Origin: Lachnospiraceae bacterium
Lineage (GTDB): Bacteria; Bacillota; Clostridia; Lachnospirales; Lachnospiraceae
Direction of reading: 5' to 3'
Assembly: GCA_045546735.1 (NCBI GenBank)
Contig: JAZQDJ010000120.1
Location: 42,394-106,393 of the forward strand
Length of the DNA: 64,000 nucleotides
The stretch's first letter is position 1, and each line of letters starts with the position of its first letter. Both the position numbers and the translations under genes were made by a program. The notes under the pieces were generated by a model. The model had not been told where the DNA came from. It searched no databases and worked only from the letters and a program-made list of their open reading frames with translations. Positions 1 through 64,000 of this stretch are shown in pieces.

Positions 1-1
1 T

Positions 2-142
2 GCGTGCGGAGTTTCCGGATATATTCTCGGTGTAAATCCATTTAACCAGCCGGGTGTAGAGAGCTACAAGAAAAATATGTTTGCTCTTCTCGGAAAACCG
101 GGATTTGAAGCTCAGAGAGAGGAACTCTTAAAAAGACTTTAA
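2..142 (+). CDS. pgi: glucose-6-phosphate isomerase, C-terminal fragment (5' end outside the window)
   Basis: Frame-2 translation [46 protein letters not shown] contains the conserved NPF(D/N)QPGVE C-terminal motif of PGI. TAA stop at 140-142. Confidence 0.7.
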
Positions 143-309
143 TCCTTTACGTGATATGATTTTTTGATGCAAAAGGCTACGGTTTTGTGTTGCAATCAGG
201 CGGCATGAAATGCGTGGCCTTTTATGTTGTTACTGTGTATTTCTACAATTGAGAACAAATAATTCTGTTAAAACACGCAGAACAACAAAAAAGGAGGCAT
301 ATCTATATT

Positions 310-1692
310 ATGAAAAAATTAATCGGAACCAAAGATTTTTATAAAAAAGTTTTATTTATTGCGATTCCGATCATGATCCAGAACGGAATTACCAATTTTG
401 TGAGTATGTTGGACAATATCATGGTCGGTCAAATCGGAACGGATCAAATGTCCGGAGTGGCCATTGTCAATCAGCTTATGTTTGTATTTAATATTTGTAT
501 TTTCGGAGGAATTTCCGGAGCCGGTATTTTTACAGCGCAGTTTTACGGAAAAGGAGATCAGGAAGGAATTCGTAATACCTTCCGTTTTAAGGTATATACA
601 TGTGGAATATTAACATTGCTTGCTATTCTTATTTTTATATTCGGGGATAATTTCCTTATTTCTCTTTATTTACATGAAGGAAGTGAGGTTGGTAATCTTG
701 CGCTTACTTTTTCTTGCGGAAAAGAGTACCTTGCGATTATGTTGATCGGACTTGTTCCTTTTGCTGTCAGCCAAGTATATGCATCGACTTTGCGTGAATG
801 CGGTGAAACGATTTTACCGATGGTTGGCGGAGTGGCAGCAGTATTTGTAAATCTGGTTCTCAACTATATTTTGATTTTCGGACATTTCGGAGCTCCTAAG
901 CTTGGCGCAAACGGTGCAGCACTTGCGACGGTGATTTCCCGTTTTGTTGAGATGGGTATTATTGTTGTTTGGACACATGCAAAGAAGGCAAAATACAAAT
1001 TTATTGTAGGTGTGTATCGGACCTTACGGATTCCGGGAGAGCTTGTAAAAGTAATTTTGGCAAAAGGTTCCCCGCTTATGGCAAACGAGATTTTGTGGGC
1101 GGTCGGAATGGCAACGATAGCACAGTGTTACGCCTACAGAGGTTTGGCTGTGGTAGCTGCACAAAATATTACTTCTACGATTGTCAATGTATTTAATATT
1201 GTGTATATTGCACTCGGTAGCAGTGTCTCGATTATCATAGGGCAACTTCTCGGCGCCGGACGCAAGGATGAGGCAAAAGAAAAAGACGCACAGCTTATTG
1301 CGTTTGCTGTTGTTTCCTGCTCATTGGTAGCTGTACTGATGGCTTGTTTTTCCAAAGTATTCCCGGCTGTATATAATACAGAGCAGCAGGTAAAAGACCT
1401 TGCCACGATGCTGATTCTTATTTCTACGATTGTAATGCCACTGCAGGCATTTACGCATGCAGCCTATTTTACGCTGCGCTCCGGGGGGAAAACGTGGGTG
1501 ACGTTCCTTTTTGACAGTGTGTTTGTATGGGTCATTGTAGTGCCGTTTGCATATGCTTTGTCCCGTTTTACATCATTTGGAATTATTGCAGTTTACTCTC
1601 TTGTACAGGCGACGGAAATAGTGAAATGTATCATAGGTTTCTTCATGGTAAAGAGCGGAATGTGGATGCAAAATATGGTAGAAGAGTTGTAG
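310..1692 (+). CDS. MATE family efflux transporter
   Basis: 460-aa polytopic membrane ORF. The N-terminus (KKVLFIAIPIMIQNGITNFVSMLDNIMVGQIG) is typical of MATE/NorM-type proteins. GGAGG lies upstream. Confidence 0.85.
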   Translation: MKKLIGTKDFYKKVLFIAIPIMIQNGITNFVSMLDNIMVGQIGTDQMSGVAIVNQLMFVFNICIFGGISGAGIFTAQFYGKGDQEGIRNTFRFKVYTCGILTLLAILIFIFGDNFLISLYLHEGSEVGNLALTFSCGKEYLAIMLIGLVPFAVSQVYASTLRECGETILPMVGGVAAVFVNLVLNYILIFGHFGAPKLGANGAALATVISRFVEMGIIVVWTHAKKAKYKFIVGVYRTLRIPGELVKVILAKGSPLMANEILWAVGMATIAQCYAYRGLAVVAAQNITSTIVNVFNIVYIALGSSVSIIIGQLLGAGRKDEAKEKDAQLIAFAVVSCSLVAVLMACFSKVFPAVYNTEQQVKDLATMLILISTIVMPLQAFTHAAYFTLRSGGKTWVTFLFDSVFVWVIVVPFAYALSRFTSFGIIAVYSLVQATEIVKCIIGFFMVKSGMWMQNMVEEL

Positions 1693-1758
1693 CTTTTCAT
1701 TGACAAAAAAACAATAACATAGGACAATAAAACAAGTAAGTTTTAATCGGAGGAGCGC

Positions 1759-2715
1759 ATGAAAATAGCAGTTCTTGAAAGAAACAGTGTAGGGACCGAC
1801 ATTCCTGTAGATTGTTACCGGGACTTCGGGGAAGTTGCATATTATCGGAATACTTTGGCAGAAGATGCTGCTGAAAAGGTAAAGGATGCGGATATTATTA
1901 TCGCGAATAAATGTCCGATGAATGAGAATACATTAAAAGATGCTCCGAATGTGAAACTGATTTGTGAGTTTGCCACGGGTTACGATAACGTGGATTTAGA
2001 ATATTGTAAAAAGAGAGGCATCCGTGTAGCAAATGTGCGTGATTATTGTACAGCTGCGGTTGCTCAGCATACCTTTTCATTAGTGTTATATTTGATGGAG
2101 CATCTCCGTCATTATGATGATTATGTAAAAGGCGGTGCATATAGTGCGCAGGACCGGTTCAGCAATTTCGATTTGCCTTATGCGGAACTGGAAGGAAAAG
2201 TCTGGGGCATTATCGGTATGGGAAATATCGGGAAACGAGTGGCAAAAATAGCAGAAGCTTTTGGATGTAAAGTCATTTTTTATTCTGTCACCGGAAAAAG
2301 TACGTGTGCGGATTATGAAAGAGTTGATTTTGATGAACTGTTAGCACAGGCTGACTTTTTATCATTACATTGTCCTCTTTCGGATTTAACAAGAAATCTT
2401 ATCGACAGAAAAGCCTTTTCTAAGATGAAAAAGACAGCAATTTTAATTAACGTGGCAAGAGGTCCGGTAGTGAATGGCCGGGATTTATATGATGCGCTGA
2501 CACAGGGAGCGATTGCAGCAGCCGGGCTTGATGTGCTCGAAGAAGAACCGATTTCCGAGACACATCCTCTTTATCAGATAAAAGACAGCAACAAACTTAT
2601 AATTACGCCACATATGGCTTGGGCAAGTACAGAAGCGAGAACCCGCGTGGTGGAAGAGGTTTATAAAAATATTGAGGCTTTCTTAAAAGGAGAAAGCAGA
2701 AATGCTGTGATTTAG
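1759..2715 (+). CDS. D-isomer-specific 2-hydroxyacid dehydrogenase family protein (glycerate/hydroxypyruvate reductase-like)
   Basis: 318 aa. It has the NAD-binding motif GIIGMGNIGKRVA, the catalytic-region motifs NVARG and ITPHMAW, and a GGAGG RBS. Confidence 0.85.
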   Translation: MKIAVLERNSVGTDIPVDCYRDFGEVAYYRNTLAEDAAEKVKDADIIIANKCPMNENTLKDAPNVKLICEFATGYDNVDLEYCKKRGIRVANVRDYCTAAVAQHTFSLVLYLMEHLRHYDDYVKGGAYSAQDRFSNFDLPYAELEGKVWGIIGMGNIGKRVAKIAEAFGCKVIFYSVTGKSTCADYERVDFDELLAQADFLSLHCPLSDLTRNLIDRKAFSKMKKTAILINVARGPVVNGRDLYDALTQGAIAAAGLDVLEEEPISETHPLYQIKDSNKLIITPHMAWASTEARTRVVEEVYKNIEAFLKGESRNAVI

Positions 2716-2736
2716 GCATAGGGGAAGGGAAAGAAA

Positions 2737-3456
2737 ATGGAACTTGAGAATATTAAGATTGCTATTGTAGATGACGAAACGATTTTTCGGGTTTTAACAA
2801 GAAAAAAACTGGAAGAGGTTATGTCGAAAATGCCTTTTTCTTACGAACTTCATGAATACAACAGCGGTTCTGCTTTTTTGAAAGAAGAAATGGCATATGA
2901 TATTGTCTTCATGGACATTGCGATGCCTGAAATGTCAGGATTAGAGACTGCGGAAAAATACAGAAAGTATTGTGCGAACGGAATTCTTATATTCCTTACG
3001 GCATATGAGGAATATATAAAAGAGGGATATAAAGTAAACGCATTCCGGTATCTCGGAAAGCAAGATGATCCGCAGGACTTCTTTGAGGCAGTTAAAAGTG
3101 CAATGCTGATGCTTCAGACAAAAGAAAAAATGAAATTACATTTGGTTAATGGCGGAGAGATTTTTGTTGCCCTTGATGATATTGTATATATGGAAGCTCA
3201 GGCGCGTTCTGTTCTCATGCATTTGAAAGATAAAGAAATATTGCCAATCCGCAGCAAGATTTCCGATTTAACAGAACTTTTGGAAAAAAAGGGATTTTAT
3301 CTTGTACACAGAGCGTATCTTGTCAACATGAGATATGCCCGTTCCTGTGTTGCAAATGAAGTTGTATTATCGACAATGGAATCCGTACCGATTAGTGAAA
3401 GAAGATGTCATGAGTTTAAAAAAATACTCAGTGAGTTTCATTCTATGGAAAATTAG
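2737..3456 (+). CDS. two-component response regulator, LytTR DNA-binding family
   Basis: The N-terminal receiver domain has IAIVDDE and DIVFMDIAMPEMSG. The C-terminal LytTR-like domain has LVHRAYLVNMRY. No cognate kinase gene is adjacent. Confidence 0.85.
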   Translation: MELENIKIAIVDDETIFRVLTRKKLEEVMSKMPFSYELHEYNSGSAFLKEEMAYDIVFMDIAMPEMSGLETAEKYRKYCANGILIFLTAYEEYIKEGYKVNAFRYLGKQDDPQDFFEAVKSAMLMLQTKEKMKLHLVNGGEIFVALDDIVYMEAQARSVLMHLKDKEILPIRSKISDLTELLEKKGFYLVHRAYLVNMRYARSCVANEVVLSTMESVPISERRCHEFKKILSEFHSMEN

Positions 3457-3482
3457 GAAGATTAAAAATCTTCCTTTTTTCA
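3455..3482 (+). terminator. intrinsic terminator of the LytTR regulator gene
   Basis: Hairpin AGGAAGAT-loop-ATCTTCCT followed by TTTTTT. It overlaps the stop codon. Confidence 0.7.
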
Positions 3483-3514
3483 TGTCGTTTTTCCTGTCTT
3501 TCGTGCAAAACCCC

Positions 3515-3542
3515 TTACTTTTATAAAAAAATGTGGTATGTT
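3515..3542 (+). promoter_or_regulatory. candidate sigma-A promoter (TTACTT-16-TATGTT with an extended TG) in the LytTR/MCP intergenic region
   Basis: TTACTT at 3515-3520, 16-nt spacer, TG at 3534-3535, TATGTT at 3537-3542. It lies between two terminators. Confidence 0.35.
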
Positions 3543-3602
3543 GGTTTTGGCGAATTCTTTGTGTAAAAGAATTAAGGGGAAATGGATTATGGGCTAAGAA
3601 AG

Positions 3603-3627
3603 GACCGACATTGCGTCGGTCTTTTTC
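3603..3627 (+). terminator. orphan intrinsic terminator about 110 nt upstream of the MCP gene
   Basis: 7-bp GC-rich stem GACCGAC/GTCGGTC with loop ATTGC, followed by TTTTT. No CDS ends here. Confidence 0.6.
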
Positions 3628-3735
3628 CGTTGTGTCAAAACATAAAAGATACTTGGTTTTCATGTCCGCCTATGATATACTATATTAGTAAAATTGTACT
3701 TTTCGATAAAGTAGTTATATAAAGGAGAAGCACAA

Positions 3736-5571
3736 ATGAGTGAGAAGGATTTCATGGGTCAGGAAGAAGAACTGGATATTGATGCGTTGTTTGCAAAAAT
3801 GATGGCAGAAAAAGAAGCTAACGGAGAGGAAGTTGTACAGGAGGAAGAAGCTCCTGCAGCAGAGGAGACGCCGGTATATGAAGAGGCTCCGGTAGCAGAG
3901 GAAGCACCGGTATATGAAGAAACTCCGATGGCAGAGGAATCACCTGTAAAACAAGGAACGAAAAAACGTATTTTCTCTTTCGAAAACCGCATCAGAGCAA
4001 TCGGTATTATTCCGATGATTATTGCATGTATTATTCTTGAGATGGTGTGCAGCAATCTGTTAGAAGATTCTATGATGGGTGAAGTTGAGACAGCGCTTCA
4101 AGTGGCTGCAGTTTCGGCAGATGAAATGTACGGAACCGGTGATACGGCATTCATTGAGGAATTAAAAGAAAAAACAGATTTTGAGGTTACAATTTATTCG
4201 GGAACTTCATGTGAATATACTACATTTTCGAACAAAGAACTTTCTTTGAATAGTGATATTGCGAAGAAATTGAAAGACGGCGAAGTTGTATTTGTTGATA
4301 GAGAAGATATCTCCGGAGTGGAATACCATACATATTATCAGAATCTTCAACATTCAGATGGTGTTATTTGTGTAGCAAAGGATACAGGTCACACAGATAA
4401 AGTTGTTTTATTACAGTCGCTTAATATCATACTCGTGGCAATTGCCCTTATAGTTCTTGCATGGTTTATTATTTCTAAAGCAGCACAGGGTATGATCGGT
4501 GTTATGATAGTGACAAAGGAATTCCTTGAGAAAGTGGCAGGAGGAGAACTTACAGTTGCTTCTGATCCGAAATTCCAGTCAAGGGATGATGAGCTTGGTG
4601 ATATTTACAATATTTCCGTACAGCTTCAAAGCTCGCTTCGTAAGATTGTAAATAATATTAAAGTATCTGCAACGGATCTTACAGTATCTGCAGACCAGTT
4701 AACAGGTCTGGCGCAAGGTACAAAAGAGACGGTAGACGGCGTTTACGATTCTCTTGAAGAGATTACAAAAGGTTCTGTCACACAGGCGGATGAGACCGGT
4801 GTAGCAAGACAGAATGTAGATATGATTGGTGAGCAGATTACATATATTACCGAGGAAGTAGATTATCTGACACAGAATGCAGAACAGATGTCTGAGGCAG
4901 AAAAGGCGTCTGAGGAAATTATCGATGAGTTAAATGCATCTAATGAAGAAACCGTAGCGTCAGTTACCAAGGTAGCAGAACAGATTAATGCATTGCATGA
5001 TTCGATTGCATCTGTTCAGTCGGCAATCACAATGATTCAGAACATTGCAGATGAAACAGACCTTCTTTCATTGAATGCAAGTATTGAAGCAGCCAGAGCC
5101 GGTGAAGCCGGAAGAGGATTTGCCGTTGTTGCTCTTCAGATCAGTAAGCTTGCAGAGCAGTCCAATGCAGCAGCAGCTGAGGTAGAGCAGATTATTGCAG
5201 AAATTATTTCCGAATCCAACAAGATGGTTGAGGTTATGGAAGTCGTTAAAGTTAAGATGGATCATCAGAAAGAAAAACTTGATGAGACAATGGAAAAATC
5301 CAATGCAGTTGCAGTTGGTGTTTCCCGCTCACTTGACAATATAGAAAGCATCCGTGAAAAAGTGGATGTACTTAGTGAATCCGGTGATGCAATTCAGGAT
5401 GTAGTTCATAATCTTGCATCGATTTCCGAGCAGAATGAGGCATCAACACAGAATACAATGTCAGCAGCACGTGGTATGACAGATACGATGGATACGTTGG
5501 AGCTTTCATCAGAAAGACTTCGTTTGTTGTCAGAAAGACTTGAGGATGCGTTATCAATCTTTAAGGTTTAA
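3736..5571 (+). CDS. methyl-accepting chemotaxis protein
   Basis: 611 aa. It has two TM segments flanking a sensor domain, a HAMP-like region, and the highly conserved signalling hairpin [38 protein letters not shown]. Confidence 0.9.
3844..3951 (+). repeat. three tandem 36-nt (12-aa) acidic repeats inside the MCP N-terminus
   Basis: The repeat units read [12 protein letters not shown] / [12 protein letters not shown] / [12 protein letters not shown]. Nucleotide units start at 3844, 3880 and 3916. Confidence 0.8.
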
Positions 5572-5576
5572 TTTAA

Positions 5577-5608
5577 AAATCCTGTCGATAATCGGCAGGA
5601 TTTTTTGT
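5577..5608 (+). terminator. intrinsic terminator of the MCP gene
   Basis: Stem ATCCTGTCG/CGGCAGGAT followed by TTTTTTG. Confidence 0.75.
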
Positions 5609-5814
5609 TGCTAAAAATACGGTGGAAATTTCTTTTTTGTTTCGGTATAATGATTTCATCTAAAAGCATATCTGAAATCTTCGGCTTAAGCCGTCTGTAT
5701 CAATTCTGAACTATTTAGATCTCAAATGCTTTTATCTCAAAACTATTTTAATAAGGGCAGTGAGATGGGAAAGATATGCGCTTTCAAGTATTCTCCTGTC
5801 GGATTGGAGGATGA

Positions 5815-6756
5815 ATGAAAGAAACTAAGAAAAACAAAAAGCAACAAAAAGTGCGTCGTGACCATAAGAGTTCCATCTTTGCCATGATATTTGGGGACAA
5901 GAAAGAAGCTTTGGCGCTTTACAATGCAATCAGTGGGAAAGAATATAAAAATCCTGATGATTTAAAAATTACAACATTGGAGAATGCACTTTATCTTGAC
6001 ATGAAAAATGACGTCTCTTTTTTGGTGGATACCAGTTTGTGGCTTGTAGAGCATCAGTCCACGGTAAATCCGAATATGCCCTTGCGTGATTTGTTTTATG
6101 TAGCAAGGCAGTATGAAAAACTGTATGGTGATGAGAATATTTATTTACCTACGCCGAAAAGAGTGATTCCGCCGTTTTTTGTAACACTTTATAACGGGAT
6201 AGCAAAACAGCCGGAGCGTAAGGTCATGCGTTTGTCCGAACTATATATACATATGGCGGAAACGGATGAGCCAAATTTAGAGTTAAAAGTACTTCAGTTA
6301 AATATTAATCCGGGATATAATGAGCGGTTGAAGGAAAAGTGTAAAACGCTGGGAGAGTACACGGAGTATGTGGAAAAGGTGCGCCGGTATGAAAAGACAT
6401 ATCCGCTCACGGAGGCAGCAGAGTTAGCAATTGATGAATGTATACAAGAGGGTGTTTTAGCGGAATTTTTTCGCAAGCAGAGAAAGGAGGCACTTAGAAT
6501 GATATTATTTGAGTATGATAAGAAAAAGTATGAGAAGGCACTGCGCGAGTATATAAGAGAAGAGGAAAGAGCGGGAGGTATAGCAGAAGGAAGAGCGGAA
6601 GGTATAGCAGAAGGAAGAGCAGAAAATCAGGCAAAAGTTTTTTTGAATATGCTTGCTGAAGGAATATCTATCGAGCAGGCACAAAGAATAGCAGAAGTAG
6701 ATGATGAAACTAAGGAAAAATTGTTGAAAGGTAACAAAAAAGCAGCTCAAGATTGA
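5815..6756 (+). CDS. Rpn/YhgA-like PD-(D/E)XK nuclease family protein (recombination-promoting nuclease / putative transposase)
   Basis: 313 aa. The pattern D-x-SFLVD...LVEHQS...NMPLRDLFYVARQYE...VTLYNG matches the PD-(D/E)XK core layout of Rpn-type proteins. The C-terminal helical tail has AEGRAEG repeats. Confidence 0.6.
   Translation: MKETKKNKKQQKVRRDHKSSIFAMIFGDKKEALALYNAISGKEYKNPDDLKITTLENALYLDMKNDVSFLVDTSLWLVEHQSTVNPNMPLRDLFYVARQYEKLYGDENIYLPTPKRVIPPFFVTLYNGIAKQPERKVMRLSELYIHMAETDEPNLELKVLQLNINPGYNERLKEKCKTLGEYTEYVEKVRRYEKTYPLTEAAELAIDECIQEGVLAEFFRKQRKEALRMILFEYDKKKYEKALREYIREEERAGGIAEGRAEGIAEGRAENQAKVFLNMLAEGISIEQAQRIAEVDDETKEKLLKGNKKAAQD
6577..6624 (+). repeat. tandem 24-nt duplication inside the Rpn-like gene
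   Basis: GGTATAGCAGAAGGAAGAGCGGAA is followed by GGTATAGCAGAAGGAAGAGCAGAA (23/24 identical), encoding GIAEGRAE twice. Confidence 0.9.
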
Positions 6757-6767
6757 GCTGCTTTTTA
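6736..6767. terminator. bidirectional intrinsic terminator between convergent genes
   Basis: 9-bp stem AGCAGCTCA/TGAGCTGCT flanked by an A-run upstream and a T-run downstream. It overlaps the stop of the + gene and lies 14 nt from the stop of the - gene. Confidence 0.75.
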
Positions 6768-6780
6768 TAATGCATTAAAA

Positions 6781-7545
6781 CTAACATTCTCTCACATCAG
6801 AGAAACTCCAAACATGAATGTTATAAGTAACTACACCGGTTCCGCAATATTCACAGAACTTAGAACCGAGGTTTGTAATCGGTGCACCACAGTTTGGACA
6901 GTTAAGACCTTCTGCATCACCGAGATCACCTTCTACCAAGGCACGGTCTTGAATATAAATGAGATCCGTTTCGTATTTGGACTGGAATAAAACGTCCTTG
7001 GAACCGGAAATAACACGGCCGCTGTGGTCGGTTATGTAGTGATAATACTGTACAGAGGTTTGCATCGTGATGATACAACGTCCGGATTTTTTCGTATAAC
7101 CGGAAATTTCTGTACGATGTATTTTGATTTTGTCAAAGTGTTCCCTTTGATCTTTGTTTTTTAATATTGCAATTTCATGTTCCAGTTTGTTTTTTAGTTC
7201 GGAGTTACCTTCCGTTAAACGTCCCGGATTAAAATCATTTACGGCAAGAAGAAAAGAAGTAAGAACATTTTGTGCTTTTTCCTTCATCTCGTCATAAGAA
7301 AATTCCGGGAAGTCACGGGTAATTTTCGGTAAATACAAGCTTGTCATAGCAGATACAGATTTCGGAGTAACCGCATATTCTGCTTCAATTTGTTCAAAAC
7401 CTTCCATTAAGGAATCCGTACCGAAAACTTGTCTGGAAAACTGTCTGGTCTTCTGCTTGAGTTTGTAAATGCCGATGGAAATGGCAATGATAACTATGAG
7501 CAGAAGAACCAGAAATATAATTCCGAGAATTAATGTCGCTTTCAT
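6781..7545 (-). CDS. membrane-anchored protein with a C-terminal zinc-ribbon, translationally coupled to the upstream SPFH gene
   Basis: 254 aa with an N-terminal TM helix and a C-terminal CPNCG...CEYCG motif. Its ATG overlaps the upstream stop (TAATG). Confidence 0.7.
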   Translation of the reverse strand: MKATLILGIIFLVLLLIVIIAISIGIYKLKQKTRQFSRQVFGTDSLMEGFEQIEAEYAVTPKSVSAMTSLYLPKITRDFPEFSYDEMKEKAQNVLTSFLLAVNDFNPGRLTEGNSELKNKLEHEIAILKNKDQREHFDKIKIHRTEISGYTKKSGRCIITMQTSVQYYHYITDHSGRVISGSKDVLFQSKYETDLIYIQDRALVEGDLGDAEGLNCPNCGAPITNLGSKFCEYCGTGVVTYNIHVWSFSDVREC

Positions 7546-8912
7546 TATTTCACAATGTCACTTTCGTTAAATGGGTCGCCGCATTCCGGGCAGAATTTCG
7601 GAGGATTCTTTGGATCAGCCGGTTCCCATCCGCATTTATCACATTTGTAAAGAGGTTCGCCGGTTGGTTTCTGAGTTCCGCATTCACCACAGAATTTACC
7701 TTTGTTCTGTGCGGAACATACAGGGCAAACCCATCCGTCTGCTGTCTGTTCTTCCGGTTTTCTTGCACCGCAGTTTGCACAGAATTTACCTGTGTTTCCT
7801 GTGTGACCGCAACCACAAGTCCAAGCATTTGCAGGAGCCGGAGCAGCAGCTACAGGAGTGGCCGGTGCTGCAGGAGCCGGAGCAGCCTGCTGCTGGTTTT
7901 GTCCCATTGCAAAGAGGGAAGTAGCATCCATACCACCTGCCATATTAGCCATGTTCATTCCGGCAAAAGCCATCATAGGACCTGTAGATGTATTGGAAGC
8001 AGCAGCCTTCATAGCCTCTGCCTGTGCACTTACGAGAGTTGCAGCAGCCATGTTGGAGTTACGAAGAACTGCTGTTTTCTGTAATTCTTTAATCATTGCT
8101 TCGTCTTCTTCGGAAGCTTTTACTGTGTTAACACCGAAGGAAGCGATTTCAAGACCACGGAGAGCTCCCCACTTTTCAGAAAGAACTTCATTTAACGCAT
8201 CTGCGATTTCCATTGTGTGTCCAGGAAGTTCGCTGTAACGAACGCCCATAGCGGAAACTTTTGCAAATGCCGGCTGAAGAGCTGTTAAAAGCTCTGTTTT
8301 GAGCTGGCTGTCAATGCGGTCTCTTGTATATTCGTCTGCTACGTTAGCACAAACGTTTGTATAGAAAAGAAGCGGGTCAACAATCTTGTAAGAATATTCT
8401 CCGTTACAACGGATAGAAATATCAATATCAAGACCGATGTTATTATCAACAACACGGAAAGGTACCGGATTCATAGTTCCGTATTTGTTTCCGATGATTT
8501 CTTTTGTGTTAAAGAAGTAAACTCTTTGGTCCTTTGCCGGATCACCACCCATGGTGAAACGTTTACCGATTGTAGCAAAAGTATTTTTTAAGCTTTCGCC
8601 GAGAGGACCATAGAAAACGCTTGGTTCTGTAGAGCTTTCGTAAATAAATTCTCCGGCTTCTGCACAAACCTCAGCAATTTTACCCTGATCGATAATTAAC
8701 ATACACTGTCCTTCATTGACAGCAATAATAGAGCCGTTAGAAATAATGTTTGACTCTCCCTTTGTGTTACTTGTACCACGTCTGTCGCTGGTTCTCTTCT
8801 GACCTTTTGCAACAAGTACATTTTCGTTCAGTGAGTCGCAGTAGAAATACTCGCGCCACTGATCTGCAACCGATGAACCGACTGCATTTTTAAGTGCTCT
8901 AATTAATCCCAT
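7545..8912 (-). CDS. SPFH/band-7-like (YdjI-like, virion-core-protein-like) protein with three C-terminal zinc-ribbons
   Basis: 455 aa. The N-terminus MGLIRALKNAVGSSVADQWREYFYCDSL is typical of YdjI-type SPFH proteins. An Ala/Pro-rich linker is followed by three CxxC...CxxC ribbons. Confidence 0.75.
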   Translation of the reverse strand: MGLIRALKNAVGSSVADQWREYFYCDSLNENVLVAKGQKRTSDRRGTSNTKGESNIISNGSIIAVNEGQCMLIIDQGKIAEVCAEAGEFIYESSTEPSVFYGPLGESLKNTFATIGKRFTMGGDPAKDQRVYFFNTKEIIGNKYGTMNPVPFRVVDNNIGLDIDISIRCNGEYSYKIVDPLLFYTNVCANVADEYTRDRIDSQLKTELLTALQPAFAKVSAMGVRYSELPGHTMEIADALNEVLSEKWGALRGLEIASFGVNTVKASEEDEAMIKELQKTAVLRNSNMAAATLVSAQAEAMKAAASNTSTGPMMAFAGMNMANMAGGMDATSLFAMGQNQQQAAPAPAAPATPVAAAPAPANAWTCGCGHTGNTGKFCANCGARKPEEQTADGWVCPVCSAQNKGKFCGECGTQKPTGEPLYKCDKCGWEPADPKNPPKFCPECGDPFNESDIVK

Positions 8913-9062
8913 AATTTTTCTCCCTTTCTTGTTGTATATATTATAATAATTTTATTCAGAGCCTTTATTCGCAAAATCGCTGCTGCGCCGTTTTCCTTTT
9001 GCTCATAATGGATTCTCGCCATATAAATTTTCGCTCGCAAATTTACATGGTTCTGAATAAAA

Positions 9063-10142
9063 TTATATGATCGCTGTAATCTTCATATCCTTATGTACAG
9101 AAAGATCTATAAATTTGTTGTTTGCGCATTTAATCGTCGGACGGGATAAATGCTCCGGATGTATGAATACGATTTCACCTTCAAGCCCGTTATTCAGTCG
9201 CACACGGAAACCGATAAAGGAATTGCTGACATTACGAAGGAATGTCAAAATCATATCCGGGTCGTATTTATCAAAGCCTTCTTTTTCAAATTCTTCGATA
9301 ACATCAAACGGGCAAATCGGGTCACGATAAACACGTTTGCTTGTCATGGCATCGTAAATATCCACAATAGTAATCATCTTGGCAAAGAAAGAAATCTTGT
9401 CGCGGGTGAATCCGTAAGGATATCCGCTGCCGTCACATTTTTCATGATGCATGAGTGCGGCATTTTTAACTTCCTCACTAAGCCCTGCTGCGTCCAGGAT
9501 ATTGTAACCATCTAATGGATGACGCTTAATTGCTTCAAATTCCGCTTTCGTCAGAGGTCCCGGTTTTTTAAGAATACTTTCAGGAACTTTGATTTTGCCT
9601 ATATCATGGAACAAACCGCACGAAGTAGCCATAACACGGTCTTCTTTGCTTAAATTCAGCCATCCGGCAAAGATGTTGGAAATAATCGCTGCATTGACAC
9701 AGTGTGCATATGTCGAATCATCATAATCACGCATGTTAATCAGCATATCCATGAGACCGACGGAATGACCGAAATCATCCATGAAAGTTAATGTCTGGGA
9801 TACGAGGTTTTCTGCATCAAAGTTAGAATTTGATTCAACAATCTGATTTAATCCTGTCTGTAACAAATCCACATGAGATTCAAAATTTTCTTTGAATTCA
9901 ATAAAATCAGGGTTGGAACGTACACGCTCACTATAAGATGGCGGAGCATCGTTCATGGAAGAATCCACGGAAACGGCTTTATCCTCAACCTTGATGGAAT
10001 AAATACCGAAAGAATCCAATTTTTCAATATTTTTTTCAACTAAGATAACTTTCTTTCCGAGAACGAGCTGTCCGTCAATCGAGAAGATATCTTCGGCAGT
10101 AACCATTCCGGGACGAAGGTCTTTTACTTGAATTTTTTTCAT
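9063..10142 (-). CDS. HD-GYP domain protein (putative c-di-GMP phosphodiesterase)
   Basis: Contains the motifs HDIGKIKVP and HHEKCDGSGYPYG. Confidence 0.85.
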   Translation of the reverse strand: MKKIQVKDLRPGMVTAEDIFSIDGQLVLGKKVILVEKNIEKLDSFGIYSIKVEDKAVSVDSSMNDAPPSYSERVRSNPDFIEFKENFESHVDLLQTGLNQIVESNSNFDAENLVSQTLTFMDDFGHSVGLMDMLINMRDYDDSTYAHCVNAAIISNIFAGWLNLSKEDRVMATSCGLFHDIGKIKVPESILKKPGPLTKAEFEAIKRHPLDGYNILDAAGLSEEVKNAALMHHEKCDGSGYPYGFTRDKISFFAKMITIVDIYDAMTSKRVYRDPICPFDVIEEFEKEGFDKYDPDMILTFLRNVSNSFIGFRVRLNNGLEGEIVFIHPEHLSRPTIKCANNKFIDLSVHKDMKITAII

Positions 10143-10392
10143 ATTTTGTCACCCCATTCTTACCCTTAAAATTATAGAAGATAATGGGAAGACTGTCAAT
10201 GAAAGTCGCATGAAAACAGCGTAAAAAAGCGTCAATTATCTGACATTACTTTATCACATTGTAGTAATAGAATCTACCAATTTAGAGTTGCTAAAAAACG
10301 CTCTTTCGCAACTTACATTTTTCCTGCAAATTTTATTGAGAAAAGAAAGAAAAGTCTTTATACTGATTTTATACAGAAAGAGAGGGTTTCTT

Positions 10393-11322
10393 ATGGATGT
10401 TATTTGCGCAGGTGAAATGCTCATAGACTTTACGCCGGGGGATAAGCCCGATACTTATACAGCCAATCCGGGAGGAGCTCCGGCCAATGTGGCGGTCAGT
10501 ATGGCAAGAAATGGTTTAAAAACGGCATTTCTCGGTATTTTGGGGAATGATGATTTCGGAAAGAAATTAAAGAATGTATTAGAAAAAGAAGGTATTGAAA
10601 TGCTTTGTCCCAATCTTACGGATGAGGCGGTTACGACACTTGCATTTGTTACTTTATATGAGGGGGGAGAGAGGTCTTTTACGTTCGCAAGAAAGCCGGG
10701 TGCAGATATTTTGTTGCGTAAAAGCGATATTGAGGAAGATAAAATTACCCGCACCCGTCTGTTGCATGCCGGAAGTGTATCTTTATCGGACAATCCATGC
10801 AGGGAAGCCATAGGATATGCTATGGAGTTGGCGCATAAAAAAGGAAAGCTTGTCAGCTTTGATATCAATTACCGTGATATGATCTGGCATGACATGGAGA
10901 GATGTAAAAAAGAAGTTGAAAAAATAATGCCTTATGTGGATTTTCTTAAAATTTCCGATGAAGAACTTTATTTTGTCGGAGGAGAAGAAAATATCGCATC
11001 GTTTATGGAAAAAAACAGTATCTCAGTTGTTGTGGAAACACTTGGAAGTAAAGGTGCAAAGTATTTTTTTAAAGGAAAAGAGGGCAGAGTAGACGCAAGA
11101 TCGGTGGATGCTGTGGATGCGACGGGTGCAGGTGATGCGTTTTGGGGAGCATTTCTTTCTGCAATACTTATGTGCAATGTAAATAAAACCGATGATATTA
11201 CGGAAGAAATTGTGAGAAAGGCACTTGTGTACGGAAACATTTCCGGTGCTCTTTGCGTGCAAATGCCGGGGGGGATTCCGGCGCTTCCTACGAAAGAAGA
11301 GATTGAGGAGGTACTTCTATGA
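10393..11322 (+). CDS. PfkB-family carbohydrate kinase (fructokinase-like)
   Basis: Start is placed at the ATG of MDVICAGEMLIDF, preceded by AGAGAGGG. The TTG at 10288 gives an implausible hydrophobic leader. Contains the GAGDAF motif. Confidence 0.85.
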   Translation: MDVICAGEMLIDFTPGDKPDTYTANPGGAPANVAVSMARNGLKTAFLGILGNDDFGKKLKNVLEKEGIEMLCPNLTDEAVTTLAFVTLYEGGERSFTFARKPGADILLRKSDIEEDKITRTRLLHAGSVSLSDNPCREAIGYAMELAHKKGKLVSFDINYRDMIWHDMERCKKEVEKIMPYVDFLKISDEELYFVGGEENIASFMEKNSISVVVETLGSKGAKYFFKGKEGRVDARSVDAVDATGAGDAFWGAFLSAILMCNVNKTDDITEEIVRKALVYGNISGALCVQMPGGIPALPTKEEIEEVLL

Positions 11323-11999
11323 AACGTTCGAAAATAAATACATGCATTAAGGACATGGAGAGGTTAATTGAGGAGCATGGATTTAAGCTTCCGCCGTTTT
11401 GTCATTGGACGCCCAACGAGTGGCAGGATAAAAACAGTGAATACGATGAAATCCGTGACAACATGCTTGGCTGGGATATTACAGATTACGGTCTCGGAGA
11501 TTTTGATAAAGTCGGTTTTGCATTGATTACGCTCCGGAATGGAAATCAGAATAATCCGAAGTATAAGAAAGTGTATGCGGAAAAGCTGCTTATGTTAAAA
11601 GAAGGACAGCATTCGCCGATGCATTTTCATTGGAACAAAAGCGAGGATATTATTAACCGCGGCGGCGGAACGTTGCTGATACACGTTTATAATGATGCGG
11701 GAGACGGTTCTTTTGCGGATACAGATGTTCTTGTAAATATGGATGGACGCTCGTTCTATGTATCGGCGGGTACAGCCGTGGAATTAAAGCCCGGAGAAAG
11801 TATTACGCTATGGCCTCATCAGTACCATGATTTCGATGTGAAGCCGGGTACAGGGGATGTGTTGATCGGCGAGGTTTCTATGTGCAATGATGACAATACG
11901 GATAACCGTTTTTATGAGCAGGTCGGAAGATTTCCGACCATAGAGGAGGATGAAGCTCCTTACAGGCTTCTTTGTAATGAGTATCCTCCGGCAAAATAA
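11319..11999 (+). CDS. D-lyxose/D-mannose family sugar isomerase (cupin)
   Basis: 226 aa. Shows the MHFHWNKSEDIINRGGG cupin metal-site pattern seen in YdaE-type lyxose isomerases. It overlaps the kinase gene by 4 nt (ATGA). Confidence 0.75.
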   Translation: MKRSKINTCIKDMERLIEEHGFKLPPFCHWTPNEWQDKNSEYDEIRDNMLGWDITDYGLGDFDKVGFALITLRNGNQNNPKYKKVYAEKLLMLKEGQHSPMHFHWNKSEDIINRGGGTLLIHVYNDAGDGSFADTDVLVNMDGRSFYVSAGTAVELKPGESITLWPHQYHDFDVKPGTGDVLIGEVSMCNDDNTDNRFYEQVGRFPTIEEDEAPYRLLCNEYPPAK

Positions 12000-12009
12000 A
12001 GGAGACACC

Positions 12010-13722
12010 ATGAAGTTTTTACTGGCAGCAGTCAATACAAAATATATACATTCTAATCCTGCGGTCTATTCGCTCAAAGCGTATGCAGAGAAAAAGGCTC
12101 CGGAGTTGACGGGGCAGATTGAGATTGCGGAATATACGATTAATCACCAGATTTCGGATATTTTGGCAGATTTATATAAGAGAAAACCGGATGCAATCGG
12201 TTTTTCCTGCTATATCTGGAATATTTCGTATGTTCTTGAATTGGCAGAGGAGATGAAAAAACTTCTTCCGGATGTACAAATATGGTTCGGAGGTCCCGAG
12301 GTATCTTTTGATGCAGATAAGCTGCTTTTAACTTACCCGTTTCTTACCGGTGTCATATGCGGAGAAGGTGAAGAGTCTTTTTTACAGTTAGCTATGGCTT
12401 ATAAAAAGGCGGAAGAAGAGGGAAGATCTTTTGCGGAAGTAAGCAGGGGACAACTGAAAAATACAGAACTGGTGCTTTCGGAAGTTCCTTTCCTGTATGA
12501 CGATGATGCTTCGTTTGAAAACCGGATTTTGTATTATGAGTCGAGCAGGGGATGTCCGTTCCGATGTAGCTATTGTTTGTCTTCGATTGATAAAACGGTA
12601 CGTTTGCGCGATATCGAAATTGTAAAAAAAGAACTTGCATATTTTATAGAAAAAAAGGTCCGTCAGGTAAAATTCGTAGACCGTACTTTCAACTGTAACA
12701 AAGAGCATGCGCTTGCGATTTGGGAATATTTGTTAGCCCATGATAACGGCGTGACAAATTTTCACTTTGAGATTGCGGCGGATTTATTAGGGGAAGAGGA
12801 ACTGACACTTCTTTCAAAATTCCGTCCGGGCGCATTGCAGTTAGAAATCGGAGTGCAGTCTACCAATGAAAAGACGATAGAGGAAATTGACCGTCGGATG
12901 AATGTGGAGCGCTTGAGAGGGATTGTGAAAAGAATTCATGACGGGGGAAATATTCACGTTCATTTGGATTTGATTGCAGGACTTCCATATGAGGATTATG
13001 ATTCATTTGGAAAATCGTTTGATGATGTGTATGCGATGCAGCCTGAACAGCTGCAGCTTGGATTTTTAAAGGTTCTTAAAGGATCGAAGATGCATCAAAA
13101 GGCGCAGGATTATGGTTTGGTTTACCGCTCAAAACCACCGTATGAAGTTTTATATACGGACTGGATTTCTTTTGATGATATATGCAGGTTGAAACGCATC
13201 GAGGAAATGGTGGAAATCTATTATAACAGTAATCAATTTACTGTGACATTGCCGCTTGCAATGAAGAAATTTTCTTCTCCGTTTGCTTTTTTTGAAGCGC
13301 TCGCAGATTATTATGAAAAGCAGGGTTATTTTGTACAGTCGCCGGCTCGAAGCTACCGCTATCAAGTATTGCTGTCTTTCTTAGAAGAAGAAAATCTTTT
13401 TGCCGAAAGTCTGACCGTGGATTTGTATTTGAGAGAAAATTGCAAGACAAGACCTGCTTTTGCCGTAGATTTGGCAACGCACAAAGACCGCGAAAGAGCA
13501 TTTTTCCAAAAAGAGGCCGCAGAGCATGAGCTGCTGGGAGATGATTATGTAGATTATGATGCGCGCATGCTTGCAAGATCAGTTCACGTGGAACCGGTAT
13601 TTTTTGACCATGTGACAGGTCAGCTTTTGAAGGAACCGGAATATATGATATTTGATTATAAAAACAGGAATGCACTGACTTATGAGGCAAAAACATACAG
13701 AATAGGAAAAGAATATGAGTAA
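12010..13722 (+). CDS. B12-binding domain-containing radical SAM protein
   Basis: Start is placed at MKFLLAAVNTKYIH, after AAAGGAG. The CxxxCxxC cluster reads SSRGCPFRCSYC. The N-terminal region is B12-binding-like and the C-terminal extension is long. Confidence 0.8.
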   Translation: MKFLLAAVNTKYIHSNPAVYSLKAYAEKKAPELTGQIEIAEYTINHQISDILADLYKRKPDAIGFSCYIWNISYVLELAEEMKKLLPDVQIWFGGPEVSFDADKLLLTYPFLTGVICGEGEESFLQLAMAYKKAEEEGRSFAEVSRGQLKNTELVLSEVPFLYDDDASFENRILYYESSRGCPFRCSYCLSSIDKTVRLRDIEIVKKELAYFIEKKVRQVKFVDRTFNCNKEHALAIWEYLLAHDNGVTNFHFEIAADLLGEEELTLLSKFRPGALQLEIGVQSTNEKTIEEIDRRMNVERLRGIVKRIHDGGNIHVHLDLIAGLPYEDYDSFGKSFDDVYAMQPEQLQLGFLKVLKGSKMHQKAQDYGLVYRSKPPYEVLYTDWISFDDICRLKRIEEMVEIYYNSNQFTVTLPLAMKKFSSPFAFFEALADYYEKQGYFVQSPARSYRYQVLLSFLEEENLFAESLTVDLYLRENCKTRPAFAVDLATHKDRERAFFQKEAAEHELLGDDYVDYDARMLARSVHVEPVFFDHVTGQLLKEPEYMIFDYKNRNALTYEAKTYRIGKEYE

Positions 13723-14452
13723 TTTAAATGCGACAGCGATTGACTTGGAGATGACGGGACTCAATGCGCGTACCGAGAAAATCATAGAGATAGGTGCAAC
13801 CAAAATCCGTGACGGTAACGTAACGGAAACGTATCATAAATTACTGAATCCGGGCAGAAAATTAGATGAAAAAACAGTGCAGATTACCGGGATTACGGAT
13901 GATATGCTCATAGGATGTCCGGCATTTGCCGAGATAAAAGACGAATTCTTGGAATTTATCGGGGAAGATATCCTTTTGGGGCATAATGTGATTTTTGATT
14001 ATTCTTTTTTGAAAAAGGCAATTATTAATGAAAGTCCGAAAGGGACCCGCTTTGAGAGGAAGGGAATTGACACGCTTAAAATTGCGCGGCGTTTCCTCCC
14101 GGGAGAGCAGAAAAAGCAGTTGACAGCGCTTTGTGAGTATTATGGTATTGAATACCGGGCTCATCGGGCTCTTGATGATGCACTTGCAACATTCCGCCTT
14201 TATGAATTATTGAGGGAAGAGTATTACGAAAAGGGAGCGGATATATTTGAGCCGAAACCTCTTGTATATCAGGTAAAAAAAGAAAGTCCCGTGATGGCAA
14301 AGCAGATAGAGCAAATCACGAGACTGTCACAGCAATATGGAATAGAGTGTCCGTATGATCTTGAAAAAATGACAAAAAATGAAGCAAGCCGCTACATTGA
14401 CAAGATAAAATCAGGTTTCGGAAGCGTCGCTGTCACCGGAAAGAGCTCTTAA
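13715..14452 (+). CDS. 3'-5' exonuclease (DnaQ/Pol III epsilon-like)
   Basis: Exo motifs are present: IDLEMTGL, LLGHNVIFDYSFL and HRALDDA. It overlaps the upstream gene by 8 nt. Confidence 0.8.
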   Translation: MSNLNATAIDLEMTGLNARTEKIIEIGATKIRDGNVTETYHKLLNPGRKLDEKTVQITGITDDMLIGCPAFAEIKDEFLEFIGEDILLGHNVIFDYSFLKKAIINESPKGTRFERKGIDTLKIARRFLPGEQKKQLTALCEYYGIEYRAHRALDDALATFRLYELLREEYYEKGADIFEPKPLVYQVKKESPVMAKQIEQITRLSQQYGIECPYDLEKMTKNEASRYIDKIKSGFGSVAVTGKSS

Positions 14453-15031
14453 AATGGCACCTTTTGTGATACCGCGGATTTTTTCCGCGTTTTCTCTCAG
14501 CCAACTGATACCGGCAAAGTTTCCTTGTTCCCGGTAGATTTGAATGAGTAATTTATAGTGTGAAAGAGAATCGGTGCCTGTCAAAATCGACTCCTCGGAG
14601 AGCATAACAGCCTCTTCTTTCCGGCCCAGATCGTACAGATGCTGACAGAGTAAGTAGATGTTTTTGGCAAAGTTTTCATAGTTGGCATCATATTCACTTA
14701 AGATAGATATATTTGCGGTACCGAAACGCATTTTGACTTCGGTATTGGAGATACCGTTTAGATTTACCATTTTCTTGTCGGACAACTCTTTGAGTATGGT
14801 GTAGCATTCCGGGATAGCGTCCGGGTCGAAACTTTCTTCCGCCGGAAGTTTGTCAAAAGGAAAATGAACGAAATCGGAATCTTCCAATTGTTTCTTTCTG
14901 ACACTATTTGCCATGCTTTCATTTTCCCAAAAATCGACAGATGCTTTTTCGTTTAAATTACGGCTTTTCCGAAGCTGAAAAGTAAGCCATGCACCGAAAA
15001 GCATAAAACTTGCAAAAATGACTAAATTCAT
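14411..15031 (-). CDS. hypothetical membrane-anchored protein
   Basis: 206-aa ORF with an N-terminal TM helix and an AAAGGA RBS. Its 3' end overlaps the convergent exonuclease gene by 42 nt. Confidence 0.55.
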   Translation of the reverse strand: MNLVIFASFMLFGAWLTFQLRKSRNLNEKASVDFWENESMANSVRKKQLEDSDFVHFPFDKLPAEESFDPDAIPECYTILKELSDKKMVNLNGISNTEVKMRFGTANISILSEYDANYENFAKNIYLLCQHLYDLGRKEEAVMLSEESILTGTDSLSHYKLLIQIYREQGNFAGISWLRENAEKIRGITKGAILRALSGDSDASET

Positions 15032-15067
15032 ATATAATATCCTTTCGAAGTAAAAGAGGTGATACTT

Positions 15068-15175
15068 ATGTTTAATAATAACAAAATGAAGCGTGTAGTT
15101 GCAACAGTTATCGCAGTTGTTTTAGTTTTAGCGCTTGTAGTACCGCTTGTAATTTCCGCAATCGGTTTTTTCTAA
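15068..15175 (+). CDS. small hydrophobic protein (35 aa), not in the supplied ORF track
   Basis: AGAGGTG RBS lies 7 nt upstream of the ATG. The product MFNNNKMKRVVATVIAVVLVLALVVPLVISAIGFF* forms a single TM helix. Confidence 0.45.
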   Translation: MFNNNKMKRVVATVIAVVLVLALVVPLVISAIGFF

Positions 15176-15198
15176 GAAAGAAATAAGAGGAAGTTTGT

Positions 15199-16734
15199 AT
15201 GAAAAAATTTATGAAAGTATTGGCTGTTGTTTTTATGATGGCAGTTGTACTTGCCGTTCCGACACAGGTGCAGGCATCTGATTCAATTCAGAAGATAGAA
15301 AGAGGTGTCTTTATCGGAGATATTGATGTGTCCGGTATGACAACGCTTGAGGCGGAAGCAGCAGTAAATGAATATGTAAATTCTCTCAAACAAAAAGAGA
15401 TTACATGGAATGCCTTAAACAACAATACAGTTACTGTCACAGCCGGAGATCTCGGTATGAAATGGCAGAACAAACATATTGTGGAAGAGGCAGCACAGCT
15501 TGGAAAAGCAGGCAATATCGTCCAGAGATATAAAGCACTGAAAGACCTTGAACATCAGAACGAGGTTTTCCCATTGGAAATTTCTTATGATGATGCAATG
15601 ATCCGTACGATTATCAATGAACAGTGTCTGCAGTACAATGTGGAAGCGACAGACGGAACATTGACCAGAGAAGACGGAGAGTTTAAATTTGTCGCAGGTC
15701 AGACCGGTGTTGTGATTGATGTTGATGCGTCTGTGAAGGCAATTCAGGAATATATGAATAACGAGTGGGACAAAGAAAATGCCATGATCGATTTAGTTGC
15801 AGAGACAACGCAGCCACGTGGTACGGAAGAAGAATTGTCTATGGTAAAAGATGTTCTCGGTACCTTTACGACAAGTTTCTCTACTTCCGGCTATAACCGT
15901 AGCGGAAATGTAAGAAACGGATGTGAAAAAATCAACGGTACTTTGTTATATCCGGGCGATACGTTCTCTACATATGAGGCGGTAAGTCCGTTTACGGAAG
16001 CAAACGGATATTTCCAGGCAGGTTCTTATTTGAACGGACTTGTTATCGATTCTCTCGGAGGAGGTATTTGTCAGGTTTCCACAACGCTTTACAATGCAGT
16101 CCTTTTGGCCGAGCTTGAGGTAACAGAGAGATTTAACCACTCTATGATCGTTACTTATGTAGATCCGTCTGCAGATGCGGCTATTTCGGGAACAGCGAAA
16201 GATTTTAAGTTTGTAAACAATTTAAGTTATCCTATTTATATTGAAGGAACAACAAGTGAAGATAAAAAGATTACCTTTACGATTTACGGTTGTGAGACAA
16301 GACCTGAAAACAGAGAAGTTAATTATGAAAGCGTGGTAATCAGCAGAACCGTTCCGGAAGGAGAAAGAGTTGTTGCGGATTCTTCTCAGCCGGCGGGTTA
16401 TATTGATGTGCAGTCTGCACATATCGGTTATGTGGCGCAGCTTTGGAAAGTGGTTAAGGTTGACGGCGAGGAGGAAAGCCGTATACAGATTAATGACAGC
16501 CGTTACACAGCAACACCGAGAACAGCTGCAGTCGGAACAGCGACAGCAAATCCGCTCGCTGCACAGGCAATTAATGCGGCTATTGCAACAGGAAGTATTG
16601 ACCAGTGCCGCGCAACTGCAGCAGCAATCAATGCCGGAACTTACAATGACCCGGCAGCAGCAGCTATCGCAGCGCAGCAGGCAGCTATTGCAGCACAGCA
16701 GGCGGCTCAGGCAGCAGCACAGCAACCTCAGTAG
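15199..16734 (+). CDS. VanW family protein
   Basis: Signal/TM N-terminus and a VanW core (GGGICQVSTTLYNAVLLAELEVTERFNHS). The C-terminal tail is Ala/Gln-rich and low-complexity. Confidence 0.8.
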   Translation: MKKFMKVLAVVFMMAVVLAVPTQVQASDSIQKIERGVFIGDIDVSGMTTLEAEAAVNEYVNSLKQKEITWNALNNNTVTVTAGDLGMKWQNKHIVEEAAQLGKAGNIVQRYKALKDLEHQNEVFPLEISYDDAMIRTIINEQCLQYNVEATDGTLTREDGEFKFVAGQTGVVIDVDASVKAIQEYMNNEWDKENAMIDLVAETTQPRGTEEELSMVKDVLGTFTTSFSTSGYNRSGNVRNGCEKINGTLLYPGDTFSTYEAVSPFTEANGYFQAGSYLNGLVIDSLGGGICQVSTTLYNAVLLAELEVTERFNHSMIVTYVDPSADAAISGTAKDFKFVNNLSYPIYIEGTTSEDKKITFTIYGCETRPENREVNYESVVISRTVPEGERVVADSSQPAGYIDVQSAHIGYVAQLWKVVKVDGEEESRIQINDSRYTATPRTAAVGTATANPLAAQAINAAIATGSIDQCRATAAAINAGTYNDPAAAAIAAQQAAIAAQQAAQAAAQQPQ

Positions 16735-16754
16735 ATACAGATGGGTGAATAAGA

Positions 16755-17726
16755 TTGAAACCGGGTAAAATTTCAGAGAATGTGTTAAAACGTTCCGTGT
16801 TAAAATATTTGGATCAAGATCAGACAGAAATCGCAAGAGGCGCAGGTATCGGAAATGACTGCGCCCTTTTTGCTTTTTCCAAAGGAGCTGCATCAGCGAC
16901 ATGTTCTCTTTCCGTAAAGGGAAAAGAGAAAGTGCGACATGCTGTTTTTGCGGCGGTAAATAACCTGTCAGCCGGAGGGCAGCAGGCAAAATATCTTTTG
17001 CTTATGATTACGCTTCCCGAGAGAGCAAGAGAAATTAAATTGCAGGAAATTATGGAAGAGGCGGCGCAAATTTGTCGGGAATATGATATGCTGATTGTCG
17101 GCGGACATACAGAAGTGTCGACAAACGTGACGGATATAGTGGTGAATGTAACAGCGCTTTCCGGAGAGAGTACTAAAATGGAAATTCCGGATCAAGTTAC
17201 AGATTATGATATCGTACTTTCCGGTTATATCGGAATGGAGGCAGCAGGACTTGTTGCACTTCAGAAAGAGGAAGAACTTTCGGGTCGTTTCCCGAAATGG
17301 CTTTTAGATGACGTAAAAGACTACAAATCTCATGTTTCGGCCATACAGACGGCGCAGATGGCAGCAGAGCATGGAGAGGTGCTTATGCACGATGTCGGTG
17401 AGGGAGGAGTTTTTGCAGCATTGTGGGAACTCGGACAGCGCGCAGAATCAGGGCTTACGATTGATATCAAAAAAATTCCGATGCGACAGTCCGTTGTGGA
17501 AATTTGCAATCATTATGATTTAAATCCGTATGAGATTCTTTCACAAGGATGCCTTTTGATTGTGGCAAAAGACGGTGAATCTTTGGCGGAGAAACTAATA
17601 GATGCAGACATTCCGGCGGCGGTCATCGGAACTATGACAGACAGCAATGACCGGATAATACAAAACGGCGAGGAAATAAGGTATATGGACCTTCCAAAAC
17701 CGGATCAAATCCGTAAATTATTATAA
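16755..17726 (+). CDS. AIR synthase-related (PurM/HypE-like) protein
   Basis: TTG start preceded by GGGTGA. The N-terminus KPGKISENVLKRSVL and the motif GIGNDCA are typical of the family. Confidence 0.7.
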   Translation: MKPGKISENVLKRSVLKYLDQDQTEIARGAGIGNDCALFAFSKGAASATCSLSVKGKEKVRHAVFAAVNNLSAGGQQAKYLLLMITLPERAREIKLQEIMEEAAQICREYDMLIVGGHTEVSTNVTDIVVNVTALSGESTKMEIPDQVTDYDIVLSGYIGMEAAGLVALQKEEELSGRFPKWLLDDVKDYKSHVSAIQTAQMAAEHGEVLMHDVGEGGVFAALWELGQRAESGLTIDIKKIPMRQSVVEICNHYDLNPYEILSQGCLLIVAKDGESLAEKLIDADIPAAVIGTMTDSNDRIIQNGEEIRYMDLPKPDQIRKLL

Positions 17727-17748
17727 AGTTTAGAAAGGAATAACGAAT

Positions 17749-18231
17749 ATGAGAGAACGAATTTTAGCTATTATCGAGAAAAACAGCCGTATCGGAATCA
17801 GCGAACTGGCCGTTATTATGGGAGAACCTGAAATTGAGGTTGCCAACGAGCTTAAGAGATTGGAAGAAGAAGGCATTATTTGCGGATATCATACAATGAT
17901 AGATTGGGAAAAAACGAATCTTGAAAAAGTAACCGCACTTATTGAGGTCCGTGTCACACCTCAGAGAGGACAGGGCTTTGACAATATTGCAGAACGCATT
18001 TACAAATATCCGGAGGTAAATTCCGTGTATTTGATTTCCGGAGGATATGATTTGCTTATTACGTTAGAAGGCCGTTCTTTGAAAGAGGTTTCACAGTTTG
18101 TTTCGGATAAGCTTTCACCGCTTGAGTCGGTACTTAGTACAGCAACACATTTTATTTTGAAAAAATACAAGGATCACGGAACGATTCTTGCGAAGAAATC
18201 CGCAGATGAAAGGATGAAAATTACACCATGA
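17749..18231 (+). CDS. Lrp/AsnC family transcriptional regulator
   Basis: 160 aa with an N-terminal HTH (ILAIIEKNSRIGISELA) and a C-terminal ligand-binding fold. Confidence 0.85.
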   Translation: MRERILAIIEKNSRIGISELAVIMGEPEIEVANELKRLEEEGIICGYHTMIDWEKTNLEKVTALIEVRVTPQRGQGFDNIAERIYKYPEVNSVYLISGGYDLLITLEGRSLKEVSQFVSDKLSPLESVLSTATHFILKKYKDHGTILAKKSADERMKITP

Positions 18232-19403
18232 GAAATCCATTAGCAAAACAGGTTGTAGAATTAAAGCCGTCCGGAATCCGCAAGTTCTTTGATCTTGTGG
18301 CAGAAATGCCGGATGCCATTTCTCTCGGTGTCGGTGAACCGGATTTTGATACGCCGTGGCATATCCGTGACGAGGGCATTTATTCCTTGGAGAAAGGACG
18401 TACTTTCTATACCTCCAATTCAGGTTTGAAAGAGTTGAAAGAGGAAATTTGCTTTTATTTGAAAAGAAAAATGGATCTTTCTTATAACTTTGCAACCGAT
18501 GTCATTGTGACAGTCGGAGGTTCGGAAGCGATTGATATTGCACTTCGCGCAATGATAAATCCGGGAGAAGGCGAAGAAGTTCTTATTCCGCAGCCAAGTT
18601 ACGTTTCCTATGAGCCATGTGCTATTTTGGCGGGTGCAAAGCCGGTTATTATCGAACTGAAAAATGAGAATGAATTCCGCTTGACAGCGCAGGAACTGGA
18701 AGCGGCAATTACAGATAAGACAAAGATTTTAATTTTACCGTTCCCGAACAATCCGACAGGAGCGATTATGGAGAAAAAGGATCTCGAAGCGATTGCTGAG
18801 GTAATCGAAAAACATGACATCTTTGTCATTTCTGATGAGATTTACAGTGAGCTTTCTTATAATGAAGATCATGTTTCGATTGCATGTATTCCGGGCATGA
18901 AGGAAAGAACGATTTTGATTAACGGATTTTCTAAAGCGTATGCGATGACCGGATGGCGTCTCGGATATGCGTGCGGACCGAAGGAAATCATTGCGCAGAT
19001 GACGAAAATTCACCAATTTGCAATCATGTGTGCGCCGACGACAAGTCAGTACGCAGCAGTGGAAGCACTTAAGAACGGGGATGAAGATGTGGCAATGATG
19101 CGCGAAGCGTACAATCAGCGTCGCCGTTATCTCATGCACGCGTTTAAAGAGATGGGACTTCCTTGTTTTGAACCGTTCGGAGCATTTTATGTGTTCCCGT
19201 GCATTAAAGAGTTCGGAATGACAAGTGAGGAATTTGCGGAAAAACTTTTAGCATCAGAGAAAGTGGCAGTTGTTCCGGGAACAGCTTTTGGTGACTGTGG
19301 AGAAGGATTCCTCCGTATTTCTTATGCATATTCACTTGAGGATTTAAAGATAGCTATTGAGAGATTAAAACGTTTTGTAGAAAAATTACGTGACGGGAAA
19401 TAG
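18228..19403 (+). CDS. pyridoxal-phosphate-dependent aminotransferase (class I, aspartate aminotransferase-like)
   Basis: The motifs NPTGA and SFSKAYAMTGWRLGY (PLP lysine region) are present. It overlaps the Lrp gene by 4 nt. Confidence 0.85.
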   Translation: MRNPLAKQVVELKPSGIRKFFDLVAEMPDAISLGVGEPDFDTPWHIRDEGIYSLEKGRTFYTSNSGLKELKEEICFYLKRKMDLSYNFATDVIVTVGGSEAIDIALRAMINPGEGEEVLIPQPSYVSYEPCAILAGAKPVIIELKNENEFRLTAQELEAAITDKTKILILPFPNNPTGAIMEKKDLEAIAEVIEKHDIFVISDEIYSELSYNEDHVSIACIPGMKERTILINGFSKAYAMTGWRLGYACGPKEIIAQMTKIHQFAIMCAPTTSQYAAVEALKNGDEDVAMMREAYNQRRRYLMHAFKEMGLPCFEPFGAFYVFPCIKEFGMTSEEFAEKLLASEKVAVVPGTAFGDCGEGFLRISYAYSLEDLKIAIERLKRFVEKLRDGK

Positions 19404-19407
19404 AATT

Positions 19408-19899
19408 ATGAATATTATACTTCATCAGCCGGAAATCCCGGCTAATACAGGAAATATCGGAAGAACGTGCGTGGCAACAGGCACGTCTCTTCATCTCATC
19501 GAGCCTCTCGGATTTCGCTTAAATGAAAAGGAAATCAAGAGAGCCGGGATGGATTACTGGGAAAAACTCGATGTAACCAGATATGTGAACTTTGAGGAAT
19601 TTAAGGAAAAACATCCGGATGCAAAAATTTGGATGGCGACAACGAAAGCAAAGCATGTGTATACGGATGTAGAGTTCGGTCCGAACGATTTTATTATGTT
19701 CGGAAAAGAAAGTGCGGGAATTCCGGAGGAGATACTTGTTGATTATGAAGAGACTTGTATCCGTATTCCGATGCTTTCGGAAATACGGTCTTTAAATCTT
19801 TCAAACTCTGTGGCGATTGTTCTTTATGAAGCGCTCCGCCAGCAAAATTTTGAATCAATGCAGATGACCGGAGAATTGCACAGATTACAGTGGAAATAG
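19408..19899 (+). CDS. trmL: tRNA (cytidine/uridine-2'-O-)-methyltransferase TrmL (SpoU family)
   Basis: Start is placed at MNIILHQPEIPANTGNIGRTC. The C-terminal SLNLSNSVAIVLYEALRQ knot motif is present. Confidence 0.8.
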   Translation: MNIILHQPEIPANTGNIGRTCVATGTSLHLIEPLGFRLNEKEIKRAGMDYWEKLDVTRYVNFEEFKEKHPDAKIWMATTKAKHVYTDVEFGPNDFIMFGKESAGIPEEILVDYEETCIRIPMLSEIRSLNLSNSVAIVLYEALRQQNFESMQMTGELHRLQWK

Positions 19900-19909
19900 A
19901 GGAACAGAT

Positions 19910-20479
19910 ATGTACATTATAGTCGGACTTGGAAATCCTACAAAAGAGTATGCACATACGCGCCATAATGTGGGATTTGATACGATTGATAAAATTGCAG
20001 ACAAACATGGGATTGCAGTTTTGGAAAAAAAGCATAAAGCAGTTTACGGAAGAGGTTATATCGAAGGTCAGAAAGTGATTTTGGCAAAACCTCAGACGTT
20101 TATGAATTTAAGCGGTGAATCTGTCCGTTCCCTCATAGATTATTATAAAGTGGATGAGGAGACAGAACTTATCGTTATATATGATGATATCAGTTTAGAG
20201 CCGGGGCAGCTCCGTATCCGTAAAAAAGGAAGCGCCGGTGGACATAACGGAATTAAAAATATTATTTCGCATCTTGGGCATGATACTTTTGTCCGTATCA
20301 AAGTCGGTGTCGGAGAAAAACCGAAAGGCTACGATTTGGCGGATTACGTGTTGTCGCGTTTCGCAAAGGATGAAGTAAGTGCTATGGAAGATGCTTTTGA
20401 GCGGGCAGCAGACGCAGTAGAAGTAATTATTACAGGCGGACCGGATGAGGCGATGAACCGGTTTAACGCCAAGAAGTGA
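19910..20479 (+). CDS. pth: peptidyl-tRNA hydrolase
   Basis: MYIIVGLGNPTKEYAHTRHNVGF and GGHNGIKNI are signature Pth motifs. Confidence 0.95.
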   Translation: MYIIVGLGNPTKEYAHTRHNVGFDTIDKIADKHGIAVLEKKHKAVYGRGYIEGQKVILAKPQTFMNLSGESVRSLIDYYKVDEETELIVIYDDISLEPGQLRIRKKGSAGGHNGIKNIISHLGHDTFVRIKVGVGEKPKGYDLADYVLSRFAKDEVSAMEDAFERAADAVEVIITGGPDEAMNRFNAKK

Positions 20480-20488
20480 GAGGCATAG

Positions 20489-23400
20489 TTGAAGGCATTT
20501 ACAGAACAGGTAAAAGAGTTCTCTTTTTATGAAGAGGCAGTAAGACAATTGAATAAAGGAAAAACCATTGCTGTCTCAGGTTGTGCGTCTGTGCAGAAAT
20601 GCCAGATGATTTGTGCGCAGGGAAGTGATTATCCGTATAAAATCGTGATTGCTTCCGACGATATAAAGGCAAAAGAGCTGTATGAAGATTATTTATTCTT
20701 CGACAATGATGTGATGCTGTTTCCGGCAAAAGACTACATTTTCTTTCAGGCGGATATCCGCGGAAGAGAAATGACAAGAGAACGCATGATTTGTTTCCGT
20801 AAAATACTATCCGGTGAAAAAGTAACAATTATTACAACACCGGATACTTTTATGGCACCGGTTCTTCCTCTTTCCGTTTTGCAGGACAACTGCATTTATA
20901 TCGGTAAAGAGAGCGTGGTGGAAGAAACAGCGATCGCGAAAAAGCTTGTGCGTATGGGATACGAAAAAACATACCAGGTAGAAATGCCGGGGCAGTTTTC
21001 TGTGCGCGGAGGTATTATCGATATTTTTGATTTGACAGAGGAAAATCCGTACCGAATTGAGCTTTGGGGCGATGAGGTCGAATCTATCCGTCGTTTTGAC
21101 GTGCTCAGCCAGCGTTCGATTGAGGCATTGTCTGAGATTACAATCTATCCTGCAACAGAGATGATTTTGACATCGGAGCAGAGAAAAGAAGGTCTGAAAA
21201 AGATTGAAAAAGAGGCAAAAAAGACATCCGAAACGCTTCGCGGCCAGATGAAGATTGAAGAAGCGCACCGTGTGAAAAAACAGGCGGAGCAGCTTTGTGA
21301 GCAGGTGGAAGAATTTGGTGTTATGGCCAATCTTGACAGCTATATGAAATATTTTTACAAAGAGCTGTCGGGATTTTTTGAATTGTTTGAGCAGGAAAAA
21401 CTTCTGCTTGTCGTAGATGAGCCGATGCGCGTGAAAGAGCATTTAGATGCTGTCGAACTGGAATTTAGAGAAAGCATGATGACGCGTATGGAAAAAGGTT
21501 ATGCGCTCAAAGGTCAGGCAGATCTTCTTTACAGCGGAAAACAGGTGCTTGCTGCAATCAACAGACAGAGGCTTTTGCTTCTTTCTGTGCTCGATGCAAA
21601 GCAGAAAGCCTTTCCGGAGGATGACAGTTTTCATGTAGATGCAAGAAGTGTAAACTCTTTCCAGAACAGCTTTGAATTATTAATTAAGGATTTAAAGAGA
21701 TATCATAAAAACGGATATCGTGTGATTCTTTTGTCGCCGTCAAGAACGAGGGCAAAGCGTCTGACAGAAGATATTTATAATAGCGACATCAATTGTTTTT
21801 ACAGTGAAGATAAAGACCGAGAACTGAAACCGGGTGAAATAATGGTTATGTATGGTCAGCTTTCCAAAGGTTTTGAGTATCTTTCCCTTCGTTTTGTTGT
21901 TATTACGGAAAGTGACATTTTCGGAAAAAGAGCTGTCCGTAAAAGTAAGCGCAAACGATATGAAGGACAGAAGATTCACGATTTTACGGAACTGAAAGTC
22001 GGTGATTTTGTTGTACATGAAAGTCACGGACTGGGGATATATCGCGGAATCGAAAAGGTTTGTGTGGATAAAGTCCAAAAAGATTATATGAAGATTGAGT
22101 ATCGTGACGGCGGCAATTTATATGTGCTTGCCACCGGTTTTGATGCGGTAATGAAATATGCTTCGTCTGAGGGAAAGGCGCCGAAATTAAACAAACTCGG
22201 AACGCAGGAATGGGCAAAGACAAAGTCAAAAGTAAAGGGGGCTGTAACAGAGGTTGCCAAAGATTTAGTGCAGCTTTATGCAGCGCGTCAGCAAAGACCG
22301 GGCTTTGTTTACGGACCGGATACCGTATGGCAGAGAGAGTTTGAGGAAATGTTCCCGTATGAGGAAACGCAAGATCAGCTTCTTGCGATTGATGCGACAA
22401 AACGGGATATGGAAAGTCGCCGTATTATGGATCGTCTGATTTGCGGTGATGTCGGTTTCGGAAAGACAGAAATTGCAATCCGTGCAGCCTTTAAAGCAGT
22501 GCAGGAAGGCAAGCAGGTTGTGTTCCTTGTTCCGACCACGATTTTGGCAAAGCAGCATTATGAAAATTTTGTGCAGCGTATGAAGGATTTCCCGGTGACG
22601 GTCGAAATGATGTCGCGATTTAGGACACCTTCGCAGCTGAAAAAAGCCATCGACGGTTTGAAAAAAGGACTTGTGGACATTGTCATCGGTACGCACAGGG
22701 TTTTGTCGAAAGATGTCGAATTTAAAGATTTAGGACTTTTGATTATCGATGAGGAGCAAAGATTTGGTGTGGCGCACAAAGAAAAAATCAAGCAAATGCG
22801 TCAGGATGTAGATGTTTTGACGTTGACAGCGACACCGATTCCGAGAACGCTTCATATGAGCCTTGTCGGAATCCGGGATATGAGTGTGCTCGAGGAAGCG
22901 CCGAACGACAGAATGCCTATTCAGACCTTTGTTATGGAATACAATGAGGAATTGGTGCGTGAAGCCATCAAGAGAGAACTTGCACGTGACGGACAGGTTT
23001 ATTATGTATATAACCGCGTCAAATCCATCGCAGATATGGCTGCGCGTATTCAGGAGCTTGTTCCGGAGGCAAATGTTGCATTTGCACACGGGCAGATGAA
23101 AGAAAGTGAGCTCGAGCGCATTATGTATGATTTCGTGGAAGGCGAAATCGATGTGCTAGTATCCACAACCATCATTGAGACCGGCTTGGATATTCCGAAT
23201 GTCAATACGATGATTGTACACGATTCCGACAATATGGGACTCTCGCAGCTTTACCAGCTCAGAGGACGTGTCGGAAGGTCGAACCGGACGGCATATGCTT
23301 TCCTTATGTATAAGCGCGATAAGATATTAAAAGAGGTGGCGGAAAAACGTCTTCAGGCAATCAAAGAATTTACCGAGCTTGGCAGCGGATTTAAAATTGC

Positions 23401-24013
23401 GATGAAGGATTTGGAAATCCGCGGTGCAGGAAATCTGCTTGGAAAGACACAGCACGGGCATATGGAAGCAGTCGGTTATGATTTGTATTGCAAGATGCTC
23501 AATGAAGCAGTCAAGACAATGAAAGGCCAGAAAGAAGCGGTTGACTTTATAACGACCATCGATATGGATGTTGATGCGTTTATTCCGGAAATATATATTG
23601 TAAATGAATATCAAAAACTCGATATTTACAAGCGCATTGCAGCGATTGAAAGTCGTGAAGAGAGTGATGAGATGCGCGGCGAGCTTATGGACCGTTTCGG
23701 TGAGATTCCGCGCTGTGTGGAAAATCTGCTCCGTATTTCTCTGATCCGCTTAAATGCGCATGCTCTTTATATCACGGAAGTCAAAGGAAAGAAAGACGGT
23801 ATTACCTTTATCATGGATCCGAAGGCAAATATCCGTGTGGAAAATATTGAGATTGTTCTTGCAAATATGGAAGGGAATCTTAAATTCAGCGTGAAAGGAA
23901 CGCCGACATTCTTCTACCGCCTGAAATCGACGGGTGTAGTGCAAAGAGATGAAGAGCAGATGCTTTCGGCTGCAGAAAAAGTGGTGGCTGAAATGAGAGC
24001 GAGATTGTTGTAG
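20489..24013 (+). CDS. mfd: transcription-repair coupling factor
   Basis: 1174 aa with a TTG start after GAGAGG. It has the CarD-like region (VGDFVVHESHGLGIY), superfamily-2 helicase motifs (GDVGFGKTE, DEEQRFG) and a TRCF domain. Confidence 0.95.
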   Translation: MKAFTEQVKEFSFYEEAVRQLNKGKTIAVSGCASVQKCQMICAQGSDYPYKIVIASDDIKAKELYEDYLFFDNDVMLFPAKDYIFFQADIRGREMTRERMICFRKILSGEKVTIITTPDTFMAPVLPLSVLQDNCIYIGKESVVEETAIAKKLVRMGYEKTYQVEMPGQFSVRGGIIDIFDLTEENPYRIELWGDEVESIRRFDVLSQRSIEALSEITIYPATEMILTSEQRKEGLKKIEKEAKKTSETLRGQMKIEEAHRVKKQAEQLCEQVEEFGVMANLDSYMKYFYKELSGFFELFEQEKLLLVVDEPMRVKEHLDAVELEFRESMMTRMEKGYALKGQADLLYSGKQVLAAINRQRLLLLSVLDAKQKAFPEDDSFHVDARSVNSFQNSFELLIKDLKRYHKNGYRVILLSPSRTRAKRLTEDIYNSDINCFYSEDKDRELKPGEIMVMYGQLSKGFEYLSLRFVVITESDIFGKRAVRKSKRKRYEGQKIHDFTELKVGDFVVHESHGLGIYRGIEKVCVDKVQKDYMKIEYRDGGNLYVLATGFDAVMKYASSEGKAPKLNKLGTQEWAKTKSKVKGAVTEVAKDLVQLYAARQQRPGFVYGPDTVWQREFEEMFPYEETQDQLLAIDATKRDMESRRIMDRLICGDVGFGKTEIAIRAAFKAVQEGKQVVFLVPTTILAKQHYENFVQRMKDFPVTVEMMSRFRTPSQLKKAIDGLKKGLVDIVIGTHRVLSKDVEFKDLGLLIIDEEQRFGVAHKEKIKQMRQDVDVLTLTATPIPRTLHMSLVGIRDMSVLEEAPNDRMPIQTFVMEYNEELVREAIKRELARDGQVYYVYNRVKSIADMAARIQELVPEANVAFAHGQMKESELERIMYDFVEGEIDVLVSTTIIETGLDIPNVNTMIVHDSDNMGLSQLYQLRGRVGRSNRTAYAFLMYKRDKILKEVAEKRLQAIKEFTELGSGFKIAMKDLEIRGAGNLLGKTQHGHMEAVGYDLYCKMLNEAVKTMKGQKEAVDFITTIDMDVDAFIPEIYIVNEYQKLDIYKRIAAIESREESDEMRGELMDRFGEIPRCVENLLRISLIRLNAHALYITEVKGKKDGITFIMDPKANIRVENIEIVLANMEGNLKFSVKGTPTFFYRLKSTGVVQRDEEQMLSAAEKVVAEMRARLL

Positions 24014-24015
24014 GT

Positions 24016-24098
24016 GGGATTTTGTGCCTGGTTGTGTCTTAGTGGCGGCAATTTCGGTGATTGGGCCATGGCGGCGGGAAAACTGGACCCGAGGCCCA
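24016..24098 (+). repeat. possible GC-richer relatives of the GGGC...CCCA repeat units, immediately 3' of mfd
   Basis: 24063-24098 is GGGCCATGGCGGCGGGAAAACTGGACCCGAGGCCCA (36 nt, starts GGGC, ends GGCCCA). 24016-24050 is GGGATTTTG...GTGGCGGCA (35 nt). Confidence 0.3.
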
Positions 24099-24195
24099 AA
24101 AATAATGCCGAATAAATACTTTGAAATTCAAACTAGACGAAATACAGTTTTACGTATACAATAGAGAAAGAAAGATTTTTATGAGAGGTACTTTT

Positions 24196-25065
24196 ATGAG
24201 AGATTTTGTGATTTCAACAGAAACTAATTCAGACATGTCACAGGAATTTTTAAAGTCCAATGACATTCTTGTAATTCCGCATTATTACAATATTGAAGAG
24301 GATATGTACGGTGACGGAAATGAACTTACAGTTGTAGAATTCTACAATGAAATGCGTGCAGGCAAAAAGGCCGGAACTGCAGCAAGCAATCCGGCGGTTA
24401 TCGAAGAGAAGTTTACAGAGGTGGCAAAAGCCGGAAAAGATATTCTTCACATCAGCTTTTCTTCCCAGCTTTCCTGTGGATGCCAGAACATCATTAACGG
24501 CGGAAATGCAATGAAAGATGATTATCCGGATTTTAATATTGAAGTTGTAGATACATTATCCGGAACGCTCGGTGAGGGATTGATTCTTCAGATGGCGGTT
24601 GAACTCAAAAAAGAAGGAAAAACGATGGCAGAAACAGCGAAGGCGCTTCGCGAACTGGCTCCGCATGTGAATACTATTCTTACGGTAGATGATTTGGATA
24701 CTCTTTACAGAGGCGGGCGTCTTTCTAAGACTTCTGCAGTGGTAGGCGGAGTTATCGGAATTAAACCTATTATTGCAATTAATGCAGAAGGTAAGCTTGC
24801 AGCAACCGGAAAGGCAAGAGGACGTAAAAAAGCATTCAACATGTTGCTTGAGATAATGGAAAACAATATGGGTTCTTATAAAGATAAGCAGGTATTTGTC
24901 GGAATTGCACACGGCGACGCCGAGGAAGATGCACTTGTTCTTAAAAAGATGATAGAGGACAAATTCGGTTTTGATAAATTTGTTATTGAACCGATCGGAC
25001 CGAGTATCGGAGCCCACACAGGCCCGGGTGCTATCGGACTTGTATTCCTCGGGGATGTAAGATAG
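24196..25065 (+). CDS. DegV family fatty-acid-binding protein
   Basis: Start is placed at MRDFVISTETNSD, after GAGAGG. The DegV core motifs are LSGTLGEG and TLYRGGRLSK. Confidence 0.85.
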   Translation: MRDFVISTETNSDMSQEFLKSNDILVIPHYYNIEEDMYGDGNELTVVEFYNEMRAGKKAGTAASNPAVIEEKFTEVAKAGKDILHISFSSQLSCGCQNIINGGNAMKDDYPDFNIEVVDTLSGTLGEGLILQMAVELKKEGKTMAETAKALRELAPHVNTILTVDDLDTLYRGGRLSKTSAVVGGVIGIKPIIAINAEGKLAATGKARGRKKAFNMLLEIMENNMGSYKDKQVFVGIAHGDAEEDALVLKKMIEDKFGFDKFVIEPIGPSIGAHTGPGAIGLVFLGDVR

Positions 25066-25088
25066 GAAAAATTGAAATAGAAATTGTA

Positions 25089-25140
25089 AAAACTCACACG
25101 ATAGTGGCGAAATTTGCACTATCGTGTGAGTTTTCTTGTT
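25089..25140 (+). terminator. intrinsic terminator of the DegV gene
   Basis: Perfect 18-bp stem AAAACTCACACGATAGTG/CACTATCGTGTGAGTTTT with a 10-nt loop and a T-rich tail. Confidence 0.8.
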
Positions 25141-25170
25141 TAAAAATAAAAGTTTATATCTGTCTGTACC

Positions 25171-25187
25171 TTTGTTTTTACTCTTTT
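25171..25187 (+). repeat. 17-bp direct repeat, copy 1 (TTTGTTTTTACTCTTTT)
   Basis: Identical to 25454-25470. Confidence 0.9.
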
Positions 25188-25196
25188 TTGGAAGTA

Positions 25197-25334
25197 ATTT
25201 TATTAGGAATTCATGAAAACGGAGAGTGTGCGATACCATTAGAAATACTTTGCAAAATAGCAGATTTCCATGAGACGAGTGTAGATTATTTACTGAATCG
25301 TACAAACGAGAAAAGCAATACCAATAAAAAATAA
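25197..25334 (+). pseudogene. 3' fragment of an XRE-family HTH regulator gene
   Basis: Translation ...GIHENGECAIPLEILCKIADFHETSVDYLLNRTNEKSNTNKK* matches only the last two helices of a Cro/C1-type HTH domain. No intact N-terminal helices, credible start or RBS are present. Confidence 0.55.
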
Positions 25335-25456
25335 ACTCACTGACCGAAGGCACTGTAAAAACGCCGGTCCTTGGCAAGCGGATGCAATTTTGCATCTGCG
25401 CGCCTAGTACCGCTGCGTTTTTAGCGTAACGCGAGTGTGCCTGAGGCAGTGAGTTT
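25333..25456. other. 124-nt extended imperfect hairpin (rod-like structure)
   Basis: The outer stem pairs AAACTCACTG with CAGTGAGTTT. It continues with (A)CC..AGGCAC / GTGCCT..GG, then AAAAACGC/GCGTTTTT. The apical hairpin is GATGCA-ATTT-TGCATC. Confidence 0.6.
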
Positions 25457-25470
25457 GTTTTTACTCTTTT
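25454..25470 (+). repeat. 17-bp direct repeat, copy 2, overlapping the stop codon of the purF-like gene
   Basis: Identical to 25171-25187. Confidence 0.9.
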
Positions 25471-26879
25471 CCGTTCCAGCAATACGTACAAAGCTTACAA
25501 GGATCAATACCGGTAGCTTCAAGCATGTCATCAAGACGACTGAACTGAAGCGAGGTAAAGTTAAGTTCTTTGCGGATTTCTTCGATCATTGCTTCGTATT
25601 TAGGATTTTCCGGATCACAATATTGACTTAAAACTTCTTCAGAAAGACCACTAGTATCTTCCACACCCTCGAGCATGGCAATTTTTTTACGTGTAATCAA
25701 ATCCATTTCTGAGTTAGAACGGGAGAAATTCAAATATTTGCATCCGTATACAAGCGGCGGACAAGCCGGACGGATATGAACTTCTTTGGCACCGCTTTCA
25801 TATAAGAAATCCGTTGTTTCACGAAGCTGGGTTCCGCGTACGATGGAGTCATCAATTAAAAGCAGACTCTTATCTTTTATCAGTTCATTGACAGATAACA
25901 GTTTCATCTTGGCAATGAGATTACGTTTGCTCTGGACTGTAGGCATAAAAGAGCGTGCCCAGGTCGGTGTATATTTTACAAACGGTCTTGAGAACGGAAT
26001 TCCGGATTCATTAGAATATCCGATGGCATGAGCAAGTCCGGAATCAGGAACACCTGCAACCGTATCCGGTTTTACGTTGTCACGCTGTGCAAGTTTGCGA
26101 CCGCAGTTATAACGCATCTGCTCGACACTTACTCCTTCGTAGGAAGAAGCAGGATAACCATAATAGACCCAAAGGAAGGTACAAATTTTCATTTCTTTTC
26201 CGCAGCAGGCAAGTGTTTTTGCGCCGTCAGGAGTAATGATAACCACTTCGCCCGGAGCCAGTTCTTTGTATGTCTGATAACCGAGGTTATGATAAGCAAA
26301 ATCTTCGAAAGAGACGCACATAGCTTCTTCTTTTTGACCAATGACAACCGGTGTACGCCCGTGTTTATCACGTGCTGCATAAATTCCTTTCGGTGTCAGA
26401 ATTAAAATGGAAAGAGAACCGTCTACAATAGTGAGGGCATGCTCTATTCCGTCAATTAAATTTTCTTTTTGGCTGATGACAGCGGCAATAAGCTCTGTCG
26501 GATTGACTTCGCCGGTGCTCATTTCCTGAAAGTGGACTGTTCCGTCGCGGAACAAATTTTCTACGATTTCATCTACATTATTGATACGTCCGACAGTAGT
26601 CAGGGCAAAGGTACCATGGTGAGAACGGACTAAAAGCGGTTGCGGCTCATAGTCGGAAATACAACCGATACCATAGTCGCCTTTCATATTACGAAAATCC
26701 TTGTCAAATTTTGTACGGAATGGGGCGTTTTCGATATTGTGAATTGCGCGATCAAAACCTTCCTCGCCGTATACAACCATTCCTGCGCGTCTCGTTCCGA
26801 GATGAGAATGGTAATCTATTCCAAAAAATAAATCAAATACGCAGTCTTCCTTTGCTGCGACACCAAAAAAACCACTCAT
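25461..26879 (-). CDS. amidophosphoribosyltransferase-like protein (PurF paralogue with Ser2 instead of Cys2)
   Basis: 472 aa with an AAAAGGAG RBS. The C-terminal PRT domain has LLLIDDSIVRGTQL. The N-terminal Ntn-type domain is divergent and starts MSGFFGV. Confidence 0.8.
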   Translation of the reverse strand: MSGFFGVAAKEDCVFDLFFGIDYHSHLGTRRAGMVVYGEEGFDRAIHNIENAPFRTKFDKDFRNMKGDYGIGCISDYEPQPLLVRSHHGTFALTTVGRINNVDEIVENLFRDGTVHFQEMSTGEVNPTELIAAVISQKENLIDGIEHALTIVDGSLSILILTPKGIYAARDKHGRTPVVIGQKEEAMCVSFEDFAYHNLGYQTYKELAPGEVVIITPDGAKTLACCGKEMKICTFLWVYYGYPASSYEGVSVEQMRYNCGRKLAQRDNVKPDTVAGVPDSGLAHAIGYSNESGIPFSRPFVKYTPTWARSFMPTVQSKRNLIAKMKLLSVNELIKDKSLLLIDDSIVRGTQLRETTDFLYESGAKEVHIRPACPPLVYGCKYLNFSRSNSEMDLITRKKIAMLEGVEDTSGLSEEVLSQYCDPENPKYEAMIEEIRKELNFTSLQFSRLDDMLEATGIDPCKLCTYCWNGKE

Positions 26880-26970
26880 GAATCTGTGCTCCTTTTCTGA
26901 CTTATAATTTTGTAACCCTGTCTATTGTATCAATTCACAAATTAGATAGCAAGAAAAAAAGTGTTACTAA

Positions 26971-26999
26971 TTGATAAACAATTTATTTTATGATAATGT
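26971..26999 (+). promoter_or_regulatory. candidate sigma-A promoter for the glycine riboswitch / symporter transcript
   Basis: TTGATA at 26971-26976, 17-nt spacer, extended -10 TGATAATGT at 26991-26999. Confidence 0.5.
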
Positions 27000-27030
27000 A
27001 AGTGTGGTGTGTTAGAGCACAAATACAATT

Positions 27031-27120
27031 TATCTCTCTGGAGAGTCTCTGCTAACCGGCAGAGCGCCGAAGGTGTAAGACGGAAAATCCGTCGATCTCT
27101 CAGGCAAAAGGACAGAGCCT
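27031..27120 (+). promoter_or_regulatory. glycine riboswitch, single aptamer
   Basis: The conserved aptamer blocks CTCTGGAGAG...GCGCCGAAGGTGTAA...TCTCTCAGGCAAAAGGACAGAG are present. It lies 50 nt upstream of a sodium:alanine/glycine symporter gene. Confidence 0.85.
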
Positions 27121-27170
27121 ATCAGCATGTTCTATATTCTTTAGAGATACCAGCGAAAGGAGATAGGAAC

Positions 27171-28577
27171 ATGTTAGATTCCATCAACAAAGTACTGGTA
27201 GCGATTGATGATTTCGTATGGGGAATTCCGCTTATCGTACTTATTCTTGTAACCGGTATCATCTTAACAGTCAGATTAAGAGGTATCCAATTCACTAAAT
27301 TACCGCTTGCAGTCAAATATATGTTTGCAAATGACAAAGAGGGAGACCAGGGAGAAGTATCCAGTTTCGCTGCTCTTTGTACGGCGCTTTCTGCGACGAT
27401 TGGAACAGGTAATATCGTCGGTGTTGCGACAGCGATTGTAGCCGGAGGTCCGGGAGCACTTTTCTGGATGTGGGTTGCAGCCCTTCTCGGAACGGCGACA
27501 AAATTTGCAGAGTGTATGCTTGCAATCAAATACCGTGTCGTAGCAGAGGACGGGCACATAGTCGGCGGACCTTTCTACAGTATTGAAAACGGTATGGGAC
27601 CGAAGTGGAAATGGCTTGCAAAATTGTTTGCATTCTTCGGAGTGTCAGCAGGTCTTCTCGGTATCGGTACTTTTACACAGATTAACGGTATCACAAGCGC
27701 GGTAGAAAACTTCTTTGATGCAAAGAAAGTACATACCGTGCAGCTTTTCGGAATGGATTATTCCTGGGCAGTAATTATTTCAGGTCTGATCCTTACATTT
27801 TTTGTAGCACTTGTAATTATCGGCGGAATTAAGAGAATTTCCAAAGTGGCGGAAGTAGTTGTCCCGTTCATGGCGATTTTATATGTAGTAGTAGCACTTA
27901 TCATCCTTGTATTAAACTTTAAAGCAATTCCGGGCGCATTTGTTGAGATTATTGAATGTGCATTCGGTCTCAGAGCTGTAGCCGGAGGAGCACTCGGTAC
28001 TGTTCTTATTGCAATGCAGAAAGGTATCGCACGTGGTATCTTCTCGAATGAAGCAGGTCTTGGTAGTGCACCGATTGCAGCAGCTGCGGTACAGACAAAC
28101 TCTCCGACCAAACAGGGTCTTGTATCTATGCTCGGAACAGTGATTGATACACTTATCATCTGTACAATGACAGGTCTTTCCATTGTCATTACAGGTGCAT
28201 GGGACATGGGACTGGAAGGCGTAGCTGTTACAGCAAAAGCATTCGAACTCGGACTCCCGTTTCCGGCGAAGGTATCTACCTTCCTTCTTATGCTTTGTCT
28301 TGTGTTCTTTGCATTTACAACCATTCTCGGATGGGATTACTACAGTGAGAAATGTTTAGAGTATTTGACAGGCGGTAACCAAAAAGCAGTCAAAGGCTAT
28401 CGTTGGTTGTATATTTTAGCAGTATTCATCGGACCTTACATGACAGTAAGTGCTGTATGGACCATCGCAGATATCTTTAACGGACTCATGGCACTTCCGA
28501 ACTTGATTGTACTTATTGTACTGAGCGGCATTTGTGCGAAAGAGGCGAAAGAGTATTTTGATACGTTGAAGAAATAA
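27171..28577 (+). CDS. sodium:alanine (glycine) symporter family protein (AGCS)
   Basis: Start is placed at MLDSINKVLVAIDDFVWG, after AAAGGAGA. The upstream part of the 27009 ORF is the riboswitch. Contains the conserved block FSNEAGLGSAPIAAAAVQT. Confidence 0.9.
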   Translation: MLDSINKVLVAIDDFVWGIPLIVLILVTGIILTVRLRGIQFTKLPLAVKYMFANDKEGDQGEVSSFAALCTALSATIGTGNIVGVATAIVAGGPGALFWMWVAALLGTATKFAECMLAIKYRVVAEDGHIVGGPFYSIENGMGPKWKWLAKLFAFFGVSAGLLGIGTFTQINGITSAVENFFDAKKVHTVQLFGMDYSWAVIISGLILTFFVALVIIGGIKRISKVAEVVVPFMAILYVVVALIILVLNFKAIPGAFVEIIECAFGLRAVAGGALGTVLIAMQKGIARGIFSNEAGLGSAPIAAAAVQTNSPTKQGLVSMLGTVIDTLIICTMTGLSIVITGAWDMGLEGVAVTAKAFELGLPFPAKVSTFLLMLCLVFFAFTTILGWDYYSEKCLEYLTGGNQKAVKGYRWLYILAVFIGPYMTVSAVWTIADIFNGLMALPNLIVLIVLSGICAKEAKEYFDTLKK

Positions 28578-28592
28578 GTTGAGTTATGAGAT

Positions 28593-28621
28593 TGCCCCTT
28601 CTTACGGAAGGGGCATTTTTT
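28593..28621 (+). terminator. intrinsic terminator of the symporter gene
   Basis: Stem TGCCCCTTC/GAAGGGGCA followed by TTTTTT. Confidence 0.85.
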
Positions 28622-28650
28622 CGGTGGCAATACTACAGTTGCCATGTTGT

Positions 28651-28836
28651 GGGCAAGTTTCGCTATTTTCCACAGTATCAGGCCCACTGTGTAGCGAGAA
28701 ATTTTAGAAATGTCTTTGTTTTTTGTCGCATTTTGGGCAAGAAATTTTTTAAAAATGTAATTTCTTACCCAATCATTCTTTTAATTTTTCGATAGCAATG
28801 GGCAAGAAGTGAAAGAAAATCAGCAAATATTACCTA
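28651..28836 (+). repeat. array A of the GGGYAAG-N22-23-CCCA repeat family (3 units)
   Basis: A1 28651-28686 is GGGCAAGTTTCGCTATTTTCCACAGTATCAGGCCCA. A2 28735-28771 is GGGCAAGAAATTTTTTAAAAATGTAATTTCTTACCCA. A3 28800-28836 is GGGCAAGAAGTGAAAGAAAATCAGCAAATATTACCTA. Confidence 0.75.
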
Positions 28837-28874
28837 TAGTTCGGTCTCGTTTAAATTGAAATTTGAGAATGATA

Positions 28875-28922
28875 TAAAAAAATGGGGCATTTGCATGAAT
28901 GAATCACACAAAATGCCCCATT
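28875..28922 (-). terminator. intrinsic terminator of the minus-strand membrane-protein gene
   Basis: Perfect 12-bp stem AATGGGGCATTT/AAATGCCCCATT. The A-run on the + strand gives a T-run on the - strand. Confidence 0.75.
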
Positions 28923-28934
28923 GAAATCAAGTTT

Positions 28935-29249
28935 TTATACTCCGCCGGTAATATTGACATGAATGATGATTAGCAAGAACAGAAAAGCGATCGAAACAAT
29001 CGGTGCAATGCAATTAAAAACGATTGCAGGAATTATTTTGTCCTTGATTGAAACAATAATGGAAATCAACCATAAAATCGGATGTATCGGAACAAGATAT
29101 AGCAGCAAAGGAAGTCCTGACAACTGAGTCGGATAGAAAGCAACCGATCCGGTTCCGTATAAAAACCAGACAAATGCTGCCAATACGAGTAATACCCATC
29201 TTATAATACAATCCCATTTATATATTTTATACATTACCATATTTATCAC
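28935..29249 (-). CDS. hypothetical integral membrane protein
   Basis: 104-aa ORF with 3-4 predicted TM helices. It is the last gene of the sigma/anti-sigma operon direction. Confidence 0.55.
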   Translation of the reverse strand: MINMVMYKIYKWDCIIRWVLLVLAAFVWFLYGTGSVAFYPTQLSGLPLLLYLVPIHPILWLISIIVSIKDKIIPAIVFNCIAPIVSIAFLFLLIIIHVNITGGV

Positions 29250-29277
29250 CTCGCACCCATTATAGCAGAGGTTATGA

Positions 29278-30195
29278 TTATTTTCTAATATCTTTCACAA
29301 TTTCTTCCGGAATTTCAAAGGTACAAATTCCCATGTACATCGGAGCCACGTCGCCTTCGTTGAAGCTGATCACAATGTTTCCTTTTTCATTTAAGTAAAA
29401 CTGAGTATCTTCTTTGATGGATGTAAAGTTAAATTCAGGCATATCCGGATCGTCGAGCCAGTAAATCATATTCTCGTCTGCTGCCATCTGCTCTCTCATC
29501 TGCGAGATAATATTTTCACTGATCGGAGTGATATAGTCGGCGCCTTCAGCAAACAATTCTTTGAGTGCAAGTCTTTCACCGGTTGTAAGGTCGATAGTGT
29601 AATAATAATTCCATTCTACACCGCTGGCTGCTGCCTCATAGCAAGTCAGTTTTAATGTAAAATAGCGTTCATTTGTCTGAATGGTTTCATGATTGATGAT
29701 AAGCTCCTGATAACCCTGGGATTCCATGTTTTCTTCAAATTCTTCGATGTATTTCTGTGTTAAATCCATGATTTCGGCATTGATTTCCAGTACGGTGTTA
29801 TCCAGTGGTTTTGGCGCAGGAGTTATCGGGTCGATTACGATAGATTCTGTTTCCGGAGTTTCGGTTTCGTTTACAACAACTTCCGGAACTTTTACATCTG
29901 CAATTTTTGTTTCTGTTTCTACTTTATATTCGCGGAAAGTAACGGCCTCTACCAATTTACCGATAACCGGAAGCGAACTTAACGTTTCCGCTGCCTGCAT
30001 GGAGATGTTCGGTACAGCAATGAAGAGTGCAATTGCAGCTGCAAAAGATGCAGCAAATTTAACAATAGTACCGGAAGATTTACGGGATTCCTTTTTTGCA
30101 TTTTCGATTGTTTTTTTCAATTCTACCACCTGCTCCTCTGTCATTTTTTCATTTTTATAGTTTGTTTTTAATTGATTCATATCATTTACATTCAT
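29278..30195 (-). CDS. anti-sigma factor, RsiV-like architecture
   Basis: 305 aa with a short cytoplasmic N-domain, one TM helix (FAASFAAAIALFIAV) and a large extracytoplasmic domain. It sits immediately downstream of an ECF sigma gene. Confidence 0.6.
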   Translation of the reverse strand: MNVNDMNQLKTNYKNEKMTEEQVVELKKTIENAKKESRKSSGTIVKFAASFAAAIALFIAVPNISMQAAETLSSLPVIGKLVEAVTFREYKVETETKIADVKVPEVVVNETETPETESIVIDPITPAPKPLDNTVLEINAEIMDLTQKYIEEFEENMESQGYQELIINHETIQTNERYFTLKLTCYEAAASGVEWNYYYTIDLTTGERLALKELFAEGADYITPISENIISQMREQMAADENMIYWLDDPDMPEFNFTSIKEDTQFYLNEKGNIVISFNEGDVAPMYMGICTFEIPEEIVKDIRK

Positions 30196-30211
30196 AATTT
30201 CACCTTCTTTT

Positions 30212-30682
30212 TTAATCTTCCAATTGAAGTTTCAGTTTTTCCAAACTTCGATACAGTCTGCTTTTTACGGTATTTTCCTTTTCTCCCAGTGCCAGGGCGA
30301 TTTCGGAAAGTTTCATATCTTCAAAATATTTCAGAATAACAACGGATTTGTCTTTCGGATCGAGCCGGTCGAGAGCTACCTGAAGATCAAAATTTTCGTA
30401 TGTATCTTCATGGCCTGTTTCCGGTGTCATATCCTGCGGAACAAATAAAATATTTCTATTTGTTTTGCAAAAGCGGAAAATCTCATTGAGCATGATGCGG
30501 TAAATCCAAGTTTCGACGAATGTCTCGTTCTTTAATTTTTTGCCGGACTTAATTGCTCTGTAGGCCCCGTTTTGTACAATGTCGAGAGCATCGTCGCTGC
30601 TGTGAGTGTAACTCTTGGCTAACCGGTAATATTTGTCGTAATTTGTTAAAAGTGTCTGTTCAATCAGTTCCATCGATGTCAT
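30212..30682 (-). CDS. ECF-type RNA polymerase sigma-70 family factor
   Basis: Start is placed at the ATG of MTSMELIEQ, 10 nt after GGAGGTGA. Region 2 is DIVQNGAYRAI..WIYRIMLNE and region 4 is LSEIALALGEKENTVKSRLYRSLEKL. Confidence 0.85.
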   Translation of the reverse strand: MTSMELIEQTLLTNYDKYYRLAKSYTHSSDDALDIVQNGAYRAIKSGKKLKNETFVETWIYRIMLNEIFRFCKTNRNILFVPQDMTPETGHEDTYENFDLQVALDRLDPKDKSVVILKYFEDMKLSEIALALGEKENTVKSRLYRSLEKLKLQLED

Positions 30683-30774
30683 GATCGGAAAACTCACCTC
30701 CTTGTCGGTTGCTTTTATATATTAGACCTATCATAGCGCAAAAAAGTTTCAGAAAAAATAATTTTTTTGTTTCC

Positions 30775-30789
30775 GCAACTCAGAGTTGC
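30775..30789. promoter_or_regulatory. perfect 7-1-7 palindrome GCAACTCAGAGTTGC, a candidate operator between divergent sigma and XRE genes
   Basis: Read directly from the sequence. It lies 22 nt upstream of the putative -35 of the XRE gene. Confidence 0.35.
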
Positions 30790-30810
30790 ATTATTGCTCG
30801 GAGGAAATGG

Positions 30811-30839
30811 TTGCTTTTGCCAATCTTCTTATCTATAAT
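30811..30839 (+). promoter_or_regulatory. candidate sigma-A promoter of the XRE-led cluster
   Basis: TTGCTT at 30811-30816, 17-nt spacer, TATAAT at 30834-30839. Confidence 0.55.
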
Positions 30840-30872
30840 CGGAATTATGAAGGATTTTAGGGAGGTCGAAAC

Positions 30873-31286
30873 ATGAGAAATTTTGCAGATAAATTATACA
30901 GTCTTCGTACGCAGGGTGGATATTCGCAGGAAGCTTTGGCGGAAAAAGTCAATGTCAGCCGTCAGGCGATTTCGAAATGGGAACTCGGGCTGACTCTTCC
31001 GGATACGGATAAAATTGTCGCATTAAGTAAAGTGTTTGATGTGACGATTGATTATTTGCTTAAGGACGAAATCAAAGTAAATAAAGATGAGAGCCTTGAT
31101 CGTCTGGTACTTAAGTTCCTCGGTTCGGCACAGGACATGGAAGACATTTCCAAGGAGCTTGTCGATATTATGCAGGACGGAGTTGTTGATGATATGGAGC
31201 GCAGACGTGTCAATGAGATTGTGAAGACGCTCGATGATATCAGCGAAATTATCAATGAAATCAGGGAAAAGATGAGCATGCAGTAA
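30873..31286 (+). CDS. XRE-family helix-turn-helix transcriptional regulator
   Basis: The Cro/C1 HTH reads LRTQGGYSQEALAEKVNVSRQAISKWELG...DKIVALSKVFDVTIDYLL. The C-terminal domain is acidic and helical. Confidence 0.85.
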   Translation: MRNFADKLYSLRTQGGYSQEALAEKVNVSRQAISKWELGLTLPDTDKIVALSKVFDVTIDYLLKDEIKVNKDESLDRLVLKFLGSAQDMEDISKELVDIMQDGVVDDMERRRVNEIVKTLDDISEIINEIREKMSMQ

Positions 31287-31310
31287 TAGAATTACGGGGG
31301 GATATGAAAA

Positions 31311-31985
31311 ATGTCTGTCAAAGAGATTTTTGTTCTTCTGGATGCAATGAAAAAAAGGCCTAATGTGGCATGTTTTATAATTTCCGTTCTTTTTCTTATT
31401 GTTATGTTACTGGAGCTTCAAGGGGCCGTAGTGTCAAAGGATTATTTGCCGGTAACCGGTGAAATATGTAACATAGAAAAGCATCGTGAGTATAAAGGAA
31501 GACACAAGGAAACACGTTATGATTACGATGTTGTGTGGGAAATAGACGGAGCAGAATATACATATCACTTTAAAGATGAGTTGGAAAGAAAAGATCCGGG
31601 AACGGTAAATATCTGGATTAATTCGGACAACACGGACGTCAGGTTTTCTTCTTCTGAAGATGTGCAAAGAAAAGCCCCTTACTATTTGTTGATATCGATA
31701 GTAACAGGCCTTCTGGGATGCTTTTTTCAAATCAGGAAAAGAAAGCAGCTTTTGCATATGTCTGAAGAAGAATTGGATGAATACTTAGACGTAACAGAGC
31801 AGATAGCCGGTTTGGCGGCTGTGATTTTTTTAGTGGCACTTATTTTCAGTGCGTATGTACTGTATCAGCAGGGTATGTTGCAGTCCATGACAATTTATCA
31901 AGTACTTGTGTTTGTTGTATATGCGGTTTCCTTTGCTGTAAGTTTTGGCGTATTTATTTATGCATACAGAAAAACGGATGGTTAA
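31311..31985 (+). CDS. membrane protein, paralogue 1 (TM, beta-rich loop, TM; DUF3592-like topology)
   Basis: 224 aa. Shares KDYLPV(T/I)GEI.N(I/V)E and VRFSSSEDV motifs with the 32913 ORF. Confidence 0.65.
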   Translation: MSVKEIFVLLDAMKKRPNVACFIISVLFLIVMLLELQGAVVSKDYLPVTGEICNIEKHREYKGRHKETRYDYDVVWEIDGAEYTYHFKDELERKDPGTVNIWINSDNTDVRFSSSEDVQRKAPYYLLISIVTGLLGCFFQIRKRKQLLHMSEEELDEYLDVTEQIAGLAAVIFLVALIFSAYVLYQQGMLQSMTIYQVLVFVVYAVSFAVSFGVFIYAYRKTDG

Positions 31986-32005
31986 AATAAAAGAGGAGAA
32001 AGAAA

Positions 32006-32923
32006 ATGAGCGTAAAAGAAATTTATGTAAAAACACTCAAGTTTGGATTTATTAAAATGGGAATACAGGGAGTTGTACTTGCTGTTTCGCTTGTGACGCT
32101 TGCCATTTGTGCAGGTCTCGGGGCTATTTTTAAAAGTTCAACCCTCAGTATGATTTTACTTTTAATTTGGATTATAGTAACAGCAGTTGTGTATCGCATG
32201 GCCCTTTCTTATATGGGGTATTTGATTCGTGCAGCGCATGTGGCAATTGTTTCCAAAGCCGTGACAGAGGGTGTGATTCCCGACAATATGGTAGAAGTGG
32301 GAAAACAGATGGTGCAGGAGCGTTTCGGAGCGACGAATGCATACATGGTTATCAATCATCTTGTAAACGGTGCAGTGAGACAGTTACAGAGTGTGGTGAA
32401 TCAGATTGACAATCTGCTCGACGGAATTCCGGGAGTAGATAAAATTATGGATGTAGTAAAAGTATTTATCCGTATTTTCTTAGGATATATCGATGAGTGT
32501 TGTCTCGGATATACCTTTTATAAAAAGGGAGAAAATGCATTCAAATGCGGATGTGACGGAGTGGTTATTTATTTCCAGAATGCAAAACATTTGTTAAAAA
32601 GTGCATTTGTGACAGCAATTTTAGTTGTAGTACTGACCTTTTTCTCTTGGATTGTTCCGTTTCTTGTTTTTGCGGGACTATTCACTTTGTTCGGGCTTTC
32701 GAGCGCATACGGTGTTGCGGCTATTATTTCTATTTTAGTAGCAGTTGCCGTAAAAGAGGCTTTTATTGATCCGTTTATTTTGGTGCAGACAATGACAGCA
32801 TATATGGAAGTTGCTCCTCAGACAGAAATTACAGTAGATTTTTATGAGAAGCTTTCCGGAATGTCATCTAAGTTTAAAGAGCTTCTCGGTCGTGCAAGAA
32901 AGGAAGTAGGACATGTCATCTAG
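32006..32923 (+). CDS. hypothetical polytopic membrane protein
   Basis: 305 aa with an AAGAGGAG RBS and at least 5 hydrophobic helices. Confidence 0.6.
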   Translation: MSVKEIYVKTLKFGFIKMGIQGVVLAVSLVTLAICAGLGAIFKSSTLSMILLLIWIIVTAVVYRMALSYMGYLIRAAHVAIVSKAVTEGVIPDNMVEVGKQMVQERFGATNAYMVINHLVNGAVRQLQSVVNQIDNLLDGIPGVDKIMDVVKVFIRIFLGYIDECCLGYTFYKKGENAFKCGCDGVVIYFQNAKHLLKSAFVTAILVVVLTFFSWIVPFLVFAGLFTLFGLSSAYGVAAIISILVAVAVKEAFIDPFILVQTMTAYMEVAPQTEITVDFYEKLSGMSSKFKELLGRARKEVGHVI

Positions 32924-33563
32924 GCAATTATCATTTTGGAAAGAGTATCCGCATGTTGCATGTTTTATCCTTTCAGGTGTGCTTTTGTTTTTTGCGCTGA
33001 TTAATCTCCACAATGCGGGTCTTTCTAAGGATTACCTCCCGGTAATCGGAGAAATCAGCAATGTGGAAGAGGATGAAAAGCGGGTGCAGCGCGGAAGACT
33101 TCGAATGGAATATGATTTCGATGTTTCTTGGGAAATGGACGGACAGGCGTATGAAAAGCATTTTGAAGACCAGTTGGATTACCGCTTGGAAGGACCAGTG
33201 GAGATTTGGGTCAGTCCGGATGGTCAGCAGGTACGTTTTTCTTCGAGTGAGGATGTATATAGAGAAACTCCGATGACATTTGCAGTTGCCTTTGTGGCGG
33301 GAATTCTCGGTTTTGTATTTTTAAAAGAAAAAAACAGAAAAAGAAGATATGTATCGGAAGCGGAGAGAATGGATCAGCTGGAAAACCGGAAGATTTACAG
33401 CGTGATAGCATTTTTTGTTTTTACAATCATGGCCGGTTTTTTCGGATATGAGATGTATAAGGAATATAATCCTCTCTATGTGGATGTCATGATTGCATGT
33501 GCAGTCGGAATGATTGCATGTGTCGGAATATTTATCCATGCACATATAAAAATGAAACAGTAA
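32913..33563 (+). CDS. membrane protein, paralogue 2 (DUF3592-like topology)
   Basis: 216 aa, clearly homologous to the 31311 ORF over its full length. It overlaps the upstream gene by 11 nt. Confidence 0.65.
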   Translation: MSSRQLSFWKEYPHVACFILSGVLLFFALINLHNAGLSKDYLPVIGEISNVEEDEKRVQRGRLRMEYDFDVSWEMDGQAYEKHFEDQLDYRLEGPVEIWVSPDGQQVRFSSSEDVYRETPMTFAVAFVAGILGFVFLKEKNRKRRYVSEAERMDQLENRKIYSVIAFFVFTIMAGFFGYEMYKEYNPLYVDVMIACAVGMIACVGIFIHAHIKMKQ

Positions 33564-33576
33564 AGAAAAGAGGAAA

Positions 33577-34527
33577 ATGATGGAAGAGGTAAGAGAACCG
33601 TTGCTTGAAATGTTTACCGATGATCCGGTGAATTGGGTGAAATGGGCTGTTGTATTTACAGTTCTGGTTGTAGGTTATATATTGGCATTTAAGATTTACA
33701 GCAAAATAGAATATCATCTGTCGGTTCAAAAGAAAGCAGATCAGGCGCGTACAAAAGGTCATGTGATTGAGAATGCGAAGCTTATAAAGGTTCGGAAGAA
33801 GGGAACCTATCAAGAGAGAAAAGAAAAACATAAAACGACTTACAGCGCGACTTACCGTTATACCTTGGATGGTAAAGAAAAAGAATACCACGCATATTTC
33901 GGTAATAATTATCCGCCGGAGACAATCCATCTTTATTATAAAAATTCACCGCGAAAGCTTTTTTCGGTGGAAGAATATTATTGGCAGGCGCCTGTCGGAG
34001 TACTCTATCTGGCGCTGTTTTTTATGCCGTTTGTGTTGGCAGCCTTGACGGGGTTGGCAATCGGTGTTCCGGGATTTACACAGGCAGCAGGCATAGAGCA
34101 GGCGGAAGAACTGAAAACAGGGGAGTTTGTCCGAGGACCGTATCAGGTTAAGATTACTGCTCCCGAGGAGGGCAGTCGGGATGTTTTGTACGATTGGATT
34201 ACGTCGTACCATGATGAAGAGGAAGAACTGGATTTGGAGATACAACTTAAATTTGTGTATCCGCCGCGCAGTTATGAGAGTGGAAAGGAACCGGAAAAAG
34301 CAGTTCTTTGGGGGCATGAGGTCTTATATGAGACGATTATGATTCAAAATCCGGTCCGGGAAGACCGGGAGCAGGAACTTTGTCGCGCGTATATCGTAGT
34401 GGAAGAGAATCAATATCTGCAGATAGATATTTTCGGAACAGATGAAATATACACACCGGTGTACAAGATTCTTGAAGATGAGAAGTTTCAGAATAGTTTT
34501 ACATTAGAATATACGAAAATGTTTTAA
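33577..34527 (+). CDS. membrane protein, distant paralogue 3 with an extra C-terminal soluble domain
   Basis: 316 aa. It shows the same TM / basic beta-rich segment / TM layout (GHVIENAKLIKVRKKG...YRYTLDGKEKEYH). Confidence 0.55.
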   Translation: MMEEVREPLLEMFTDDPVNWVKWAVVFTVLVVGYILAFKIYSKIEYHLSVQKKADQARTKGHVIENAKLIKVRKKGTYQERKEKHKTTYSATYRYTLDGKEKEYHAYFGNNYPPETIHLYYKNSPRKLFSVEEYYWQAPVGVLYLALFFMPFVLAALTGLAIGVPGFTQAAGIEQAEELKTGEFVRGPYQVKITAPEEGSRDVLYDWITSYHDEEEELDLEIQLKFVYPPRSYESGKEPEKAVLWGHEVLYETIMIQNPVREDREQELCRAYIVVEENQYLQIDIFGTDEIYTPVYKILEDEKFQNSFTLEYTKMF

Positions 34528-34532
34528 TCCTG

Positions 34533-34578
34533 ACAAAGTCTGTGTTATACTAGATATAATATAGACTTTGTTTTATTT
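34533..34578 (+). terminator. probable terminator of the XRE-led cluster
   Basis: 9-bp stem ACAAAGTCT/AGACTTTGT with a 21-nt loop, followed by TTTTATTTG. Confidence 0.45.
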
Positions 34579-34616
34579 GTAGACAAAAAAGCAACAAATT
34601 ACTTGGAGAGAAGAAC

Positions 34617-35684
34617 ATGGAAAAGATTGCATTGGGGAAATTGTCAAAGGAAGAGAAAAGAGCTTTTTATCAGTCGAAATACGACTATTATAATACATTT
34701 AATTTGTGTATGGCGATTGTGTCCGTTCTTGCCTATTTATCATATTTTTTTACGGACTGCGGTATTTTCGGAAGATTTGCACATGAAACGCTGTTGTCGA
34801 GAATCATTATTATAATTCCGTTTGCTATTTTTATGGTTTTGCAGAAAAAGGTGAAAGATTACCGGATTATGGTACCTGCCAGTTATATTCTGATTCACTG
34901 TATTATTTGGTGTACGGATTGGGCGACTTATCTTTTGCCGGACAGACAGCATGCGATTTCAGGTATGATTATTATGAATCTGATTTTCATGTGTGCGGGA
35001 TTTGCAGCGCCGTTCTCTTACAGTTTGATAGGGCATTGTGCGTTGATTGCAGATATCGCTCTTGCAAATACATTTCTGCACTATGAGCATCTGGATATGA
35101 TGTATATGTTTAATATTCCTGCAGTCATTGCGGTGTGTGTCATGCATAACATGATGCAGAGAGTATATTTTGACCAGTATATTACGAAAGATAAACTGGA
35201 AAAGTTAGTTGTCCGTGACCAACTTACGGAGATGTTCAATCGTAATAAGATGAAAGAACTTAGTGATGTTGCGACCGGAAAACTTTCCTATGAGGATGAT
35301 ATCAGTGTTAGTATGTTACTGATTGATATCGATTATTTTAAGAAAGTAAATGATGAGTTCGGTCATGAGGCCGGAGACAAAGTGCTTGTGCATCTGGCAC
35401 AGCTTTTGAAAGCAAGCGTGCGTGCAACGGATTATGTGATCCGTTGGGGCGGAGAGGAGTTTCTCATTTTAATGCCGGGTTGCGACAGCGAGCAGGCGGT
35501 CAGAGTGGCAGAAAAGATCCGCGAGAAAGCGGAGCAGAGCGACAATGGTATTTGCAGAACCACGATTTCTATCGGTGTCGCACTTTACGGCGGCGGAGAT
35601 TACCACGATACGATTAAAAAAGCCGATGAGGCGATGTATCAGGCAAAGGCAGCAGGACGAAATAAAGTTGTGTTGTACGGATAG
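34617..35684 (+). CDS. membrane-bound diguanylate cyclase (GGDEF domain)
   Basis: Six N-terminal TM helices are followed by a GGDEF domain with RWGGEEFLILMPG. Confidence 0.85.
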   Translation: MEKIALGKLSKEEKRAFYQSKYDYYNTFNLCMAIVSVLAYLSYFFTDCGIFGRFAHETLLSRIIIIIPFAIFMVLQKKVKDYRIMVPASYILIHCIIWCTDWATYLLPDRQHAISGMIIMNLIFMCAGFAAPFSYSLIGHCALIADIALANTFLHYEHLDMMYMFNIPAVIAVCVMHNMMQRVYFDQYITKDKLEKLVVRDQLTEMFNRNKMKELSDVATGKLSYEDDISVSMLLIDIDYFKKVNDEFGHEAGDKVLVHLAQLLKASVRATDYVIRWGGEEFLILMPGCDSEQAVRVAEKIREKAEQSDNGICRTTISIGVALYGGGDYHDTIKKADEAMYQAKAAGRNKVVLYG

Positions 35685-35695
35685 AGGAGAGAGAT

Positions 35696-36061
35696 ATGAA
35701 AAAGTTGTATAAAAAAGCAGTTTTGCCCGTATTATGTGCATTGCTTCTTTGCGGATGTGCAGCAGGAGCAAAAGAGCCGGAAAATCTGGATATGCTTTAC
35801 GGATCCTGGTCAAAGACAAAAGATGATATGACGACAACCTATATTTTTTATGATGACGGTACTTATTATGAACATGTTGAAACAACAGGAGATTTTGCAG
35901 TTTCCATGGAAGATGAAGGCACATATACGTTTGACGGTGAAGAAATTGAGATGACATCCGGTGAATTTGAGGCAAGTTTTGGGTACAAAGTTACATTTGA
36001 AGGAAATGACATGATTTGGGATAACGGATCGGCTGTGATTACGTATTCGAAAAAAGAGTAA
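35696..36061 (+). CDS. small lipoprotein
   Basis: Lipobox LLLCGC after a signal peptide. 121 aa. Confidence 0.7.
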   Translation: MKKLYKKAVLPVLCALLLCGCAAGAKEPENLDMLYGSWSKTKDDMTTTYIFYDDGTYYEHVETTGDFAVSMEDEGTYTFDGEEIEMTSGEFEASFGYKVTFEGNDMIWDNGSAVITYSKKE

Positions 36062-36072
36062 AGGAGTTATTT

Positions 36073-37239
36073 ATGAAGAAAATTACCAGACAGATATTAG
36101 CGTTATTTGCTATATGCCTAGCAATATGTTCCTTACAGACAACCACATACGCAGCAGATATAGATTGGGATTCACTTCTCAAAGTACCGGCAAAAAAAGC
36201 CCAAAAAGAGGCAAATCCGGAGAATCGGATGGCACATAATATTTATGCGAATCCGGACTTGAGTGCCACATCCGGAAAGTTTGACGGATTTATGATTGAT
36301 TTTAAGGCAGACAAAGTCGGAACGGCTACTTATTGGGCGCTTTGTAATTGGCAAATGAATAAAGATGATTTGATGAGCAAGTATGAGGTGATTGATGAAT
36401 ATGCAGGTGCGTATGCAGGTCTGCAGATGCGCCCGGACGGACCGAAGGCTATCATGTCATTTTGGGAAATTAAGTATAAGACTTCGTCCGGTAAGGAAAA
36501 GAAAGTGGAAGCAAAACGTGTGTATCCATCCGTCGGAGACACAAATAAGTTCGGCGGTGAAGGAGAAGGCACGAATTACATATGTGATTATAAATGGAAA
36601 AAAGGTAAATGGTACCGCATGTATTTAAACTGCTATCAGAATAAAAAGGGTAAGACTTTTGTGGAGCAGTGGGTGGCAGATTTGTCGACCGGAAAATGGA
36701 CATTGATCAGTCGCTTTGACACGGGATTGTATCATTCTTATTTTGAAGGTGCTATGTCGCAGTTTATGGAAAACTATAACTACAATTATGCGAATGAGAC
36801 AAGAACATTTGAGTACCGCAATATTCGCGTGAGAGAGTACGGAAAGAAAGATTGGACAACGATAAAAAAGGCAGAATTATCAGTGGATACCGGCTGGGAT
36901 AATAAAAAGGGAAATGCGGTTTACGGAGCAACAAAGGATCGTTTTTACGGTATTGCAAATGGTTACGGTCCGGATGCGTTTGAACTGAATGAAGTAGTTT
37001 GCGATACATATAAAGTAAAACCGACAAAGAATTTGTATATTCCTTCGACAAACGGTAAAAACAAACCGACGCAGATTTTGATTGAGAAGGCGAGTTTGTC
37101 AAAGAGTGTTATCCGAAAAATTGTTAAAAATAACAATGTGAAAAAGGTAACTCTGAAAGGTTTGAAAAAGAGTACGGCCAAGAAATATAAAAAGTACATT
37201 TTGCAGGTAAATAAGAAGATTAAAGTGACAGTGAAATAA
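36073..37239 (+). CDS. secreted protein of unknown function (tentatively DUF3472-like)
   Basis: Signal peptide ending TTTYA/AD. 388 aa. The family assignment comes from remembered motifs only (ATYWALCNW, GLQMRPDG, MSFWEI). Confidence 0.55.
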   Translation: MKKITRQILALFAICLAICSLQTTTYAADIDWDSLLKVPAKKAQKEANPENRMAHNIYANPDLSATSGKFDGFMIDFKADKVGTATYWALCNWQMNKDDLMSKYEVIDEYAGAYAGLQMRPDGPKAIMSFWEIKYKTSSGKEKKVEAKRVYPSVGDTNKFGGEGEGTNYICDYKWKKGKWYRMYLNCYQNKKGKTFVEQWVADLSTGKWTLISRFDTGLYHSYFEGAMSQFMENYNYNYANETRTFEYRNIRVREYGKKDWTTIKKAELSVDTGWDNKKGNAVYGATKDRFYGIANGYGPDAFELNEVVCDTYKVKPTKNLYIPSTNGKNKPTQILIEKASLSKSVIRKIVKNNNVKKVTLKGLKKSTAKKYKKYILQVNKKIKVTVK

Positions 37240-37278
37240 AAAAGGGGCTGTATCACAGACGTGATACAGCCCCTTTGT
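37238..37278. terminator. bidirectional terminator between convergent genes
   Basis: 15-bp stem AAGGGGCTGTATCAC/GTGATACAGCCCCTT with loop AGAC. An A-run lies upstream. Confidence 0.8.
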
Positions 37279-37289
37279 ATGTAGAATAA

Positions 37290-38084
37290 CTACCGGATTT
37301 TGTTTTTGTCAACATTATTTACGACATAGCGATATTTTCCGAAATTGTACGGTTCTTTATTTTGGGTGATGGTTCCATATTCAATCGCCTGTGTCGGGCA
37401 ATTGCCGATGCAGGCCATGCAATGCGTGCAGTTGTTGTTCCAAACAGGCTTTTTATCCTCTATCGTAATATTATTCAGAGGACAAAGTTTTGCACATTTG
37501 CCGCAGCCGATACATTTGTCGGTAGAATAAAAGTCTCTGTCGCGAAGTTTATATTTGCACCAAACAGGATTAAAAGGAACTGTAATGATGGTTTCAAATA
37601 GGAAAATATGTCTGGCGGTCAGTTTCCGTCCGGCCTTGATGTCTGCAACGACAGAGGCAATTTTTTCGTGGGATTTTAAAATTCTATCTTCCACTTCTTC
37701 TCTTTCCAGCATAGGATAAGAATCGTTTGCCACATAGTTTCGCGGCATTTTAAATTCTGCGTGCCCCAGGTAATTCATTTTTTTCTTGCGGAACATAGAT
37801 TTCGCAAGCTGTCCGGAAATACCGCAATACCCTCCGCTTGTAAAAATAAAATAAACATCTCTGTTTCCCGTAAATGTTTGCTTTTTTAAATATTTACTCA
37901 TAAATCTCGGCATTTCGCATACGTATACCGGCGCACAGATGATAAAAGGTTTGTCTGAGTGAAGAATGCTGTAGTCATCGTTTTTTATACGCTCAAGCAA
38001 ATTGATGCAGGTATCATTTAGTCGCCGTGCAATTTCACGGGCAATATATTCTGTATTTCCCGTTGCTGAAAAATATAAAATCAT
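37290..38084 (-). CDS. EFR1-family ferredoxin (flavodoxin-like domain plus 4Fe-4S dicluster domain)
   Basis: Start is placed at MILYFSATGNTEYIA, 5 nt after GGAGG. The two cluster motifs are CIGCGKCAKLCP and CTHCMACIGNCP. Confidence 0.8.
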   Translation of the reverse strand: MILYFSATGNTEYIAREIARRLNDTCINLLERIKNDDYSILHSDKPFIICAPVYVCEMPRFMSKYLKKQTFTGNRDVYFIFTSGGYCGISGQLAKSMFRKKKMNYLGHAEFKMPRNYVANDSYPMLEREEVEDRILKSHEKIASVVADIKAGRKLTARHIFLFETIITVPFNPVWCKYKLRDRDFYSTDKCIGCGKCAKLCPLNNITIEDKKPVWNNNCTHCMACIGNCPTQAIEYGTITQNKEPYNFGKYRYVVNNVDKNKIR

Positions 38085-38190
38085 AACTACCTCCATAAAT
38101 ACAACATGGCTATTATATGTATATGCGAAGATGCTGTTAATAGGGGTGCGATAGGGCTCATTTTTTTCGAAAAAACTTAGGGGTGCACCC

Positions 38191-38215
38191 TTGACAATAT
38201 ATATATATATATAAT
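38191..38215 (+). promoter_or_regulatory. promoter-like TTGACA-(AT)n-TATAAT with only a 13-nt spacer
   Basis: TTGACA at 38191-38196 and TATAAT at 38210-38215. The spacer consists entirely of AT dinucleotides. Confidence 0.4.
38197..38212. repeat. (AT)8 dinucleotide microsatellite
   Basis: Counted directly from the sequence. Confidence 0.95.
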
Positions 38216-38276
38216 AGATACTGAATTTTTGTAACTTTTAAACAAAAAATACAGTATAGAAAAGGGAGAGAAGAGT

Positions 38277-38993
38277 ATGAAACATTTGAAGAAAATTTTA
38301 GTTGCATGTATGGCCCTTCTGATTTTTGCAGGTGTGATGCAGACGGAAGTGAAGGCGGAGCAGTATTATAACTTTGATGATGCGCCGATTGTAAAGATAT
38401 GGGATTTGAAGACGGCTCCTAAAAAAGGGGATGGTGTTTGATCAAGCCTCTGTAATTATGAAGGGGATAAAGTAGAAGTTGTCAAAGTTACACAAAGTAA
38501 GAAGATTCTTAAAAACTTAAAACCTTATAATAGATATGATGCGGAAACAAAAGAAGGTCATGCAGGAATTTCGTATTTGCCGAAAAAGGCTGGAACTACT
38601 ACATTGAGTATTACAGTAAAATGCAATGGAAAAAAGAAAGTACATAAGGTAAAATTAAAGGTAGTACAATATAAAAATCCGTTTAAGACATTAAAAATCG
38701 GTAATAAAAATTACGAGAAAAAATTAGTAAATAAGAAGATTTTTTATATTTCAAAGCCTAAAAAGAATAAAAACGTAAAACTTTCATTTAAAATGAAGAA
38801 AGGATATGAGATATCCACAATATATTATCACTATATTAAAAAAGATGGATCTAGTGGTTTGGAAATTTTAAAAAACGGACAGAGATTCAAGCTCCGAAAG
38901 AATAGTGTGTTTATACAAATCAGTTACAGAAAAAAAGTAGACGGATATGATATAGGTCGCATAATTGATACAGTGTTTATTAATTTTAAATAA
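38277..38993 (+). pseudogene. secreted Ig-like (Big_2-like) domain protein gene interrupted by one in-frame TGA at 38439-38441
   Basis: GGGAGAG RBS and signal peptide MKHLKKILVACMALLIFAGVMQTEVKA. The same frame continues through the TGA into the 38577 ORF (…KKGDGV*SSLCNYEGDKVEVVKV…KKAGTTTLSITVKCNG…). Confidence 0.6.
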
Positions 38994-39074
38994 GAGATAA
39001 ACGCAAGGAATAAAATACCTCCATTTACAAATACTACTCACAGACGTAGAAAATGTAAATGGAGGATTTTTTAT

Positions 39075-39620
39075 ATGAAAGCAACAGGAATCGTAAGAAG
39101 GATTGACGACCTGGGACGTATCGTCATTCCGAAAGAAATCAGAAGAACACTCCGGATTCGCGAAAGTGATCCGCTTGAAATATTTACGGACAGAGAAGGA
39201 GAGATTATTTTGAAAAAATATTCTCCCATCGGCGAGATGACGACTTTTGCGAAACAATATGCAGAAAGTCTTGCCCAGGTGTCCGGGAAAGCAGCACTTA
39301 TTGCAGATAGAGATCAGTTTATCGCTGTTGCCGGAGGTTATAAGAGCTTGCTCGGAAAGGCAATGAGCCGCGAGATGGAGGATGCTATCACAAATCGCGA
39401 GAGTATTATGGCGGTCAAAGGTGATAAGAAATATATTGATATTTCTGATGAAAAAACACCGGAACTTGAGCAGTTTGTCTCTGTTCCGATTATTGCAGAA
39501 GGAGATGTCATCGGTGTGGTCATTCTGGCTTCCAATGATGCAAGCGATAAGATGGGAGAGGTTGAGAAAAAGCTTGTCCAGTCGGCAGCAGGATTTTTGG
39601 GAAGACAGATGGAACAGTAG
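39075..39620 (+). CDS. spoVT: stage V sporulation protein T (AbrB-family regulator with a GAF-like domain)
   Basis: MKATGIVRRIDDLGRIVIPKEIRRTLRIRESDPLEIF is the SpoVT/AbrB swapped-hairpin N-domain. At 181 aa it has the SpoVT length. Confidence 0.9.
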   Translation: MKATGIVRRIDDLGRIVIPKEIRRTLRIRESDPLEIFTDREGEIILKKYSPIGEMTTFAKQYAESLAQVSGKAALIADRDQFIAVAGGYKSLLGKAMSREMEDAITNRESIMAVKGDKKYIDISDEKTPELEQFVSVPIIAEGDVIGVVILASNDASDKMGEVEKKLVQSAAGFLGRQMEQ

Positions 39621-39690
39621 AGGGGAGTGGTTTTGGGAGTAAGCTGGAGAGATTGAGAATAGCCTTGGAATAAGTCTTGGAAGTGTGCGC

Positions 39691-39876
39691 GGGCAAGATT
39701 AGCTGAAAAGCTATGAAAAGGGCCCAATTTGAAATGTGAGTGAAAGAATAGATTGGACAATAAAAATTAAAAAACAGGAGCAACTTGCCCAAAATAAGAC
39801 AAAGAAATGACAAAAAAGGAGTTATGTTAACCTGTGCATGGGCAAGAGTATTCGAAAAATGGAGATTTTTTACCCA
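39691..39876 (+). repeat. array B of the GGGYAAG-N22-23-CCCA repeat family (3 units)
   Basis: B1 39691-39726 is GGGCAAGATTAGCTGAAAAGCTATGAAAAGGGCCCA. B2 39755-39791 is GGACAATAAAAATTAAAAAACAGGAGCAACTTGCCCA. B3 39840-39876 is GGGCAAGAGTATTCGAAAAATGGAGATTTTTTACCCA. Confidence 0.75.
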
Positions 39877-39913
39877 ATGCGCAAGAAAGCCGGGAAATAA
39901 CAAGATAGGGACA

Positions 39914-39948
39914 AATAAAAAAGGTCTGTTCCCTATGGAATAGACCTT
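39914..39948 (-). terminator. intrinsic terminator of the minus-strand DegV gene
   Basis: Stem AAGGTCTGTTCC/GGAATAGACCTT. The A-run on the + strand gives a T-run on the - strand. Confidence 0.7.
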
Positions 39949-39960
39949 AACTTTATATAT

Positions 39961-40866
39961 TTATTTTATAGCCGGACTATAATCAACAAAATAATCTGCA
40001 AATTCTCCGTCATCCGCATCAAAGAAACAGATGCCGACAATGCCTCGTCCTGTGTGAGCTCCGATAGCGCAGCCTACGGTCGAGATAAAATATTCTTTCG
40101 GTGAAACCTGCTCATCAAGATATTTCTGAACAAGAGAAAGAGACTCTAAGTCTTCCCCGTGACATACGGCAATTGTTTGTGAAGATGGCTTATAAGCATT
40201 CTCTTTTACATATTCCACAAGTGTTTTGAAGGCTTTTTTGCTACCGCGTACTTTCTGCAGAACAGAAAGTTTTCCTTCTTTATCTACAATCAGAATCGGT
40301 TTAATATCCAGTGTTTCACCGATAGTTCCGGAAACTTTGGAAAGACGTCCGCCCTTGATAAGATAGTTGAGTGTACGTACAGTAAACACATGATGAATAT
40401 GTGAAATATAGTATTCTGCTGCCTTAAGGATCGTTTCTTTGTCAGCACCTTTTTCCAGCATATGCACAAGTTTGGAAACGACAAGTCCGAATCCGATGGA
40501 TGCACACTTGGAATCAACAATTGTCAGATCAAAATCAGGATAGTCCTCAAGAACATTGGATTTTGCAATGTTTGCAGCATTAAATGTTCCGGCAATTCCT
40601 GTGGAAAAGCATAAGTAAATGACGGTGTCTCCCGCCTCCGCATATGGACGGAATGCATTTTCGAACATTTCCGGATTAATATGATAGGTACGGATTTCGC
40701 GTTTCATATCGTCAAGGATGTCGTAAAATTCTCCTGTTTGAATCGTGTCTCCGTCAAAATAGTCTACGTCATCAATCACAACCGGTGTCGGGATTACATG
40801 AAGTCCATGTTTCTCAACATAACTTTTCGGAAGATCGGTGGCAGAGTCGGTAATAATTTTCAGCAT
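39961..40866 (-). CDS. DegV family fatty-acid-binding protein
   Basis: MLKIITDSATDLP is a typical DegV start. LIKGGRLSK is also present. Confidence 0.85.
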   Translation of the reverse strand: MLKIITDSATDLPKSYVEKHGLHVIPTPVVIDDVDYFDGDTIQTGEFYDILDDMKREIRTYHINPEMFENAFRPYAEAGDTVIYLCFSTGIAGTFNAANIAKSNVLEDYPDFDLTIVDSKCASIGFGLVVSKLVHMLEKGADKETILKAAEYYISHIHHVFTVRTLNYLIKGGRLSKVSGTIGETLDIKPILIVDKEGKLSVLQKVRGSKKAFKTLVEYVKENAYKPSSQTIAVCHGEDLESLSLVQKYLDEQVSPKEYFISTVGCAIGAHTGRGIVGICFFDADDGEFADYFVDYSPAIK

Positions 40867-40903
40867 AACAATACCCCCTTACTAAAATTCATTCACTATT
40901 TTA

Positions 40904-42358
40904 TCAATCCTTACTCATCTGGTCAAGAAGACTGATTTTGATGTCATACAGTCTCGGTGAGAGATCGACATATACCTTATGCGGATTGACAAGACGTCTT
41001 GTTTCCGGCCAAAGTGTTTCGAGCTCCTGCTGACAGTAGGCCCGGATATCCATAACTTTTGGTGATTCATACACACATTCTCCGTTTAAGAAAACAGGAA
41101 CCATAAGGTCGCGGAGTGTATAAGTACCTGCGGCTAACTTTGTCTTCTTCCATGGTTCGAGCGGATCGAAGAGAAGAAGAGGCTGGTTTTCATCAAAAAC
41201 ATCATCTACAAGGCAGATGAGATCTGCTTTGATTTTTCCGGATTCTTTTTCATATACACGATAAATCTTTTTGTTACCCGGATTTGTTACTTTTTCTGTA
41301 TTTTCAGAAAGTTTAATCTTCGGGATAAATTTGCCGTCTTTTCCTTTAATGGCAGCAAGTTTGTAAACGCCGCCGAAGGACGGGCAGTCCTTACTTGTAA
41401 TCAGATGTGTTCCGACACCCCAGGAAGTAATCGTTGCACCCTGTGCTTTCAAGCTGTCAATCAGGTTTTCGTCAAGGTCATTGGAAGCGGAAATAATCGC
41501 ATCCGTAAAGCCTGCCTCATCGAGCATTTTGCGGGCTTTTTTAGAAATATATGCAAGGTCTCCGGAATCAAGACGGATACCATATTTTTTGGATTTAATT
41601 CCTGCATCGCGCATTTCGGAAAAGACGCGGATGGCATTCGGAACGCCGGATTTTAATGTATCATAAGTGTCCACGAGCAAAATACACGCATCCGGATAAA
41701 TGTCTGCGTAAGCTTTGAATGCTGTGTATTCATCCGGGAAACTCATAATCCAGCTGTGGGCATGTGTTCCGCTGACAGGAACATCAAACAGCTGCCCTGC
41801 AAGTACGTTGGAAGTTCCGACACAGCCGCCAATCATAGCTGCTCTGGCACCGTAGGTACCGGCGTCAGGTCCCTGAGAACGGCGGAGTCCGAATTCCATA
41901 ACGCCGTCGCCTTTTGCTGCGTAGCATACGCGGGACGCTTTCGTAGCGATAAGACTCTGATGGTTGATGATATTTAAAATTGCCGTTTCCACAAGCTGTG
42001 CCTGCATAATCGGTGCAATAACCTTAATCATCGGCTCTCTCGGGAACATTACACTTCCTTCCGGAATCGCGTAAATATCGCCTGTGAATTTGAAATCTTT
42101 CAGATAGTCAAGGAAATCTTGTGAAAAAATACCGAGACTTGCAAGATAGTCAATATCTTCTTTTTCAAATTTCAGTTCTTTTACGTACTGTATCACTTGT
42201 TCAAGACCGGCCATAATGGAATATCCGCTGTCCATAGGATTCTGGCGGAAAAAGGCATCAAAGATGACAGTTTCATTCATATCTTTGTGATTGAAATAAC
42301 CCTGCATCATAGTCAGTTCGTAGAGGTCGGTCAGGAGTGTTAAATTTTGTCTGTCCAT
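40904..42358 (-). CDS. pncB: nicotinate phosphoribosyltransferase
   Basis: Start is placed at MDRQNLTLLTDLYELTMMQGY, 9 nt after GGAGG. The motif SGTHAHSW is present. The start lies 1 nt after the upstream stop. Confidence 0.9.
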   Translation of the reverse strand: MDRQNLTLLTDLYELTMMQGYFNHKDMNETVIFDAFFRQNPMDSGYSIMAGLEQVIQYVKELKFEKEDIDYLASLGIFSQDFLDYLKDFKFTGDIYAIPEGSVMFPREPMIKVIAPIMQAQLVETAILNIINHQSLIATKASRVCYAAKGDGVMEFGLRRSQGPDAGTYGARAAMIGGCVGTSNVLAGQLFDVPVSGTHAHSWIMSFPDEYTAFKAYADIYPDACILLVDTYDTLKSGVPNAIRVFSEMRDAGIKSKKYGIRLDSGDLAYISKKARKMLDEAGFTDAIISASNDLDENLIDSLKAQGATITSWGVGTHLITSKDCPSFGGVYKLAAIKGKDGKFIPKIKLSENTEKVTNPGNKKIYRVYEKESGKIKADLICLVDDVFDENQPLLLFDPLEPWKKTKLAAGTYTLRDLMVPVFLNGECVYESPKVMDIRAYCQQELETLWPETRRLVNPHKVYVDLSPRLYDIKISLLDQMSKD

Positions 42359-42359
42359 G

Positions 42360-43607
42360 TTATTTTTCCTCCGCATTTGCCATTTTTTCTGATTTGGAAA
42401 TCAGTATAAAACCTATAATGAATAAAACTATCAGTGACAGCACACCATACTTGGAGTTACCGAGGAGTAACGCACAAAGGGAGATGATGAGCGGCCCCAT
42501 GAAATCTGCAAATTTCCCGAAAATATCGAAAAAGCCGAAGTATTCGCTCGCTTCTTTTTTCGGAATAAGTTTTCCGAAATAAGAGCGGGAAAGAGCCTGA
42601 ATACCACCTTGGCACATTCCTACAGCAATAGCGAGAATCCAAAATTCTGTTGCGCTGGAAAGGCCGTAGCCGAAAACGCAGATAATGCTGTAACAAATAA
42701 TATATCCCTTGATGATGGTAAGCGTTCCGAATTTGGCGGCAAGTTTTGCACTTGCGATTGCACAAGGAAAAGCGACAAACTGCGAAAGCAGAAGCGCTAA
42801 AATCATCTGTGTGGAATCAATACCGACTTCACCGCCGTAGCTTGTTGCCATGGAGATGATAGTGTAAACACCGTCGATATAGAAAAAGTACCCGATAATA
42901 AAATAAAGAAGACTGCGGTTTCTTTTCATTTTTAAAAATGTAAATCCAAGACGCCGGAAACTGTGGCAGACTACATTTTTTCTCGGACGGAGAAAATGTG
43001 TCTGTTTTACATTTTTAAGAAGCGGAATCGTAAGAACAAGCCACCAGACCATTGTAATGACAAAAGAAAGCTGCGTGGCAAGAACCGTAGAAAGTCCGAA
43101 TGGTTTTAACAAAATCAGAAGAATTCCGAGAATAAAAGGAATACAGCTTCCGATGTAGCCCATCGCATATCCGTAGGATGAAATCTTGTCCATTTTTTCA
43201 TCGCCTGTCACATCAATCAGCATAGAATCATATAAAATGTTACATGCGGAATATCCGATACGTGAGACGATGAAAAAAACGAGAAATACAATCCAGTTCG
43301 GTGCCAATGTAAAAGCAAAGCCACCGCCGATGGCCAGACATAGGAAGAATATGAAAATCTTCTTTTTGGTATTTTCATAATCAGCAAGTGCACCGAGAAC
43401 CGGAGCAAGCAATGCCAAAATCAAAATGGAAACAGATGTCGAAGTTCCCCAAATGGATGTTGCATGTGTGGCGGAAACGCCGTTTGCCGTGGCTAACGAG
43501 CGGAAATAAATAGGAATTGTCGCGGTCAGTATCATGCTGAAGGCAGAGCTGGCCACGTCATATAAAATCCAACTTTTTTCAGTTTTGGTCATTTTCTGTT
43601 TTTCCAT
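42360..43607 (-). CDS. MFS transporter (UMF1/Atg22-like subfamily)
   Basis: 415 aa with about 12 TM helices. N-terminus KSWILYDVASSAFSMILTATIPIYF. Confidence 0.75.
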   Translation of the reverse strand: MEKQKMTKTEKSWILYDVASSAFSMILTATIPIYFRSLATANGVSATHATSIWGTSTSVSILILALLAPVLGALADYENTKKKIFIFFLCLAIGGGFAFTLAPNWIVFLVFFIVSRIGYSACNILYDSMLIDVTGDEKMDKISSYGYAMGYIGSCIPFILGILLILLKPFGLSTVLATQLSFVITMVWWLVLTIPLLKNVKQTHFLRPRKNVVCHSFRRLGFTFLKMKRNRSLLYFIIGYFFYIDGVYTIISMATSYGGEVGIDSTQMILALLLSQFVAFPCAIASAKLAAKFGTLTIIKGYIICYSIICVFGYGLSSATEFWILAIAVGMCQGGIQALSRSYFGKLIPKKEASEYFGFFDIFGKFADFMGPLIISLCALLLGNSKYGVLSLIVLFIIGFILISKSEKMANAEEK

Positions 43608-43698
43608 ATATCAGTCTCTCCGATGAGCAGAATAAATTAAAGTCGATTTATTATAGCATTTTCCTTTTATAATTGCCACTTTTACTTTATAAAATCCC

Positions 43699-43728
43699 TT
43701 GACAATAAAGGCGAAAGAGCACTATAAT
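43699..43728 (+). promoter_or_regulatory. sigma-A promoter of the ileS leader
   Basis: TTGACA at 43699-43704, 18-nt spacer, TATAAT at 43723-43728. Confidence 0.7.
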
Positions 43729-43734
43729 GCGAAA

Positions 43735-43987
43735 TAGAGAAAGACGATGACGAAGACAGTAAGTTATCTGCCAAAGGCAAAGCGAGCCGGAGACGGTGAA
43801 AGTCCGGTGCGAGTAACAGATAGCCCAATATCACTTCTGAGTTGCAGGCTGAAACATTTTGGAGTAGGTTCTGACGGTATTCGCCCCGTTACAGCGGACA
43901 CATATAAAACACATTACGTGGGAGTATGCAGTAACAGGTGGTTCACGAAGCGGTAGCTCGTCCTTTTACGGACGGGTTTTTTTATTT
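43735..43987 (+). promoter_or_regulatory. T-box leader (Ile specifier) with terminator
   Basis: Stem I has the GA/K-turn (GATGACGAAGACAGTA) and a distal-loop GGTGAAAG. The candidate specifier is ATC followed by A and CTTCTGAG. A T-box-like GGTGGTTCACG is present. The terminator CTCGTCC/GGACGGG plus T8 lies at 43957-43987. Confidence 0.8.
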
Positions 43988-44043
43988 TATAAACGCAGGT
44001 GTCTGTCCCGGAGTCTGCACTCAAAGAAACAGGAGGTAGAAAC

Positions 44044-47000
44044 ATGTACGAAAAAGTATCCACGAATCTGAATTTCGTAGAGAGAGAAAAAGAAACAGAA
44101 AAATTCTGGCGTGAAAATGACATTTTCCAAAAGAGTATGAAAGCAAGAGAAGGTTGCCCGACATACACATTTTATGACGGACCGCCGACTGCGAACGGAA
44201 AACCGCATATCGGTCACGTTTTGACACGTGTTATCAAAGATATGATTCCGAGATACAGAACAATGAAAGGTTACATGGTTCCGCGTAAAGCCGGATGGGA
44301 TACCCATGGCTTACCGGTTGAACTTGAGGTAGAAAAACTCGTCGGTATCGACGGAAAAGAGCAGATCGAAGCATACGGTCTTGATCCGTTTATCACAAAA
44401 TGTAAAGAAAGTGTTTGGAAATACAAAGGAATGTGGGAGGACTTCTCTCAGACAGTTGGTTTCTGGGCAGATATGGATGATCCGTATGTAACTTACGATG
44501 ATAATTTCATTGAGTCTGAGTGGTGGGCACTCAAAGAAATCTGGGACAAAGGATTGCTTTACAAAGGATTTAAAATCGTGCCTTATTGTCCGCGTTGCGG
44601 AACTCCGCTTTCTTCTCACGAGGTAGCACAGGGTTACAAGGCAGTAAAAGAGCGTTCCGCAGTGGTTCGTTTCAAAGTTGTCGGCGAAGATGCATATTTC
44701 CTCGCTTGGACAACAACACCTTGGACACTTCCGTCTAACGTGGCACTTTGTGTGAACCCGGATGAAACATATGTAAAAGTAAAAGCTGCAGATAACTATA
44801 CTTACTACATGGCAGAGGCACTTCTTGATAAGGTGCTCGGAAAACTTGCCGAGGAAGGCGAAAAGGCTTATGAAGTACTTGAAACATACAAAGGTACAGA
44901 CCTTGAGCGTAAAGAGTACGAGCCGCTTTTCAAGTGTGCAGGTGATGCAGCAGAAAAACAGGGCAAAAAAGGTCACTATGTGACATGCGATAATTACGTA
45001 ACAATGACAGACGGTACAGGTATCGTTCATATCGCTCCGGCGTTCGGTGAAGACGATGCCCAGGTCGGAAGAAAATACGACCTTCCGTTCGTTCAGTTCG
45101 TAAACGGAAAAGGTGAGATGACTGAGGAAACAGACTATGCAGGCATGTTTGTAAAAGATGCGGATAAACCAATCCTCATTGATCTTGAAAAAGAAGGAAA
45201 ACTTTTTGATGCTCCGAAATTTGAGCATGATTATCCGTTCTGCTGGAGATGTGATACTCCGCTTATCTATTATGCACGTGAGTCTTGGTTTATCAAGATG
45301 ACAGCAGTGCGTGATGACCTTGTACGCAACAATAAGACAGTAAACTGGATTCCGGAATCTATCGGGGAAGGACGTTTCGGAAACTGGCTTGAAAATATTC
45401 AGGACTGGGGTATTTCCCGTGACCGTTACTGGGGAACACCGCTTAATATCTGGCATTGTCAGGACTGCGGACATATGGAATCTATCGGCAGCCGTGAGCA
45501 GCTTGCACAGATGAGCGGCAATGATGCAGCTCTTACCGTAGAACTTCACAGACCGTACATTGATGAGATTACAATCACTTGTCCGGATTGCGGAAAAACG
45601 ATGAAACGTGTTCCGGAAGTTATCGACTGCAGGTTTGACTCAGGAGCGATGCCTTTCGCACAGCACCACTATCCTTTTGAGAACAAAGACTTGTTCGAGC
45701 AGCAGTTCCCGGCACAGTTTATCTCAGAGGCGGTTGACCAGACACGTGGATGGTTCTACTCACTTATGGCAGAGTCTACCCTTCTGTTTAACAAAGCTCC
45801 TTACGAGAACGTTATCGTTTTAGGTCACGTGCAGGATGAAAACGGACAGAAGATGAGTAAGTCCAAAGGTAATGCCGATGATCCGTTTGATGCACTTGAG
45901 CAGTACGGAGCAGATGCAATCCGTTGGTATTTCTACATCAACTCTGCACCATGGCTTCCGAACCGTTTCCACGGAAAGGCCGTGCAGGAAGGACAGCGTA
46001 AATTCATGGGTACTCTTTGGAACACATATGCGTTCTTCGTACTCTATGCAAATATTGATAACTTTGATGCAAGCAAATATACACTCGATTACGACAAGCT
46101 TCCGGTTATGGATAAGTGGTTGCTTTCTAAGTTAAACACACTTATCACAGAGGTAGATACAAACCTTGATAATTACCGTATTCCGGAGACAGCAAGAGCG
46201 CTTGATGAGTTTGTTGATGAGATGAGTAACTGGTACGTGCGCAGAAGCCGTGAGCGTTTCTGGGCAAAAGGAATGGAGCAGGATAAGATCAATGCATATA
46301 TGACACTTTACACAGCACTTGTGACAGTGGCAAAATGTGCAGCTCCGATGATTCCGTTCATGGCAGAAGATATTTACAGAAATCTTGTGTGCACAAACGA
46401 TGCATCTGCACCTGAAAGTGTACATTTATGTGACTTCCCGGTTGCAAATCCGGCTTATGTAGATAAACAGCTTGAGGAAGATATGGAAGCGGTTCTCAAG
46501 ATTGTTGTTATGGGTCGTGCCTGCAGAAATACAGCAAATATCAAGAACCGTCAGCCGATCGGAACAATGTTTGTAAAAGCTGAGAAAGCACTTTCTGAGT
46601 TCTATCAGGAGATTATCGAGGATGAACTGAATGTGAAGACAGTGAAGTTTACAGACGATGTCAGAGATTTCACAACTTACACATTTAAACCACAGCTTAA
46701 GACAGTCGGACCGAAATACGGAAAACAGCTCGGCGGTATTAAAAATTATCTTGCCGGTGTAGACGGAAATGAAGCTATGGATACATTGAATGCAGGTAAT
46801 GCGCTTGTATTCGATGTGGACGGTGTTTCCGTAGAGCTTTCTAAGGATGATCTCCTTATCGAGATGAGCCAGAAGGAAGGTTACATGTCTGAGGCAGACA
46901 ACACAGTAACAGTTGTACTTGATACAAACTTGTCAGAAGAGCTCATTGAGGAAGGTTTTGTATACGAAATCATCAGCAAGGTGCAGACAATGCGTAAAGA

Positions 47001-47199
47001 TTCCGGTTTTGAAGTGATGGATCACATCAAAGTAGGTATCAGCGGTAACGAAAAGGTTGCAGGAATTGCACTTGCAAATAAAGATATGATTTGCGGTAAA
47101 GTACTTGCAGATGAGCTTGCGGCAGAAGTAGTCTTTGCTAACAGTAAAGAGTGGAATGTCAACGGCGAAAAAGTTACTGTTTCTGTAGAGAAAATGTAA
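44044..47199 (+). CDS. ileS: isoleucine--tRNA ligase (type 2)
   Basis: Start is placed at MYEKVSTNLNF, after AGGAGG. Motifs are HIGH (PHIGHVLT) and KMSKS (KMSKSKGN). 1051 aa. Confidence 0.95.
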   Translation: MYEKVSTNLNFVEREKETEKFWRENDIFQKSMKAREGCPTYTFYDGPPTANGKPHIGHVLTRVIKDMIPRYRTMKGYMVPRKAGWDTHGLPVELEVEKLVGIDGKEQIEAYGLDPFITKCKESVWKYKGMWEDFSQTVGFWADMDDPYVTYDDNFIESEWWALKEIWDKGLLYKGFKIVPYCPRCGTPLSSHEVAQGYKAVKERSAVVRFKVVGEDAYFLAWTTTPWTLPSNVALCVNPDETYVKVKAADNYTYYMAEALLDKVLGKLAEEGEKAYEVLETYKGTDLERKEYEPLFKCAGDAAEKQGKKGHYVTCDNYVTMTDGTGIVHIAPAFGEDDAQVGRKYDLPFVQFVNGKGEMTEETDYAGMFVKDADKPILIDLEKEGKLFDAPKFEHDYPFCWRCDTPLIYYARESWFIKMTAVRDDLVRNNKTVNWIPESIGEGRFGNWLENIQDWGISRDRYWGTPLNIWHCQDCGHMESIGSREQLAQMSGNDAALTVELHRPYIDEITITCPDCGKTMKRVPEVIDCRFDSGAMPFAQHHYPFENKDLFEQQFPAQFISEAVDQTRGWFYSLMAESTLLFNKAPYENVIVLGHVQDENGQKMSKSKGNADDPFDALEQYGADAIRWYFYINSAPWLPNRFHGKAVQEGQRKFMGTLWNTYAFFVLYANIDNFDASKYTLDYDKLPVMDKWLLSKLNTLITEVDTNLDNYRIPETARALDEFVDEMSNWYVRRSRERFWAKGMEQDKINAYMTLYTALVTVAKCAAPMIPFMAEDIYRNLVCTNDASAPESVHLCDFPVANPAYVDKQLEEDMEAVLKIVVMGRACRNTANIKNRQPIGTMFVKAEKALSEFYQEIIEDELNVKTVKFTDDVRDFTTYTFKPQLKTVGPKYGKQLGGIKNYLAGVDGNEAMDTLNAGNALVFDVDGVSVELSKDDLLIEMSQKEGYMSEADNTVTVVLDTNLSEELIEEGFVYEIISKVQTMRKDSGFEVMDHIKVGISGNEKVAGIALANKDMICGKVLADELAAEVVFANSKEWNVNGEKVTVSVEKM

Positions 47200-47216
47200 G
47201 ATTACAAGATGATTTA

Positions 47217-47254
47217 AACAGGCATATCAGATGACAGGGGTATGCCTGTTTTTC
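47217..47254 (+). terminator. intrinsic terminator of ileS
   Basis: 10-bp stem AACAGGCATA/TATGCCTGTT followed by a T-run. Confidence 0.75.
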
Positions 47255-47278
47255 ATAAAAACTTATGAGGATTTATAT

Positions 47279-47956
47279 ATGTGGAGTAAGCAATTGCTTC
47301 TTTTCGGGCAAAATACGTTAGCTTCAGCTTACGGTCTTATTTTCATGGCAGCAGCAATCTTTTTTTTCCGGATGTATAAAGGAGATTTATTTGATTATTA
47401 TGTCAAAAAAGGAATGGCTTTTTTGGGGACGCTGTTTTTGGTTTCCTGGGCTGTGCTTGCATCGCAAATCGGTTTTTCGGTTTCGTTTACATATGCAAAG
47501 GACGTAATTCTCGGTTTTCTCCTCCGTACGGTTCATCCGGATTTATGGATTATATATTCTCTGTTTGGCTTTTTCCTTGTAGCTCCATTTTTAAAAAAGA
47601 TGGCAGAAGGACTTTCGCAGAAAGAGAAAAAGTGGCTGCTCGGAGTGCTTGTCGGGTATTTCGCATTTTTTACAGGAGGGGTTTTGCTCGACTATAAAAT
47701 TATGTTGTATGGATATCCGTTTTTAAACTGGATTACATATGCTCTTTCCGGTTACCTTGTGCTTACGATTGATTGGACAAAGGTGCAGATACGCGGTATT
47801 TATATTGCCGGAATTCTGGCATTCATTGTTTCGACGGTGGAAGCACTTTGTTTTCCGGGCGTAAACTGGAGTTTGGATACCATCTGCCTGTCAAGAGTAC
47901 TGATCTGCCTCGCGATTTTCCTGTGGGTAGGGAAAAGGAGGTGGAAGCATGTCTGA
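47279..47956 (+). CDS. acyltransferase-3 family paralogue lacking the N-terminal third (possible gene remnant)
   Basis: Aligns to residues about 110-330 of the next gene (…LVAPFLKKMAEGLSQKEKKWLL… vs …LVVPFLSVMLRKMTEKEKDVFL…). The region upstream of M17 is occupied by the ileS terminator. Confidence 0.5.
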   Translation: MWSKQLLLFGQNTLASAYGLIFMAAAIFFFRMYKGDLFDYYVKKGMAFLGTLFLVSWAVLASQIGFSVSFTYAKDVILGFLLRTVHPDLWIIYSLFGFFLVAPFLKKMAEGLSQKEKKWLLGVLVGYFAFFTGGVLLDYKIMLYGYPFLNWITYALSGYLVLTIDWTKVQIRGIYIAGILAFIVSTVEALCFPGVNWSLDTICLSRVLICLAIFLWVGKRRWKHV

Positions 47957-48953
47957 GAAAAAAGATTATAAAGCTTCTTACGGACTTCTTCGGATTGTTG
48001 CATGTATGACGGTGATTGTGCATCATGTGCTCTCTGCTGTGTACGGGGATTTAACAAAAACACAGCTTCCGCTTTTGATTGACAATTTACTAATGTGCAA
48101 CAACGGACTCTTTTTTATGATGAGCGGAAAGTTTGCCTTAGAGAACTACAAAGGTGATATAGGGACTTATTACAAAAAGAAAATTACAACGATTGTGATA
48201 CCGGTATTTATCTTGTCTGTTTTTTATTACATTTGGTATAACGGGACCGGTGTTATTGATTTTCTTCGGGCATTTATGGCGAATGAAATCGTGGAGTATT
48301 TTTGGTTTGTGACAACGCTTTTGGGATTTTATCTTGTTGTACCGTTCCTTTCGGTGATGCTTCGTAAGATGACGGAAAAAGAGAAAGACGTATTTTTGTT
48401 GTTACTTTTTGTTGTTGTAGGATTAAACAATTTTGGTGAGATAGCAGGCTATGATCTTCGTGTGGAAGGTTACCCTTTTGCAACGTATATTCTGTTTTGC
48501 CTGCTGGGATTTTTTGCCGACAACAGCAGCATGAAAAAGCATGTGAAAGCATATTTGGTACTCGGAATAATTTCGGCGGTTGTATCGTGCTGGGAGTGCG
48601 TAAGACAGATGAATCCGTCGATTTACGGTATCTGTCTGACCAGAATATTCATGTGTATCGCGATTTTTTATGCGGTAAGCGTGCATTTGGCACATTTTTC
48701 AAAAATTTGTCAAAGACCGATAGTTTTTTTGGCAAAATACACTTTTTATATTTATTTGTTCCATGGATTTGCGCAGGAAATGGTGCTTTCTTGGACAATT
48801 GGTATATACAACGGGCAAAATCAAGCATTCTATTGTGTAATTTGCAGTTTGCTTGTATTGGTTCTATCCCTCGTGTTATCTATAATTTTTCAAAGTATTC
48901 TTTCTTTTTTGGGAAGATTATTGTATAATTGCACGTGGATAAAAAATGAATAA
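47949..48953 (+). CDS. acyltransferase family protein (acyltransferase_3, O-acyltransferase type)
   Basis: 334 aa, polytopic. The N-terminal conserved block is YGLLRIVACMTVIVHHV. Confidence 0.75.
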   Translation: MSEKKDYKASYGLLRIVACMTVIVHHVLSAVYGDLTKTQLPLLIDNLLMCNNGLFFMMSGKFALENYKGDIGTYYKKKITTIVIPVFILSVFYYIWYNGTGVIDFLRAFMANEIVEYFWFVTTLLGFYLVVPFLSVMLRKMTEKEKDVFLLLLFVVVGLNNFGEIAGYDLRVEGYPFATYILFCLLGFFADNSSMKKHVKAYLVLGIISAVVSCWECVRQMNPSIYGICLTRIFMCIAIFYAVSVHLAHFSKICQRPIVFLAKYTFYIYLFHGFAQEMVLSWTIGIYNGQNQAFYCVICSLLVLVLSLVLSIIFQSILSFLGRLLYNCTWIKNE

Positions 48954-48981
48954 AAATATACAAAAAATGAGGAGAAAAGAA

Positions 48982-51489
48982 ATGGCAGCAAAGAAAACAA
49001 CAGTACCCGTTTCACCAACGTTTGACAAAGAACTTTTCAAACGAAGCGTTCTTTACAATGTGAGAACTTTATACCGAAAAACGATGGAAGAAGCTACTCC
49101 GCAGCAGATTTTCCAGGCAGTTTCTTATGCGGTAAAAGATCAGATCGTTGAAAACTGGATGGAAACACAGAAACAGTATGAGAAAAAAGATGTTAAAACA
49201 GTTTACTATTTGTCAATGGAATTTTTGATGGGCCGTGCTCTCGGAAATAACTTGATCAATATGCAGGCATTTGCTCAGGCAAAAGAAGCGCTTGAAGAGC
49301 TCGGCGTTGATATCAACGTTGTAGAAGATCAGGAACCGGATGCAGCTCTCGGTAACGGCGGTCTCGGAAGACTTGCTGCTTGTTTCCTTGATTCTCTTGC
49401 ATCTTTAGGATATGCAGCATACGGTTGTGGTATTCGTTACCGCTATGGTATGTTCAAACAGGAAATCAGAGACGGTTATCAGGTTGAGGTACCGGATAAC
49501 TGGTTAGCAGATGGTAACCCATTTGAACTTCGTCGTCCGGAATATGCAAAAGAAGTTAAATTCGGCGGATATGTTTCTATCTACCAGGACGAAAACGGAC
49601 GTAACAACTTCAAACAGGAAGGTTACCAGTCAGTAACTGCTATTCCGTATGATGTTCCGATTGTAGGTTACGGTAACAACATCGTAAATACACTTCGTAT
49701 TTGGGATGCGCAGCCGGTACAGTGTTTCCAGCTTGATTCTTTCGACAAAGGTGATTACCAGAAAGCGGTAGAGCAGGAAAACCTTGCACGCAATATCGTA
49801 GAAGTTCTCTATCCGAACGATAACCACTATGCAGGTAAAGAGCTTCGTTTAAAACAGCAGTATTTCTTTATTTCTGCATCTGTTCAGGAAGCAGTTGCAA
49901 AATACATGAGAAATCATGATGATATCCGTAAGTTCCATGAAAAAGTAACATTCCAGCTCAACGATACACATCCGACAGTTGCAGTTGCAGAGCTTATGAG
50001 AATTCTCATGGACGAGTACTACTTAACATGGGATGAAGCATGGGAAGTTACAACAAAGACTTGTGCATATACAAACCACACAATCATGGCAGAGGCGCTT
50101 GAGAAATGGCCGATCGAATTGTTCAGCCGCCTTCTTCCTCGTGTATACCAGATTGTGGAAGAGATTAACCGTCGTTTCGTTATGGAAATCGAAGCGAAAT
50201 ATCCGGGCAACCAGGATAAAGTACGCAAGATGGCAATCATCTATGACGGACAGGTTAAGATGGCTCACCTTGCAATCGCTGCAGGTTACAGCGTAAACGG
50301 TGTAGCAAGACTTCATACAGAAATCTTAAAGAATCAGGAATTAAAAGATTTCTATGAGATGATGCCTGAGAAATTCAACAACAAGACAAATGGTATCACA
50401 CAGCGTCGTTTCTTATTGCACGGAAATCCGCTTTTAGCTGAGTGGGTAACAGCGCATGTAGGTGCAGACTGGATTACAGACCTTGCTAAGATTAAGAAAC
50501 TTGCTGTTTATGCAAAAGATGAGCAGGCTCAGCAGGAGTTCATGAACATCAAATATCAGAACAAAGTTCGTCTTGCAGAGTACATCTTAGAGCACAACGG
50601 CGTAGAAGTAGATCCGCGTTCTATCTTCGACGTACAGGTTAAGAGATTACACGAGTACAAACGTCAGCTTTTAAATATTCTTCACGTTATGTACTTATAC
50701 AATGAAATTAAAGAGCATCCGGATATGGAATTCTATCCGAGAACATTCATCTTCGGTGCAAAGGCAGCAGCCGGATACAAGAATGCTAAGCTTACAATCA
50801 AGCTTATCAATGCAGTTGCAGATGTTATCAACAATGATGAGTCTATTAACGGCAAAATCAAAGTTGTATTTATTGAAAACTACCGTGTATCTAACGCAGA
50901 GCTTATCTTTGCAGCAGCAGATGTTTCCGAGCAGATTTCTACAGCTTCTAAAGAAGCGTCAGGAACAGGTAACATGAAGTTTATGTTAAACGGTGCTCTT
51001 ACCATCGGTACAATGGACGGAGCTAACGTGGAAATCGTTGAAGAAGTAGGTGCTGAGAACGCATTTATCTTCGGATTATCTTCTGACGAAGTTATTAATT
51101 TCGAGCAGCACGGCGGATACGATCCGATGGAAATCTTCAACAACGATGCAGATGTTCGTAAAGTGCTTATGCAGCTTATCAACGGAACATACTCACCGGA
51201 GAATCCGGAACTGTTCCGCGACCTTTACAACTCATTGCTTAACACGCTCAGCACATCCAAGGCTGACACATACTTCATCTTAAAAGACTTTAAGGCTTAT
51301 GCAGCAGCGCAGAAGAAAGTGGAAGAAGCTTACAAAGACGAAGCAGGTTGGGCAAAGAGTGCTATCTTAAACGTAGCTTGCTCAGGCAAATTTACATCTG
51401 ACAGAACAATTAAAGAGTATGTCGATGAAATCTGGAAGCTTGAGAAAGTAACTCTTCCGAAGAAGAGAGTGGCTAAGAAAGTAGAGTAA
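48982..51489 (+). CDS. glgP: glycogen/starch/alpha-glucan phosphorylase
   Basis: Start is placed at MAAKKTT, 7 nt after GAGGAG. The PLP site is EASGTGNMKFMLNGALTIGTMDGANVE. Confidence 0.95.
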   Translation: MAAKKTTVPVSPTFDKELFKRSVLYNVRTLYRKTMEEATPQQIFQAVSYAVKDQIVENWMETQKQYEKKDVKTVYYLSMEFLMGRALGNNLINMQAFAQAKEALEELGVDINVVEDQEPDAALGNGGLGRLAACFLDSLASLGYAAYGCGIRYRYGMFKQEIRDGYQVEVPDNWLADGNPFELRRPEYAKEVKFGGYVSIYQDENGRNNFKQEGYQSVTAIPYDVPIVGYGNNIVNTLRIWDAQPVQCFQLDSFDKGDYQKAVEQENLARNIVEVLYPNDNHYAGKELRLKQQYFFISASVQEAVAKYMRNHDDIRKFHEKVTFQLNDTHPTVAVAELMRILMDEYYLTWDEAWEVTTKTCAYTNHTIMAEALEKWPIELFSRLLPRVYQIVEEINRRFVMEIEAKYPGNQDKVRKMAIIYDGQVKMAHLAIAAGYSVNGVARLHTEILKNQELKDFYEMMPEKFNNKTNGITQRRFLLHGNPLLAEWVTAHVGADWITDLAKIKKLAVYAKDEQAQQEFMNIKYQNKVRLAEYILEHNGVEVDPRSIFDVQVKRLHEYKRQLLNILHVMYLYNEIKEHPDMEFYPRTFIFGAKAAAGYKNAKLTIKLINAVADVINNDESINGKIKVVFIENYRVSNAELIFAAADVSEQISTASKEASGTGNMKFMLNGALTIGTMDGANVEIVEEVGAENAFIFGLSSDEVINFEQHGGYDPMEIFNNDADVRKVLMQLINGTYSPENPELFRDLYNSLLNTLSTSKADTYFILKDFKAYAAAQKKVEEAYKDEAGWAKSAILNVACSGKFTSDRTIKEYVDEIWKLEKVTLPKKRVAKKVE

Positions 51490-51494
51490 AAGTA

Positions 51495-52199
51495 ATGGAT
51501 AATAGAATTAATATCGTTTTGCGAGTAATAGGATATTTTCTTATTTCAATGTCAATTTTTCTCTTTGTACTTCATATTGTCGGAGCAAACGGCATGAAGA
51601 ATGCAAAAGATTTGACACAGCTTACAGCTGCGGATATCAAAACCGGATTGTTTGTAAAGGGAGATATCGTGGAATCCGGAGGGATATATGCGTCAAAGGA
51701 AATTACCGTAGATGGTATGGTAACTGATTCGTGGAATTATTATGTGATTTCTTTCGGTGAAAATTATGACAGGTATATGGGATTTTTCACGATGTTAGTA
51801 CAGGACGAGATGGAAAAGTTGACGGAGGAGACTGCGGCTTATTATGATGGTCAGAGCAGTCAAATTTCAACAACCGTACCGATGACTGGTCTTGTTCTTC
51901 CGATTGCAGGACAGTTTAATACTTATTACCATATTTTTATGGAGCCGGTACCGCAGGAGATGTATGTGGATTATTATATAACACATATTGACAGCGCAAT
52001 GATTCAGAGGCTGTTGATTTTCGGATGTGTTGTGCTTCCGATAGGAATGATTCTTGCAGTTATTGCGGTTTTCGGGGAGAAGAAGCTCCTGGGAGAGGAA
52101 TATGACGAGAAGAAAAAACAGAGATTTGTTATAAAGACAATCATGTTTTGGGCAGAGATGCTGGTCACATTTGTTATGGCGATAGTGGCGTTTTTCTAA
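51495..52199 (+). CDS. hypothetical membrane protein
   Basis: 234 aa with an N-terminal TM helix and two C-terminal TM helices. It starts 6 nt after glgP. Confidence 0.55.
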   Translation: MDNRINIVLRVIGYFLISMSIFLFVLHIVGANGMKNAKDLTQLTAADIKTGLFVKGDIVESGGIYASKEITVDGMVTDSWNYYVISFGENYDRYMGFFTMLVQDEMEKLTEETAAYYDGQSSQISTTVPMTGLVLPIAGQFNTYYHIFMEPVPQEMYVDYYITHIDSAMIQRLLIFGCVVLPIGMILAVIAVFGEKKLLGEEYDEKKKQRFVIKTIMFWAEMLVTFVMAIVAFF

Positions 52200-52210
52200 A
52201 AAATTTATTT

Positions 52211-52246
52211 AGCGTAGCAGTTTTCATGGCTGCTACGCTGTTTTTA
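52211..52246 (+). terminator. intrinsic terminator
   Basis: 10-bp stem AGCGTAGCAG/CTGCTACGCT followed by GTTTTT. Confidence 0.75.
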
Positions 52247-52269
52247 TGCGTTTTTCAATCTAATACACG

Positions 52270-52300
52270 AAAAAAAGGAACTCCCCACAAGGAAGTTCCT
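52270..52300 (-). terminator. intrinsic terminator of the tandem DegV genes
   Basis: Stem AGGAACTCC/GGAAGTTCCT. The A7 run on the + strand gives a T-run on the - strand. Confidence 0.7.
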
Positions 52301-52312
52301 TCAAAAATCAAT

Positions 52313-53200
52313 TTAATCTACTCTTTCATCTCCCCAGAAGAACAGAACTACAGTTCCCGGACCGGTATGACTTCCGATAACGGTACCGATATTGTTAATC
52401 TGTACTTTGCCGTTCATTTTCGGGAAAGCAGCTTCTACAATGTCTGCAAGAGCTTTTGCGTCGTCGTAGCAGGCAGCGTGTGCAATATAGCATTTTTCGC
52501 TGTAATTTTCTCTGTCCTGTGCAAGTTCTTTCATCTTGTCGGCAACAGCCTGAAGAACTTTTTTCTTTGTGCGGACCTTCATACGAGGAATCAGTTTTCC
52601 TTCCACATTTAAATTAATAACCGGACAAATACTGAGCATATTGCCTACAAATCCTGAAGTTTTGGAAACACGTCCGCCTCTTACAAGATATTTTAAATCA
52701 GTTGCAAATATCCATGTATGCATTTTCAGTTTATTGTCTTCTGCCCATTTGGCAAGGGTATCGATATCCATGCCCTCATCACGCAGGTCAGCAAGCTTGT
52801 CCATAAAAAGTCCGTAACCGGAACATGCATTAAATGAATCAAGAACAATGATTTTGCGATCCGGATACTTTTCTGCAAGCACATTACGTGCAACACAAGC
52901 AGAGTTGTAAACACCGGAAATACCGGAAGCAAGCGAAAGATGAAGGATATCTTTGCCATCTTCTAAAAACGGAGTGAAATATTCGATAAACTCATCAACA
53001 TTGACCTGTGATGTCTTTGTGTCAGCACCGTTTTCCATCGCTTTGTAGAAATCATCAAACGAAATGCTCTTTCCGAGATCGTCCGGATATACTTTGTCAT
53101 CTAATTGAAAATGAAAGCAGACATAGTGAATGTCTCTAGCATCAAACTGCTCCTGCGTTAAGTCTGCGGTGGAGCAGCAGCTTAAAATGTAGTTACTCAT
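52313..53200 (-). CDS. DegV family protein (MSNYILSCCSTADL subfamily), tandem copy 2
   Basis: 295 aa with LVRGGRVSKTSGFVGNMLSICP. It is colinear with the next gene. Confidence 0.85.
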   Translation of the reverse strand: MSNYILSCCSTADLTQEQFDARDIHYVCFHFQLDDKVYPDDLGKSISFDDFYKAMENGADTKTSQVNVDEFIEYFTPFLEDGKDILHLSLASGISGVYNSACVARNVLAEKYPDRKIIVLDSFNACSGYGLFMDKLADLRDEGMDIDTLAKWAEDNKLKMHTWIFATDLKYLVRGGRVSKTSGFVGNMLSICPVINLNVEGKLIPRMKVRTKKKVLQAVADKMKELAQDRENYSEKCYIAHAACYDDAKALADIVEAAFPKMNGKVQINNIGTVIGSHTGPGTVVLFFWGDERVD

Positions 53201-53242
53201 AAGAATTCAGCCTTTCTATGTGTAAAAATAATGGATTATGGA

Positions 53243-54130
53243 TTAGTTGACTCTTTTATCTCCCCAGAAAAAGAGTGCTACGGTGCCCGGACCGGTATGG
53301 CTTCCGATTACGGTACCGATGGAATAAATTTCAACTTTTCCGTCAAGATTAGGAAAAGTTTCTTCGATAATGTCTGCTACAGCTTTTGCATCTTCATAGC
53401 AGGCAGAATGGGAAATATAACATTTTCCGTTATAGTCTGTGCCGTTTTGGGCATGTTCAATCATCTTGTCTGCAATGGCACGGATGACTTTTTTCTTTGT
53501 CCGGATTTTGTAACGTGGAATTAGCTTTCCTTCAAAGGAAACATTTAAAAGCGGACAAATGCTGAGCATATTTCCGACAAAGCCGGAGGTTTTGGAAACA
53601 CGGCCGCCTTTGACAAAGAACGTCAAATCAGAAGAGAAGAACCAGTGATGAAGCTCCAGCAAATGTTCATTTGTCCATGCTGCAAGAGAATCAATGTCCA
53701 TTCCTTCGTCGCGTAAATCTGCAAGCTTATCCATAAGAAGGCCGTAGCCGGAAGCAGCAGCTAACGAATCGATGATATAAATTTTACGCTCCGGATATTT
53801 TTCGGAGAGTTCTTCGCCGGCAAGACGGGCAGAGTTGTATACACCTGAAATACCGGAAGAAAGCGTGAGGTGCAAAATATCTTTTCCCTCTTTTAAGAAG
53901 CTTTCGAAGTATTCCGTAAATTCTTCTGTGTTTACCTGAGAAGTCTTCGTGTCAGCACCGTCGGTCATAGCCTGATAAAAATCGGAAAAAGAAATGCTTT
54001 TTCCCAGGTCATCCGGATACTGTTTCCCATCTAATTCGAAATGAAAACAAATATAATGGATGTCTCTGCGCTTAAACTGTTCATTTGTAAGGTCTGCTGT
54101 AGAGCAGCAACTTAAAATGTAGTTACTCAT
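53243..54130 (-). CDS. DegV family protein (MSNYILSCCSTADL subfamily), tandem copy 1
   Basis: 295 aa with the same N-terminus and length as the 52313 gene. Confidence 0.85.
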   Translation of the reverse strand: MSNYILSCCSTADLTNEQFKRRDIHYICFHFELDGKQYPDDLGKSISFSDFYQAMTDGADTKTSQVNTEEFTEYFESFLKEGKDILHLTLSSGISGVYNSARLAGEELSEKYPERKIYIIDSLAAASGYGLLMDKLADLRDEGMDIDSLAAWTNEHLLELHHWFFSSDLTFFVKGGRVSKTSGFVGNMLSICPLLNVSFEGKLIPRYKIRTKKKVIRAIADKMIEHAQNGTDYNGKCYISHSACYEDAKAVADIIEETFPNLDGKVEIYSIGTVIGSHTGPGTVALFFWGDKRVN

Positions 54131-54326
54131 AGTTCACTATCCTTTCTCTATAGGGCACACACAATTAGTTGTGGCCACAAACGCAACATGTAGTTTAAAA
54201 AACTATGTCACGTATCTATACTATAACTAAATTGCAATTTCGTCAATATAAAAGATTGCAGATAATGCGAATCCATGCTAAACTTTTATTCGGAAAAGAA
54301 AAGACGAAAGCGTTAAGGAGGACACT

Positions 54327-56630
54327 ATGATTAAGTTATATGACGGCGGTGCATATCTTGTAAACGGAACAGAGCTTATTCCGGACGGAGCGGATGCACT
54401 TGCAGCAGTGAAATCAAAGACCGGAAAAGACGTTTCACAGCAGGAAGCTGCCAAAGAAACGATTGCTTACGGAATTCTGGAAGAGCACAATACTTCCGGA
54501 AATATGGAAAAGTTAAAAATCAAATTCGATAAATTGACTTCCCACGACATTACATTCGTAGGAATTATTCAGACAGCGAGAGCTTCAGGACTTGAGAAGT
54601 TCCCGATTCCTTATGTTCTGACAAACTGCCACAATTCACTTTGTGCAGTCGGCGGAACAATTAACGAAGATGACCATATGTTTGGTCTTACTTGTGCAAA
54701 GAAATACGGCGGTGTTTATGTTCCGCCTCATCAGGCAGTTATCCATCAGTTTGCCCGCGAGATGCTTGCAGGCGGAGGTAAGATGATTCTCGGTTCCGAT
54801 TCACATACACGTTACGGTGCTCTCGGAACTATGGCGATGGGTGAAGGCGGTCCGGAGCTTGTAAAACAGCTTCTTTGCCAGACATATGACATTAATATGC
54901 CGGGCGTTGTCTGTGTGTACCTGAAAGGTGCGCCTGTGATGGGTGTCGGTCCTCAGGACGTGGCACTTGCTATTATCGGTGCAGTATTCGGAAACGGATA
55001 TGTAAAAAATAAAGTAATGGAATTTGTCGGACCGGGTGTGTCTTCTCTTTCTGCGGACTTCCGTATCGGTATCGATGTAATGACAACAGAGACAACTTGT
55101 CTTTCTTCTATTTGGAGAACGGACGATGAAATCAAAGATTTCTATGATGTTCATGGCAGAAGCGAAGAGTACAAAGGACTTAATCCGGGAGAGGTTGCTT
55201 ACTATGACGGCGTAATCGAAATCGATCTTTCCAAGATCCGTCCGATGATTGCAATGCCGTTCCATCCAAGCAATACATACACAATTGAGGAACTCAATGC
55301 AAACCTTACAGATATTCTTCATGATGTAGAAAAACGTGCGGCGGTCAGCCTTGACAACGCAGTACCTTATTCTCTTCAGGATAAAGTTGTGAACGGCAAA
55401 TTCATGGTAGATCAAGGTATCATCGCAGGTTGTGCCGGCGGTGGTTTCGAAAATATCTGTGCAGCGGCAGATATTTTAAAAGGAAAATATATCGGCTCTG
55501 ACGGATTTACACTCAGCGTATATCCGGCTTCTATGCCTGTATATATGGAACTTATTAAAAATGGTTGTGCAGCGACAATCATGGAGACAGGTGCGGTTAT
55601 GAAGACTGCATTTTGCGGACCGTGCTTCGGCGCAGGCGATACTCCGGCAAACAATGCTTTCAGTATCCGTCATTCAACACGTAACTTCCCGAATCGTGAG
55701 GGTTCTAAGCTTCAGAACGGCCAGATTTCTTCCGTTGCTCTTATGGATGCACGTTCCATCGCAGCAACTGCAGCAAACAAAGGCCAGCTTACTGCGGCAA
55801 CAGATTTCGACGGTGAAATCGGAAAATATAAATATCATTACGATGCAAACATTTACGCAAACCGTGTATTTGATTCTAAGGGCGTGGCAGATCCGTCGGT
55901 TGAAATCCAGTTCGGTCCAAACATCAAGGATTGGCCTGCTATGGTTGCACTCACAGATAACCTTGTGCTTAAAGTAGTTTCCGAGATTCACGATCCGGTA
56001 ACAACAACAGATGAGCTTATTCCGTCCGGTGAGACATCTTCTTACCGCTCAAATCCTCTCGGACTTGCTGAGTTTGCTCTTTCCAGAAAAGATCCTCAGT
56101 ACGTTGGCAGAGCAAAAGAAGTTCAGGCGGCAGAAAAAGCAAGAGAAGCTATGGTTGCAGGAGAGGCAACAGAGAAACCTTGTCAGGTTTTACCGGAAAT
56201 CAAACCGGTCATGGACAAGATTAAAGAAAGTTTCCCTGAGCTTACTCATGAATCATTCGGTATCGGTTCTACTATTTTTGCAGTAAAACCGGGTGATGGT
56301 TCCGCACGTGAGCAGGCAGCAAGTTGTCAGAAGGTACTCGGCGGATGGGCAAACATCGCTAACGAGTATGCGACAAAGAGATATCGTTCTAACCTCATCA
56401 ACTGGGGTATGCTTCCGTTCGTTATTCCGGAAGGAGATCTTCCGTTTGAAAATCTGGATTACATCTTTATTCCGGATATCAAGAAGGCAGTGGAAGAAAA
56501 ATGGGATGAAATCAAGGCTTATGTTGTAAAAGACGAGCTTGTAGAGTTCACAATGACACTCGGCGGTCTGACAGATGAAGAGCGTGAGATTATCCTGAAA
56601 GGATGCTTGATTAACTACAATAGAATTTAA
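54327..56630 (+). CDS. aconitase-family hydratase (aconitate hydratase-like)
   Basis: 767 aa. Fe-S ligand motifs are GSDSHT, CGPCFG and [10 protein letters not shown]. The C-terminal swivel domain has [10 protein letters not shown]. Confidence 0.8.
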
Positions 56631-56757
56631 AGAGTGTGAAATTGATTTATGAAGGCTTCTGCCTGCAGATGTAACTGTGGGTGGAAGCTTTTTTATGTGG
56701 TTTGTGGGAAAGATTAGATTTGATTTTAGCTTTGCGGCAGATAGATTTAGTGCGGGT

Positions 56758-57027
56758 GGGCAAAAAATGAAGGATTTTTGTAAAAAGGGCCCAGAAGTGG
56801 CAAGGAGAAGGGGATAGGATTTGAGAAAAATGGGTAAGAAATGAAAGATTATAATAAAAAAGGCCCAGATATGTGAAGGAAAAACGCTGTAGGAAGTTTA
56901 GATGGAGAAATAGGACGGGCAAGAAATGAAAGAAAAAGCAGGAAAGGGCCCAATTTTAGCGGTATTTGTGATGTTTGCCAGAGAGTGAGTGGGTAAGAAA
57001 TGAAGAAAACAAGCTAAAACTTGCCCA
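56758..57027 (+). repeat. array C of the GGGYAAG-N22-23-CCCA repeat family (4 clear units, plus degenerate flanking units at 56706 and 57044)
   Basis: C1 56758-56793 is GGGCAAAAAATGAAGGATTTTTGTAAAAAGGGCCCA. C2 56832-56867 is GGGTAAGAAATGAAAGATTATAATAAAAAAGGCCCA. C3 56917-56952 is GGGCAAGAAATGAAAGAAAAAGCAGGAAAGGGCCCA. C4 56991-57027 is GGGTAAGAAATGAAGAAAACAAGCTAAAACTTGCCCA. Confidence 0.8.
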
Positions 57028-57134
57028 TGGTTAGGAAGAAAGAGGGCAGAACTAAACAAATTTCAACTTCTGCCGATATACATAGTGCAAGTGATGAACG
57101 GTCGACATCGCCTGTAGCCAAGGAAGGTGTGTGT

Positions 57135-57166
57135 GAGCGCAAGGGAGCGCAAGCGCATCTTTTTTT
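57135..57166 (+). terminator. terminator-like hairpin plus T7, 30 nt upstream of the next start codon
   Basis: GAGCGC-12 nt-GCGC(A)TC followed by TTTTTTT. The stem is short and has one bulge. Confidence 0.4.
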
Positions 57167-57196
57167 GTTGGCTAACATTCCAGAAGGAGGGATTAT

Positions 57197-58297
57197 TTGA
57201 AGATTGATTCCAGCTACATAGGAATGGAATCCGCCAGAAGATACTCTTCTGTGACCAAAAAGACCGCCACAGCCAGCCTGGTAGGCGTGGAGGTATTGCA
57301 AGGACAGCAGCCGGCAAGTGAAAACTTTTCACAGCTACTGAATACCGGGGAGTGGGATGAAAGCGGCAATTTCCTGCTCGACGAAAACAGCCGTGTGATT
57401 GCTTCAAGGGCAACATACAAAACAAGTTCTTCCATCAGTTCCATCGGTGAGAAGAAGACCTTACAATCTATTCGTGAGATGTGTGTACATTACCTGATCC
57501 GTTGGCTCTATACGAACCTCGGAGCAAGAAGAGGAGAAACCGAAAACCAAGTTGATGAGTATATGAATAAATACCTCGGAAATAATAATGTGCAAAGCAT
57601 CGGAAATACGGGAGGAACTTACAATTTCGGTCAAATGAAAATGAATATGAGTTACTTCCATGAAGAGGCGGAACAGACGCAGTTTAGTACGGTCGGAACT
57701 GTAAAAACCGCAGACGGACGGGAAATCAATTTTAATCTCGGATTGTCGATGAGCCGCCGCTTTACAGAGTATGCACAGACGACTTCGGTCGGGGAGTTTG
57801 TGCAGATGACAGATCCGCTTGTTATCAATTTAGACACCAATATGACAACGTTATCTGACCAAAAGTTTGAGTTTGACCTTGACTGTGACGGTGTGAAAGA
57901 TACTATTTCACAGTTAAGCGGAAGAAACGGATTTTTGGCTCTCGATAAAAACGGAGACGGTGTGATTAATGATGGCTCGGAATTGTTCGGGACAAAGAGC
58001 GGAGACGGTTTTGCAGATCTTGCGCAGTACGACGAAGACGGAAACGGATGGATTGACGAGAATGATGCAATATTTGAAAAACTTCTTGTGTGGGCAAAAG
58101 ATGAGAACGGAAAAGATGAGCTTTACACATTGAAGGAAGCAGGTGTCGGAGCGATGTGCCTGCAAAGGGCAGAAACTGATTTTTCTTTGAATTCGTTAAA
58201 AGACAATCAGACAAACGGCCGCATCCGTTCAACGGGAATTTTCCTGTATGAAAACGGAAATGTCGGAACCATGCAACAATTGGATTTGGCGCAATAA
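57197..58297 (+). CDS. hypothetical protein with EF-hand-like calcium-binding loops
   Basis: TTG start 8 nt after AAGGAGGG. The loops are DLDCDGVKD, DKNGDGVINDGSE and DEDGNGWIDEND. No signal peptide is evident. Confidence 0.6.
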   Translation: MKIDSSYIGMESARRYSSVTKKTATASLVGVEVLQGQQPASENFSQLLNTGEWDESGNFLLDENSRVIASRATYKTSSSISSIGEKKTLQSIREMCVHYLIRWLYTNLGARRGETENQVDEYMNKYLGNNNVQSIGNTGGTYNFGQMKMNMSYFHEEAEQTQFSTVGTVKTADGREINFNLGLSMSRRFTEYAQTTSVGEFVQMTDPLVINLDTNMTTLSDQKFEFDLDCDGVKDTISQLSGRNGFLALDKNGDGVINDGSELFGTKSGDGFADLAQYDEDGNGWIDENDAIFEKLLVWAKDENGKDELYTLKEAGVGAMCLQRAETDFSLNSLKDNQTNGRIRSTGIFLYENGNVGTMQQLDLAQ

Positions 58298-58308
58298 AAC
58301 AAAAATGA

Positions 58309-58335
58309 AAGGGGCTGTAAAAAGCCCCTTTTTTC
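58309..58335 (+). terminator. intrinsic terminator
   Basis: Stem GGGGCT/AGCCCC with loop GTAAAA, followed by TTTTTT. Confidence 0.75.
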
Positions 58336-58419
58336 TTACAAATTTCAGAATTATTTTGTATAGATACGTGAGCGAAAAATGGCATTTAGACAGGAGCTGT
58401 GTTTGTTGAAGAGTCCTAA

Positions 58420-59274
58420 CTAAATGAGGTGCCCCTGATTTTCCGAACCAAACAATCGGATCTTTTCAGCCACAACTTTTTTCATGGCATCAATTTCATA
58501 TGGAATCAGTCCCATCATAGTCTTTTCACCGGCCGCAAGACCTGCTTCAATACCGGCTTTTCCTGCTTTATCGATATCGGTAAAAATATTGACTTTGCAG
58601 ATTCCGCGCTTTACTGCAATGCGGAAATCTTCATCCGAAAGCCCGCTTCCGCCGTGAAGTACAAGAGGCAGATTTGTCTTTTCAGAGATAACAGATATAC
58701 GCTCAAAGTCGAGCTTTGGCGGAAATTTATAGTCGCCGTGTGCATTGCCGACTGCGACGGCCAGGCTGTCTACACCTGTGCGGGATACGAAATCCAGTGC
58801 CTTATCTGGATCGGTGTAATAGTCACTCGGATTAGCGAGTTTTCCGGCGCCTTCGTTGTCACCGACATGTCCGAGCTCACCTTCGACAGTAACGCCCATG
58901 GCATGACATATTTTTACCATCTCAGCTACTTTAGCGACATTTGTTTCATAATCTTCCATGGAGCAGTCATACATAAGAGAAGTAAAACCGAGCTGAAGGG
59001 CTTCCATACACCGCTCAAAGGTAAGACCGTGGTCATAATGTACACATACAGGAACGGAAACTTTTTGAGCCATCGGAATCAAGTATTCCGCCACGCGTTC
59101 AAGATCCATGGCAGGAAGAAGAACCTGTGCGGTTCCGACCATTACCGGAGCATGAAGTTCTTCGGCTGTTTCAATAACAGCTCTTGCCATTTCAACATTG
59201 ACGGCATTAAAAAATCCGACACCATACCCGCCTTTTTTGGCAGGTAATAATAAATCATTCATATTTACTAACAT
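58420..59274 (-). CDS. class II (ketose/fructose/tagatose) bisphosphate aldolase family protein
   Basis: 284 aa. Contains VHYDHG, GELGHVG and LVLHGGSG. Confidence 0.85.
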   Translation of the reverse strand: MLVNMNDLLLPAKKGGYGVGFFNAVNVEMARAVIETAEELHAPVMVGTAQVLLPAMDLERVAEYLIPMAQKVSVPVCVHYDHGLTFERCMEALQLGFTSLMYDCSMEDYETNVAKVAEMVKICHAMGVTVEGELGHVGDNEGAGKLANPSDYYTDPDKALDFVSRTGVDSLAVAVGNAHGDYKFPPKLDFERISVISEKTNLPLVLHGGSGLSDEDFRIAVKRGICKVNIFTDIDKAGKAGIEAGLAAGEKTMMGLIPYEIDAMKKVVAEKIRLFGSENQGHLI

Positions 59275-59275
59275 A

Positions 59276-60403
59276 TTATAATTCTCCGTTCTTTTTCCAT
59301 CCGGCGCTGATTTTTTCTTTCAGTTCATCCAGAGGTTTTAAGCCACCGAGTGCGTCGTAAGAAGTGACACAACATGCACCGGTAGCAGTAGCTAACTGCA
59401 TGGCTGTTTCCGGAGTTTCACCGTTTAAAACGGAAGCAAGGAATGCAGCGATGCTTGTATCGCCTGCGCCTGTACCGGATAAAATGCAGTCAGGAACATA
59501 ACTTGTTTCAAACCCTTCTTTATCGGCCCACACATTTACATCAAGGCCTATGCGGGAACTGATATCGGAAAGTGTTTCTTTATCGGCTGTTTTATAAAAT
59601 ATACCAGGAGCTCCGCATTTAATAAGAAGCACCTTTACTCCATAGGACATACAAAGGTCGGCGAGAGGTTTGACATCTTTTTCAATATCAAGAATTTCTG
59701 TGATATCTTTTCCGCCTGCGCGCAACTGCCACTGGGCGAATCGTTCTTTATCAAGCATAAAACACAGTTCTTCCACGCTCGGCACAAAGAAATCCACATG
59801 CAAAAGTACGCGCTTTAAGAGCTTATTCCAATCAAGTTTTCCGGCTTCTGTATCCGGATCGATAGCAGCCATGTCGAGCGAAGTGGCAACACCGGCTTTT
59901 CTGACGGATGCCATCAGATTGGCAAGTTGCTCTCCGTCATTTTCGTACATGGCACGCATGAGCGGCGGATAACCGAAATGAAACAGGGCTGCATCAGAAA
60001 GCGTTTCCGGGGAAACGTCATCTGCACAAAACGTATTATTTGCTCCCGGGTTATGTAAAAAAATACGGTCTATTCCGGGAACAGCCAACACGACAGAATA
60101 TGAGGTGGATTCTGCTTCGGAGCGGATCATGAATTTATCTGCATCATATTTTTTTAAAATACCGCAAATCATATCACCGAAAGCATCACATCCGACCTTT
60201 CCCATCAGAGAAACGTTAGCGCCAAGCAACTTTAATGCAAGTCCCGTGTTAGCCACGGCTCCTCCGGTATGTACGTCAGCCGCACCGGTTTGTACCAGTT
60301 TGCCCGGCGATAGAATATCATCTAATTTGTTTGCTTTTTTATCGGGAAATATCGGTGTGATGTCCAGACAGATATGTCCCGCAACAATAATTTTTTTGCT
60401 CAT
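59276..60403 (-). CDS. PfkB-family carbohydrate kinase
   Basis: Start is placed at the ATG of MSKKIIVAGHICLDI, 5 nt after AGGTGA. The C-terminal motif is GTGAGDTSIAAF. Confidence 0.8.
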   Translation of the reverse strand: MSKKIIVAGHICLDITPIFPDKKANKLDDILSPGKLVQTGAADVHTGGAVANTGLALKLLGANVSLMGKVGCDAFGDMICGILKKYDADKFMIRSEAESTSYSVVLAVPGIDRIFLHNPGANNTFCADDVSPETLSDAALFHFGYPPLMRAMYENDGEQLANLMASVRKAGVATSLDMAAIDPDTEAGKLDWNKLLKRVLLHVDFFVPSVEELCFMLDKERFAQWQLRAGGKDITEILDIEKDVKPLADLCMSYGVKVLLIKCGAPGIFYKTADKETLSDISSRIGLDVNVWADKEGFETSYVPDCILSGTGAGDTSIAAFLASVLNGETPETAMQLATATGACCVTSYDALGGLKPLDELKEKISAGWKKNGEL

Positions 60404-60414
60404 AATAATCACCT
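60391..60414 (-). repeat. 24-nt inverted-repeat arm 1, covering the RBS and first codons of the kinase gene
   Basis: The reverse complement reads AGGTGATTATTATGAGCAAAAAAA. Confidence 0.85.
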
Positions 60415-60486
60415 ATCCTTATCATAACAAAAAAGAATGAAATGGTACACAGGAAAATATATTAATAGGGAACGGAGGATCATAAG

Positions 60487-61389
60487 GTGAGAAATATTAG
60501 GGATTTTTTCCTTCTTCTGCTGTGTTTTTCTTTGTCGGCATATTTCATTTTGTTTTTTAAAAGGCAGGAAAATACGCAGATTTTGGACAACTACAATGTG
60601 CTTTCAGAGTTTGCACACAACAACCGTTACTATGTGGTTTGTCAGGAGAAGGGAGTTAGTTTGGAGTTACCGATGGAAAACTATCTGGTCGGTGCTCTTG
60701 CCGCAAGTGTTCCGGCGGAGTATGAGGAGGAACTTTTAAAAGCGCAGGCAATTGTGCTTCGGAGTACTTTGTATAAGAAATATAAAGAAGAAAATACAGA
60801 CGTGCTGAACATACAGACGCCGGAATTTTGGCCGGACCAAATGATGCAGAATATATGGGGAGAAAAGTATGAAGAATATGTAAATAAATGTCTGGATGCG
60901 GTTGTACAGACACAGGGAATTTATTTGTCCTACGGGGAGGAACCGGCGGAAGGTTTTTATCATGGGATGAGCGCGGGAAAGACAAGGTCGGGAAAAGAAT
61001 TGAGCGGAGATGGGGAATATGGTTACCTTAAGGTAACTGAATGTCCGGATAATTTAAGTGCTTTGGATTATGAAAAGGAAATAAAAATATCCGCAAAGAG
61101 TGTGGGGCAATTAGATAAGGCGGTGAGAAATGAGGAGGGATATGTGATTTCTCTACATAAAGATGGAGAACAAATTTCCGGTGAAAAAATGAGTGAAAAT
61201 TATGGATTTTTGTCCTCGAATTTTACGTGGGAAGAGGAAGGAGATTCTTACATTTTTAAAATAAAAGGAAAAGGGCACGGTTTCGGACTGGATCAATATT
61301 ACGGAAATGTGTTAGCAAAAAAAGGGAGAGATTATCGCGAAATACTTACGTGTTTCTTTGATGGGATTACTTTTGAAAGAATGGAATAA
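60487..61389 (+). CDS. spoIID: SpoIID/LytB domain protein (stage II sporulation protein D-like)
   Basis: GTG start 7 nt after GGAGGA. It has a TM anchor, the block ENYLVGALAASVPAEYEEELLKAQAIVLRSTLY and the motif GHGFGLDQYYGNVLA. Confidence 0.65.
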   Translation: MRNIRDFFLLLLCFSLSAYFILFFKRQENTQILDNYNVLSEFAHNNRYYVVCQEKGVSLELPMENYLVGALAASVPAEYEEELLKAQAIVLRSTLYKKYKEENTDVLNIQTPEFWPDQMMQNIWGEKYEEYVNKCLDAVVQTQGIYLSYGEEPAEGFYHGMSAGKTRSGKELSGDGEYGYLKVTECPDNLSALDYEKEIKISAKSVGQLDKAVRNEEGYVISLHKDGEQISGEKMSENYGFLSSNFTWEEEGDSYIFKIKGKGHGFGLDQYYGNVLAKKGRDYREILTCFFDGITFERME

Positions 61390-61419
61390 TTTACAAAAAA
61401 GAAGGAAAAACTATCACCG

Positions 61420-61443
61420 AGGTGATAATTATGAGCAAAAAAA
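61420..61443 (+). repeat. 24-nt inverted-repeat arm 2, covering the RBS and first codons of the M23-like gene
   Basis: AGGTGATAATTATGAGCAAAAAAA is 23/24 identical to the reverse complement of 60391-60414. Confidence 0.85.
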
Positions 61444-62210
61444 ACATGAATCAAAAGAAAAGCCTGATTTTTTCTACGGCAGTAGTTATTACGGGATGTA
61501 TTGCGACTGCAATTTACGTGAATCAGAGCATGAATACGGTAACAGATTACAAAATCGATCTTTCGCAAATGGATGTGAAGGAACCGGAACAAAACGGTAT
61601 TGTGAACGATCCGGAACTTGGGAGCGGGGCCTCTTTAGCGCGGGTAAGCGGACAGGATGTTGTGAATACTTATCCCGAGGAACCATCGGAGGATGTCGTA
61701 AAAAAAGCAACTTCGCAGGACAGCAAAATAAAGGAAAAAGAGCCGGTTGCGGAAACAGCATCAGAGTCGGTGGTTATGCCTGCACAGGATTTGGCATTTG
61801 AAAAAGAGGATGGCATGGGATGGCCTCTGGTAGGAGATGTCATACTAAATTACAGCATGGACAGTGCGGTTTATTTTGCGACGCTGATGCAGTATAAATA
61901 TAATCCTGCCATCTTGATTTCTGCGATGCAGGGAGATAATGTCAGTGCTTGTGCAAAAGGACAAGTTGTAAAAATCGGCGAATCTGCAGAACAGGGAAAA
62001 TATGTTGTCATGAATTTGGGAAACGGTTATGAAGTTACCTACGGACAACTTGAAAATCTTCAGGTGGAAGAAGGGACAATTGTTGCACGCGGACAGGTCA
62101 TCGGAAATGTGGCAAAAACTACAAAGTATTACTCTGTGGAAGGAGATCATCTTTCGCTGATGATTACAAAGGATGGAGAGACCGTGGACCCGCTCACTCT
62201 TTTAGATTAG
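61431..62210 (+). CDS. membrane-anchored M23/LytM-domain protein with degenerate active-site motifs (SpoIIQ-like)
   Basis: Start is placed at MSKKNMNQKKS, after GAGGTGA. It has a TM helix. The LytM fold is recognisable, but HxxxD is replaced by NPAIL and HxH by HLS. Confidence 0.65.
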   Translation: MSKKNMNQKKSLIFSTAVVITGCIATAIYVNQSMNTVTDYKIDLSQMDVKEPEQNGIVNDPELGSGASLARVSGQDVVNTYPEEPSEDVVKKATSQDSKIKEKEPVAETASESVVMPAQDLAFEKEDGMGWPLVGDVILNYSMDSAVYFATLMQYKYNPAILISAMQGDNVSACAKGQVVKIGESAEQGKYVVMNLGNGYEVTYGQLENLQVEEGTIVARGQVIGNVAKTTKYYSVEGDHLSLMITKDGETVDPLTLLD

Positions 62211-62219
62211 GTAAATGCG

Positions 62220-63398
62220 ATGATTGTGATAAAAAATGCAAAAGTATTTACGATGGAGAAAGAAGGTATCCTGGAGGGCGGAGCTGTTTGGGTGGAAAAT
62301 GATGTCATCCGGAGTGTGGGAAAATCTTTGTCTGTCCCGCCGTCTGCACGCGTGATTGATGCTAAGGGGTGTATGCTTTTTCCGGGATTTATTGAGGCGC
62401 ACTGTCATATGGGGATTACCGAAGAAAAAAAGGGCAGAGAGGGAGATGACTGCAATGAATGTGTTAATCCGCTCACCCCGTATCTTCGTGCAATTGATGC
62501 GATAAACCCGATGGATGCTGCATTTCATAATGCAGTAGCGGCAGGAATTACTTCTGCCATGATAGGTCCGGGAAGTTCTAATGTGGTCGGCGGTCAATTT
62601 GCATTTGTAAAGACGCACGGAAGATGTGTGGATGAGATGATACGGTTAGCTCCTGCTGCGATGAAAGTGGCTTTTGGGGAGAATCCGAAAATGAATTACG
62701 GAATGAAAGATAATTCTCCCTATACCCGGATGTCTATTGCGTCGATGCTCCGAAAAGAATTACTGTGTGCAAGAAATTATATAAAGACTCACCCGTATAT
62801 GTCCCCGCCGGGGATAGAAGAAAATCCGGAAGATGAGTTCAGGTATGGCTGTTACAGGGATGTTTTTTACGGAAAGATTCCGCTGAAGGTACATGCGCAC
62901 AGAGCAGATGACATCATGACGGCCATACGGATTGCAAAAGAATTCGGGATCGGCCTGACTTTTGATCATTGCAGTGAAGGTCATTTGATTGCAGACCACA
63001 TTGCAAAGAGCGGATTTCCTGCCATTGTCGGACCGGATCTTGCAAGCAGAAACAAAATAGAAGTACAGAATATGGCATTTAAAACAGCAGGAATTCTTGA
63101 AACAGCGGGCGTCACGGTGGCAGTTACAACCGACCACCCGGTCTCTTTAATTCAGTCGCTGCCTCTTTGCAGTGCGCTGGCAGTAAAAGAAGGACTTTCC
63201 ACGGAGGGAGGACTGCGTGCTTTAACGATAAACGCAGCGCGGATTTGCAGGATGGATCACAAAGTCGGAAGTATCCGGGAAGGGAAAAAGGCAGATCTGG
63301 TTCTTTTTAAGGGGCATCCGTTTGAAACATTTTCAAAAGTTTTGTTTACTATGATTGACGGTGAAATCGTATATCACGACAGAGAAATGTATCTTTAA
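62220..63398 (+). CDS. amidohydrolase family protein
   Basis: 392 aa with the metal-binding motif PGFIEAHCHMG and a C-terminal DLVLF... Confidence 0.8.
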   Translation: MIVIKNAKVFTMEKEGILEGGAVWVENDVIRSVGKSLSVPPSARVIDAKGCMLFPGFIEAHCHMGITEEKKGREGDDCNECVNPLTPYLRAIDAINPMDAAFHNAVAAGITSAMIGPGSSNVVGGQFAFVKTHGRCVDEMIRLAPAAMKVAFGENPKMNYGMKDNSPYTRMSIASMLRKELLCARNYIKTHPYMSPPGIEENPEDEFRYGCYRDVFYGKIPLKVHAHRADDIMTAIRIAKEFGIGLTFDHCSEGHLIADHIAKSGFPAIVGPDLASRNKIEVQNMAFKTAGILETAGVTVAVTTDHPVSLIQSLPLCSALAVKEGLSTEGGLRALTINAARICRMDHKVGSIREGKKADLVLFKGHPFETFSKVLFTMIDGEIVYHDREMYL

Positions 63399-63460
63399 CT
63401 CTTTACCAGTCTAAGCACGTGAGTTATAATAAAATGGTGTGCGGAGGTTGATTTTAGACA

Positions 63461-64000
63461 ATGCAGAAGAGAAAAATATCAGCAATTTTGATACTCTGCC
63501 TGATGATGTTATGCGCCTGTCAAAACAGTCCGAAGGAACCGGAAGCGGCGGAAGAGGTACAGAGCGATTATGAAGTGGAAATGGAACATCGGGAGGGTTT
63601 TGTCGGTGAAGAAGCTTACGAACAAAGCTTTACAAGACCGAAGATAAATTCAAATATATTTGTAGATTTAATGGGATATGCGCCGGACGATAAGAAATAT
63701 GCTTATTTTGTGGGAAATGATCTTTCCGAGTCATTTTATGTTTTTGAAACAGCGACGGACGAATGTGTATACACCGGAACGCTCAAAAAAATGGCGAACC
63801 AAAAACATGACGGAAAGCAGGTTTACAAGGGTGATTTTTCCGAAGTCACAGAGCCCGGCGTATACTACATACAGACTGCGGTAATCGGACAGTCCTATAC
63901 ATTTCGAATTGATGAAAGTCGTTATGAGAGCCAGTATGACGAACTGAAGAAAGAGTTTCTTGCACTTTCGCCGGAAGAATATTACGGAAAACCTGAAGGC
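63461..64000 (+). CDS. lipoprotein, 5' part only; the N-terminal region resembles the Ig-like N-domain of GH9-type glycoside hydrolases
   Basis: MQKRKISAILILCLMMLCAC has a lipobox. The frame stays open to the window end (180 codons). The pattern DLMGY..DDKKYAYFVG....F.V......VYTGTL...........VYKGDFSEVTEPGVYYI....GQSYTFRI fits that domain. The functional call is tentative. Confidence 0.5.
   Translation, partial: MQKRKISAILILCLMMLCACQNSPKEPEAAEEVQSDYEVEMEHREGFVGEEAYEQSFTRPKINSNIFVDLMGYAPDDKKYAYFVGNDLSESFYVFETATDECVYTGTLKKMANQKHDGKQVYKGDFSEVTEPGVYYIQTAVIGQSYTFRIDESRYESQYDELKKEFLALSPEEYYGKPEG

Follow-up and report, generated by a model that had tools for sequence, protein, structure and literature searches.

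Phased arrays of inverted-end repeats in the intergenic DNA of a Lachnospiraceae genome: a candidate BIME-like element

The STAR elements of Staphylococcus aureus form intergenic arrays in an AT-rich Bacillota genome, with GC-rich GGGCCC motifs every ~40 bp, a copy number varying between strains and a function that is unknown, and to our knowledge no phasing has been reported for them. Another arrangement of clustered repeats is that of sopC of F, which consists of 12 repeats of 43 bp, each containing a short inverted repeat. Repeats of the REP/BIME type have been well studied only in Proteobacteria, where their roles, as gyrase sites, in IHF binding or in mRNA stabilisation, are still debated. 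In E. coli, BIME-2 elements are strong sites for gyrase irrespective of transcription, and the GC content of the gyrase motif has a period of 10.75 bp (PMC6379681). The arrays that we describe here in an uncultured gut member of the Lachnospiraceae could provide, within the Bacillota, an independent system for exploring the DNA-level role of intergenic arrays.

Ten units at three intergenic loci

The window, that is the whole stretch of 64,000 nucleotides under study, contains ten repeat units of 37-38 nt in three intergenic arrays, here termed A, B and C. The units take the general form TGGGYAAG...(GGG/CTTR)CCCA, the start being (T/C)GGGYAAG and the end either (A/G)GGCCCA or YTTRCCCA, with T or C preceding GGG and A following CCC, and all ten have the same polarity and an intergenic position. 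An eleventh relative of the family, 34 nt long, also serves as a terminator (28884-28919). These observations bear out a previous sequence-only reading of the same DNA, which had counted at least 10 clear copies in 64 kb, all on the + strand and intergenic; arrays A and B exist with three units each, and the four clear units of array C, C1-C4, were found again with starts differing by at most 1 nt. The surrounding genes, as judged from Pfam scans of ~50 window ORFs, are concerned with housekeeping, sporulation and chemotaxis. Array C occupies a 566-bp gap (56631-57196) between an aconitase-family 'hydratase' gene (54327-56630) on the left and a 366-aa gene (57197-58297) on the right, with the following features.

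56651-56697, + strand: intrinsic terminator with a downstream U-run (-25.7 kcal/mol, z -7.3), belonging to the aconitase-family gene and not to the repeat
56705-56739, + strand: possible decayed unit C0, TGGGAAAG...TTGCGGCA, 52 bp before C1; shape and phase fit
56757-57027, + strand: array C, four units C1-C4
56757-56793, + strand: unit C1, 37 nt, TGGGCAAAAAATG...AGGGCCCA
56831-56867, + strand: unit C2, 37 nt; C1-C2 linker 37 nt
56916-56952, + strand: unit C3, 37 nt; C2-C3 linker 48 nt
56990-57027, + strand: unit C4, 38 nt, TGGGTAAG...CTTGCCCA, the best palindrome in array C; C3-C4 linker 37 nt
57053-57079, + strand: predicted sigma-D/FliA-type promoter of gene 57197-58297, TAAA-N15-GCCGATAT, a perfect match to the consensus

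Since the strong terminator directly follows the stop of the aconitase-family gene, array C lies behind a terminator, and this terminator is kept in the relative L011. On this point the previous reading has to be corrected, as it had seen no terminator between the aconitase stop and the array and had placed the first terminator-like hairpin at 57135-57166, which turns out to be part of a larger hairpin (~57119-57166) in the conserved 5' leader of gene 57197-58297. Nor did the two degenerate units that it had proposed on either side of the array fare well: the left one (56706-56739, our C0) has the shape and phase of a unit but was not recovered by the unit HMM and has no statistical support, and the right one (57044-57076) overlaps the conserved sigma-D-type promoter. 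The promoter call relies on the established sigma-D consensus of B. subtilis; the element is kept in L001, L002, L005, L011 and L013 and forms the right boundary of the variable region. A small-ORF reading, based on an ATG inside C1-C4, was rejected, A1-A3 and B1-B2 being devoid of ATG and relatives lacking the sequence altogether.

Arrays A and B are found at the following positions.

39690-39876, + strand: array A, three units, between spoVT and the convergent degV
39690-39726, + strand: unit A1, 37 nt, ...GGGCCCA
39754-39791, + strand: unit A2, 38 nt, TGGACAAT...CTTGCCCA, the most degenerate unit; A1-A2 linker 27 nt
39839-39876, + strand: unit A3, 38 nt; A2-A3 linker 47 nt
28650-28836, + strand: array B, three units, between a glycine-riboswitch-controlled Na:alanine symporter gene and a convergent small gene
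28650-28686, + strand: unit B1, 37 nt, ...AGGCCCA
28734-28771, + strand: unit B2, 38 nt, 13-14-bp arms TTGGGCAAGAAATT/AATTTCTTACCCAA; B1-B2 linker 47 nt
28799-28836, + strand: unit B3, 38 nt, ending ...TTACCTA; B2-B3 linker 27 nt
28884-28919, - strand: hairpin of a related (sister-type) unit class, 34 nt, GGGCATTT...AAATGCCC; 47-nt linker after B3

Array A is placed between the spoVT stop and the first terminator, and array B downstream of a strong terminator. The hairpin at 28884-28919 is the terminator of the - strand gene 28935-29249, because a T-run follows it on the - strand; no such run accompanies any of the other ten units in the window.

The repeat family is real, its units being more frequent than chance, as the previous reading had supposed: the pattern GGGYAAR-N24-25-CCCA occurs five times against 0.1 expected from Markov simulations, and a 17-mer consensus eight times against 1.26. 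When one array was left out of the training of an HMM, its units were recovered at E = 0.05-17, usually as the top non-training matches. Judged by sequence, the similarity of units between arrays A, B and C is modest. Aligned units are 60-82% identical to one another, with conservation confined to the unit ends, and the comparison of whole arrays found no homology of A, B and C outside the units. The A/T-rich interior is variable, its sequence being free and its length not, such that the distance from first G to last C is nearly constant for each type (34, 35-36 or 36-37 nt). B3, like A2, is degenerate. The description of the + strand as purine-rich and C-poor is apt for array C (70% purine, 8.7% C) and, as regards purines, for array A (65%), but not for array B (50%).

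Helical spacing and the nature of the arms

The linkers measure 27 and 47 nt in array A, 47, 27 and 47 nt in array B (the hairpin at 28884 included) and 37, 48 and 37 nt in array C, giving start-to-start distances of 64 and 85, of 84, 65 and 85, and of 74, 85 and 74 bp respectively. With linkers of 27, 37 or 47-48 nt the units are therefore 6, 7 or 8 helical turns apart. For the eight distances that the three arrays of this 64-kb window provide, Rayleigh R reaches 0.94-0.97 at 10.0-10.5 bp, a value matched by none of 20,000 random distance sets. Equal-length linkers are not homologous (z from -2.1 to 1.9), and because they are unrelated in sequence their lengths are not simply inherited: length is kept without sequence. 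The GC arms are likewise regularly placed: inside units their separation is 32-33 bp, and from one unit to the next, over the linker, it is 32, 42 or 52-53 bp, corresponding to approximately three, four and five turns.

In arrays A, B and C alike, the periodograms of both GC and AAA/TTT have their maximum at 10.5-10.75 bp; part of this signal arises as a harmonic of the repetition of units, whose tandem periods are near 74 bp. Among ~2,550 sliding windows of 250 bp, the arrays rank first, third and fourth in 10-11-bp GC periodicity, and they show a GC periodicity of ~10.5-10.75 bp over at least about 130 bp, as expected of a BIME-2-like gyrase or wrapping site. The picture from the other arrays, whose origin is given below, is mixed: the periodicity is clear in L305 and L243 and moderate in L310, and L013 and L258 have no significant 10-11-bp signal. 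In the sister-type element the periods are 61 and 52 bp and the arm separation ~29 bp, indicating that phasing is not uniform across the wider family.

The previous reading had also deduced, from the complementary unit termini, that each unit can form a hairpin. The ends are indeed inverted, but the folding is weak: by one count 5-8 bp enclose loops of 22-27 nt, by the widest 5-13 bp are paired around loops of 12-27 nt, in half of the units of the window the stem is no longer than 5 bp, and seven of the ten fold no better than shuffles, unit z-scores lying mostly between -1 and +1.3. For array C folded as a whole the z-scores are -1.2 (+ strand) and -1.9 (- strand). When 27-29 units are pooled over families, pair positions 1-3 of the arms are essentially invariant G-C, position 4 is C-G or T-A, and position 6 is A-T in 12 units and T-A in 9, and arm pairing exceeds that in all 5,000 shuffles. 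Within one genome it does not rise above shuffles, at 0.38 versus 0.39 for the window (positions 5-10) and 0.59 versus 0.53 for the sisters. With 15 G.T against 10 A.C pairs, G.T enjoys no preference, so that there is no strand signature. Compensatory changes in the terminal stems, to which the previous reading had pointed as a criterion of pairing, thus occur between families, at positions 4 and 6, and in one orthologous hairpin in L310, but not within a genome. Since the arms covary between families and not within a genome, they behave as family-specific inverted sequence motifs and not as individually maintained RNA stems.

Related loci and wider searches

Relatives retrieved via the flanking genes belong to other species, with a DNA identity of 86-92.6% in those genes. 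In sister species (~92% DNA identity) all three loci have a related three-unit element with different arms, GGGTATTG...CAATACCC, the arm type thus following the lineage: GGGCAAG/CTTGCCC in this genome and GGGTATT/AATACCC in the sisters. The sister element occurs at locus A in L305, as three GGGTAT-type units of 33-34 nt, the third at a position equivalent to that of A3; at locus B in L310, again as three GGGTAT-type units, the last of which is orthologous to the window hairpin 28884-28919 and differs from it by one compensatory substitution, C-G to T-A; and at locus C in L013, as three GGGTAT...ATACCC units. These elements from three different loci have a common spacing of 61 and 52 bp and, when aligned, 72% column identity. 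RNAalifold applied to this element gave alternative pairing between units and is uninformative, all units having the same arms.

At locus C the terminator and the promoter are conserved, and the stretch that they enclose is hypervariable. In L011, L001 and L006 it contains no units, and in L002 and L005 a single GGGTAT...ATACCC hairpin, which serves as a terminator. At locus A, L306 has only a 65-bp gap and L310 only a remnant; at locus B no units were found in L311. The presence of arrays at the same loci in the sisters, together with their absence in other relatives, thus makes them old features of these loci that have often been lost.

A scan of metagenomes with a two-unit pattern returned 71 loci, nearly all due to chance, with real arrays at L258 and L243. 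The arms of these two Firmicute loci, both from one unrelated metagenome, are TGGGTAAGAA...TTCTTACCCA; the linkers are conserved and the period is 74-75 bp, L258 comprising five full units and a truncated sixth with linkers themselves repeated, and L243 2.5 units between divergent chromosomal genes. Searched by BLASTN in collections of plasmids and phages, the L258 array found no match, which speaks against a plasmid or phage element. Four other metagenome loci were set aside: L267 consists of 17-bp palindromes in an unrelated array, the CRISPR repeat at L215 and L263 contains TGGGTAAGAAAC by chance, and L249 is a eukaryote-like tandem repeat. The pattern TGGGYAARAARTGAA-N17-19-CCYA, scanned through a genome collection, gave at least 119 matches, those listed being single and put down to chance; the six loci inspected all lay in coding sequence and none had a second unit. 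Scans of viral contigs likewise produced single matches only, the 25 inspected from the two-unit scan lying in coding-like sequence. The gathering search of Rfam with the window finds the glycine riboswitch only, and E-value searches with arrays B and C, L305 and L258 returned noise, so that the repeats match no described RNA family, in line with the previous reading, which could assign them to no known element. A literature search on the arm sequences and on Lachnospiraceae intergenic repeats revealed nothing relevant. Pfam scans of the ~50 window ORFs detected neither cas nor transposase/RAYT genes, and comparison of the array borders with the empty site in L011 showed no target-site duplications or terminal structure. 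MITE membership is not supported, there being no duplications at the borders and arrays being present at orthologous loci in sister species. A CsrB/RsmZ-type sponge was rejected on account of the GGA count, 11 in array C against 13.4 +/- 2.6 expected and 0 in array B.

Possible function and comparison with known systems

With a confidence that falls a little short of even, we regard the arrays as lineage-specific intergenic repeats that may act on double-stranded DNA in a BIME-like manner, their phased GC arms and A/T tracts binding a putative protein or being wrapped around it. Within each 37-38-bp unit the GC-rich inverted arms (TGGGC(AAG) and GCCCA), ~32 bp apart, would be separated by three helical turns, and with each GC arm of an array 3, 4 or 5 turns from the next, all of them would lie on the same face of the helix, with the A/T tracts in phase. 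Cooperative binding of a protein to one helical face would fit such a layout, as would wrapping of the DNA around a protein. Candidate binders would include DNA gyrase, for which BIME-2 is a site in E. coli, and proteins associated with the nucleoid or with chromosome organisation; we infer both the binding and the identity of the protein. Because sister species have different arms at the same loci, recognition by a co-evolving trans-acting factor would be implied. The DNA-site model is favoured because inverted arms, fixed unit length and whole-turn spacing combine with an inconsistent position relative to terminators and promoters, arrays B and C lying after strong terminators, array A before one and L243 between divergent genes. 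Of the three hypotheses that the previous reading had kept alive, phased protein sites and REP/BIME-like units are accordingly the ones favoured by the 27/37/47-nt linkers and the 10.5-10.75-bp periodicity, and multi-hairpin RNA is unsupported. A bolder version, which we deem unlikely, would see in the arrays the Bacillota equivalent of BIME-2, docking sites reserved for a protein that organises the chromosome or manages its topology in Lachnospiraceae. The arms (GGGCAAG here, GGGTATT in the sisters) would then co-evolve with that protein, and the phasing would allow a wrapped nucleoprotein complex to assemble close to the ends of genes, in gaps that are transcriptionally silent. In practical terms array C (~350 bp) would offer a concrete bait for a binding protein in an abundant and poorly characterised gut and rumen lineage.

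Among the features at odds with a DNA site are the one-strand purine richness of arrays A and C, which a symmetric site does not predict, and the fact that some units clearly act as RNA hairpins, and both enter into the alternative that the arrays function in RNA. On that view hairpins in 3' UTRs or read-through transcripts would provide back-up or clustered termination or hold up 3' exonucleases, or the array would be a regulatory RNA of several hairpins. A role as termination units has been proposed for clustered hairpins (PMC8355165), and real terminators with U-runs exist in this family (28884-28919 on the - strand, L013 unit 1, the L002 and L005 hairpins and L310 unit 3); the place of array A ahead of the first terminator after spoVT, the compensatory changes in orthologous hairpins and the purines of the sense strand point the same way. 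Nevertheless, window units and array C as a whole fold weakly, positions 5-10 pair at 38% in the window units, no better than shuffled arms, and the G.T and A.C counts leave no strand signature, whereas arrays B and C lie downstream of strong terminators and L243 between divergent genes. Moreover, no consistent promoter and no Rfam match were found, and the quantisation of linkers in steps of 10 nt has no obvious rationale in RNA. We consider an RNA-level role distinctly improbable.

That the arrays are instead a selfish or neutral stem-loop repeat, REP-like or MITE-like and without host function, is rather unlikely in our estimation, even though undescribed families of this kind are common in bacteria (PMC2267715). 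Local spread or duplication in 'dead' intergenic DNA followed by decay would account for arrays missing in relatives (locus C in L011, L001 and L006, locus A in L306 and L310, locus B in L311), for the many degenerate units (such as A2 and B3) and for the confinement of units to intergenic DNA, mostly after gene ends, and the spacing would then result from the mechanism of duplication or insertion and not from selection. However, neither transposase nor RAYT genes were found among the ~50 window ORFs scanned, the array borders showed neither target-site duplications nor terminal structure, and occupation of orthologous loci in species ~8% diverged makes the arrays old and not recently mobile. 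Above all, arm sequence, unit length and linker classes have been kept while interiors and linkers were randomised, which points to constraint. Were the arrays selfish or neutral after all, they would represent one more lineage-specific stem-loop repeat family, of limited interest. As to a degenerate or orphan CRISPR array, the alternation of ~37-nt repeats with non-repeated segments and a CRISPR-like period of 74-75 bp are offset by repeats only 60-82% identical and conserved at the ends only, by 'spacers' in three length classes (27, 37 and 47-48 nt), by the lack of cas genes among the ~50 ORFs scanned, by the division into three separate mini-arrays of 3-4 units and by the repetition of the L258 'spacers' themselves; the idea is effectively refuted, and the earlier judgement that the likeness is superficial was sound.

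Returning to the preferred reading of a DNA-level element, its place among known systems can be described as follows. CRISPR arrays share the repeat length of ~37 nt and a period of ~65-85 bp but differ from the degenerate repeats and quantised spacers seen here, which form several mini-arrays at housekeeping loci with no leader and no cas genes in the window. STAR elements resemble the arrays in being intergenic, in their GC-rich, GGGCCC-containing motifs and in their AT-rich Bacillota host, but they are 14-nt direct repeats, as opposed to 37-38-bp units with inverted ends, and there is no sequence relationship. The sopC and iteron arrays similarly consist of tandem units with an inverted-repeat site and whole-turn spacing for a nucleoprotein complex, yet they are plasmid-borne, confined to a single locus and built from near-identical repeats, whereas the arrays described here occur at several chromosomal loci and have degenerate units and unrelated linkers. 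Clustered intrinsic terminators (PMC8355165) also place several hairpins 3' of stop codons, and some members of our family with U-runs do terminate, but 10 of the 11 window units lack a U-run, arrays B and C come after a separate canonical terminator, and the loops are far larger than those of terminators.

The REP/BIME elements of Enterobacteriaceae are different in that there is no sequence similarity and no GTAG 5' tetranucleotide beside the units here, in that REPs pair over nearly their full length whereas here the outer 5-10 bp are complementary and an interior of 14-27 nt is unpaired, and in that BIME units alternate whereas ours are in direct orientation; the host, moreover, belongs to the Lachnospiraceae (Bacillota), where no such family has been described, and no RAYT was detected among the window ORFs. 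Copy number amounts to 10-11 units in 64 kb, to be compared with the tens to hundreds per genome of REP/BIME. We do not claim membership, given the lack of GTAG, the unpaired interiors, the direct orientation and the fact that no RAYT was seen. What the two have in common is a strictly extragenic position, typically after gene ends or between convergent genes, clustering with defined linker lengths, a species-specific sequence and a presence that varies between relatives; at ~35-38 bp and with inverted ends, the units may also count as imperfect palindromes. The likeness extends to BIME-2 as a strong gyrase site, the gyrase motif having a GC period of 10.75 bp, the same period as in the arrays described here (PMC6379681).

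Promoter and leaders adjoining the arrays

Two leaders lie close to arrays of intergenic units with inverted arms, one in the window, 3' of array C with its 37-38-nt units, and one in the metagenome locus L243, where a related 2.5-unit array adjoins it.

Window 57053-57170: sigma-D/FliA-type promoter, leader and hairpin, upstream of gene 57197-58297
L243 6120-6290, - strand: GC-rich leader, about 170 nt, preceding an ABC-F ATPase gene

The promoter, which from 57053 onward reads TAAA-N15-GCCGATAT, is a perfect match to the sigma-D/FliA type and is followed by a leader of about 90 nt; the leader closes with a hairpin (57119-57166) that has a U-run and resembles a terminator. Both promoter and leader are kept in five related-species loci retrieved through the genes flanking array C (L001, L002, L005, L011 and L013), and the downstream gene, of 366 aa, is annotated in relatives as PF26745 'SPM'. 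This leader may act as an attenuator of a flagellar-regulon gene, or as a riboswitch not yet recognised. The L243 leader is GC-rich and apparently structured, and is possibly an antibiotic-responsive attenuator.

Known riboregulators in the window

Window 27028-27125: glycine riboswitch (Rfam RF00504, 57.4 bits), upstream of a Na:alanine symporter
Window 43738-43968: T-box leader (63 bits, E = 2e-12), upstream of a 1066-aa ORF (43999-47199)

The true symporter protein is 468 aa long, such that the start of the 522-aa ORF falls within the riboswitch. The T-box, scoring below the Rfam gathering score of 93 bits, was overlooked by the default search; the ORF that it precedes is, as predicted by synteny with relatives, isoleucyl-tRNA synthetase.

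Genes and gaps around the arrays

Four DegV-family paralogues occur inside 64 kb (24121-25065, 39961-40866, 52313-53200 and 53243-54130), one directly adjoining array A and two lying 2.5 kb upstream of array C. Directly 5' of B1, the first unit of array B, is a small inverted repeat (28623-28649, TGGCAAT-N8-GTTGCCA) resembling the unit arms in shortened form. The 480-bp intergenic gap 38097-38576 contains no repeat units and has no Rfam match at E <= 0.1; the 138-aa ORF downstream has no Pfam match.

Arm-like sequences in metagenome loci

Two loci from the two-unit pattern scan, L215 and L263, carry a CRISPR array, the 36-nt repeat of which (GTTTGAGAACCTTGTAAATTATGATGGGTAAGAAAC) contains the arm TGGGTAAGAAAC by chance. 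A third, L267, is an unrelated metagenome contig with a C5 methylase and DUF6261 as neighbours.

L267 10160-10395: array of seven 17-bp palindromes, TTGCCCA-N3-TGGGCAA

The palindromes recur at an exact 41-bp period, beside an AT-rich stretch. The array resembles one of iterons or operators, and the arm sequence that its palindromes have in common with the window units is probably a coincidence of the search pattern.
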